Shown here piece by piece: positions 1 through 56,498 of a stretch of DNA of 56,498 nt (the first letter of the stretch is position 1; each line of letters opens with the position of its first letter). The stretch is from Neoconidiobolus thromboides FSU 785 (lineage: Eukaryota; Fungi; Entomophthoromycota). The translations under genes and the position numbers were made by a program. Under the pieces are notes generated by a model. The model made no database searches. It was not told the DNA's origin and saw nothing but the letters and a program-made list of their open reading frames with translations. The DNA lies in the NCBI GenBank assembly GCA_025603075.1, contig MU626392.1:1-56498 (forward strand). Reading direction: 5' to 3'.

Positions 1-1646
1 ATCAAAAGAATATACTGAAGCTATAGTTGATAATAACGCTACTTGCTGACTTTTGTTTCCTGTTTCCCTTAAAGCACTAATTTTATACATTACTTGATTA
101 AGTTTATTATTATCGATAGTAAACTTTGATAATATATCTTTTCTTTGTTTTGTTTTGTTATAAAATTCCATAAACCTTAGGTTGTTATAAGTAGCTCTTA
201 AAATTGATGTAAATAAATTACAATGTTTACATTGTGTACTCCTCCCTATTGTATTAAAATTTTCAAAAATTCCATTTCGAAGTTTAGTTATGAAAGTTTG
301 CATTTTGTTTTTATTGTATCAAACTATATAATATAATAAATATTTTTATCAGCTAAAGTTTTAAATTTTTGGAATTTTTCTAAATCAGGAATTTTATTTC
401 TAAGCTATTAGTTTATAACTTTTATTTTTATACAAATAGCTATCAGGTATTAATACTTTCGATAAAATAGTGTTATATAATATTAAATAGTTTTTTATTT
501 AGTAAAGATCAGTTTTATATTTTTATCATAAAACACTTAAAAAATAATATTTAAACATATCAAAAAATTGATTATATTATAGCATTTAAGTTAATAATAA
601 ATTTTAAATAGCTAGTTTTTAAATGCTAATACAATTATATATAAAAATAAATATACTATTATATTTATATTTAATAGTATTTAGATAAAATATTCATTAT
701 AAGCGAATGTAACTTAATTATCATTAACTTTATTAGGATGCTTATTGATATTAGGAATAATGTAATTTTCAATAAATTCAACTATAAAAAAGTACAAAAA
801 ATGATGAGCAGGCGTTGTCATTGATTTATTAAGTAAATCAAATTTATTTTTTATATTATGATAATATTAAAAGAAATCCATCGTATATTTATATACATTT
901 TTTTAGCTTCTCAGCCGTTATTACTTATTATTGTTTCCATCTTGTCTTCCTTCGTTTTCACCCCTTTGTAATAATTTAAAACTGCAGTTTACATCCTTTA
1001 AATAAGTTCAGGATTATAAACAATTTTTAAAGTTTGCTTAGGTCTATTACTTTTTGAAAAAGTACCAAAGTAAAATTTTGGTCAAAAATTTATCAATAAA
1101 ATCATGGACCACCTGATCATTGACTCCAATATGCCCTGGCATAGTGACTCTATTAAACTTTAAATTTGGGGTGTTGAAATTGTATTGCCTTTTTAATAAT
1201 TCTGGTGCTTTAAATTTTTCCAGAGAGTGTCCGAAAACGGAGATTCTAACATCAATGTATCCAGTTTACTGCTTGTTACTGCCATTTTATAAAATTTGAT
1301 ATTGTAGAAAGTAAATAATAGTATAAATATAAATATTCAAAATAATAGTGAAATATTCTTTGAGTGTTCTTTTTTATTTGAATACCTTTTTAACTAAATT
1401 GGACTGGGTGCACTGAATTTGAACAATACTTATTAGTAATAAAAGATGCTTTTTATTATTAATTTGTTTGTTGTTATTTATTTTCAGTACAGTTTTAGTT
1501 TATAAATCGATTATTATATTTTTAATTACTTATAATAACAAAAATACTTATATAATCAATACCTGGATTTATAAATTTTTTAATATGATATTTAAAAATT
1601 AAATTGAAAAAATAATCATCATAACTTTCTTTAAATAATAACAAAC

Positions 1647-1742
1647 GGGGATGTTTTTTTGGTTTCATTACTTTTCCATTTTTAAGCGCTATTTAAGTAG
1701 AAAGATTGTTAGTAAAATTCTTAAACAAAAAAATACATCCCC
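1647..1742 (-). mobile_element. ~97-bp MITE copy, TSD AAAC/AAAC
   Basis: GGGGATG...CATCCCC termini, internal AAGCGCTATT core, identical 4-bp flanks. Confidence 0.9.
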
Positions 1743-2009
1743 AAACATTCAAATTTAAGTACTTTAGTTATTTTTGCCAAAAATTTAATTTGATATAAAA
1801 ATAAACTAAAGAGTGGAGATACTTCAGTAAGCTTTTGCTCTAATAAAGTGTTTTACTACTTAATTTTTTTACAACTGAGGATGCTTTTATATTTATTTTT
1901 TTGTAAAATTGTAACATCTCAAAAACACCCATTTTGTCTTTAGATAGCCTGTATAAATAAGCTTAGTATCCTTTTTTTTGTTAATTTGAATCTTCAAAAT
2001 ATAAAATAT

Positions 2010-2106
2010 GGGGATGTATTTTTTCGTTTAAGAATTTTACTAACAATCTTTCCACTCAAATAGCGCTTAAAAGATGAAAAAAGTGATGAAATCAAAAAAC
2101 ACCCTC
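2010..2106 (+). mobile_element. ~97-bp MITE copy, TSD ATAT/ATAT
   Basis: GGGGATG...CACCCTC termini; CACTCAAATAGCGCTTAAAA core. Confidence 0.9.
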
Positions 2107-2386
2107 ATATCTTAAAGCTAATTTTCACCTTTTAGTCTTTATACAAATATTAAATTGCTTAGAAAAATATTATTTCTTGAGTTTTTAAGCATTTGTACAG
2201 CAGCTCCAGATATATTATCTATCTTGCTGATTGATCCTCTCGTGATCTATTTGAATGTTTATTCTATTTTAATAAAAAGATGTTTGCCTATTAGATTTAA
2301 GATAATCAAAAAAATAAATCAATATCAAACTAATAAAAAACGTAATGTTTAAAAATTTAATAATAAAGAGGCAAAAGTAATGATTT

Positions 2387-4337
2387 TTAATAATGATAAG
2401 CTTCTCCATTCAAAACATCAGTGCTCAAACCATTTGAATTTTTCAAATCATCTTTCAAAATACTTTTAAAAATTTCACTAGCAGGCTAAAAAATGCAGTG
2501 TCACAGTTAAAGGATTGTTAAGAGAATGTATTATACTAATCTTACATGTACATAATTGTCCTTTCTACAGTAATTTTCAATAAATAAATTGTTTTCATCT
2601 TTGCTATTTTTTTGCAAACAAAATAAATATATTTGATCTAAAACAAACATTATAATGTTAATATTTCAATTCAATTCGCATTCTTGTATATACAAAAATA
2701 ATACAATAACTGCAGATATACTTACTATGTAACATTTTCAACATATGGGAATAATAAAAAGGGTCTTCAATACAAATCGATTGGATAAAATTGATCGCCT
2801 CTAAATCTTCAATCTCACTAAAATCATGCCCAATTTTAAATAAAAAATATTCCCCTAATAAAAATAAAAAATATTTTAATAGTTTAAAAATCTCAAGGAT
2901 TTGATTCCTTACCTTTCTCCAACTTTTTCAATAGTTCATATTTAACCGCGTTATCCGGCTCAATTAATATTTTATGATAACAAGAATAAGGTAATTGGTC
3001 CAATTCTTTTTTTTGTTTCTCTTTGACTTCCAAAGTAATACCATTTCGGTTTTTCCTTAATTCCATTGATGTGTTACATTTTGAAAAATCACTATACAGT
3101 TCAATGAAATTCTCTTCGCCCAATTGTAACTAAAAATCATGAGTAAGGAATGGAGAATTTCAAGAATATAGGCCTTACATTAGTCAAATAATTCGAAATT
3201 GTTACTTTTGAAAGTTCGTTGTCTATTAGGAATAAAGTTTCTATTCTAGAATACAATTCTTGTATTGGGATGGTATATACGTTGATATTTACCCTTTTTG
3301 TTTTCTATTAAAGCAGAAAAATTAAAAACAATTTAACTAAAACAATGGTAACTAACATGAACACTTTTAGAATAATAAACTTCTGCGTCATTTGATAACT
3401 TGTATAAATTAACATTAAAAATAACATCGGTGCTAAAATAAAAGAGTATTGGCTCATGAATTTTAGATAAAAACGACTAATATTTATAGTTACTTTCCCT
3501 GTTCCCTAATTATTTTCTCTATTCCATATCTACTTTTCAATTCCATCTCCCATTCTCTACCAATACTTATACCAGCATTAAAAAGTAGCAACCTTATATC
3601 ATTTCCATCATCTAAACTAAAAAATCAACTTCTTATTGCTCATTTAATCACAATTCGTTTTTTTACCTAAACCACTCTTCATCATCTTTTATTAAATGAA
3701 ATAAATTCAAATGATGGAAAATAAATCCAAGCTCTCTATCTTTTTTATTGATATTGTTTAATTCTTCATTTAATTTTCTGATACTTTTCGTTATTAACTG
3801 CTGATACGATATTATAGCTTTGTTTTCGGCAATATCATAGCTGGATGGGGTGAATATCTAAATTATTATAAATATTGATAAAAGAGGTTATTTGAGATTA
3901 TATAATTACGTTTTCATTTTGATAGAATTTCTGGCTTAAATCTATTATCTTTGTCGGTATATATGTGCCATTGTTTTGATAGGTGAAGGACTAATGTATG
4001 TGGATAAAGTTAAAGTTTAATAAATTCAATTCTAACATCTAAATCCTTACCTTGCCGCTTATCTCAGAATAAAAACATCGTTGTATATTACTATGCTTCT
4101 CTATCACATTGATAATTGTATTCCATAGATTTGAGCTTAGATCTAATAAATTTTTCATTGATTATCAATTGTATTCTCTCTTTTTTATTATAGTTTACCT
4201 CGTTTGTAGTTCTCAAAGTCAGCAGATTCATTATTAAAATGAAGATAATCCAAAGGATTATAAATTAGCCATAAATAATTGTTTTTAGTACTTTTAGGTT
4301 GGGTCAAATTGTAAAATAAGTGCTCTTTTAGTTCCAT
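2387..4337 (-). CDS. Hypothetical protein, ~420 aa, 12 exons (manual model; 3' end uncertain)
   Basis: Manual splicing with 11 GT-AG introns keeps one open frame from ATG 4337 (MELKEHLFYNLTQPK...) through ORF 2893-3123 (GEENFIELYSDF...) to TAA 2387-2389. One 99-bp intron (3686-3784) is needed to skip a TGA at 3708-3710. A possible extra exon lies near 2148-2250. No family recognised. Confidence 0.7.
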
Positions 4338-4697
4338 TGATTGTTGATGAGAAAGTTAAAAATATCGTCGATATTTTTTTAAATGTGAAGTTTTTGAGTT
4401 TAAAATAGTGTTAAGAAAATTCTAATTTTTATTAAGCGAATTATGGGATCAGGCCAAGTAAAAGTTGATATTAAGTTATATGTTGCTTTTCGTGTTGTAT
4501 ATCATATAATATTGTTCTATATTATTAATATTAATTAATATCATTTTTATACTATTGCAATAATGTTTGTTACACTTTAAAAATTTTAAGTAACATTAAA
4601 TCAATTTTGGCATAAAACTAAAAATCCTATAAAAAAACTTTTATAAAAAATCCAACCCCTAAAAAGCAGAATTCACTTTCATTTTTAATTTCAAAAG

Positions 4698-7600
4698 ATG
4701 AATTTAAACCAGAAATTGATGCCTTTATTCAGCTCGTTGGCCCTAAATGATAAGACCCAGCGAATCTCAGCAAGTATACAGTTAATCACTTTGTTAAACG
4801 AATATCAAACCGAATTTATTCAAAAACAATCAAAAGGAACTTGGGAAAATCAATTAAATGACATAAAAAATATCAAAGAGTGTTTACATCCTGATGTTTA
4901 TTATTCATTGAATAGGCTTATTAAAGGTTTGGCTTCCGCTAGAGAATCAGCCAGACTTGGATATTCTCTCGCTTTGGCTGAGGTAATTAGAGAGGACTTA
5001 TAGTTAAATTGATGGATAATTAATGATATTTTTTGTTTTAGTTGTTAAGATTATTGAATTACCTACCAGTAAGTATGATAGTGGATTTGATTCTAGAACA
5101 TACTCCTTTAGGTACCAACTCAGAGGTAAATATGAGATTATTTATTATACATTTCATTCATTTATTTGATTAGGAGAATAGAAATCATATGTTTGGAAGA
5201 TTATTTGGGTTGAATAGTATAATAAGATCAAATCTACTGAATCAAAAACAAATTGTATTTGAAGATTGGAAGTTGATTATTAATACTATATTTAATATTT
5301 CCAGTTATAAATCATATTTACTAAATCCTGCTTATGTAGTGTTGGAAGAGTTGGTGTTGGTGGTAAGTTAATTTTATATAATAAATATGTTTTCCTTTTT
5401 TTAATGTGTTACTTCCTGTGTAGGCTAAAAAAAGTGAGCATCAGAAAAAATTAGCAGAAACTCTTTGGGAAGCAGTTAATAAGATTGAGATTGGAAATAG
5501 TGAACATCTGGCTTTTTATCTATTAATTTTGACTAACTTTACGGTATGTTTTTGATGTTATTTTTATTTTATTTTATTACAATATTTAATATATGCCTTT
5601 TATAGGATTCATTAAGTGAAATAGGCAAAGACTTTAAGTTTATTCAGTTAGAAAATTTTGAAGATTTAGGTGAAATACTAGTAAGTTTATATATTATAAT
5701 ATCATAATAATTATAAAAAAATGTCTTTCTAGATTAAAAAATCAACACACGTACCAACTAATTTACCAAGTAGTTGGCAATTATTAATGGACGCTTTCTT
5801 TAAAGAAAACTTATTTACTAATCACTTCAAACTCGATCTCGGTAGATTTTGGGAGATTTGTGTCGAAAGTAAATAATATATTGATATACTAGTATAATAC
5901 AATATTAACAATTTATTTACTATTAAAATAGATACACTATTTAAAATGTATAGGAAAAAAAATATTGAATTCGAAATGCTTGGATTAAAATTATTAAAAG
6001 CAATTATCCCATTGTTAAAAACAAATCAATTTCCACTTATTTTTTCAGAAAAATTAGTCACATTTTTGTATAATGTATCTAATCCAAGCAGTGAAACTTT
6101 CGCTTTAGCAAGTGAAGTTGTAAGTTTATTACTAATTATTTTTATATATGTTAGTATAGTATTAATATACTTATTTTAGTTTAATTTGTTAAATAAAGTA
6201 TTACAGTCAAATCCAATAGTAGGATTCTTAGTAGTAATAATGTTCAGTAATAGTTCTTTAAAAAGAAGAAAGAACGGATTAGTACATGATTTAATTAATG
6301 AGTTTACAAAAACATTGAGCTTAAAATCAATTAATGACTTTATAAATTATTTAATTAAGGTATTTAATGCCGAAGAAGAGTAAATTATAGTATAATAATA
6401 TAATAGTATCAATGCTAACATATTATTCGCTATCATTATTAGATTACAAGGATTATCGCCTTTAGAATCCCAAGAGTGGTCTATTCATCAGATGTCTCAT
6501 GTATTAAAATATGCAAAATTAAAAGGGAGTGAAGATAGCTATATTAAAGTAATGGATTTTTTAACACTCCATTCTTTTTTCAATATCTCATTACCTGATT
6601 TAAATTCTCCAATTGAAATTGTAAGTTAATTTACAATAACTCATATTATTATTATTGTATATTAATACTTCATTGTTTTTATTCTTATCTAGCTACGTAT
6701 TAAGCCCAATTTCGATGTATCTAATGATATCCATCAACTTGCTCAAAATAAGTTACTTTTATTACTAAAAGATAGTTTTAAGATGGCACCATTATCTGAA
6801 GGTAAGAAATAATAAAATAATAAAATAATCTTAACGATGTAATGAATACTAATAACGATTTATAAATAGAAAAAACAGATATAAGAGCTAGAAATGCAGG
6901 ATTTAAACAAAATCAAGAATTATGGATTCAACATGTGAATAAATTTATACAACAATTGAATTTAAGAGTCCAATTAAATCCCATTTTACCTTTATCTTTA
7001 GAATCAAAAGAACAATTGAATAAAGTAGAGCAATTATTAATTACTATTGAGTCAGAGATTGATAGCGATAGAACGAATCCTCACTTTGGTTTCTTTGTTT
7101 TAGTACAATTTCTGGAACTATTTTTAAATATTGATGGTAATGAAGCTGCTGCTTCTATTAAGGTGAATGATTTTTGAAATTTACCATTGTGGAGTATATT
7201 GAGTAATTTTATTTTTCATAGGAAGTCATTATCTGTTATGAAAAAATATATACAGTAAAAAAAGGGAAAAGTAAAAAGAAAGCAGCCATAGAAGGTAATA
7301 ACAATAATAAACATACATTTAGTTGTTAATATTTTTTATCAGCTGATGGTACTGAACCAGTTGATGTATTAGTAGATTTATTGATATCTTATTTAACAAA
7401 GTCCAATACTTTATTTAAAGAAGTAATTGAATTGGTATTTGAAAGATGGTGCAGTTTAATAAAACAATCCACTTTAAGTTTAATATTTGATATTATTAAT
7501 AATAGCGATGAAGATGATTTATTACAAGGGGAAGATGATGAAGAAAATGATGATATTATCGAAATGGATGAAGATGAGATAAATGGAGATATGTTAAATG

Positions 7601-9239
7601 TAGATTTGATTAAAAATATTGCTTTTGATAGCGCAAAGATGGATGATGAGAACGAAGACGAAGAGGATGAGGGGGAGAATGAAGAAGAAAGCAGCGAAGA
7701 AGAAAATAGTGAAAAAGAGGAAAGTGATGACGACGACGAAGGTAGCGAAGAAGATGATGATGATGGAGAACAGGCGGGATTATTAGATGAAGAGTTGGCG
7801 AAAAAGGTTAAGGAAGCTCTTGGAAAAGCTGCAATAACAAGTGACAATGAATCTGACTTGGATGATGAAGAGATGTCAAAAATGGATGCTAATATCGAAG
7901 AAATGTTTAAACAGGCTAAATTGGCAAAAAAACAACAAGAAGGTATAATAATTATATTATACTATATATGTTATATTGTATATTAACATTTTATATTTTT
8001 ATAGAAACTAAAACAAGTATATCTCAACTTAAAGTGAAATTATTAGAATGGATAAGCATCTACATAAATAAACAGGGAGACAATTTAAATATATTATATG
8101 TAATTGAACAATTATTGGTATTTATAAAGAAACATTCAGAAACATCAATCACCAATCAAGCTGACATACTTCCATTTGAAAAAGGATGTAATATACTAAT
8201 TAATAATGTAAAAAAGATTAAATTGAATCAAAAATTTCCAAAAGAAGAAATTAAGAGTGTTTTAGAAAATGCAATTACTTTAACAAATCTCACTAATGAT
8301 TTGGTATATAAAACTTGTTCCAATGTAATTCAGAGTTTATTGGGCGAAATTATTGAATGGGAAAATAAGGATTATGATAAGGTAATTTATTGCTATAATT
8401 TTATAATATAATTTAATAATATTGGTATTAATATTAGATTGTATTAACAACATATACTAAAATCTTAGAAAACTTTTTTGAAAATGGAATGGCAACAACA
8501 AGGGATGGATTATTGATTGATTTGATGAGTTTGTCTCCTAAATTTGGATGGCATTCCGCTACTAAAATCATAGAAAAAGTATCAATCGAGTCTAAAGCAA
8601 ATCGTACAAAAGCTTGGATGGCTTTTGATATCTTACTTAAATTAGTCACTACTAGTCAAAAGAAGGTAATATAATAATAATAATAATAATAATAATATAA
8701 TATAATATGATATAATATAATAATAGTATACTAATAAGTTTAATCTAAAATAGAAATATTTTGATGAAGAAAAAGTCAGTTCATTTATTGAACCATTATA
8801 TACCAAAGTATATTCGATTTTTAAAGCATCGTCACTTTCAAAAGAGCCATCTTCTTTAAAATTAGATCAACTAAAAAAGTTACTTTCCTTTTTGATTAAA
8901 CTTAAATATTATTTGGAATTTAATAATCATTATAAGGTAATTATAATAATATAATATTTTTATTGGTATTTTTATTGATATTTTTATTAGGAATATGATT
9001 TATTTTCAGCTGATGCATTTATATCAATATGTGATAAATTACTTTCACAACCTAACTTTATGAATAATGCACCATTAAGGGATTTAATCTATCAAATTAC
9101 TGGGAAAAGATTTGAGTCTAAAACAAGGTAATTTTTTATCATTATTAAGTGGCAATAAATATTCATATTAATATTTTTATAAAGAACTACCAAATCCAAT
9201 TCAAGTTCCAAACTAAAAAAAGCTAAGCTTAATAATTAA
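4698..9239 (+). CDS. POL5: DNA polymerase phi / MYB-binding protein 1A family rRNA-biogenesis factor, multi-exon
   Basis: Motifs YSLNRLIKGLASARESARLGYSLALAE, MFGRLFGL, EPVDVLVDLLISYL and a long acidic D/E tract (7381-7986 ORF). Many GT-AG introns; last exon ends KLKKAKLNN-TAA at 9239. Confidence 0.9.
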
Positions 9240-9486
9240 GTAAACTAATTCTAAGCAATGCTATTAATACATCTATTTCCCACCTTAACCCCCCTTCTTT
9301 CTATTAAAAATATAGAGTAATGCTTTTATCTTTATTAATGTATTTTTACTTTAATTTTATTTGCCTTTTTTTAATATTTAATACTATAAATTAAATCAAA
9401 TAAAAGTAACTTTTAAAAATTAAAACTAACTTTACTGAACAAATTATAAAAAAAGGGAAAAAAATGAATCCTATAAAAATCATACT

Positions 9487-11474
9487 TTAACTCAACCCAA
9501 TCTTAGCCATTGGTCTTTTCCAAATTTTAATGTGTCCTTTTTTACATGTTGTAATAATTGCTTCTTCCCTGAAAACAATCGAGCATAAAGGATCTTGATG
9601 TACAGATTGGGCCTAACATTTATTTTTAAATAAACATTCTTTAAAGTTTATTATCATAATAGTAATTATTTTACTTACCATCAAGGGCTTCAACATCATC
9701 ACTTGGTTCCTTGATTTCAATGGATGTAATACAGGCCCAATAGTATCCGCGTCTTTAACCCCAACTGTAGAATGTACTGAGTGAATACTTTGTGACCCTC
9801 TTCTAACTCTCTAATATATATTAGCCTTCCATCTTTTCATCTTCGTTAATAGTGCTACTTACCCCTTTAACCTTTGGCAACGCTCTTAACGAGAAATCCC
9901 ATAGCAACAATTGACTATCTTCCCCTACGGAACCAAAGCGATAATTCTCTTCATCACACTTCCAAAAATCAAAAGCTACCCCAGTTACCCAAGCATTATG
10001 TCCTTGACAACGTGCAATGATTTTTTGATCGGGATAGGACCAAATTGTAATCAAATCATCTTGTCCTCCAGTTAATATATATTTACGATCTGGGCTCCAA
10101 CAGACGCAGGTCATACCACCAAAGTAAGATGTAAAGATATCAGTTAAGCTAAAGGGGAAAAAAGGGATCAGTTTTTGCTATAAATAATGTGATTATATAA
10201 TTAACTTACATCTCTTCATGATAATCAATGATTCTCAAACCACCATCTAAACTAACTACAGCCAATAGTGAAAAATCAGGTGAAAAAGCAAATGCTACAG
10301 AAAGAACAAAAGTAAAGTTTAGTTGAAATTTAAAATATAAATCTCGTAATATCAATCACCTGATATAGGTTTTGTGGAAATTTGCCAATGAATTTGTGGG
10401 TTATATTTGGCGGTTAATTTCAAGCTTGGTTTAGTAATGCATACTCTAAATGAATACAAATAAATAAATAACAATAGACAAATGTACAATAGTTTCATTA
10501 CATGCTATTAGGCGTAGGTGAATTAGGTATAAAGCTTTGGTCATCTTTATCCTTATCATAAACAATTAAGGAACCATCTGAATGTCCAACCAGAACTAAA
10601 GTTTCTGAGCCTGGTACCCATTTAATACTTGTTACTGAGCTGTTGTTAATGATACCCTGTGATTATTATGAATATGAATCAATTTTTCATTTTAAATATA
10701 CAAAAAACTTACCTGTTTATTAATTCTCGAATATTTGCTAGATAAAGGATCAAACCAAATTACATCTCCACTAGAAAGACCAATCACTACATCTAATTGT
10801 TCGCCAGAACGTGTTAATTTATTTACATCATGACATGTGGGATACGATTTGGTAAATATTATTTGTGATAAAGGCTCCTAAGTGCAAAAATAGTTAAAAG
10901 AGAACTCTTATTAATGTATAGCCTTCTACTGCTATTTTTCTAACAGAAAAAAGTCTAGACTTACATGAGGCAATTGTATATCAACCCAGTAAAACGCTTT
11001 TCCCACATTGTAAAAAGCATACGTATGTTCCATAGTCCTAGAGAGCAAAATCGAGACTAAATTTTCATGTTGAATTATCTTTTGTACTAAACTGGAATTC
11101 GTTTTTGCTACTGAAGCTTTACTCTTTTTCTTTAAACTTGGTGTAAATAAACTAAATCCTTCTTTATCTAAGATACTAGTTAAATATTCTTTGTTCGTGT
11201 TGACAATACCGCTGCCACTACTAATACTAGTATTATTATTGCTATTGTTGAGATTGGCAGTTGCTTCAGTATCTAAAGTTTCGATGAGTTCCGAGCTGAT
11301 GTTTGGACTTTCTTTTAATTTCGGTTTACTATCTTTAAATTTCACTGTCACTAAAGAGATACTTGTTCCCATTGTACCATTTGGTTGTAATGCTTCGCTA
11401 AGGTATATATCCTCTAATAAATGATATCGTCCCTCCGCCGATATAAAGGCTTGTGTTTGAGGTGGTGGTTGCAT
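9487..11474 (-). CDS. creC: WD40-repeat protein, CreC/WDR20/DMWD family (deubiquitinase cofactor), multi-exon
   Basis: [62 protein letters not shown]-like segment, [17 protein letters not shown]-terminal [30 protein letters not shown]; stop at 9487-9489. Confidence 0.85.
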
Positions 11475-11877
11475 TTTTTTAGAGTTTTAATTATTTTTTA
11501 GATTATTAAAGGATTTTTTTTGAATTAGGTTTTTTGTATATGGTTAAATTTATTTTGATTCATTGATTCGTTCACTGAAGGAATCTTTCGCGTATACTAA
11601 GATTCAAGCTTTTGAAAAAGTGGCTTAAAAGTAAATAACAAGTTAGTCAAATATTTGATTCATAATATCAAAATCAAGAACAATTTAGTTATATAATAAT
11701 TTATTAAAAAGAATAGAATATATAAAAAATTATGAAACACTTTCCATATGTTACAACCTATAACTTAAGCCTAATAGAACAATTAAAATAGTCCTCAGTG
11801 AACTTTCCTTAATGAGATAATACAGAAAGTGGCAATTAATACAATCAAAGTTCCCATAATTTACAGTTTGTAACTAC

Positions 11878-13159
11878 TTAATTAGTAAAAGTTAACGAAG
11901 TAGGGCTAGCAGGTAGATCTCCTAACAATCTAGTTCTTTCTGTTGCTGGTTTAATCATAGGACATATATCTCTTTTACATATCGGACACTAAAAAAGAAA
12001 TGGATTAATTACAACTATTACTACTGCTAATCAATAGCTCTTACAAATTTCTTTCTAGTAGTTAGCCAAGGATCTATATTAAACAAAAAATATTAAATAT
12101 CAATCGTATACCGTCTAACTAAAGCCCCTTACCTATACATGCAATATGAAACTCATGTCTACAAGGTAAAATCCTCAATTCGTCCTCATCAATATAATCC
12201 TCTAAACAAATTGCACATTCTTCAGGTTCATTCCCCTGTCTTTTAGCTATAAAAAAATCTCTGGTTGGCAAATTTTTAACAAAATCAGGTGGTGCTAATT
12301 GAGCTTTATAAAGTTGTCTTTGTCGAATCTTCCACATAACATAAACAAAAAACATCATTACCGTTGGTGATAAAATGGTTACTATGATGACATCTAATAG
12401 AGGTCTAGATTGTTATAAAGTTAGTTTTTATAATAGTCATAAAAAGAAGAAATATTTTACTGAAAAAAATTATTTGGTTCCAATCGAATCAATAATGGAT
12501 CTGGTCCAAGTCCAACGCATAAATCATGTAGCGTTTTGTATTCTTTTTGAGTGATAAAAACGGAGGGTATAGCAACATCATCATTATCGCCTATTCACAA
12601 CAACTTTAATACACCTTTTAAAACAAAAAATAGCCAAGTTTACCATCTGCATACATAGTGACTAATCCACTTCTTTCATTGTTTCCTACCACTACCCCTT
12701 GGAAGCCACTATTTTGCATATACCTTACCTTTTCAATAAAACTACAGTTACCCCGTTTAATTAAAGCGATCAAATTATCTTCTTGATAGAATTTCCCCAG
12801 TTTGATTAAAGTTTCATTTAACGAAAAGGAATGGCAGCCATCTGGTTCTTGTTGCCCCCAATTAGGTAATGTTTCTATTGGGATTAGCTTTCCTATATAC
12901 CCTTTGGTCGGTAAACGTGGGCCAAAGGAGGCAATTCGGTCCTAAAGAAAGTTCGTTAGGTTAAGCTGTTGCTATAATCTGTGGTGTTACTTGAAATGTA
13001 TCATTGGTTTTCTATATTAAATTAATTCATTAGTTTGCAATAATGTTATTTAGTATTTAAATTTACTAAAACATGCAAGGAACCGTTAACTACATTGATA
13101 ATAGATAGTAGAGGTATACAACCTAGTAGATAAAATAAAATAAAGATTATAGAGGGCAT
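11878..13159 (-). CDS. PA-domain, single-TM, RING-H2 E3 ubiquitin ligase (RNF13/RNF167/RMR-like), multi-exon
   Basis: Signal peptide MPSIIFILFYLLG..., DRIASFGPR, PA motif IALIKRGNCSFIEKVRYMQNSGFQGVVVGNN, TM segment, RING-H2 CAICLEDY...LRILPCRHEFHIACI...CPICK. Start ATG 13159 inferred. Confidence 0.88.
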
Positions 13160-13577
13160 ATAAGTTGGATTGAACGTTTTTAAAAGTCTTTTTGGAAGAA
13201 AAAATTGAAGCTGATAAAAATAAAAAAGAATCAAATACAAAAAAAGCTTGATTTTCTTTATTTTTTGTAAGTTGGTTTTTTACCCCATTTTTTTTAGCAA
13301 AAACAGTCACTAGTTTGAAAAAAGCATATTCTAAAAAAACTCCAAGCTTGTTCTATATGGAATACAATATGATTCGTTCATAAAAATGAGTTCATTTTTA
13401 ATAACTAAAAATCTTAGCAGTTTAAAATGTGGTAATTGTCAAGTAAATTTATCTGACAAAATTACACATTTGAGCTTGATCATTTGGTAATTATTACTTA
13501 AAAACTTGGATTTATCAAAAATCACATTCGTACATTTAGAATGAGATATTATAAATAATTAAAAGTTGGCAATAAAT

Positions 13578-13674
13578 GAGGGTATATTTTTGTGTAACAA
13601 TTTTATTAACAATTTTTCCGCTCAAATAAGGCTTAAAAGGTAGAAAGAGTAATGAAACCAGAAAAAACATCCCC
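13578..13674 (+). mobile_element. ~97-bp MITE copy, TSD AAAT/AAAT
   Basis: GAGGGTA...CATCCCC termini; identical 4-bp flanks. Confidence 0.88.
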
Positions 13675-14292
13675 AAATGTTGCTTTATTTTAGGTAGGAG
13701 TCATGTTTTGATACAGTTTATTAAAAAACGAAAAAATCAATTAATAGTATTATCTTTTATTCTACTTTATTAATTTATTTAAACATTGAAGGCTCAATAC
13801 TAGTGTTTATTTTTGGAAGTAAATTGTAGAAAAAGGGTAGATAGAGCTGTTAAAGTTCAAGTATCTATTGTATAACTGTTCATTTTCGAAGAAAATTTTG
13901 GGCATAAATCTCGCCAAAGCTAAAAGACCAGGCTTTTAAAAACAATAACCAAAAAATAGTAGACAAGGGTTTTTGCAGAAATTGCATATTTGAAATTTAA
14001 CAGCTGTAGTTGCAGGGTTTTAGAGCGTAAAGTGAAATTGGATTAAATTCATAGGGGGAGCTCTAAGGATTGTCTGATTTTAGTTTCATAAAAGAATGGG
14101 GTTCTAAACTTGAGGCTTTTAAAAATTAGAATAATCTCGATAATAATAATCCAGTAATTATTTATAGAAAGCTATCAAAAACAAAAAAACACTAATAAAA
14201 AATACACTATATATTTAATGAACAAATAAAACCCACTTAAGTCCAAGCGCAGGCAATAAAAACACTTCATAACAGCCAGTTGATCTCTACTA

Positions 14293-15303
14293 TTAAGATA
14301 AAGGAATGATTCTATTATGTTGTAAATAAGATTTGAACATTAAGCTAAAATCTTTATAATCGGTTTGATCTGATTTTAAGCTGATGATGGAAGAGGAGCG
14401 AGAAGATTGGGTAGTAGTACCACTACTGTTGCTATCTAAAAATAGGTTGCATTCAATAGTTCCCGGTGTGCACATAGTATGGGAATAAGCAATCGAATTT
14501 GAACGTATCATCGGTAGATAGCTGACAGAGTTGGATCTCAGCGGCTGAGTGTATGAGATGGAGTTGGAGCGGGCATTATGATTCAAGGTGGTGGGAACAG
14601 GATTATTTAATGAAGTATTACTATTGTTATTATTTTTATTATGTAAACTTGTGTTAAACAAATTATATCCATTTAACTCTTTTTTGTAATTTGAGGGTAA
14701 ATAAGTATTGATGGGCAGACTTCGTTTACGTTTTAAATAGTTAGTTGATTTTAATTTCATACCTTGATTCGAAAGCAGATCATTTAATTTAGTATTATAG
14801 TTATAGCGTAAATTTAATTGATTGTTTAATATTAATTGAAATTTAGGGGTACATATACTGCTTAATTGATAGTTTACATCGTCCATTATATGATATAAGG
14901 TAAACTTTAGTTGATATGTATAATTGTGTTGCATTTCTTTGCTCAAATTAGTAAGTGTAAGATCATTAAATAAGAATAATCCGATCATCTCTTGGTTGAA
15001 ATCTTTTAGCTTGTAAATGCTTTGGTTTAATGTACCACTTAATTTGATATTTTTGTCATTTGTTATTAAAGATACGTTGATATAAAGGTAAGGACTAATT
15101 AAATAATCATCGTTGTTATTATTTAATGTATAGTTATCACTGTTATTGGTACTATTATTATTACTACTATTACTATCAATAATATCGCTATTATCTACTA
15201 TAAGTTGTATAATAGGAGTAGGTTCAATGATTTTTTTATCAACCTTAGACTGATAATAGATATCACTATTAGATTGTCTAAGGATTAATTTAAAATTCTT
15301 CAT
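14293..15303 (-). CDS. Velvet-domain protein (divergent)
   Basis: FKLILRQ...DKKIIEPTPIIQL, LSGTLNQSIYKLKD...GLFLFNDL, YQLKFTL...ICTPKF match the velvet pattern (LxVRQ..DRRPIDPPPIVQL; L.G....S...L.D....G.FF.F.DL; F.LKF.L...S..F). Followed by a low-complexity N/S tail. Confidence 0.75.
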   Translation of the reverse strand: MKNFKLILRQSNSDIYYQSKVDKKIIEPTPIIQLIVDNSDIIDSNSSNNNSTNNSDNYTLNNNNDDYLISPYLYINVSLITNDKNIKLSGTLNQSIYKLKDFNQEMIGLFLFNDLTLTNLSKEMQHNYTYQLKFTLYHIMDDVNYQLSSICTPKFQLILNNQLNLRYNYNTKLNDLLSNQGMKLKSTNYLKRKRSLPINTYLPSNYKKELNGYNLFNTSLHNKNNNNSNTSLNNPVPTTLNHNARSNSISYTQPLRSNSVSYLPMIRSNSIAYSHTMCTPGTIECNLFLDSNSSGTTTQSSRSSSIISLKSDQTDYKDFSLMFKSYLQHNRIIPLS

Positions 15304-18300
15304 TTTGTTTACTATAAGAAAAATAAAAGTATAATAAAATTTAATTTGAACTTCTCAACAAGTTTTTTAGATGTATTTATATACGTTTATTTTATGCTTA
15401 TTATCAATAGTATTATTAATTTACAATAGTTTAATATAAGAAGGAGGTTAAGTTTTTGTTTAATATTTATGCCATAATGTTAGATTCTTTATTATACATT
15501 GGTAAACTTTCGAATATCTTGAATGGTAACTAATTAATGCTATAATTCTATTCCAATTCCCATTTATTCATTTAATGATATCACCACCGCCAATACATTT
15601 TTAATAATAGTCTTAATATGTAATCTATTACGCTATACTCTTATACTATTATATTATCATTATAACATATATAATGTATATAACAGGACATTATATCATT
15701 ATAAAAATACATATCTATACATTTATATAATAAATGATAAATAATAAATAATAAATAATAAACAATTATTGATTTTCTATTTGAATAATAATTAATTTAC
15801 CTTAACTTTCAATAATAAAAGAAAGAGTATTAAGGTGAAACTTGGTTTTATTAATGGACCAAATTATATTGAAATAAACAAAGAATTATAAAAGCTACAA
15901 ATAATAATAAAATATTATAATTAATTAGCATTTATTATTAACTTAAATAATAAAATACCAATAAATTAAGTTTTAGATGATTTCTATTAGGTATCCGATT
16001 GTTTTAGTTGTTAATTTAAAAATTAAATTCTTTTTTTTTATGAATAAAAAATAAATGAATTTAAAACCTAAAAATAGTTTTAAAGATTTATTTATTATAA
16101 ATAATAATACTTATTTTTTATAAATCTTTTATATCACTTTACCTTATAAATTTTTTAAAATATTATAATTTTCAATATATCAAAATCGGAAAAATGTTGA
16201 ACCTAGGAGTAAAATTACCCCATATTAAAAAGTAAGATAAATATTAATAGTATGAAATTAAAAGGTATCTTTTTGTATCTAAAAAATTGATTAAACAGCT
16301 TAACAATATATAAAAGGTAGAATAAATAAAACTTGTTCTTTATTTTTTACTCTTATAGGCCAAAGCTCTGAGTGTTTTATTAGGTAAAACAAAACAAAAC
16401 AAAATAAGATAAAATACTTAAGCCAGTGAAATTAAAGAGCTAAGCCATTAAGAGGAACCACCTGGTAAAGTAAGAAGGAAGTCCAAGACTTGCCTACCTT
16501 TGGTACAAAGCTCATTCTTGAAACTTTATTTGAAAAAAGAATTCAAGATTAGTTCACTTACATTTTACAAATATTTTTTAAATCAAATTGAGAAAAATTG
16601 CTTTAAATTTCATTTACACCTTATAAATTCATTCTATATTAAAAAAGTAATTACACTTCCACATACCAACTTTTAAATTCCTGCTACTCTTATTTTGAAC
16701 AATAAAAATTCAAGCATTGCTTTAATTTAGCTACCAGAAATTGCTAATTTTAACTTTATTTAAAAAAGCCTTTAATTTTTATATGAGAATTGTTTTTGAG
16801 TGAGATTAGTAAACCTCCATTTTTAATAAAATAATCGTTTGGGTTTTTGGAATTGGGTAGTTTCTTCTTATAGTTGAAAAAATAAAGTTTAAATAAAATT
16901 TTTAATGAACGAATTTAAAAAAATTACCCACCCTAATCCTAACCCCAACCTCAATTCTGATCTTAATCTTTACAATGAAAACTGGTCTGTAAGAAATATG
17001 GTTTTATCAAAATAATCTCTTAATCAAGGATGAAACCAGGTTATTCTCCTCTTTTTTTTTGTTTCCTTTAAATGTATTGTAGATATCTTTGAAACAAACA
17101 TTAAAGCTATAGAAGTAAAGCCTCTATTAGGCTTTAAAAAATTTAGTAAGCTATTATATTTCCGCCCTTTTGAATTTTCTAATGATAGTTGGTCTATATA
17201 TAATATACTTTCAGTTAACGATGAAACTAAATTAACACCTGCCCCTTCCATTTCCTCTATCTAAATTGTAGCTTGTATGAAATAGACTGAAATTATTAAA
17301 TAAAACCATTGTCAGTTTAGAGAAGTAAGAAATTAAACCTTTTTACCCCCTTAACACATATAATAACAATCACACTATGGGTAATATACTTTTATTTCAT
17401 TTATCTTTTAGCAAATAATGAAGTTAAATTATTTGCTAATTTTATATAAACTTTTTATATAAATTATAATTAATCCGATTTTAGATTTGTTAGGATTTAT
17501 ATGAAAATCACAAATGAAACATTCGTATCCCTATAACATTTATGATGATAGTTACACTGTGGATAAAATACTTTGGTTAAACTAATCCCTTAGCCAAGAA
17601 TGAAGTTTAAATATTTTCCAAGACTTGTTCTAATTTCTTTATCTAGACTGTAGTTTTTATTAGACGAGTTCTAAAGTTATTGAAACAGTATATTTGTTAG
17701 ATATAAAAAGAAATTTCTAAAGTTAGTATGCTCATTCCAATGCTATGTCACCTTTTTTATGCATCCTCTTCGACATTCATGCTGCTCAAAAGTATGATAA
17801 CAACTCCGCTATAGATAATATCCTTTTATTGCAATAAGCTTTAACCATCTATAGAATTCAGATAATTTCCACATCTTTAATTTATCTAACTATATTTATG
17901 TGAAATAAACCCTAAACTTATTAAGTAGAAACATATTAAGCTTAAAAGAATAATTCTATATTAAACATTCATATCCTTTAACCTTTATGATAATATCTTG
18001 TCTATAAATAATATACTTTCAGCTAATAGCTAAACGAGACTATTTTCCAAATATTCTTCCATTTTCTTTATATGGACTATAGTTTTTGTTAAATAAAGCT
18101 TAAGATTATCAAAGTGGAACCTTTATTGGACTTAAAAAGGGATTATGACTTCAAGTTATTGTCTCCAATTTATGGTTTTGATTTTTGCAGTTTCTTTTAT
18201 GTTTATAGCCTCAAACCTTTATTATAGCAACTAATCTATAAGCAGTATACGCTTGCCATAACAAACTCTTAACCAATAATAAAACTGAGTTAATTTTCAA

Positions 18301-18409
18301 AACTTCTTTTAGTTCCTTTATATAGACTATAGTTTATATAAAATAAACCTCAAAATTTTTAAATAAAATTTTCATTAGGTTGAAAAAAGGGATATTAATT
18401 TAAAATTGT

Positions 18410-18507
18410 GAGAACGTATTTTTGTGTTTAACAATTTTACTAACAATTTTTCCACTCAAATAGCGCTTATAGCATGGAAAAAGTGATGAAGCTAAAAAAA
18501 CACCCTC
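18410..18507 (+). mobile_element. MITE copy, left end and TSD degenerate
   Basis: GAGAACG...CACCCTC; core CACTCAAATAGCGCTTA; flanks TTGT/ATAT. Confidence 0.85.
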
Positions 18508-18798
18508 ATATCCTTTTGGCTTTTGTAATAGTAATCACACTATAAGTGATATACCTTTATTACACTAAACTTCTAGCTAATAAAAAAGTTAAATTGTCTT
18601 TCAATTTTCCTTTTGGTTTCTTTACCTAGACTATAATTAATACAAGATAAAACTTAGTTATTAGAATAAGACTTTTGTACGTGTTAAAAAAAAGCTTAAA
18701 CAAATAGCTGATTGTTTTGAACTTATAGTTACAATGAAATGGCTTAAATTTCATCCTTTTGCTGATTTATGTTCTATTTGATCTTTAATACAGAATAT

Positions 18799-18893
18799 GG
18801 GGATGTATTTTTTTTAGGAATTTTACCAATAATCTTTCCACTCAAATAGCGCTTAAAGAATGGAAAAAAATAATGGAATCAAAAAAACCCTGC
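18799..18893 (+). mobile_element. MITE copy, right end degenerate
   Basis: ATAT-GGGGATG start; core CACTCAAATAGCGCTTAAAG. Confidence 0.85.
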
Positions 18894-19481
18894 TATATAT
18901 TAAATAACTAAGCTTTAAATCCTAGGTCTAAAATTTTATCTGATTTAACTTATTAAGTTATAAAATTAAAGCTTTTACATTTTATATAAAGCTATATTAA
19001 TTTATATGATAAGTTATTTTGATACAAATTTAAAATAAGATAAACAGGAAATTGCAATATTGAAAAAAATAAAGTAATATTTAAGATGTTAATATAAATG
19101 CTATTTTTAATTTTTAATTTTTAGTTTTTAATTTTTAACTTAAACTTTTTTATATAGGACTATATTTTTCTGTTTAAAAATGCTTATATAAATTGTAAAT
19201 ATTTTATATTTATAAAAAATAACTGAATAAAATACTATTTAAGCTGTTCAACTATTATCTTTTATTATATATACTTTTAATATAGAATATAATTAAATCA
19301 AATTGTAATAAAATTGGCTTCAAAGATATAATCCCTTAGAAAAAAGAAGTTGAAGCTATCTACGGTGTCTAATTTGATTGGCTTTCAAAGGATTGATCGA
19401 ACAAATTGAAATAAGATTTCTAAATAAAATTGCAAAATCAGAAACTAAAATTCAAAAACTTTTAATCAAACAATCTATCTA

Positions 19482-20501
19482 ATGTCGATTCTAAGTCCAA
19501 AAAGCAATTCATTATCAAGTGAGTTATCATATAACAATAATCAATCAAATAAAACTATGGAAGAGTCGTTAAGTCCAACTAACAATAAACATTCTATTTC
19601 AAATAGAAATGCCATCCAATCAATTTCAATTATGGAACTTAATTCCCCTTCGATTGAACTAAAAGATTATGATAATTTATTTAAATTTAATTTGAGAGAA
19701 TTAAAGCAAGAACCAGAGAAATTAAAGAAATCAATAGAGCAATTGAAACAACAGAAAATTAATATTATACAAAAAGAATATGAATTTTTATTATTATCAA
19801 AACAAACTGTAGATAATAGTGTCCTTGATTTATTTGATTTAAAATATAATGTAGATAATGAGGTAACGAATAATATTTTAAATTTAAGTAAAAGTATTAC
19901 TGGATTTACGACTAAAATTGAGGAGTTAAAAAAAAGGAAGGAAGGGGTTAATTTAATACAAAAAAATAATGAGTTATTAATTCAGCTAATGGAATTACCG
20001 CAGATAACAAATACCCTAGTTACTCAAAAGCAATTTAAAGAAGCATTAAATTGTTATCAATCAATGAAGAAAATAAAAAATCATTTACATTTTCAAGGGC
20101 TAGAACAGAACAATATAATAGAAATAATAGAAACACAAATGGAACAAAGTATTAATAAAATGATAGTTGAATTATTAAGATTATTAAAGAATGAAAAATT
20201 GAATTTAAAACAAGTCTTAATCTACATAGACTATTTAAATCAAATGGATACTTTTAACATTGAGAGTTTACAATATTTATTTTTAAATTGTCGATTAGAA
20301 TGTTTTAAAAGTAAATTACAAAACATTGATTTAGATTGGAATAATAATGAAGAGTTTACTTGTAAAGAATTTATCAAATTAATTGAATTATCTACTGAAT
20401 TTATTAATGAATTAAATCAACATTATAAAGCAGCATTTCCGAATTTTAAAAGTAATAGTATAATTAATACTAATAATGATATAATTAATAATAATAATGA
20501 T

Positions 20502-20582
<81 letters not shown>

Positions 20583-21344
20583 CAATCTATTAACTTATAT
20601 TATAATTTAATTCAATATAATATTATTAATCCATTAATAATACAATATAAAATAATATTAAAAAAAATACAGAATCCTAATTTAATAATAGGATTATTAA
20701 ATCAAACTATAATATCAGGTAATCTATTAACTAAAATAGGATGGGATTATCGATTATTAATAATAAATGAATTTGAATCAAATACATTAAATTTGTTTAA
20801 TAATAAAATAACAACTATTACTCAACAATTATTACAATTATTAGATAATCATCAATTTCAATTATATTTATTATTATTGAATAAACAACAATTAAATAAT
20901 TTTAATATTAATCAAAGCCCAACTGAATATTATTATAATTCAATAAAACAATATAATAATAGTAATTTTAATCCACCAATAGAATTAAAACAATTTCCAC
21001 CATTTGCTAACTATATTAATCAACTATTATTATTATTTAATCAATTAAGAAACCTAGCATTTTATAATAACAGTCAATTATTATTAGACCATTTATTAAG
21101 TGAATTAAAATTAATAACAATTAAATTACAATTTAATCAACCAAAACAACTATTGAAAGACAAAATATTACAATATAATTTTATAACTCAAGTTTTATTT
21201 TTAGATTTATTATTACCATATATAACTCATTCTTATATATTAAATATTTATGGAAATATTAATTTATTTACTACAACAGAACAATCTATTGATAAATTAA
21301 TTAATTTGTCAATGTTTCGTTTACTGTTACCAATATTAAAATAA
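19482..21344 (+). CDS. COG8: Conserved oligomeric Golgi complex subunit 8 (Dor1 family), intronless
   Basis: N-terminal coiled coil LRELKQEPEKL, LLIQLMELPQI...QFKEAL, L.QVLIYIDYL.QM, YLFLNCR, C-terminal PPIELKQFPPFANYINQLLLLFNQLR. Confidence 0.8.
20508..20582 (+). repeat. (AAT)25 microsatellite encoding poly-Asn within COG8
   Basis: 25 consecutive in-frame AAT codons. Confidence 0.95.
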
Positions 21345-21419
21345 TAATAATAACAATAGTATTATTATTATTATATTATTATTATTGCTATTATTATTTC
21401 TTTTACTATTCGATGATAT

Positions 21420-22895
21420 TCAATGATTATTATTTTCTAAACTACATTTATCAATTGCTTTTTTGACATTAATAATACCATATCCATATTCATTATTAGG
21501 TAAAGAATTTGATGTATCCCCACCACAACCTAATTTAGGAAAGTTAGCTGTTGCAGTTTCCCTTAATAAATTTTCAATTAACTCTACTTTTCTTTCAAGA
21601 TGTGGACAAGCAGCCATAATTAATAAAGCAGCACCTGACACATGAGGAGCTGCCATCGAAGTACCTTGAAAAGCGGAATATTTACCACCACGTATAGCAC
21701 CTGTAATATTAACTCCAGGAGCGGTAACATCAATAGCAATTTTTCTTTCTAATACTGGACCCATTGAAGAAAAACTTGGTCGATCTAATGTTAAATAGCC
21801 ATTAGCAGCTACTGAAAAAGCAGAGGGATCAATAGCAGGAGGAGAAGTCATTGATGAACAACCTAAGCTACCTTCATTACCTGCTGATACAGATAAAAAT
21901 ATACCTGCTTTTTTTAAAGCTTTCATAGCAATACCAAAGGTAGTTCTAGAACATCCTTCTTCTGGTGGACAACCATATGAATTTCCAATCACATGAGGAC
22001 GTAATTCTGGTTTTGGATTATTACCATTTAAATCAGTAGGGGCTATAAAGAATTGTAAACAGCCTAAATAAGATTCTGGAGATCCAAAATTTTGATCCAT
22101 ATTTTTACAAGCAATCCATAAAGTAGTTGGGGAAACACCAAGTCCAAATTGACCTACAACAGTTGACATTGTATGTGTACCGTGATTATTATCATCACAT
22201 GGAAATAAACTATTAATTCCACAAATACCATTTGGTCTTGTTTTATTTAATTGTTTGTTAGCATCCCACCAAGAATAATCATGACTTAATTGACCATTTT
22301 TATTACCCATATAATTAGTAAATAATGCAGGATGAGTATATTCTACTCCAGTATCTGCATTACCATAAATTAATTTACTAGCTCTTTCTAATACATTACG
22401 CTTCATTCCAGTTGCATTAATATATTTAATACTCCAATGAACACCTCCAGTCCAATCATCACTTTCAATAGCTTTAGAATTATCAATATTAGGTAAATTA
22501 CCTATTCCAGCTTTAAATTTACGATTAGTTGATATCTCTTTTATTCCTGGATAACTCATTAATTGTTCAATTAATTCAGGTTTAGCTTTGATAGCAATAG
22601 TATTGGAAATATAATAAGATTGCAAATAATTTAAGTTACCTAAACCTTGTTGTTTTTGAAGATACAATTTTAATTTTTTTTGAGATTCATTGGAATGGGA
22701 TTTTAATGTAGTAATGATGTTTTCTGGATCATTGGTAAGTGATTCTATGTTAGGGGGTGTTAATTGAATTAAACAATCTATTAATGATTCATTGTTTTTT
22801 AATTGAGATAAAACTGTAGCTGATACTTGGGCAATACTATGAATGGATGATAAAAAATAATTAAATATTATTAATATTAAAAATAAATAATTCAT
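21420..22895 (-). CDS. Secreted subtilisin-like S8 serine protease, bacillopeptidase-F-like subgroup, intronless
   Basis: Signal peptide, propeptide, catalytic Asp (NADTGV), His (HGTHTM), oxyanion Asn (AGNEG) and Ser (GTSMAAPHV). HDYSWWDA, WIACK, QFFIAPTDLNG.NP and PHVIGNSYGC are typical of BprF-like S8 enzymes. Confidence 0.93.
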   Translation of the reverse strand: MNYLFLILIIFNYFLSSIHSIAQVSATVLSQLKNNESLIDCLIQLTPPNIESLTNDPENIITTLKSHSNESQKKLKLYLQKQQGLGNLNYLQSYYISNTIAIKAKPELIEQLMSYPGIKEISTNRKFKAGIGNLPNIDNSKAIESDDWTGGVHWSIKYINATGMKRNVLERASKLIYGNADTGVEYTHPALFTNYMGNKNGQLSHDYSWWDANKQLNKTRPNGICGINSLFPCDDNNHGTHTMSTVVGQFGLGVSPTTLWIACKNMDQNFGSPESYLGCLQFFIAPTDLNGNNPKPELRPHVIGNSYGCPPEEGCSRTTFGIAMKALKKAGIFLSVSAGNEGSLGCSSMTSPPAIDPSAFSVAANGYLTLDRPSFSSMGPVLERKIAIDVTAPGVNITGAIRGGKYSAFQGTSMAAPHVSGAALLIMAACPHLERKVELIENLLRETATANFPKLGCGGDTSNSLPNNEYGYGIINVKKAIDKCSLENNNH

Positions 22896-23013
22896 GATTT
22901 AAATTGATTTATATATATAATAAAATAAAACGTTAAAATGTTAAATGTTAAAATGTTGAAATGCTTGAATGGATTTTTCTTATAACTGAAGATAAAATAA
23001 AATCAACAAAAGA

Positions 23014-23130
23014 AAATTAAAATTAAAATAATAAAAAAGATAAAAAATACTTTTAATACTAAATTAAAATTAAAATAATAAAAAAGATAAAAAATACTTT
23101 TAATACTAAATTAAAATTAAAATAATAAAA
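23014..23130. repeat. 47-bp tandem repeat, about 2.5 copies, upstream of the S8 protease
   Basis: Unit aaattaaaattaaaataataaaaaagataaaaaatacttttaatact at 23014 and 23061 (identical), partial at 23108. Confidence 0.9.
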
Positions 23131-25192
23131 TATAAATTTAACTTGAATAAACTTATATTACCTTTATTTAAATACTATGGAGTAATACCTTACTATGACT
23201 ATATTAATATTATTTTTATCTATCTCATTCAACTCGTTTTGAATCATATTAGTATTAATTAAGTCGACTATTTTTTAATTCCCGTAATTTTTTTTAGATC
23301 ATAAAGAAATTGATTTTTTAAATATTTTTAAAATCATTACCTTGAAACTCTCTTTATTGGTCGGAACATTTTAAATTTTTTTCTATGCCAACTAAAATTA
23401 TTGGGCAAAGAAATAAAAATTTTTACCACTAAAAATGAACGTATTGAAAATTCTTATTTACTCTTTATTACATTATCAATATCAATAATGGCTTTACAAT
23501 TTATCTAATAACTTCAACTATTTAGTAAAAAAAACTCCTGGCTATCAAGGACCTTATCTCATAACTTATACTAAAAAGTTTTTAAAAACTAAGAATTCAT
23601 AAAAATCGTAAAAGTAATTAAAAATTTAAGACAATAGTTTGATTATATTATAACTATAGTAAGAAAAAAGTTTAGCAAACTGAAGCCAAAGTTTGTAAAT
23701 AATAATTCCTTCCCTTTGTTGAAATTGATTTCTTACTACAACTATGATCTAATAAAACATTTGTATCACATAAAGTTATCAACTAATTATAAGTTAAGAA
23801 CTATTAATATAGGTGAGATTTAAAGATAATTGATTTTTTTTATTACAAATCTAAAATAAATATCCAACTGTAAAGTATATCTAAAATGTTCTATTTTATT
23901 CAATAACGATATAAAAACTTTTATTTTTTTTATAAAGCTTTTAAGGCAATTAGAAATAGGAGCTATTTCAATGCTATAAAAGTTTAGTTATTTTAAATAC
24001 CATTTCACAATAAGGATAGTATCAAGCTGAATATTCGATAAAGGGATATCTTTAAAAATAGAATATATAAAAACTTATTATAAAACTTAGTATAAAACCT
24101 TATTATCATTATATTAAATTTTAAATTTAAAACCTTCTTTAAAGTCAACTAGTATATTAAAACATTTAAAAAATAAACGTTAAATGAATTTTTAAGTTTT
24201 TAAACTTGTTGACTTCGTTTATATATTCATGTATGTAGCAAGTAATATACTTTAATATTCTTCTTTTAACAGTAACCAATTTATTATACTTGATCTTTAT
24301 AACTTTATTTATATAAATATTAAATTAAAAGAATCCATTTTTTTAATTTGTTTTAGGAATCATAAATTTCATTTAAAAGGAGTAGATTGTTTAAGGTAGT
24401 GTTACATTTGTTTCACCTCTTTTACGACTTTTTTGACTGTTCATTTAAGAATTCAACTCGAGACAAATTTGATTAGAATATAAAAAATCCGAGTTAAAAA
24501 ACTCAATTCTACAAAGAATTTAATAATAAAAGTGGTCCTTAAAAAGATTATAAAAGAGTTGCAATAGCTAAAAATTGATAGTTCTAAATTTGTGTATACT
24601 GTTCTTAATAGTCAACTTCATTCTTTTTTTACCTAAAATTACTAAATCTATGCTTTCATAATTTAAGTGGAATTAGTTTACCCAAATGTTTTCTAGTTTA
24701 ATCCAATCATAATCGATTTTACTTTGAATGGTAAACAACAATGTTCAGGATAGCCTAAAGGAGGTTTATTTTGATTGGTTAAAATAATCGAAGGACCAAA
24801 CGGTTTTAGTTATAGTAGTGTTATTTTGGTTGAAATTTTATGCATTTTCACACATTTTATTTTATTTACCCACTTAAGATCAGTTGATTTTTGAAAAGAT
24901 TATAATGTTCTCATATTATAGGGGAGAAATGGCACCAATTTAGGCATTCACTCTTGAAGATTGATAATAAGATCCAATCACCCACTTGATTTCGGAGTGT
25001 AAGAATAAGTATAAGAAGGAGGATTTCCATATTAAAATTGGAACGAACAATTATTCCTTAATTACAATAACTAAAAAAATTGAAATAAATAAAACTTTAA
25101 CTTCTTACAACCAAATAGCATTGAATTGTTATTTTCAAATTTTCATTTTTTGCTTTTCTTTAATTATTAACTAGCGACTTTAATTTTCAATA

Positions 25193-25783
25193 ATGACTGA
25201 TAAAGGGAAAAGATCATTATCTTCTTTCTTTCGCCTTCCTAAAATTCCAGTCAAGAATTTATTCATTCAAGAGAACAAAGGGTTTATCTCATATTCAATT
25301 ACCAAGCAGGGTAAGAGTTGGGAAGTTAAGGATTCCGTTGGATGTCAATTATTTTGGATTGAACTTGAAACTGAAAATGGTACAGGTAACGCAGCGGAAA
25401 TGGTGGGTATATTTGGGGAACAATTGGCCATCCTTAGGAGATCCGGTTCAATGGAAAATACATTTAAACTAAGTTTTATTGATACACCAGAGATTGTAAG
25501 TATAACTATTGATTGTGGTTCCGATATGACCAATATAAAAAAGGTACGTTTTGAAACAGTAACGAAAGATGCTTCAGAGAAGGAAACCGTTCGGAATTAT
25601 GCTTGGGAAGCTACCTCTGCTTCCACTTGGAATTTATCCCTTAAAGGAGAATCAAAGATACAGGGAGGTTTTATTAAGCACAATGATACTTCAGCTACAA
25701 TTAATTTCCCACTTGAGTTAGCTGCCGAAGAAATTGCCATTTTTAGTTTTGCCATTTCTTTTGCTACCTGTTCTAAGTTTTAA
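25193..25783 (+). CDS. Hypothetical protein, possible Tubby-C/LURP-one-like fold
   Basis: 196-aa single-exon ORF with GC above background; beta-rich pattern, RNYAW motif, C-terminal hydrophobic helix. Confidence 0.65.
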   Translation: MTDKGKRSLSSFFRLPKIPVKNLFIQENKGFISYSITKQGKSWEVKDSVGCQLFWIELETENGTGNAAEMVGIFGEQLAILRRSGSMENTFKLSFIDTPEIVSITIDCGSDMTNIKKVRFETVTKDASEKETVRNYAWEATSASTWNLSLKGESKIQGGFIKHNDTSATINFPLELAAEEIAIFSFAISFATCSKF

Positions 25784-28700
25784 TGATGGTAAAAGTGTTT
25801 CTTTTAATATTAAATTATTAATTTTTTTAAAATTGAATACTTCTACTTATAAAAGGTAGTTGAATTTATAAGATATTACTTTGTATCGTTTACAATCAAC
25901 TATCAGTCTATTTGCTCTAATATTTTTCTCTACAATTTGTTTAAAAATAACACATTATTATGGTTATACAGATTAATATAATGTTTAATTGTAGTTTAAT
26001 TGTTTTTTTGATGGTTTACCATTCACTGTTTTTAAGTTATTCTCATTTATATAAGTTATTCATTTATAATTCATTTTCATTTATTGTTTATAATATGTAA
26101 AGTTTATAAAACATATCAGTCATTTTTTATGTGAAAGCATCAATAATTATAAATAGTATATAATAAACTACTCTAGTTTATGTTTGTTAATTTATGAGTT
26201 AATATATTGTCAATTAATTATAACATTTTTAAAGTAACCTAGTTTAAAAAATAATATGTTTTAGACTATGTATTAGTAAAGCTATGTATATGAATCTCAA
26301 TAGATATTATATTATAGTCATACTATAAAAGATAACAAAAAGCACAAAAAACATAATATTTAGAATCAAAAGTGATATTAAAACATAATAGAAAAAACAT
26401 TAATATTTTTATTTAATAATAGTATAACTACTAAAAATGGCTACTTTCACTTGATGTTAAAATCTAGAACAAGGTAAGATAAAATTTAAATTAATATATA
26501 TACTACTTTAGATAATTTAAATAATCAATGGAACTGAAAAAGCAATATGAAGTATATTATCTATTAATAAACAAAATCAATTGTAATAGAAATATTATAG
26601 ATCAAAATGGAACTCAAGCTTAATAATGATAATATGAGGATCCATTGTTTTATTGAAAAATTCAACTACTAGTTCTTGAGTTTTGGGTGGCGTACATAGT
26701 ATGATGACAAAATATTAAAATGAATGCCATTTTCCTATTTTTACCACTTAATGCTACCCCTATATTACGACTTTGTGGCTATAAGATTTTTATCTATTTT
26801 TGAGTTTACCTAACCTTACTTATAAGTATTATGATAAAGAAGGCTGTTTTATTAACTTTTAGTATATGAGTAAGTTTAAAAGCTTTGTAAAATTTAAAGC
26901 TGCTTTTTTTGATTTAGATTGGAATTTACAAGTTTGTGTTGAAATGTTCATGTATCATTACATACCATTATTTTGACTATTTTTTATGCAATATAAAATT
27001 GAGAAACGTTACTAATTAAATACTGAAAGAGAAAACAACTTAATATAAATAAACAAAACTACTAAATAGCAACTATTTCTACAATTCTGTAATTGGCATC
27101 TAACTTTTACAATACTTTAGAGACGGAAAATAGTTAGAGTTAAGGCTTGGGTTGAAATTCATATTAAATATCATTTTATGTATTAGTTTGAAAAACTATT
27201 ATTGATTCCAAATTTAAAATAATTACAAAATAATCTACAAAGCTTTACCAATTATAACAAGTTAATCTATATTTATGCACTATAAATAGCTACATAAGTT
27301 ATTTATAAAAGACGGTTAAATAATCTTTAGTATAAAACTTGTATATTATAAATATCATAATATAAACCCAAAAAAGTCCTTGAATATTAAAGATATTAAA
27401 AATTACTAATTTATTTGTTTTAGTTAGGTACATAAAATCAGTTTATGAAAAAGCTTGGCATTGTAGTACTTTCAAGCATAAAAAAATGGAACATAAAATA
27501 GTTTTTATATGTATATGAAAGTGTTTTATATATAATAAATCATTATCACATGTAGAAGGATAAAAATATACAATTATCTTTTTCGAATAAGAAAGAGAAA
27601 TAATATAATTATGCATAAAATAGACTCTAAAATTAAATACATTTGCAAAAAGTAATTTACTATTTTAACTTTAACAAAATGATAGCCCACTTTATAATTT
27701 AAGCTATTGTTTTATAAATGGGGGTTTAAATTAGCATACATCTTTAAACCTTTAAAACAAGTTAAAATACGTTTTTAGAGGATGTTCTTTTTATTTTTAT
27801 GAAAACTAAAATTATTATATGTTGTATATGCATTATAATCATAAAAAGATTCTTTTTAAATTAAGTTTATTTACTTTTGAAACTATTATTTTTAACCACT
27901 AACATAAGATTTGTGATCTTTATTTAACTATTAAAAGAAAAACGCCAAGTGTTTGTTTCATAAGTTTAAAAGGAGTTTTAATTCTAATATTCTCAATTTG
28001 ATTATATTCTTGAAGGCAATGTCTTTAAATTATGGGCACCATTTTTTGAATGTGTAAACCCTGGGGAAAGGTAGAGTCTAAATGGGCAAATATTTTAGAA
28101 TTACATTTTAACAAATATGATTGCCCAAGCATCATTGTTCAAAAACTTAAATTATCTAGAAAGTGTAGTTTGTATCCAATGACTTGTGTGGGTTCAAAAT
28201 AAATTTAGACCAAAAAACATGCTTCTGAGAAATATTATCCGTTGTATTGATATATTGACCCGTGCAATTATAAGGTTGGCCCTTAACCGAGAATATTTTT
28301 AGTATGCTTATTATCAGGTTCTTTATCTTCCAGACTTATTTTAATAGCAAGAATAATTGATTTTAATGACTAACATTATATAATTTCACCGCTGTAAAAT
28401 TCACAGTTAATTAGGCATTTAGCCTCAGTGATACTCACTTTAAGCAAAGAGTTTATAGAATTGTAATATATTATTTGCTAAAAATAAACTATTGTTATGA
28501 GTTAATTCTCCAGTTCTTTTAAACTAAGTTAGAAAGCTCTATATTACTATTTGTAACGGATTCTTTTGTAAACAAACATTTCTTTTTAATATAAACAATA
28601 TTTTTTATTGTAACTCAGCTTGATTTAAAACCTTACTTTTAGAACAATATTCTAGCCTATAGAATATTGATTACAAAGTAGTTTCATTATAAATTTCTAC

Positions 28701-29133
28701 AATATCAATGTCTATTAAATAGATATTTATAAAAAGTATTACTAATCTACTATTAAATTACATACACATAATTTATAATATTTCTCCACTTTTAGATAGC
28801 ATGCAATTAATTTTCATAAAAAACTAAGAATATTCCTATATAAAATCTCAACTGGTGAGAAATGTTTGGAACATTCTATACCCAAACTTTTACCATATTT
28901 ATCAAATGATAGGTTAATAAGTTGAACAACGTAATACTATTGGCTATATAAATAACAATTTACTGCGTGATATTCAAAGCAAGTAATGAGGTGGGATCAA
29001 GGAGAATGAAAATGGTTTTTACAATAGGCGGGGTTAATAGTTTCAGTTTAAGTGAGCGTTTTTGATCTGATATAAGAATATAAATACAAGTGAAAAGAAA
29101 ATTCTTCAAATTTAAATACTTTCTAAACTTTAA

Positions 29134-29799
29134 ATGGCAGATTATTTGAATGACGGCTTTGACAACTTTGACAACTTACCAAACTATGATGATATTTATA
29201 AAGATAAACTCATTAAGAGTAGACGCTTAACTGTACATAATTATGGATTTAGTAGACATTTCTGGGGAATTTACTGCCCAAAGTCTAATAAACCTATACT
29301 AAAATATTACAGTGTAACTAACCATGAATCCTCAACATTGTGTACCTATAAAGAAAAGAAGCTAGCTAAAGTTGAAAGAAAAACTATAAAAGGGGAAGAA
29401 CCAACCTACGAAGTTGAATTAAACTTAGATAATACCTTTCATAGTCTATTCAATATTAAAATCACTTTAACACCATATGCCAAACTAGAATGCACAGATA
29501 TCGATGGTATTTTACATACTTTCAAGTGGGTGCCCGCTGGAAAGCTTAGAAAGAAACTTGACTTAATAAGATTAAGCGAACCTGATGTTATATTAGCCAC
29601 TTTTACCTACAATTCTCATATTCCTTTTAAAGTTGGAGAAATTAAATTTATAAACGAAATGGGTGATAGTGAATCGATCCTCTTATTATTATTTTTAACT
29701 TTTACATTATATAGTCAACAAGTTAAAACCAAGCATCTCGAAACTAATTCAAAACTCGAGTGTATTTCTAATCATCAAGCTTTGACTTATATACATTGA
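29134..29799 (+). CDS. Hypothetical protein, possible Tubby-C/LURP-one-like fold
   Basis: 221-aa single-exon ORF; HTFKW motif, ILATF, C-terminal hydrophobic helix ILLLLFLTFTLY. Confidence 0.7.
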   Translation: MADYLNDGFDNFDNLPNYDDIYKDKLIKSRRLTVHNYGFSRHFWGIYCPKSNKPILKYYSVTNHESSTLCTYKEKKLAKVERKTIKGEEPTYEVELNLDNTFHSLFNIKITLTPYAKLECTDIDGILHTFKWVPAGKLRKKLDLIRLSEPDVILATFTYNSHIPFKVGEIKFINEMGDSESILLLLFLTFTLYSQQVKTKHLETNSKLECISNHQALTYIH

Positions 29800-29929
29800 T
29801 TTTGTGTTTTATTTATTAATTGCAATAAAGTTTTATTTAAGCTGACATTTGTGTCGTGATTACATTGTTATTTTTTCATTGGTTTAATAAAGTGTTAAAC
29901 AATTCTTTTATAAAATAAAACTTTTTAAA

Positions 29930-30835
29930 ATGAGTTCATTAAATAATGCTACTTCAAATGAAGAACGAAAAGATAGGAAAAATGGGAATAATAAAAATAA
30001 TTCAAATATTAAACTTAGTCGGATGCTCTCAAAGCTGTTAAGGCACCAACTTCCTAATTTTAGCAGAAAGCTTGTTATAAAAGAAAGTGGCTATGTGTTA
30101 GTTGAATCGATAGTAAATTATATAACAGTTAATTTCTAAGATAAATTTAATATTTAGTTAGCTTTGCCTTTATTTAAAGGACATACAATAGATGAAGTTT
30201 TTGAAGTGGTTAAGACTGATACAAAACAAAGGTTTAATCTTAAATCAATGGATGATTCTGGTCAAAATGGTTTTTGGATTAAAGCAAATCAAGGACACTC
30301 GTTTGAAGTAAATTATCAAATCACTTTATAACTTAACTATAACCTATAAAAAAGATAGAAGATCAAGATTTAGTCCAAATTATAGATCATTGCGATATTC
30401 CAGTAGCTATTCATGGTACAACATTAAAAAATTGGGAATTAATAAGTAAAATTAGATTATTATTTTGAAAAATATTAAAAATGAAATAGAAGAGTCTAGT
30501 GAATTAAAAAGAATGAATCGGAGTCATATCCATTTAGCCCCCGGGATGATTGGGGAGAATGGAGTAATCAGTGGTACTATAATCTATATAATTAAAAAAT
30601 CAAGTTAAATTAAAATGAAGGTATGCGTTATAATTGCGAAGTGTACATTTATATCGATACGGAGAAAGCAATTAAAAGTAATTTATATTTATTTATTTTA
30701 ACTATCTATAGCATAAATTTAGGTGGAATTACTTTTTACAAATCGTTAAACAATGTTATTTTATGCCCAGGACCCATTCCATTAAATTTAATTAGTAAAG
30801 TTCTAGATAGAAACTTAGAAGAGATACAATATTAA
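29930..30835 (+). CDS. TPT1: tRNA 2'-phosphotransferase (Tpt1/KptA family), multi-exon
   Basis: LSRMLSKLLRH, DTKQRF, WIKANQGHS, IHGT, RMNRSHIHLA, IYID.EKAI, FYKSLNNVIL after manual splicing of GT-AG introns. Confidence 0.93.
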
Positions 30836-32769
30836 ATGGTGATATAGTCTGATTTGATTAAGATTTTATTAACTATTTATTAATCATTTAAAGTAGTTTA
30901 TCCCATTTATTTGTATCAATATTACCTATCATATCCATAAAGCAATGTTTAACTATATTCAATTTTCCTTTTAAAACTTAAAGAATGTTAAGTTGCTCTT
31001 TAATTTTTTTAATATAAAATAATACAAAGTTTGAGAATATCTCCCAATAAAATCTCATTGGGCTTATTAAGGGGTGATGCCTTTTAAAAATGATAAAACA
31101 TCTTTTTATTTATATTTTTGAAACTTCAAAAGTAAACGATACTTACTCAATCTATATGCTATAGAATAGTAAGTCAATCTTTTGAATTTTTTACCTTTAA
31201 TCCCATAGCTGTCATTAATCTTAACCTTAACCAACCTCTAGTCCAGACCCCAGCTAACCCCAACTAACTCCAACTAACTCCTAACCAACTATATTAAATT
31301 GTCTTGGTTTTATGGCCTCTCAACAAGTTTTGTATAAGTTAATTTTCAAATTACGCCATACACTCGTTTTAAGGGAGATCTATATTTCATATACAATTTT
31401 ATTAGATTGTTCACAAATTAACAAAGGAATATGCACTGATTTTTACTGAAATTTCTGCGTAAACTTAATTCATAGTAGTTAGGCTTAGTATCCAAATTAA
31501 AATACAGTAAGGAGTTGGTAAGAGGTATAAACATTTCAGCCATTTAATCTCCACGATCATTCTCAACTGAAATCATTATTGAAACTTTATAGTTTTAAAG
31601 CTCCTTTAAAAGAAAGCCTTTTTTTATTAGTCGGTTTTTTAATACAAAGATATCATAATTAAAAAATTAAATTCAAAAAATTACAACTAAAGTTATAGTT
31701 AATGTATGTTTAGAACATTCATATCTTTATTTGGCTATCTCTATTTAATTTACATCTGTTTTCGTCTCCCCTTTTGATAATCTTTTGTATTCATATCTTC
31801 AAATATACACTGTTTTTAAAATAAAGATAGAAAAAAGAACAAGTTAAAATATGATTTATTGATAAATCGTATTATTTGAAAGAATAAAAGAATTAATGAA
31901 AGAACAAAAGTTTATCAAGTTTATGATTAAATAGCCAATATATTATAGCAAAGATTAAAGACCAAAATAATTTTAGTATTGCACTATTTTGTAATGAACC
32001 CATGCTATTATATTATAAACAAAAATTAAAAGTACTACAAAAATACTTTAAAATTATCAAAAGTTACTTAATAATAAAATTGTTGTTGGTAATACTAAGA
32101 ATTAAGTTAAGTTAAAAGCGGGGTAATGAGAGACTTAAAGTGAGCTATTCTAATTTAATTATTTATTAACTGATTATTAACAAAATCTTGAGAAAGTGTG
32201 GGGCGGATAATTTCCCCTTTTCATATTTTATTTTACATGTATTGAGTTATTAACTAATTTAAAGCTAATGAATTAAATGATATGTTTTAGTTAATAGTTA
32301 TACTAATTCATTTATTTTTATTTTAAAATATTATAATATGTTTTTGAAATTTATAGGATTATAAATTTATAAGAACAAAACGTGTATCTTTAATTAGTTT
32401 TACCTTTTATAATAAGTTAAAAACAAATGAAATGAATGATAGGTTTATACAATAGCTTGGATTTCAGTTTGCTACAAACAAAAGTTTTGTATTTAAAATT
32501 TATTTTATATACGTTTAATACCGTTGCATTTATTACTTAATAAAGATCAATATGTTTAAGGATCCAACTTGATTAAATCAATAAAAAATAAAATAAAAAT
32601 AATAATATTATTATTTCAAAAGAAAAACTTGTTTCTCTCTTTAATGACAAAATAGTAAAAGCCGGTCTTAGGGACACAGAATTGGATTTAATCTAAAAAT
32701 AATATATGAACATTACTTCCCCAAAATATAGAAATATCTTTCTTTAATTTAATTATTTATTTATTTATT

Positions 32770-33390
32770 ATGAACATTATTACACTAACAACAGAAACTT
32801 CATTCAATGAAGAAATAATACTACCAAAACAACAACCATGGATTCCTGATGATCAACTATTCTTTCACCAATATAAAATAAAAGCAGCCGATAAAACATG
32901 GCAAATATTGGATAAAGAAGATTGTTTGCTCTATACAATGACAAATAACAAAAGTACTGGATGTATTCTATTAAATAAAGAAAGCTTAAAGATATGTAAA
33001 TTAAGCCCAAGAGGAATATTAAAGAGTGGGTATTGGATAGAAGTGATAGCACAATGTAAACAATTTAAAAAAATTACCATGAAACAAATAACGAAAAAGT
33101 CATGTCTAATGTGCTTTCAAATTAAATTTACTGACTTTAATAATCAACAGTTAGTATTCAAATGGATCTGTTACTCCCCTAAAAAATGGATATTAACTCA
33201 AGTTAGCCACCAAAAAAAGTCAACGGTGCTTGGTTTGTTTGATTTCAATGAGAACCTACTCTCTTTTCATCCCGCTTTAGGCCCTTCATTTACTACCATC
33301 TTTTGTCTATCTATTTTTTTTATAAGTAACAATCACATAAATATGCTTGATGCTTTAGGGATAACCTCGCTTGATTTAAGTCTTATTTGA
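32770..33390 (+). CDS. Hypothetical protein, possible Tubby-C/LURP-one-like fold
   Basis: 206-aa single-exon ORF; LVFKW motif, VLGLF, C-terminal hydrophobic helix. Confidence 0.65.
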   Translation: MNIITLTTETSFNEEIILPKQQPWIPDDQLFFHQYKIKAADKTWQILDKEDCLLYTMTNNKSTGCILLNKESLKICKLSPRGILKSGYWIEVIAQCKQFKKITMKQITKKSCLMCFQIKFTDFNNQQLVFKWICYSPKKWILTQVSHQKKSTVLGLFDFNENLLSFHPALGPSFTTIFCLSIFFISNNHINMLDALGITSLDLSLI

Positions 33391-34969
33391 ATAATAAAAA
33401 GTTTATTTAATAGTTCACTTTTGATATTTTCTATATACTTTACAAGCTAATACAAATAAAGTCAAGTTCTTCAATTTAATTGTAAGTTTAAAATGATTTA
33501 AAAATAATGATCAAAAACCGCTTTCAAAGGTGTATAGTACAATAAAACATTAGGGGTATATCTTTTTAAAAAACTTAAAAAAGTATTAATTTAGATTGGA
33601 CTAACAAACTATTTTTTTCAACTAAAGGGATCTTTTTCAATTATAAGTTCATATTCTTTATTTAAATTTTATAATTTTTTATTTAAATTGAAGTTTATAG
33701 TTTATCAAAATATAAATAGAGATAATTTTATTAGAAGTATTTCAAGTTAAATGAAATAGCCTAAATTTAGGGATAGCTGAATAATATTACAAATCATATT
33801 TTATACATTATTTCAAAACCTACGTTTTATACATTATTTTCGATCCGTATTCACTTATTTCTAATGGAGTTTATTAAACATCTGTAACATCATGTATAAT
33901 TTGTAAAAATCAATTTAATTAGAATTTAGTTTTACTAATTTTTTATTAAAATTTTATATTATAAAATTATTCAGATAGAATTTTATCTAAAGGCATTGAT
34001 ATTTTAAGAAAGGATTCAAGGCACTATTCTACTTTTGAAATGGTATTTTATATACAAAGCTTAATTATCTTAACTCTTGTAAAATATAAAAATAGTTGTT
34101 TAATTCCTAAAGAAATGAGTATGAATTTATAAACAAAAAATGTGCTATTAATAAACAGATATATTATAACTTTCATAATAAATACTATAATATAATTACC
34201 CTTTCCGATAAAGCGCTATTGATTATGCTATAGTAAAATTCAACAAAATTTAACAAATAGTAAATAATTGTGCAACAATAAGAGGTTATAAAAAAGGTTA
34301 TAGTAATTTAAAACAAAACATTTTAAAAAACGAATACAATAAGTATTTGTTCTTTTAAAAAATCAACCAATTTACATTTGAATGAGATTAAAAATAGTTT
34401 TAATATAAAAAGCCCCTGTTAATATTTTATTTAAAAGTGAAATAATAAAATTACTATAAAGATCCTTTTCTAAAAAAGTCCTCATTATTTGATCTTAAGT
34501 AAAATTGTTCAAGACATGTCAAGTTATCATCGACGTTCACTCCTATTAATATGCCCATAAACTTAGCAAAATGGGTTTCAAATAAAGTAAACACGTTTGT
34601 TCTTTGTATTAGTAATAGTAAAACAGCAATACAGTGGAAATTGATATTAAAGCACCTATTTTTTACTAAATTTAATCAAGTTTAGTTTATTCTATAAAGC
34701 TATTTTAAAAGTAGCCCTTTTTTTTCAGTTAAAAAATAGCCTAATTAATTGCAACAGTAAGTACCGTTTATTGGTAAAAGCAAAAAAAAGCTGTATAAAA
34801 TTTATTTTATTTTTCAGTTCTATACTACTACCGGATAAAACTTTCTCAAAAAGAGTGATTACTTTTCAAAGGACCTTATACTTTATTTTAGCTTAAAACT
34901 AAATGCTTACTCTTGAAAAAAATACGACTGATGAATTTTCATTTAATTTTAATAAAATTTTTAACAAAT

Positions 34970-35068
34970 GAGGATGTATTTTTGTGTTTAAGAACTCTAC
35001 TAACAATCTTTCTGCTTGAATAGCGTTTAAAAGGTGGAAAAAGTAATGAAATCAAAAAAAACACTCCC
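34970..35068 (+). mobile_element. MITE copy, TSD AAAT/AAAT
   Basis: GAGGATG...CACTCCC termini; identical 4-bp flanks. Confidence 0.88.
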
Positions 35069-35279
35069 AAATGTTACTTACTATTTATCGAAATTGATTT
35101 TTTTTAGATATTATATTAAATAATTTTTTTTAGTATATTTAAATAATGTGAATGGCTATAAAACAATAAATAGGGGATAAAATACTAGGAAAGATTCAAT
35201 GATAAATCAAAAGATAATGAGCTGAAGACTTCAAAAAGGATAATAATCGTTAATACTAGTACAGATTTATTTGAATAAA

Positions 35280-35966
35280 TTAAAATGAGATATAAGGCTT
35301 TAGTAAATCTTTCTGTCGTCGATCCTCATCATATAATTTATCTTTCAAATTTTTGGATTCACTTTCACTTAATTTTAACTGTGGCAACGGTAAGGGAGTT
35401 GTGGCTGGAGTGGTGTTGTTGTCAATGATTATACTACTATGATTTTTAGGTGGTATATCTACTTTAGCAATGGAACTTGAACGTGTATGTATTTTTGGTT
35501 TATAATTTAATGCTTTTGTACTTAAATTATTCAAACTTATAAGGTCAAGGTCCTTTGGTCTTTTTAAGTAGCCTTTTATAATCGAATCGAAGTTAAAATA
35601 GTTAACCAAGTGCAATACATGCCCTTCTCGATTGATAAGAGAAATTGTTTTTTTCCTTAAAATAATCGAATCATTTAAACTGCTCTTCATTTTTTTATCT
35701 AAATCGTATTTATCACTTATACTACTTATTCTAACATAGTGAAAAAAACCTTCATTTAGTCTGCCAGATGTCCAACTCATTCCATCCGTCCATCTTTTAA
35801 TTCCTGTTATTGTTTCATCATAAATAAATAAATCCCCAGATTGAATTTCCAATCTCTCACTGAAACTTGGCCTTTCTTTTACCATATTTAATTTTCCTAT
35901 CTTTATTGCTTCAAATAACACTATTGCGTCCTCATAATCTTCAACATAAATAAGGGGTAAATCCAT
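35280..35966 (-). CDS. Gti1/Pac2 (WOPR) family transcription factor
   Basis: YVEDYEDAIVLFEA, RPSFSERLEIQSGDLFIYDE..TGIKRWTDG..W, LRKKTISL, HLVNYF, and RP.D at the end of the domain. Confidence 0.92.
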   Translation of the reverse strand: MDLPLIYVEDYEDAIVLFEAIKIGKLNMVKERPSFSERLEIQSGDLFIYDETITGIKRWTDGMSWTSGRLNEGFFHYVRISSISDKYDLDKKMKSSLNDSIILRKKTISLINREGHVLHLVNYFNFDSIIKGYLKRPKDLDLISLNNLSTKALNYKPKIHTRSSSIAKVDIPPKNHSSIIIDNNTTPATTPLPLPQLKLSESESKNLKDKLYDEDRRQKDLLKPYISF

Positions 35967-37999
35967 TTTTAAATTATATCCCGGCTTTGAAATTATTGTG
36001 ATATTTATACATGTCGAAGCATTAATTTTAAAATTCTTATATCCATGGAATTTGCTATATTAAGTAATTTAGCTTAAAATTTTTAAACAACTGTTTCATT
36101 TCTAAGCCTCTATTTGAAATTAAGAACAAAAAATAAGAGCTTTAAAATACAATATAAAAATGGATCATGGCTATCAAGTAGAATAGTAAGAACTGCATTT
36201 CTAAGGCGGTTTTAATTAACTAAAAGTAATAAAAAGGGATACAAATATAACAAATAGCCGTCACTTTTTAAAATAAACATAATAGCGTAACCTATATCTC
36301 AAATTTTATTTTATATAAGATATAGCCAAAGTTTTGATATAATAAATGAAAGAACAAATTTGACAAATCTGTTTGATTGGAATTTTGAACATACTATGAT
36401 AAGTTATGATACCATTTTAATACCTGTGTTATTGAATTCTTTATTTCAAGAAGTGATCTAGAGTTTGATAAGCAAATTTAAAAAATAATCAATTTACAAA
36501 CTCAAATTTTAATATTATAAACCTTAAATTTTAAAACAAGATAATTAAAAGCATCTAATTTTAAATAAGTTTATTAAGATAAAAATTGAACTCGATTTTT
36601 TTTGAAAAACGTCTTAAAAAAATAAGAATATAAAGGAGCAAAAGATATACAAGAAACCCAATTTACGCTACCAAAAGGATCTGAGATTAGTTATGCTAAA
36701 CTATGAATTCCTTTTTATCATGTTCATTTAAATTCTTTAAATATGTTTCTCCGAGTATTTTTAATCTATAATAGCTAAATATTTAAAGTATATATTCAAA
36801 TAAGCGTGGGTTACAATTTAGCCAATTTAAAATAAATGATCCCACTACTCTACAAAGCTTTACATATTGATATTGTATATCATTTATTGGCACCATTATA
36901 TTAATATTGGTAATAGTATCACTATTTTTTAATGCAAGTTTTGACTTGAATAATTCAAGCAGAATATGGGTTAATATAAATCCAAGGGTCAATTTTTGTC
37001 CGGTTTTGCTTCCTTCGAAATTTATAAGTTGAGCGTAAATACTATGAAAAGACGATGAAAATACTACAAAAATACTAGTCGTTTCGGAGGTTTCTTTGTT
37101 TTTTTAGCCAAACCCGAGTGTAAAAGTATAAAATCACAGCAACAAAGCATCCTTACCATAAAATTGTTTTTATTTTTAACCAAAGGAAAGCTTGGTGTTG
37201 TAGCCAATAACACTCATTTATTTTTCTGGTAAGACAAACAAAAACTTGAACAACCTAATAGTTTATTTTTTAATTTGGAGCTACATATCAAAATGTTTTT
37301 TACTCTGGTATTTAGCTAATATTTTTTGAAAACTTGCGCTACATAAAAATTGATAAAATGAAATAAAAAATATTGTCTATTAATTTTGTTAAATTAAGTC
37401 TACTCAAACTGGAGAATTTCGCATAGCTTTTTTTTAACTTTACTGATAGGAGTTTTTCCAGGCCTACTAGAGCACTCTCTAAAATCATTGATGGACTTTT
37501 GGGATAGTTCTTGGTTTTAGACTGATACAGCTTAGGCCAAAAAGTGAACCGTGTTGAGTCTCTAAATATTTGAAAGTATCTCTTTGGAGCTTACTTTTGA
37601 CGAGAAACCAAATTTAATTAAGCTAAAAATGATTCAAAAGTAAGACTATCTTTAGAAAGATAAGGGATAAAAACTAAAAAGCAAGCTAATAATTTCAGAA
37701 ATATCTCAACTGTATTTTTCTGGTAACTTATGTATTATTAAGAGTAAAATTATACTTCATTTGTATTGTATGATTTATGGATTTAACTTTACAAATCAAG
37801 CAAAATTTATTATTAGCATTAGTGAAAAAAAATTGTATATGACTCTATTTTTATTTAGTCATAATGCATTGTCAGTTCTATAATAGTTATTTTAACTTGA
37901 ACTCTATTTTAGAAAACAATAAAAAAATTGTAATAAAAGCAATTCAGTTTATATTACATTAGTTATAGAATAACACTAATAACTTTATAAAACCTTAGT

Positions 38000-39153
38000 T
38001 TATAATTTATTGTCAAATTTTGCACATTGATCACTATTATTAAATCTAGGTAAATTTAATAAATCATATTGTTGCAGCATTTTACTACAATTTTAAGTAT
38101 CTTTTTTATACAATAATAAATAAACCTTACTTTGGTATAAATCTACCCCCTAAATAATGATGTTTGCCTTTAAAATATTTAGCGCATTGTTTAGGCGCTG
38201 TTAAAGATATTAACATTTCTGGTTGGTATAGCTTCTTTTTTTGTTCATCGTTTGTTTTGATATATTCCTCTAACAAATTAAAATGTGTCTTATTGTTTCT
38301 ATTTGCTTTTACCTTCATCAACTGGCCAGCCGGATGGTACATCAACTTTAAATTAACTTAAGTAAATTAAATAAAACTTTAATGATATGAATACCTGCGG
38401 CAACAGGTAAATTCGTATTATTAAATAACTTCAAATTGTTAAACTAATGACTAATAATAACCAATAACTATAGTATTACATCTACAACTTCATTAAATGG
38501 GTCTTTAATTATTCCAGTATACTTAAAACTAAAACCTAAAAACATTTTAATTTGTAGTTTATAAATCTAAATTTATTAATACCAAATATACAATCTATTA
38601 TAACAGAATAGTTTATTTCCTTTAATTTAGTGAACTCTTCATAAATTGGTATTTCCAATTGATTTAGTTGTGTTACAAGTCCCTTTTTAACACAAATATA
38701 TAAACTTATAATAAAAATCTAAAATAAAACTTACCAAAAATATTTCCTTTTCATTTTTTTTTGGATAGTAAACAACTGGATTATACCCCATGTGTTTTAA
38801 ATGTCTTGAAGCAACGAGACCTAATTTATTTGAATAAGCTTGTATGAAATCTCATTTATTTTTACCATCTCCTCCATTGTTTCCTGGGCCACAACAAATT
38901 AATAGGGTACTATATTTCTCTTTATTGTACTCTTTTGAGATGCTTTGTGCAACACTCAATCCAGCTTATATTTCTTTTAAGTCTAGCTTATTATTTAATA
39001 TATTTTAATAGTACCTAATTCCATTAGTTGATAAATAGAAAATCCCCCGCCGGACATGAGTTCCACATCAATCTGCTGCGCTACTTTTTGACTTAGAAAC
39101 TAATAATTTTAATACCTCTTTTATAACTAGTGAATTTTTACTTTGATGCTCAT
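38000..39153 (-). CDS. NNR1: NAD(P)H-hydrate epimerase (YjeF_N, NAXE/NNR1 family), multi-exon
   Basis: Spliced model [91 protein letters not shown], ending [20 protein letters not shown]. Confidence 0.93.
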
Positions 39154-39688
39154 AATTATAACGATTATAAATTATAGTAAACACAAAAAAATAATTTTTC
39201 ACTTTAATCATTTCCACGTCATCATAAATAAAAACTGCAATTAGTAAGTATTTTTAAAAATATTTGCATCATTTTGTTCATTCTTTTTCTCACTTTCATT
39301 GGCTCTAAATTTCCCTCAATAATTTTCGTAAATATTAACATAAAAACAGTAATTTAACTCCTTGTAATCAATAGATCTTCATAATATATATTTGTAACGA
39401 TCATAGTCATTATCCTTGAATGTGTTTTTTATACTTTCATAAATTTTTAATATAATAGCAGCTAAATAGACACAAGTGTTTCTTTTAATATTAAACAGTG
39501 ATTGATGTTAAACTACTAATTATAGTAAATAGTGTTTTACTTTTAATTTCGAAAATAGCAACTTCTTTAAAATAATCATTTTGTTTTATTAAACTATTCT
39601 GTTATAGTGAAACGAATGAACGGAATAAATTAAAGTTAAAATATTTAAGAAACCCAAAATTAATTTTTTTATTTACTGTATTAAAAAA

Positions 39689-40300
39689 ATGAAAGTGGTA
39701 TACTTCTGTTATTTTATAGCACTGATATCAAGTAGATTATTATGGGAACAATCTGATATCGAAGGCAATTATTACATAAGTGATAATAAATTAAATGGGC
39801 TATATTTTGGAAAACACGAAGAGTTTATGAACATAGATACTTCCAAGAACACTATTTATTTAGGGCATTGGTATAGATTAGATTTCAATAATTTATTAGT
39901 TGGTTCTAAATATGAGAAGGATCATTCCATTCCATTTAATTTTACAAATAAGGACAGCATCAAATATAACAACATTCCTTACCAGCGTGATAATCAACCT
40001 AGTAATATCATCCTCCTATTTTCTATGCTAGGCTATCACAATTATAAAATAGCAGCTAACAATACAGGGGATAGTAATATAGCAAAATTAAACTTTATGG
40101 AAAACACATTGACTATCTTCTTTAATAATAGTATGCCCCCTTTGAACGGAGCTTGGAATGTTATTTCATTTAATAGCACAATAATTAACGGAATCTTAGT
40201 TAATGAAAAAGACAGTAACTTAAAATATCAATTTCAAATTCAATATAAAGATATGAGTCACATTCTCTTTAATAATTTTTTATTCGACAAAGCAAATTAA
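39689..40300 (+). CDS. Putative secreted protein of unknown function
   Basis: 203-aa ORF with N-terminal hydrophobic signal (MKVVYFCYFIALISS), several N-x-S/T sites and no cysteine in the mature part. Confidence 0.65.
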   Translation: MKVVYFCYFIALISSRLLWEQSDIEGNYYISDNKLNGLYFGKHEEFMNIDTSKNTIYLGHWYRLDFNNLLVGSKYEKDHSIPFNFTNKDSIKYNNIPYQRDNQPSNIILLFSMLGYHNYKIAANNTGDSNIAKLNFMENTLTIFFNNSMPPLNGAWNVISFNSTIINGILVNEKDSNLKYQFQIQYKDMSHILFNNFLFDKAN

Positions 40301-41912
40301 AAGTGTAAACATTAAACATATATTTGTCACATATTTATTCATTTATATTAATAAACTATTATCCTTAATATATATCGTATCTCAACCTTTATGTTACCCT
40401 TCAATAATATCTTATCTTGATTTATCTTCTATTTTAAAATTCTTTCTAATAACTCTTTATGGATTATCATTATTAGATAATTCTATACATAATAATAATT
40501 AAATCAAAGTAGCATGCATCCCTTACAATAGCTTGGAATAAAAATTATATTTATATATATATAAAAATAACTATTGAAAATTTCCACCACTTTTTCCCAA
40601 CTTCCCATTTTACCAGAACTCCAAAACTGTTCCTTAAATTTTACTAAGATCTCTCAAAAAGCATACTATAACATAAGCACATTTAAATGTAAAATGCTAT
40701 TTATTTCATTTTAGCTACTTTTCCCAAATTCCCATTTTACCAAAACTCTAAGCTTTTTTGTGTTTCCCAAAAAAATCCTAAGTCTTTACCCTTAATTTTT
40801 ATTTATTAAAAGATCCGCTTTCTTATTAACCTGTTCTATTTTAAATTTTATAAAAAATGTCACTTACTTGAATAAAATTAGTTAATATATTACTATATTT
40901 AAGCAAATTAACCTTGTTTACTACCACTAATATTTAAGGTACTTTGGGTACTTCAATTAATTGGGGTATTGTAATCTTTACTTTTGCATTTTAATGTGTA
41001 TTAAATTTGAGTGCATCTTAGTTGTGATTTATTATTTTGGGGTACATATTTTTTTATTACCATTTATTTTGAATTTATATATAAAATATATTTGGCATTA
41101 AATATAAAATAGGAACTAATTAAGGGATAATTCTTAATGTCTTAAGCCGTTCTAATGAGCCATATAGCTATTCTCAAAAACATTTATTTACTTTATAAAA
41201 AGCGATTCTAAAAACAGTATCAGTATATAGTATATTATTGTTCATAAAATTATTTGACAGTTTAAAAAATAAAATAAACTTAGGGATAATTTATACCATA
41301 AATTACTGCGAATTCTCTAAAAACGACACCATAAATTTATACGACTTTTTATGGTAAATTCTAGAAAAAAGTTGTCAATTTTATTTGGCTCTATTTTATT
41401 AAATGAGAAGACAAGTATAGAATTGATAGTTTGTAACTTCATCTAAAAAATAATTTCTCTTTAAGTATGACAGTCCTCTTCAATCCTTATTTATCAATTA
41501 TTATAGTGGAACATAACTATTGGGAGAAGTATTGTATTGTTTTTTCTGACCCCGGTTTTATACCCCTTTATACTTTCACAATAAATAATTCGAGGGGTTT
41601 CATTTAATTAAAATCCTTTCACTTTGTTTAACCACCTTTGTTAATAACTTGAATTAAAAACTTTGTTAACTTTAAACAAAAAGAATAATTTAATTAAAAT
41701 GTATACTTACTGCTTTTCGATCTTTATACTAAAGTAACCACTTTCTGTTTATGTCTAGATAATTCCATAACATACGTTTATCCATCTAGTTGCTTTGATA
41801 CAATACTGTTGTTGCTTTTAAATACAATAATTTTTATTTCATAATAATCAAAAACGATGATTTTAAAATAAAAGTATATTCTTTATCCCTTGAACTCAGC
41901 AATGAATTAAAC

Positions 41913-42003
41913 GGGGATATCTTTTTTGTTAAGAGTCCTACTACAAATTTCCACTGAATAGCGTTTAAAAATAGAAAAATGAATGAAACCTAAAAGCATC
42001 CCT
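41913..42003 (+). mobile_element. Degenerate MITE copy
   Basis: GGGGATA...CATCCCT; core CCACTGAATAGCGTTTAAAA; flanks AAAC/AAGT. Confidence 0.75.
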
Positions 42004-43336
42004 AAGTTGTTACATAAATAGAAGATTATAATCTGATGTAAAAATATTTCTGAAAATAGTTACTACATTTGCTTAGAGAAATCTAGGCTAATCTTTTATT
42101 ATTTTACTGAACACTAACTATCAGAATAGAACCATCATACTAATAAACCTTATTTAAAGAGTTATTTTTAATTTGCATGACCAATAATAATACGGAAACA
42201 CAACCATCGTGTTGAAAGAATCCTATCTTTATGACTTTTTAAACTTGAAATTGCTCTTGGCACTGTTCTTGAAGCAAAATATGACCTTAGTTACTAGCTT
42301 TTATTAAATTTTATTAAATAAAGTTGCAATTAACTTCAAAATGACAAAACACATTATTATTTTAACTCTATTTTCAACTTAAAACTACTTTTGTTATTAA
42401 TTAAAATTCAATATACTATCATAGTGGTGTTACTATATTACTTATTCGTTTTATAATATATTGACTAAATACAAATTTAATAGATTAGGTTGTTTATCAA
42501 TTATACTTTTAATAGTATAGTTCAATTTATTAAAGTACAATTTCATAACCAAATTTATTTCTTAATTTTAGTATGAGAATTTTAATTTTTATGTTCTAAA
42601 GAAACGTTTAATGTTGTTGCTATGAAAGTTGATGATTTATATCTATTCAAATCATCTAGTTAACTATATCAAGTATAGTCTCTCATTTTTTAAATAACAT
42701 AAATAACTTTAATATTTATAGTTAAAAAAATTACTTACCACTTAAATGAAATGGAATGTTTTCATTATTTTGATGAAACTTTTCAATGTTTTAAGATTAA
42801 ATCATAATCTGATAGTTTGACAAATATATAACTAATCAAACGATGATTTATTCATTTAAAAAGACAGCCAATGAAAATAGTTCCTAATAGAAGCCTTTTG
42901 AAACAGACCAATCAATGCCAATCTTGGATATTGTTTATTTTTTTCAAATATGATGAAAAGAGGGGAAGGAAATTTATGAAGTCGAAAATATAACTTATTT
43001 TTTTGGCTAAAAGTGAATAACTTTGGTGGAGAAACTAGCAAAAAAGGAAATATCACTGCTAACACAACAGATCTAATAGTAATTAATGAATTGCTAATTC
43101 AGTGGGAAGGATGATTAACGATGACAACAGTTTAGCAATGAATTTAAGCAAAGTAAATAATTTGTTAGAATCATAGCTTTAATCATAATACGCGATAAAA
43201 AAGAATCCAAAAAGTATAAATAGGATGGTTAAAGCACAAATCTAAAAAATATTTTGTAATTTATAACCATATTTAAAGTTCAAAAAAATTTAATAGACTA
43301 TTTAATAACTCAATAATATACACTATAACTAATAAA

Positions 43337-44158
43337 ATGCTACAAAACTCAACTTATACTAATCTCGAGTCATCGCTTCCTCTTAGTTTCAATTCAGCTA
43401 GAAAAATAACCATGAGCTTCAATGTTTCTCAAAGTACTCTTGCTAAGGGACATTTCAATTTTACTTCTAATCAAGCAATTGACTTGCCAAGCTGCGGGAG
43501 TACAACAAAAGATAAACTCTCTTTGAGGTTTGCTCCACTTGGTAGCTCAAACTACGTCCTTTCTAATTCCAAAGGGATTAATCTTGCTTCTATAAGGCAT
43601 CGTATAAAACAATCAAATGGCTTGAGTACCTTTCAAGCTGACTTATCGAACTCATGCAATGTACCATGGACCTTTAAAGGAATTGCTATAGAATCAGATG
43701 AAACTGGCTTACATTTGCCACGTTTGAAAGTTATCAATAGTCATGATGTTACTAACTATTACCGATGGACTGTAAACAGCTCAACCCTGGAAGACCACTT
43801 AAGTTTAGTAAACTTGAATCAACCCAAAGAATTGATAGCGTCCTATCCATTGCCCTCAAGGTCAAGCCAAAGAACATCCGAACTTAACTTTTTTGAAGGC
43901 TCTTCTGATTTAACACACGAAATGTTATTATTGTTTATACTATTTTTATCTGTTACATTGAGTACAAGTTCAGATCCAGATATAAATCCTGGTACACCTT
44001 CCTCTACTCCACCTGGCTCAAATTATAACTCATGTAAAAGCTCTAGCTCAAGCAGATCGAACTCTACTAAATCTATTAAAAGCGTTAATTCGCCTAATAT
44101 CCCAGCTTTGGTTACAAGGAAAAGCTCAGAAGTTTTAATTGGAGACCATCTCTGGTGA
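43337..44158 (+). CDS. Hypothetical protein, possible Tubby-C/LURP-one-like fold with Ser-rich tail
   Basis: 273-aa single-exon ORF; NYYRW motif, LIASY, hydrophobic helix MLLLFILFLSVTL, then a Ser/Pro-rich tail. Confidence 0.7.
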   Translation: MLQNSTYTNLESSLPLSFNSARKITMSFNVSQSTLAKGHFNFTSNQAIDLPSCGSTTKDKLSLRFAPLGSSNYVLSNSKGINLASIRHRIKQSNGLSTFQADLSNSCNVPWTFKGIAIESDETGLHLPRLKVINSHDVTNYYRWTVNSSTLEDHLSLVNLNQPKELIASYPLPSRSSQRTSELNFFEGSSDLTHEMLLLFILFLSVTLSTSSDPDINPGTPSSTPPGSNYNSCKSSSSSRSNSTKSIKSVNSPNIPALVTRKSSEVLIGDHLW

Positions 44159-45721
44159 TGTGTATTACTAATTTTACTTATTATTTTCAGCTTAAAATCA
44201 GTATCATTATTATAATAAAAAGTTTTATTTATGGCATAATTTTAAACATTTTGATTCATAATTTTAAACAGTTTTTAGTAGTATACAAATGCAATTCTAA
44301 AATATTTAATTACTCCAGTCATTTGGTCATTCGATATTGTTTGTATCTTAATATATTAAGTTCTTCATTAAATATATTAATAGTAGTTGATATCATACTT
44401 GATTCTTTAAATTGATGAGCATGAAATCATTAAATGAAGTTGAGAGATTCTGTAGAAAGTACGAGGATGTGTTTTAAGGTTATGAAATCAGAATGTTAAT
44501 ACTCAAAACTCAAAACTCAAAACTCAAATTTTTAAAATTAATTTATTGGGCTAAAAAGTACTAATTAAAAAATCAATTAAATTATCAATTGTATATTTTA
44601 ATGATGTAAACTAATAATATCATATACTAGTAGTACAAAAAACAAGTTAACTTATTACATGTAATGAATATTGTGTATTTAACCCAATATCGATTCTACA
44701 ACTTAAATATATATGAAAATTTCATTTTTTAATCATAACCCATTGATTTCATCTAATAATATTAATTATACAACCTTTATTCGTTAACTTTACTAGTTAA
44801 ATTTAATTTATTTAATAATACTCTAACCATTTATTATTTTATCTTTTAATGAAACCTAATATATTAATATAATGTGTTCTGCTTATTATGAACTATGATT
44901 AATTTAATGGCAACATTAATTGTTTGTCAATTTCATATAAGATTGAAATACAGACAGCTATTTTTATAAACAAAGCTTGAGCTTAATTCAAAATTTGAGC
45001 ATGCAACTTTCTATATTAAGTTGCTATTATTGAAGGATAAATTTAAAAATAAACAGCCGGTTTAAGAAACAACATTATTCCTTTAAAGCCTAAAGTTTGC
45101 CAATAGCTTAATATTGTAATTATCGAATATGTAACGTAATGGGGCTTTAATAACTCCGCTACTGAGTTTTGAACGAATGAATCAATTGTAATTAGGTTAT
45201 TTACTCTACTAATTATCTATAAACTGTTACATAACATTTGTAATGTTATTCGTTTGTGGTAAATTTTCTCAGACTGGCTTAACTTCTACTTTATCAAATT
45301 GATAGTTAAGGTTGATCCGCTATTTCTGCTACTGTTTAAATTTAATTTTTAAAGTTAAAGCAAAATATTATTGGTTTAAAAATAGCAACTAAGCTTTGAA
45401 ACTCAATATTTGGAAAGTGGCATAAAAAAGGACATAGTTTCAAAAGTTTAATTTATTATCAAGCTTCTTATGTTTCATAATAGTTTTTACGTCATGTAGG
45501 TAATAGTTATGTATTTATCCTATTTGAATAGAGATAAAGCTCTGTTTAGTTTACTTTAATCTGTTTTTTATTGTGTTTAGTCAAAGAATATTGTCAATAA
45601 AGTAAATAAAATAAATTTTGATTTTGGGCAGAGTTTAAGGATAGCCCAATATAAATTAAAAATGTGATTAAGCGGAGAACTATAATAATATCAGAAAACA
45701 AATTAGTTTTCATTTATTAAA

Positions 45722-46803
45722 ATGTTAGAAAGATACATACTACCCTTAATATTAATTTTTTCAATCTTTTTAGAAGTAAGAGCACTAAATGTGGAATGTG
45801 TTGAATGCTTACCACAGCTTAGTTTAGATAATTTACAATATTTACAAGGATTATCCATACCATCTCGATTAAAACCAAATGGTAAACTACTGAAACCATT
45901 TTTACGCAAAAGAGTTAGTGGAACGGAGAACAATACAATAGTAAGAGACTTTATTTATTCTGAGTTGGAATCTTTAGATTGGAAAGTGGAACTAGATTCA
46001 TTTGAATCAGATACACCTTATGGTAAAAAAAAATTCAGTAATGTAGTCGCAATAAAGAACCCCACTGCTAGAAAGTCATTGGTATTCGCAGCTCACTTTG
46101 ATTCTAAATACTTTTCGCCACCAAATGACAATTTTGTTGCTGCTACTGATTCGGCTGTCTCTTGTGCTTTACTATTAGATATTGCTTATTCTTTAAATAA
46201 TTTATTGGAAACCAATATGGGAAATGTTACCCTTAAATTGATATTTTTTGATGGAGAAGAAGCATTTAAAGAATGGAGTTCAGAAGATTCTATTTATGGA
46301 GCAAGGTATTTGTTATTTTTTTAAAAAGAAAAAATTAATATTTTAGACATTTAGCAGATAAGTTACATACAACATCATTGTTGAATCGTATTAGAACAGC
46401 TAATCTCGGAGAAAATGAGATTGATTCAATAGAGCTATTTGTATTATTAGATTTATTAGGGTCTGAAGGCACACCTTTAATATCAATTAATAAAGAATCT
46501 GTTCACTTTTTTAATAAATTAATCCAACTAGAATCTAAACTATTCCAATACAAATTAAAACCAAATTCATTAAGACAGAGACAGTTTTTAAATTATCAAT
46601 TTGATTATAAAATCGATGACGATCATAGACCTTTCCAAGAAAAAGGTGTCTCTATATTACATTTAATTCCTGTTCCATTTCCAAAGTTTTGGCATACCTT
46701 AGGAGATAATGAATCGGTTGTTTCATCTAAAATAGTGAATCATTTAGCACTATTGTTTAGAGCTTTTATCGCAGAGTATCTCTGTCTCTTTAATAAAGAA
46801 TAA
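45722..46803 (+). CDS. Glutaminyl-peptide cyclotransferase (peptidase M28 fold), 2 exons
   Basis: Signal peptide; AAHFDSK, ATDSAVSCA, FFDGEEAF, LLDLLG, DDHRPF, WHT..D motifs. A 41-bp intron at 46306-46346 restores YGAR-HLA. Confidence 0.92.
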
Positions 46804-46872
46804 AGTATTAATTTTGAATAGTTAAAAATAGCTAGCATACTTATTTTTGTTTTTATTTCACTAAAATAAAAA

Positions 46873-47328
46873 TTATCCATTTAAATCTACTTTAAATGAA
46901 GTATTTGAGGAAATTTCTTCAACCTCTTTTAACTTGGCCAACTTTACAATCGCTTTACTTTCAGCTTCCAATGCAATAGAGTTGGAAATAAAGTATTGTC
47001 TGTAGTTTGATATTGTGCCTTCAGCTTTTAAGGAATTTAATACTTTAATTATACCTTCGACACTTTTTTTATTATGATCTTGTAATTGGTGGATATAAGC
47101 TTCTTGATCTTGACTAGCTTTAGCGTGTACCTCTTCATCAGTAGGACTTAATTGTATCATTATAGGAATCATCTGTGGCATTTTACGTGAATTGGATTGT
47201 TCCATCATTTCTCTTACTTTAGGATTTATTTTTGAACTATAGTCGTTCATTTTAAATGGTTTAGGAAAAGAGCAGTTAACAATACAAAACAATAATGAAA
47301 TGTATATTACAAATATTATTCTTTTCAT
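46873..47328 (-). CDS. Secreted stand-alone subtilase-propeptide-like protein (putative I9-type inhibitor/chaperone)
   Basis: Signal peptide plus a region colinear with the propeptide of the S8 protease at 21420-22895 (IQLSP/IQLTP; YFISNSIALEA/YYISNTIAIKA; EISSNTSFK/EISTNRKFK). No catalytic domain; only 69 bp separate it from the next gene's stop. Confidence 0.75.
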   Translation of the reverse strand: MKRIIFVIYISLLFCIVNCSFPKPFKMNDYSSKINPKVREMMEQSNSRKMPQMIPIMIQLSPTDEEVHAKASQDQEAYIHQLQDHNKKSVEGIIKVLNSLKAEGTISNYRQYFISNSIALEAESKAIVKLAKLKEVEEISSNTSFKVDLNG

Positions 47329-47773
47329 TTTATTTAATAAAATACTGAAAAGTATTTTGTTTTAAAGTTTGGCTTTTGTTACTCTACTAAACATGTTTAT
47401 CACTTGATTATAAATAATTGGGCATGTTTTTTGTTCAAAATTTCCGAGGGGTTTCCAGCTCATTTTGTAATTAATTCGTTTGGACTTTGTCGTTTTAAAC
47501 TTTGAGGATTTTGCTCTCTACTTAACAAACTTTCATTGTATTTTGGTATTTAACTAATTGACTAAAAATAAAAATCAGAGTTATAATGAATTAAAAAGAA
47601 CTTATAAAATTAATTTTTGGATACTAAAATAAAAAAACTATTAAAGTCAGGATTTCAAAGCATTATTGTAAAAGCTAATAGTTTGTTTGTTAAATAATAT
47701 TAGACATTTTATTATTATTTATCTCACTTAATATTTTTACATGCTTTTTTTCTATTTTACCAATTTAATACTT

Positions 47774-47872
47774 GGGGATGTTTTTTTTGACTTCATTACT
47801 TTTTCCATTTTTTAAGCGCTATTTGAGTGGAGAAGCTATTAATAAAATTCGTAAACACAAAAATACATCCTC
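47774..47872 (-). mobile_element. MITE copy, flanks ACTT/ATTT
   Basis: GGGGATG...CATCCTC termini; one TSD mismatch. Confidence 0.88.
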
Positions 47873-47890
47873 ATTTATTAATTAGCATAT

Positions 47891-47986
47891 AGGGGTGTTT
47901 TTTTTTGGCTTCATTATTTTTCCATTTTTTAAGCGCTATTTGAGTGGAAAAATTATTAGCAAAGTTCGTAAACACAATATATCCCC
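47891..47986 (-). mobile_element. MITE copy, TSD ATAT/ATAT
   Basis: AGGGGTG...TATCCCC; the right ATAT is shared with the next copy. Confidence 0.88.
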
Positions 47987-47990
47987 ATAT

Positions 47991-48086
47991 GGAGTGTTTT
48001 TGATTCTGTCTTTTTTTTTCGCTTTTTAAGTACAATTTGAGAGGAAAAACTATTAGTAAAATTATCAGATAAAGATATATACCCAC
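47991..48086 (-). mobile_element. Degenerate MITE copy abutting the previous copy's TSD
   Basis: GGAGTG...TACCCAC; similar internal layout with many substitutions. Confidence 0.7.
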
Positions 48087-48145
48087 ATTAAGTTTTTTGT
48101 TGCAATTTTTTTTTAATAACTTTAATTTAAGTATTTCTAACATCT

Positions 48146-48244
48146 GAGGATGTATTTTTGTGTTTACGAATTTCACTAACAAATTTTCCATTTAAAGAGC
48201 GCTTAAAAAATGGAAAAAGTAATGAAGCCAAAAAAAACACCCTT
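48146..48244 (+). mobile_element. MITE copy, TSD ATCT/ATCT
   Basis: GAGGATG...CACCCTT termini; identical 4-bp flanks. Confidence 0.9.
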
Positions 48245-48663
48245 ATCTACTAGTATAGTTATTTAACTTTCAGTTTAATATTACTAAAAGGGATATAAAG
48301 TAATTTTTAAATATATAAAATATTATTTTCGATTCCTCTATTTTTATCTGTTCAATAGAGTTTTGATATAATAAGTAAATGATTCGAAACTTAATGTATA
48401 TTTGTATTATAAGTCATCTTAATTTGTTTAGTAGTGTTAGCTACCAAGTTATATAACGAATAGCAAAAAAAAGGATAAGCTCCAAAAAAAAGTAGATTGC
48501 TTTCAAAATTTGATTTTGTTCAACCAATAAAACTAAAGGATCTAAACAGCTGTCAAAGTTCGATTTTAAGCTCAAACTTTTATAGAAAACTAATTTCAAA
48601 AAACCAATTTTAAGCTAACTTGATAATTTTTGATGAAAATTTAATATAATATTGAAAAGAAAT

Positions 48664-48759
48664 GGAAATGTTTTTTTGTGTTTAAGAACTTTACTAGCAA
48701 TCTTTCCACTCAAATAGCGCTTAAAAAATGGAAAAATAATGAAACCAAAAAACATCCCC
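48664..48759 (+). mobile_element. MITE copy, TSD AAAT/AAAT
   Basis: GGAAATG...CATCCCC termini; intact core. Confidence 0.9.
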
Positions 48760-49809
48760 AAATAATAATAAAAGAGTGAAAGTCTTAAGGTTTTAAATAT
48801 ATATAATATATTGGTTTAACATTTATTTTCCATTTATTTTTCATGTTTTTACATTCTTGTTCACTAAAAATTTTGCTAATTTTTTTATAAAGTAAACTTT
48901 GAAAGTAGTAGTCCAATTTTGGGAGCTTCTTCAATTTTTTTACTATTCATTTTAAAAAGAGAAAAAATACAGAAATATATTATTTATTCCTATTTTTATC
49001 CATGTTTAAGATGTAGAATTTAAAGAAACATGTTAGTTGAATATCTAAGTAAAAACGAGATCCCCATAAACGAACATTTTTGTTTGTAAGTATGTTTAAA
49101 CCGATGCTTTTTTGCCATTTCTTAGAAATTTTGAATCTCGTGACAGAATTTCTTGAATGAAATAAAACTCTTCCGACTATTTTAGTTGGCAATTTTAAAC
49201 CTATTCTAAAAAAAGGCTTTGGCTTCAATCGTGACTCAATTTTTAACCGATAATTTTCGATCATTTTGAAGCTGTTCCATCTCTCTTTCAATCTCTCTAG
49301 CTATTTATTTAGGTGTAAAACTCATGCTAAAATTTGGTTAAAATAGAATACTTAGGCTAGATAAAAAATCAGTTATATAATTATTGGTTAAAAACTATCG
49401 CTAAATAGTTCAAAAACAAAATGAAATGACTGTAAAAGAAGAGTGGAACTTTTAAAAATAAACTTAATTTCAATGCCTTTGAGTGTTTAGAAGCCATATT
49501 GAATCTAATAGTTGATGCTTTTAAATATAAAACTACTGAAAACTGTGGTAGTTTTTACTTAAATAGAATTATTATCAATGTTTAATAGCGAAAGTGTGAC
49601 TATTAGTACGCAGTAAGAAGGTAGAATCTAATTCTTCAATTGACGAATAGTCGAGTTATTTATTAAATATCAATACTGACCTGAAGCCAATGTATGAACT
49701 TTCCAACATCAGTTTATGATTTATTACCAAAATAAAAATAGTAAATAACTCAGAGCAAAAAGTATATAAAGCTCTTAAAATTAGATGAGGAAAAATAAAA
49801 ACAATAAAA

Positions 49810-51522
49810 ATGAAGTTGTTATCACTTTTATTTAGTTTTGGGCTCTTAAATAGATTCAATGGGTCCGCTCCTAAAGGTGAAGTATTTGATTTAAACAGGC
49901 ATCCTAAGTTAAATATCGTAGTGCACTCAGCATTTGGTGGAAGAAGCCACATCAAATCATCTTTAGAAATAGGTGATGCATTAGCACAAAGAGGACATAA
50001 AATCACATATGCCACCTTAGATGATAATATTCGATTTACAAAAGGATATGATATTGGTAATTATTCTATAGGTGGGGGATTCCTTGATGATGAAACCATG
50101 AGGAATATAATGAGAGAAAGAATTTTAGATCGAAATACAGAAAATACAGGCAAAGCAATGGCAAGGACTTTAGGACCAGTTTTTATTATAAATTATGAAC
50201 GCACTTTTCAACCACTTAAAGAATATTTGATAAAATCAAAGCCCGATCTCATAGCTTGTGATTTTTTTGCTCATCCATGTATTGATTTAGCAAAACATTT
50301 GAAAATACCTTTGATTATTAGTTATCAAACTACAGAAGGTGTTGCGTTAACTATGGAGCCTTTTGTTACTTCAGGTTTTGAATATAGTCCAATTTATACT
50401 AAAGATATGTCTTTTATTCAGCGCTTTTATTCTCTGACTATTAAACCAATAGTTAGTCTCCATTATATATCTAAGGTAGTCGCTATGGAAAATAAAGTAC
50501 GACAAAAATTTGGAATTCCATCGACTAATGAATTTCAGCCTGGTTTAGATTATGGTTTAAATCTTGTAAGTACCTTTATTGGATTTGAACCAGCTACTAG
50601 ATCACCCCCAAATTTAATTCATGTTGGCCCAATTGTATCTGAAAACAAAGATTTATTGACAGCTGAATTAAATACCTTTTTAAATACTCATGAGAACACT
50701 TTATTTATCGCTTTTGGTTCCAACTCTGTATTAAATGAAAGTTTAACCAAAAGAATACTAGAAGCCTCTTTATTAGCTATTGAAAAAGGTGTTATTGATG
50801 GTGTTGTATGGGGGTTAGGACGTACTAACAAAGATGACTTCCCGCTCGAAGTAAACAATGGCAAAGGTGGTAAAGTAAAAGTGCAAGATTTATTCAAGGG
50901 AAAGAATGATAAAATTAAGTTGTTATCTTGGGCACCCCAAGTATCTGTTTTAAATCATAAGAATACTAAATTATTCATATCTCATGGTGGAATTGAGTCT
51001 ACCTTTGAAGCCATTCATTCAGGTACTCCAGTATTATGTTTAGCATTATTTGGTGATCAACCAAGAAATGCACGTAAATTGGAAGAAGTAGGGGGTGGGC
51101 TTTATGTGGACAAATTTACATTTACAGCTGAATCTTTAAAACAACAATTTAAAACTATTATTGAGGATAGAGATAACAAATTTAAATCCAACCTATCAAG
51201 AATGAAGACTATTTCTCATCATAATTCAAGAAGGCTTAATTATGCAGCTGATTTATATGAACAACATGCTTATACCGCTAAAGCATGTAGAAAATATGAA
51301 CCTTATGATCCCAACTCGAACGTCCCACCTTGTGAAATCAAACATCTTATACCAGTGTCCAATCAAATGTCCTTTATCAAAGCTAATGGTATTGACGTTT
51401 TTGCTACAGCTCTTGTAATATTGCTAGTAAGTATTGCATTGGCTTTATATTCTTTAAATCAATTGTATAAATTTGGATTAGAATATTATAAGCAAATGAT
51501 AACTAAACCTAAAGTAGAATAA
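49810..51522 (+). CDS. UDP-glycosyltransferase (GT1), signal peptide + C-terminal TM, intronless
   Basis: HSAFGGRSHIK (catalytic His region), PDLIACDFF, UGT signature WAPQVSVLNHKNTKLFISHGGIESTFEAIHSGTPVLCLALFGDQ, C-terminal TM followed by a Lys-containing tail. Confidence 0.95.
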   Translation: MKLLSLLFSFGLLNRFNGSAPKGEVFDLNRHPKLNIVVHSAFGGRSHIKSSLEIGDALAQRGHKITYATLDDNIRFTKGYDIGNYSIGGGFLDDETMRNIMRERILDRNTENTGKAMARTLGPVFIINYERTFQPLKEYLIKSKPDLIACDFFAHPCIDLAKHLKIPLIISYQTTEGVALTMEPFVTSGFEYSPIYTKDMSFIQRFYSLTIKPIVSLHYISKVVAMENKVRQKFGIPSTNEFQPGLDYGLNLVSTFIGFEPATRSPPNLIHVGPIVSENKDLLTAELNTFLNTHENTLFIAFGSNSVLNESLTKRILEASLLAIEKGVIDGVVWGLGRTNKDDFPLEVNNGKGGKVKVQDLFKGKNDKIKLLSWAPQVSVLNHKNTKLFISHGGIESTFEAIHSGTPVLCLALFGDQPRNARKLEEVGGGLYVDKFTFTAESLKQQFKTIIEDRDNKFKSNLSRMKTISHHNSRRLNYAADLYEQHAYTAKACRKYEPYDPNSNVPPCEIKHLIPVSNQMSFIKANGIDVFATALVILLVSIALALYSLNQLYKFGLEYYKQMITKPKVE

Positions 51523-51855
51523 AAATGAATATTTTTTTGATTCCACTAAAATTTTGTTAAACTATGCTATAAATGATTCTATTTTATTTTTAAAGTAACT
51601 TGACAATATCTAAATTTTTATTAGCCATTATTTATTATTTAAATATAATACATATTTGTATAGTATTTAATATCAGTGATCTAAGTCTTTGTTCTTTATG
51701 TATTCACAAGGTAGTATTTTAAAAGAGCTAATATTTCAAAGCATTTGTAATATCAAAAGTATATTGTAATTAACAGATAAAATTTAACTTTTATTAGCTT
51801 AATAAGAGCTATTAAATATTTTTATATACTTGAAATTAATTTTCTATTTATATAT

Positions 51856-51951
51856 GGACATGTATTTTTGTTTAAGAATTTTATTAACAACCTTTCTACT
51901 CAAATAGTGCTTAAAAGATAGAAAAAGTAATGAAATAAAAAAAACATCCCC
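51856..51951 (+). mobile_element. MITE copy, TSD ATAT/ATAT
   Basis: GGACATG...CATCCCC termini. Confidence 0.88.
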
Positions 51952-52007
51952 ATATTGATGTAATTAATCATCAACCTTTTTTAATAAAAAAATTTAGTTT
52001 AATATAT

Positions 52008-52106
52008 GGGGATGATTTTTTTGACTTCATTACTTTTTCCACCTTTTAAGCGCTATTCGAGCGGAAAATTTGTTAGTAAAATTCTTAAACGCAAAAATAC
52101 GTCCCC
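52008..52106 (-). mobile_element. MITE copy (CpG-retaining), TSD ATAT/ATAT
   Basis: GGGGATG...CGTCCCC termini; retains TTCGAGCGG, AACGC and TACGT. Confidence 0.92.
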
Positions 52107-52110
52107 ATAT

Positions 52111-52209
52111 GGCGGTGTTTTTTTTGGCTTCATTACTTTTTCTATCTTTTAAGCGCTATTTGAGTGGAAAAATTATCAGCAAAATTGTTAAACACAAAAA
52201 TATATCCCC
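52111..52209 (-). mobile_element. MITE copy, TSD ATAT/ATAT, shares its left TSD with the previous copy
   Basis: GGCGGTG...TATCCCC termini. Confidence 0.9.
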
Positions 52210-52271
52210 ATATGCTTGTTTATTTTTATCAAATATTAATTTTAATACTCAAATGAATAGAGTATCATTAA

Positions 52272-53996
52272 TCATTCCATTTTGAATTTCTTGGAAATAT
52301 TATTATAACACTTAAACCCGATTTTAGATAAACAATATATGGAGTAGAAAGACAAAATTAAGCTAGATAAAAGTAATAAAATAAGCGCACCATAGATATC
52401 AATCCCTTTACCAGAAATAAAGGACATTTGTTGAGATACTGGCACAAGATGTTTGATTTCACAAGGAGGTAAATCAGAGTTAGGGTTATATGGTTCCAGT
52501 TCTCTACAAGCTTTAGCAGTATAAGCATGTTGTTCAAATAAATCAACAGCAACGTTAATTCTTTTTGAATTATAATAAGAGATCGTTTTCATTCTTAATA
52601 AATTTGATTGAAATTTATGATCTTTATCTTCGATGATAGTTTTGAATTGTTCTTTGAGAGATTGAGGTGTGAAGGTAACTTTATCCACATAAAGACCAGT
52701 TCCTATCTCTTCAATTTTACGTGCATTTCTTGGTTGATCAGCAATTAATGCTAAGCATAATATAGGTGTACCTGAATAAATGGCTTCAAAGGTGGATTCT
52801 AATCCACCATGAGATATGAATAATTTAGTATTCTTATGATTTAAAACAGATACTTGTGGTGCCCAAGATAATAACCGAATATTTTTGTTTTTTCCTTCAA
52901 ATAAATCCTGTACTTTTATCTTTTTTCCTTTACGATCCTTGATTTCTATTGGAAAATCATTTTGTTTTGTTTTACCTAAACCCCATACAATACCATCAAT
53001 AATGTTTTCTTCGATAGCTAATAAACAAGCTTCTAATATTTTTTGAGTTATGTTTTCATTCAATATAGAGTGGGAACCAAAAGCAATAAACAATGTGTTT
53101 TCATGAAAATCCAAAAACTCACTTAATTCTGGTGTTAATTTGTCTCTATTTTCCGATACAATTGGACCCACATGAACTAAATCTGGTAATGTGTTAGTTG
53201 CTGGTTCAAACCCAACAAAGCTATTAGCGATATTTAACCCATAGTTTGCCCCTGGATTCATCCCATTAACAATAGGAATTTGGTATTTTTTTCTTAATTG
53301 GTTAGTAACATCGCCCATACTAGAAAAATAATAAATTTTGATAGCAGGCTGAAGAATTTGAGCATTAAAACGTTCAATAAAAGACATGTCTTTAGTATAA
53401 ATAGGCGCATAATCTGAACTCATAGTAATAAAAGGCTCTACAATTAAACCTAAATTATCCGTGGATTGATAACCGATGATTAATGGTAATTTTAAATGTT
53501 TGGCTAAATCAATACATGATATTGCAAAAAAACTACAAACTACTAGATCCGGTTTGGTTTCTATTAAATACTCTTTGAGTGGCAAAAATGTATCTTCATA
53601 ATATTTACTAAAAAAAGAACCTAATGATTTAGCTAAATATTTAGGATTTAATTCACTTGGTGATTGAGCTATCATTTGCTTAACTTTAGCACGTAATAAT
53701 TTTTCCATTTCAGTATCCGTCTCAGTAGATCCTAAAGTATAATTTTTTATATTATAGCCTGAAGTAAATCTAATATTATCATGAATCGTTGCATATGTTA
53801 TGGAATGGCCTCTTTTTGCTAATACATCCCCAATCTCTAATAAGGATTTGATATGGCTTCGTCCCCCAAAGGAGGAGTGTAATACTATGTTGAGTTTATG
53901 ATTAGGCAATCCTTGCTTTTCAATAGAAGCATTTCCAAAATTCGATAAAAACAAAGATAATATTAAAGTAAATATATTCATTTTAGTTAATTTCAA
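52272..53996 (-). CDS. UDP-glycosyltransferase (GT1), paralogue of 49810-51522
   Basis: Same architecture; WAPQVSVLNHKNTKLFISHGGLESTFEAIYSGTPILCLALIADQ; C-terminal TM and KKFKME tail. Confidence 0.95.
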   Translation of the reverse strand: MKLTKMNIFTLILSLFLSNFGNASIEKQGLPNHKLNIVLHSSFGGRSHIKSLLEIGDVLAKRGHSITYATIHDNIRFTSGYNIKNYTLGSTETDTEMEKLLRAKVKQMIAQSPSELNPKYLAKSLGSFFSKYYEDTFLPLKEYLIETKPDLVVCSFFAISCIDLAKHLKLPLIIGYQSTDNLGLIVEPFITMSSDYAPIYTKDMSFIERFNAQILQPAIKIYYFSSMGDVTNQLRKKYQIPIVNGMNPGANYGLNIANSFVGFEPATNTLPDLVHVGPIVSENRDKLTPELSEFLDFHENTLFIAFGSHSILNENITQKILEACLLAIEENIIDGIVWGLGKTKQNDFPIEIKDRKGKKIKVQDLFEGKNKNIRLLSWAPQVSVLNHKNTKLFISHGGLESTFEAIYSGTPILCLALIADQPRNARKIEEIGTGLYVDKVTFTPQSLKEQFKTIIEDKDHKFQSNLLRMKTISYYNSKRINVAVDLFEQHAYTAKACRELEPYNPNSDLPPCEIKHLVPVSQQMSFISGKGIDIYGALILLLLSSLILSFYSIYCLSKIGFKCYNNISKKFKME

Positions 53997-54386
53997 TTTA
54001 TTTAATTGTTAGTGTTTATATACTCTTTTTTAGAAAAAGTTTAATAATGTAATATACATATAGTTCTTCTTATCACGTCAATGGTAAAATGATTTCGGTT
54101 TATGTTAACTGGATGAATTTTTAGTTCTATTTCTTTTTAAACTTAAATTGCTTTCGGCGCTTAAAATTTAAAAGCTGAACACCGATTATTAGGTTTTCCC
54201 ATTAATTCCTTAACTTATAAAGAAAAAATCAATATTATTATTTCAGTTAATTGATTTATTAATTCAATATGTTAATGTCTTTTATTGAAGTTTAAAGAAC
54301 TAGTTTTAATAATCTATTGAAACAATTTTTTTAGATCAATAAAAGTAGTTTTAAATAGTTGACTAATATTAATAAATAAAACATAT

Positions 54387-54483
54387 GGGGATGTATTTTT
54401 GTATTTAAGAATTTTACTAACAAATTTTCCACTCAAATAGTACTTAAGATGGAAAAAGTAATGAAGCCAAAAAAAACACCCTC
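54387..54483 (+). mobile_element. MITE copy, TSD ATAT/ATAT
   Basis: GGGGATG...CACCCTC termini. Confidence 0.9.
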
Positions 54484-55329
54484 ATATTTAAAAGTTACTT
54501 AATGGATTGAGTTTTTAACTAAAAATCTTTAAATGAATTGAAACTAAGTCCAAAATGTTATTACATTTAAAATTAGATGCAATATTTTTGTCGCGTCATA
54601 GCCATAGTATGGAAAAAATCCAATAAAACTAAAGTAAAAAAACTGATAATAATTTTTAAAGGTGAACAAAATTAAGAAGTTCCATAGTGCCATTTTCAAT
54701 TTTGCTGTCTTTGTTGAAAATTATTTATCTAATTTTCTACTTCAGTTTTTTGATATTTTTTCCTTGCTATGACTGTAGTGTGATAAAAATGCTGTACACT
54801 AAACCAGTTATTTTAAATTTACTGTCATTCTCTAATATAAACAAAAAGGTTAGTTAATTATTGGATTTAAGAGAAAAGGTGGGGAAGTAGTAAGATACAC
54901 ACTCTTTTTAGTCAAAGCTTGAGATTGGAACCTTAGTCTTCTCAAAGAAGAGGGAATTACTTACCAAAGGGATGCTGTTTATATACCCGTTAAAGTAGTG
55001 AAAAGTGATTTGTCTATTGAAGTATTCTTACATTTTCGGACATTTTTGATCTCATTTGTAATAGTGAGTTATTTGTAAAATCGAATGATTCAAGGAATTT
55101 AAAAATAAGGCAAATAAAATAAATTAAAAATCCATACATTCGATATACAATTTCAGTAATAGTTCGAAGCAATTTTATATAAGTAAAAAGCTAAATATAA
55201 AGAAACACGTAATTTATTTAAATAATTAGTTGAAATAGAATACCAAAACATGTTCTTTGTTAATATTAATAAAACTTACTTAACCTTACTTTTATGTTGA
55301 AACTATAAACCAGATAAAGTTAAACTAAT

Positions 55330-56498
55330 TAATTTAATAACTATATAGAGTAAGAACTCTAATAAAACTAACAACAGCATAGTATTGGTACGATATATAC
55401 CGATACTATAAGTAGAGACGAAAGACATTTGATGGAATGGTGGCATAGTATGCTTAAATTCATAAGGAAGTAAATTAGAATTAGTCTCACGAGATCCATA
55501 TTTTCTGTATCCTTTAGTAGTATAGAAATGTTGTTCAAATAAATCAGTTGCATAATCAAGTCTTTTAGAACTGAATGAGCAATTGTTTTTACCCTTAATA
55601 AGTTAGATTGAAATTTGTTATTTTTATCTTCAATTATTGTCTTAAATTGGTCTTTTAAAAACCTAAGTGTGAATGTAAATTTATCAACATAAAGCCCAAC
55701 TTCTGCTTCTTTTAGTTTAGCGACATTTCTAGGTTAGTCTCCGAGTATTCGTTCAACTCAGGTATCAATGTTTCCTTATTTTTACTAAGAATAAGTCCAA
55801 TATTCATCATATTTGAGGATAATTTTAACATTGGTTCTAAATCAAAAAAGTATTAGCAATAATTAAGGAAAAACTAAAATTATCAAATAAACTATTATGT
55901 ACTTTAATATTCGATTGTTTTTTATGCTATTTTATATAATAACAAGAAACATAAAAAGTGATAATTTGATCATAAAACTCGGTAAAAAATATAGCTGTTT
56001 TGTATTCAATAATTTATACTTATTCCCCAAAGTTAGATAAGGTTGATATTCAATACTTAATCCATCAATAGCTTAGAACTCAATAATATCGGGTATTTTT
56101 AGTTGTTTTATTAAGTCATTATAACTTTTAGATAATCAGTTATAATATAGCAAATTCATTAGGTTATTAGTTAGATATTTCTTTAATGGAATTAATGTTT
56201 CATCATATCATATAGTTACATAATTAACAATAAGATCTAAGAAATGTTTTATACGATGTATCTTAGGCTTTAGTAACACCTGAGTTCTCATAACGTTTTT
56301 TAATAAGTCACCATTGATAAGTTTATCTGTAAAATAGTTGGTTGGGCTATAACCTTGGGTAAATTTAATATTACTTTCAATGGTTACATAACTGACTTGC
56401 TGCCCTCATAATGTTAATTTTTTTCCAATTTTTAGTATGCCTTAGGTATATGAGCAACCAACTACACTTGAATGAAGCATTATATTCAATGGAATGTT
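55330..56498 (-). pseudogene. Degraded third UGT copy (runs off the window end)
   Basis: Minus-strand fragments PLNIMLHSSVVGCSYT*GILKIG..VSYVTIESNIKFTQGY, YDETLIPLKKYL..KQLKIP, GD*PRNVAKLKEAEVGLYVDKFTF and KRLDYATDLFEQH..QMSF match the intact UGTs but carry stops, frameshifts and internal deletion. Confidence 0.85.

Follow-up and report, generated by a model that had tools for sequence, protein, structure and literature searches.

On its reverse strand, the window (the whole stretch of 56,498 nucleotides that was analyzed, contig MU626392.1 of Neoconidiobolus thromboides FSU 785) contains an open reading frame (ORF) for a protein of 151 amino acids, which ends in ...FKVDLNG and is homologous to the prodomain of an S8 protease encoded 24 kb away. 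The features of relevance are as follows.

46873-47328, reverse strand: free propeptide-like protein, complete single-exon coding sequence of 151 amino acids, stop codon at 46873-46875 (from the ORF list)
47269-47328, reverse strand: probable signal peptide, residues 1-20, consisting of MKR, a hydrophobic core (4-17), and NCS (hydropathy scan)
47173-47250, reverse strand: N-terminal helix extension before the I9 core, residues 27-52, with the helix at ORF residues 36-46 (AF2 model)
46903-47172, reverse strand: I9-type beta-alpha-beta-beta-alpha-beta core, residues 53-142 (AF2, VIA-align, family HMM)
46876-46902, reverse strand: C-terminal tail TSFKVDLNG, residues 143-151, with the N-x-x-F-K motif; presumed active-site-binding segment (alignment, models)
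46788-46872, reverse strand: 3' UTR of the ORF (RNA contig ends at 46835/46841)
45722-46803, forward strand: convergent gene, glutaminyl-cyclase-like by ORF content, exons 45722-46303 and 46345-46803, which bounds the ORF on its 3' side
21420-22895, reverse strand: S8 subtilase proenzyme of 491 amino acids, homologous to the ORF domain (BLASTP, Pfam, AF2)

The window has about 25% G+C and contains poly-Asn tracts, very short introns, and MITE-type repeats. The MITE-like repeats lie at 47773-48250 and at about 10 other places, for example 1638-2125, 18392-18897, 34956-35088, 51830-52237, and 54380-54502. They reach word depths in the thousands in RNA assemblies, and the same family occurs at 75-90% identity in loci of assembly GCA_025603075.1.

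Transcription was analyzed over positions 45400-48400 with assemblies of four public runs from three studies (X1, X3, X5, and X6), which are flagged only as "RNA?". As the 41-nt GT..AG intron of the neighboring gene (46304-46344, joint 46303/46345) was removed in all four runs and the intergenic stretch upstream of the ORF (47420-47720) had virtually no coverage, these runs are RNA-derived. The ORF was covered by contigs spanning 46835-47279 (X1), 46841-47218 (X3), 47006-47313 (X5), and 45513-47332 (X6), the last of which stems from a relative that is about 7% diverged and has the coding sequence without an indel. Neither joints nor indels were found inside the coding sequence in contigs of any of the four runs, and, in the subset of differences that was listed, the one inside the coding sequence (position 47230, run X1) is a synonymous AAA to AAG exchange at a third codon position. 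The contigs terminated 30-40 nt past the stop codon (46835/46841), which agrees with the expectation of the preliminary description that the transcript would end at this ORF. It had also been stated that there is no room for a catalytic domain, and this holds: the stop of the convergent gene is only 70 nt away from the stop codon of the ORF, and a tblastn search with the protease across the window detected no catalytic-domain remnant besides the protease itself. The ORF is a real, transcribed, stand-alone gene without a catalytic exon.

The ORF and its convergent neighbor have 3' ends that are no more than about 50-90 nt apart. As the X6 contig spans both genes, their 3' UTRs probably overlap. 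A single contig of run X3 lacked a 53-nt GT..AG intron in the 3' UTR of the ORF (46788-46840, reverse strand). The spliced form runs on for 71 nt antisense to the last codons of the neighboring gene and may stem from a chimeric assembly or from a longer, alternative form of the 3' UTR; as the intron follows the stop codon, the protein is unaffected.

The N-terminus of the ORF consists of MKR, 14 hydrophobic residues, and NCS, with a Kyte-Doolittle peak of 3.0 at residues 4-14. With its basic start, hydrophobic core, and small-residue end, this leader probably is a signal peptide, and it suggests that the protein is secreted. The signal peptide noted in the preliminary description is thus borne out in its shape by hydropathy, but database entries disagree on the start: a public protein collection and the ESM Atlas contain the protein only from Met27 (47248-47250), as a leaderless form of 125 amino acids. 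If real, the Met27 start would yield a cytosolic protein; it is probably the result of an automatic gene call that hides the likely secretion signal. With regard to the RNA, the X6 contig includes the first ATG and the bin 47319-47419 has depth in X5, while three of the four longest contigs end short of this ATG.

The S8 protease at 21420-22895 is composed of a signal peptide, a prodomain at about residues 22-130, a linker (131-150), and a catalytic domain with the residues D181, H238, N305, and S413 (Pfam PF00082, Peptidase_S8, at 180-473). Within its residues 1-23 (22826-22895, reverse strand), the -3/-1 rule would allow a cut after S-I-A, which would generate an N-terminal Gln (QVSAT...). 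BLASTP aligned ORF residues 53-150 with protease residues 38-132, wholly upstream of the catalytic domain, with 30% identity over 98 amino acids, one 3-residue gap, and an E-value of 5e-11. The gapless match of about 70 residues that had been noted before was reproduced as a 69-residue segment (ORF 78-146 and protease 60-128, the protease segment being the one quoted first in the preliminary description). It has 21 identities (30.4%) and a BLOSUM62 score of 95, compared to a maximum of 36 in 20,000 shuffles. The upstream IQLTP/IQLSP pair was also found, at protease residue 43 and ORF residue 58, respectively. The N-x-x-F-K tail motif is common to the ORF and the protease prodomain, with N116, F119, and K120 being invariant in the pairwise alignment.

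A direct Pfam match to Inhibitor_I9 (PF05922), which had been suggested as a check, was not obtained for the ORF at E<=1, and the prodomain of the protease likewise lacked a Pfam I9 match. When the ORF and the whole protease were scanned, no I9, PopD, or fervidolysin-prodomain model was found, and in place of these there were only weak chance matches (E 0.007-0.05). Membership in the family becomes visible through profiles and structure only. A profile made of the two window sequences (the ORF and the protease prodomain) was searched against 1.84 billion representatives and returned 282 proteins at E<=1e-3, most of which were S8 proteases of 400-2400 amino acids that aligned near their N-termini; many short proteins were also among them. 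PF05922 was found in the domain regions of 21 of the 42 aligned relatives (best E 4e-8), and one free relative of 160 amino acids passed the gathering score of this model with 33.1 bits (cut-off 21.2). In a jackknife approach, we used a family HMM of 40 relatives from which both window sequences had been left out. This HMM scored the ORF with 100 bits over residues 33-148, and the genuine prodomain of the window protease with 90 bits. The ORF is therefore a member of the subtilase propeptide/inhibitor I9 superfamily (MEROPS I9).

The two strongest non-self matches of the two-sequence profile were proteins of 5373 and 1921 amino acids that matched with 3 and 10 stretches, respectively, on a long helix and look like compositional false positives. 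The 1921-residue protein was dropped as such, since Pfam showed it to be a coiled-coil/low-complexity protein. A PDB sequence search with the same profile gave nothing meaningful, and when the ORF and the protease prodomain served as queries in a word-index protein search, the only proteins returned were those of the window itself, with no orthologue outside close relatives.

Given the alignment of the relatives, AF2 predicted the structure of the ORF protein with high confidence (pLDDT 89.2, pTM 0.81). The model comprises an extra helix (residues 10-20 in model numbering), followed by the element order E-H-E-E-H-E. The proenzyme of the protease was modeled equally well (pLDDT 89.8, pTM 0.90), and the seven secondary-structure elements of the ORF model correspond one-to-one to those in the first 123 residues of the proenzyme model. 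The N-terminal helix is likewise present in the proenzyme model (residues 26-33) and in the N-propeptide of Tk-SP (ProN-Tk-SP). In an exhaustive VIA-align search with the ORF model, the best nine rows were all subtilase prodomains or POIA1, with Z-scores of 6.7-9.7. ProN-Tk-SP (3afg) ranked first with a Z-score of 9.7, followed by the PCSK9 prodomain (7.6), POIA1 (7.6), and then the PAM, CspB, and subtilisin prodomains; plant MORF9 was also among the matches (Z 6.1). Foldseek had ProN-Tk-SP as its top match as well, with a probability of 0.99, though E-values were weak (0.14), and the ESM-Atlas structure search identified the N-termini of S8 peptidases with TM-scores of 0.75-0.80.

The models also bear on the position of the C-terminus. 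In the proenzyme model, F127-K128 form a short ordered strand (pLDDT about 86), after which the linker 131-150 is disordered (pLDDT 50-60). This fits the earlier remark that the ORF stops cleanly about where a propeptide would end. In the structural alignment, the C-terminus of POIA1 coincides with ORF residue 148 (122 in model numbering), within three residues of the ORF end. As the N-x-x-F-K motif is retained and the ORF ends five residues after it, the protein appears to stop where the structured propeptide stops, and the motif that inhibition presumably requires at the C-terminal tail would be in place.

To place the ORF among S8 prodomains, we compared it with 11 prodomains of the fungal clade using BLASTP. 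The window protease was the second-weakest match (E 3e-10), and five other fungal-clade prodomains had clearly better E-values between 2e-17 and 4e-14. All identities were in the range of about 28-37%, which points to an ancient free gene rather than to a recent duplication of the 5' end of the protease gene. In a quick maximum-likelihood tree of 136 prodomains, from which partial rows had been left out (profile start after 20 or end before 105), the ORF fell into a group of 12 rows with a weak SH-aLRT support of 79 and was not sister to the window protease. The group consists of the ORF, the window protease and its orthologues, an S8 protease of C. coronatus, other fungal S8 genes, and three free forms. 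Loci of assembly GCA_025603075.1 hold an S8 gene that is 57% identical to the window protease.

Free forms were also found elsewhere. Two propeptide-only genes for proteins of 140 and 143 amino acids exist in assembly GCA_014839935.2 (L001:3998-4423 and L003:4001-4432), which is probably that of Entomophthora muscae. No S8 catalytic similarity was detected within 2.4-4 kb of either gene. The 140-residue form ends three residues after the last strand and does not have the F-K tail motif. A third free propeptide-only gene of the same fungal clade is located at L009:761-1147 (Logan SRR18067481). In the weak tree, the two Entomophthora forms were on another sub-branch than the ORF. This hints that free forms may have arisen more than once, which the tree is too weak to prove. 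Bacterial metagenomes contained complete-looking free forms, too, together with some short matches that clearly are fragments of long S8 genes. The partial gene downstream of one bacterial free form had no Pfam match.

Independently encoded I9 proteins are well known. Free propeptide-like inhibitors include PBI2 of yeast, PoIA1/2 of Pleurotus, plant inhibitors, and TrI9 of T. reesei (bioRxiv 10.64898/2026.05.05.722857), and Plasmodium SUB1-ProM is a secreted, potent, and selective inhibitor of SUB1 that is encoded beside subtilase genes (PMC6993865). The statement that free I9 inhibitors exist is thus borne out by PBI2, PoIA1, TrI9, and SUB1-ProM, for which inhibition has been demonstrated. 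The suggestion of an undescribed control system, however, goes too far, as yeast, Pleurotus, Trichoderma, plants, and Plasmodium are all known to possess such inhibitors. The cuticle-degrading role that the preliminary description connected with the protease is a guess. Known free I9 proteins dock with their sheet onto helices of the protease and place the C-terminal tail in the cleft.

SUB1-ProM of Plasmodium falciparum resembles the ORF in being independently encoded, in its prodomain-like core, in its route through the secretory pathway (probable in case of the ORF), and in having subtilase genes on the same chromosome stretch. It differs in that its tight syntenic locus adjoins the subtilase genes and in that it is most similar to the prodomain of its target, whereas the ORF is 24 kb away from the protease gene and shows no such preference. 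The S8 subfamily is also a different one, and inhibition, which has been measured for SUB1-ProM, is presumed for the ORF protein. POIA1 of Pleurotus ostreatus (PDB 1v5i chain B, in complex with subtilisin BPN') is likewise a fungal free I9 inhibitor and superimposes on the ORF model with an rmsd of 2.1 A over 72 of its 76 residues (Z 7.6). However, its sequence identity is only 15%, it does not have the N-terminal helix extension, and it is related to proteinase-K/subtilisin-type prodomains without evident kinship to the bacterial-type S8 family. PBI2 and TrI9 share with the ORF that they are independently encoded fungal I9 proteins that were missed by sequence searches and found by structure, and they are predicted to bind with a C-terminal loop in the protease cleft. 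In contrast to the ORF protein with its leader peptide, PBI2 is a cytosolic protein whose target is vacuolar protease B. In TrI9, the I9 core makes up the last 70 residues and is preceded by a long, unrelated N-terminal region, whereas the ORF has a prodomain-type N-terminal helix. The N-propeptide of Tk-SP from Thermococcus kodakaraensis (PDB 3afg) is the best structural match, extending over both the I9 core and the helix at the N-terminus, but it is a covalent part of a proenzyme and only 13-16% identical to the ORF.

As the gene is separate and transcribed, its product is probably secreted, the fold is that of I9, and the protein ends where a propeptide would end, the most reasonable function is that of a free inhibitor or trans-chaperone. 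In our view, the protein probably acts as an inhibitor or folding chaperone on an S8 enzyme of the fungus itself. Of the corresponding earlier proposal, the independent coding, transcription, probable secretion, and I9 fold were thus supported, while the action itself is judged by analogy. The protein probably originated from the prodomain of a bacterial-type (bacillopeptidase-F-like) S8 family that is expanded in entomophthoralean fungi; the catalytic part was either lost or never present, and the propeptide gene has persisted on its own. Once secreted, the protein would bind a mature S8 catalytic domain by packing its beta-sheet against the two helices at the surface of that domain and by placing its C-terminal tail (...S-F-K...) in the substrate cleft. 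From the analogy to the known systems, we infer that such binding would result in a tight, possibly temporary inhibition and perhaps also in folding help in trans.

The preliminary description had gone further and had regarded the ORF and the protease 24 kb away as a candidate pair. It is indeed attractive to think of a dedicated inhibitor or chaperone of just this enzyme, as both genes are on the same strand of the same 56-kb contig, their sequences are homologous with the N-x-x-F-K tail motif in both, and SUB1-ProM sets a precedent for a gene that adjoins those of subtilases. We nevertheless consider such a dedicated pair unlikely. Nine of the ten other fungal-clade prodomains match the ORF better than that of the window protease does, the tree does not join the two, and 24 kb with many intervening genes is no adjacency and no linkage. 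Furthermore, a related fungus, Conidiobolus coronatus NRRL 28638 (GCA_001566745.1), has 60 S8 genes (PMC12387763), and resemblance to a prodomain alone does not tell which enzyme a free inhibitor targets. Because of the weak match, the lack of pairing in the tree, and the many S8 genes in such genomes, the window protease is only one candidate target. The ORF resembles none of the fungus's own prodomains in particular, which would also suit a secreted inhibitor of foreign subtilases, be it of an insect host or of competing microbes, and the probable signal peptide of a fungus that appears to be insect-associated points in the same direction. This is improbable in our eyes, since the ORF clusters, albeit weakly, with the fungus's own S8 prodomains, and every characterized free I9 protein acts on endogenous proteases.

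It is also conceivable that the protein has an I9 fold but does not inhibit, and instead serves purely as a folding chaperone, as a secretion escort of the PopD type, or as an unrelated binding protein. The I9 fold has been reused, as exemplified by MORF9, and the ESM feature neighbors of the ORF include clusters of PopD (score 0.93), which in Myxococcus is a small separate protein that controls the subtilisin-like protease PopC. However, the Pfam model of PopD (PF27478) matched neither the ORF nor any of the 42 relatives or five free forms, and the ORF has retained the C-terminal tail motif of genuine prodomains, which leaves only a slim chance for a non-inhibitory role. Least of all do we believe that a truncated S8 gene is decaying here or that the ORF is the first exon of a longer one. 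The word search, which detected no orthologue beyond close relatives, could be taken to indicate a relic, but the gene is old, with about 30% identity to any prodomain, and nevertheless has an open frame, a leader, and a confidently predicted fold, and its family-profile score exceeds that of a live prodomain. Transcription in four runs without internal joints, a transcript that ends shortly after the stop codon, the negative tblastn search for a catalytic remnant, and the convergent gene in the DNA downstream make both variants very unlikely.

A propeptide-like protein acting in trans is an already established principle, so no new mechanism is involved. The newness is modest and lies in a free form that derives from a bacterial-type S8 prodomain and has an extra N-terminal helix and a probable leader. 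A literature search for a free I9 inhibitor in Entomophthoromycotina found none, which is weak evidence of absence, and it seems that none has been described before in this group. With the ORF and at least two Entomophthora muscae genes, one may speculate that entomophthoralean fungi have repeatedly spun off secreted free prodomains from a bacterial-type S8 family that looks horizontally acquired. Collectively, the resulting proteins would act as inhibitors in trans, either to adjust the activity of a very large set of secreted subtilases or to counter foreign subtilases while an insect is being infected, but we regard this wider scenario as rather doubtful.

Genome annotations miss genes of this kind, as Pfam is blind to the ORF and one automatic call drops its leader. 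Protease counts alone may therefore overstate the active protease capacity of such fungi. Should the ORF protein inhibit subtilases that the fungus itself secretes, it would add a regulator to the set of proteases with which entomophthoralean fungi are believed to attack insect cuticle. Free I9 inhibitors would then also be known from a bacterial-type S8 subfamily and from a fungal lineage that diverged early.
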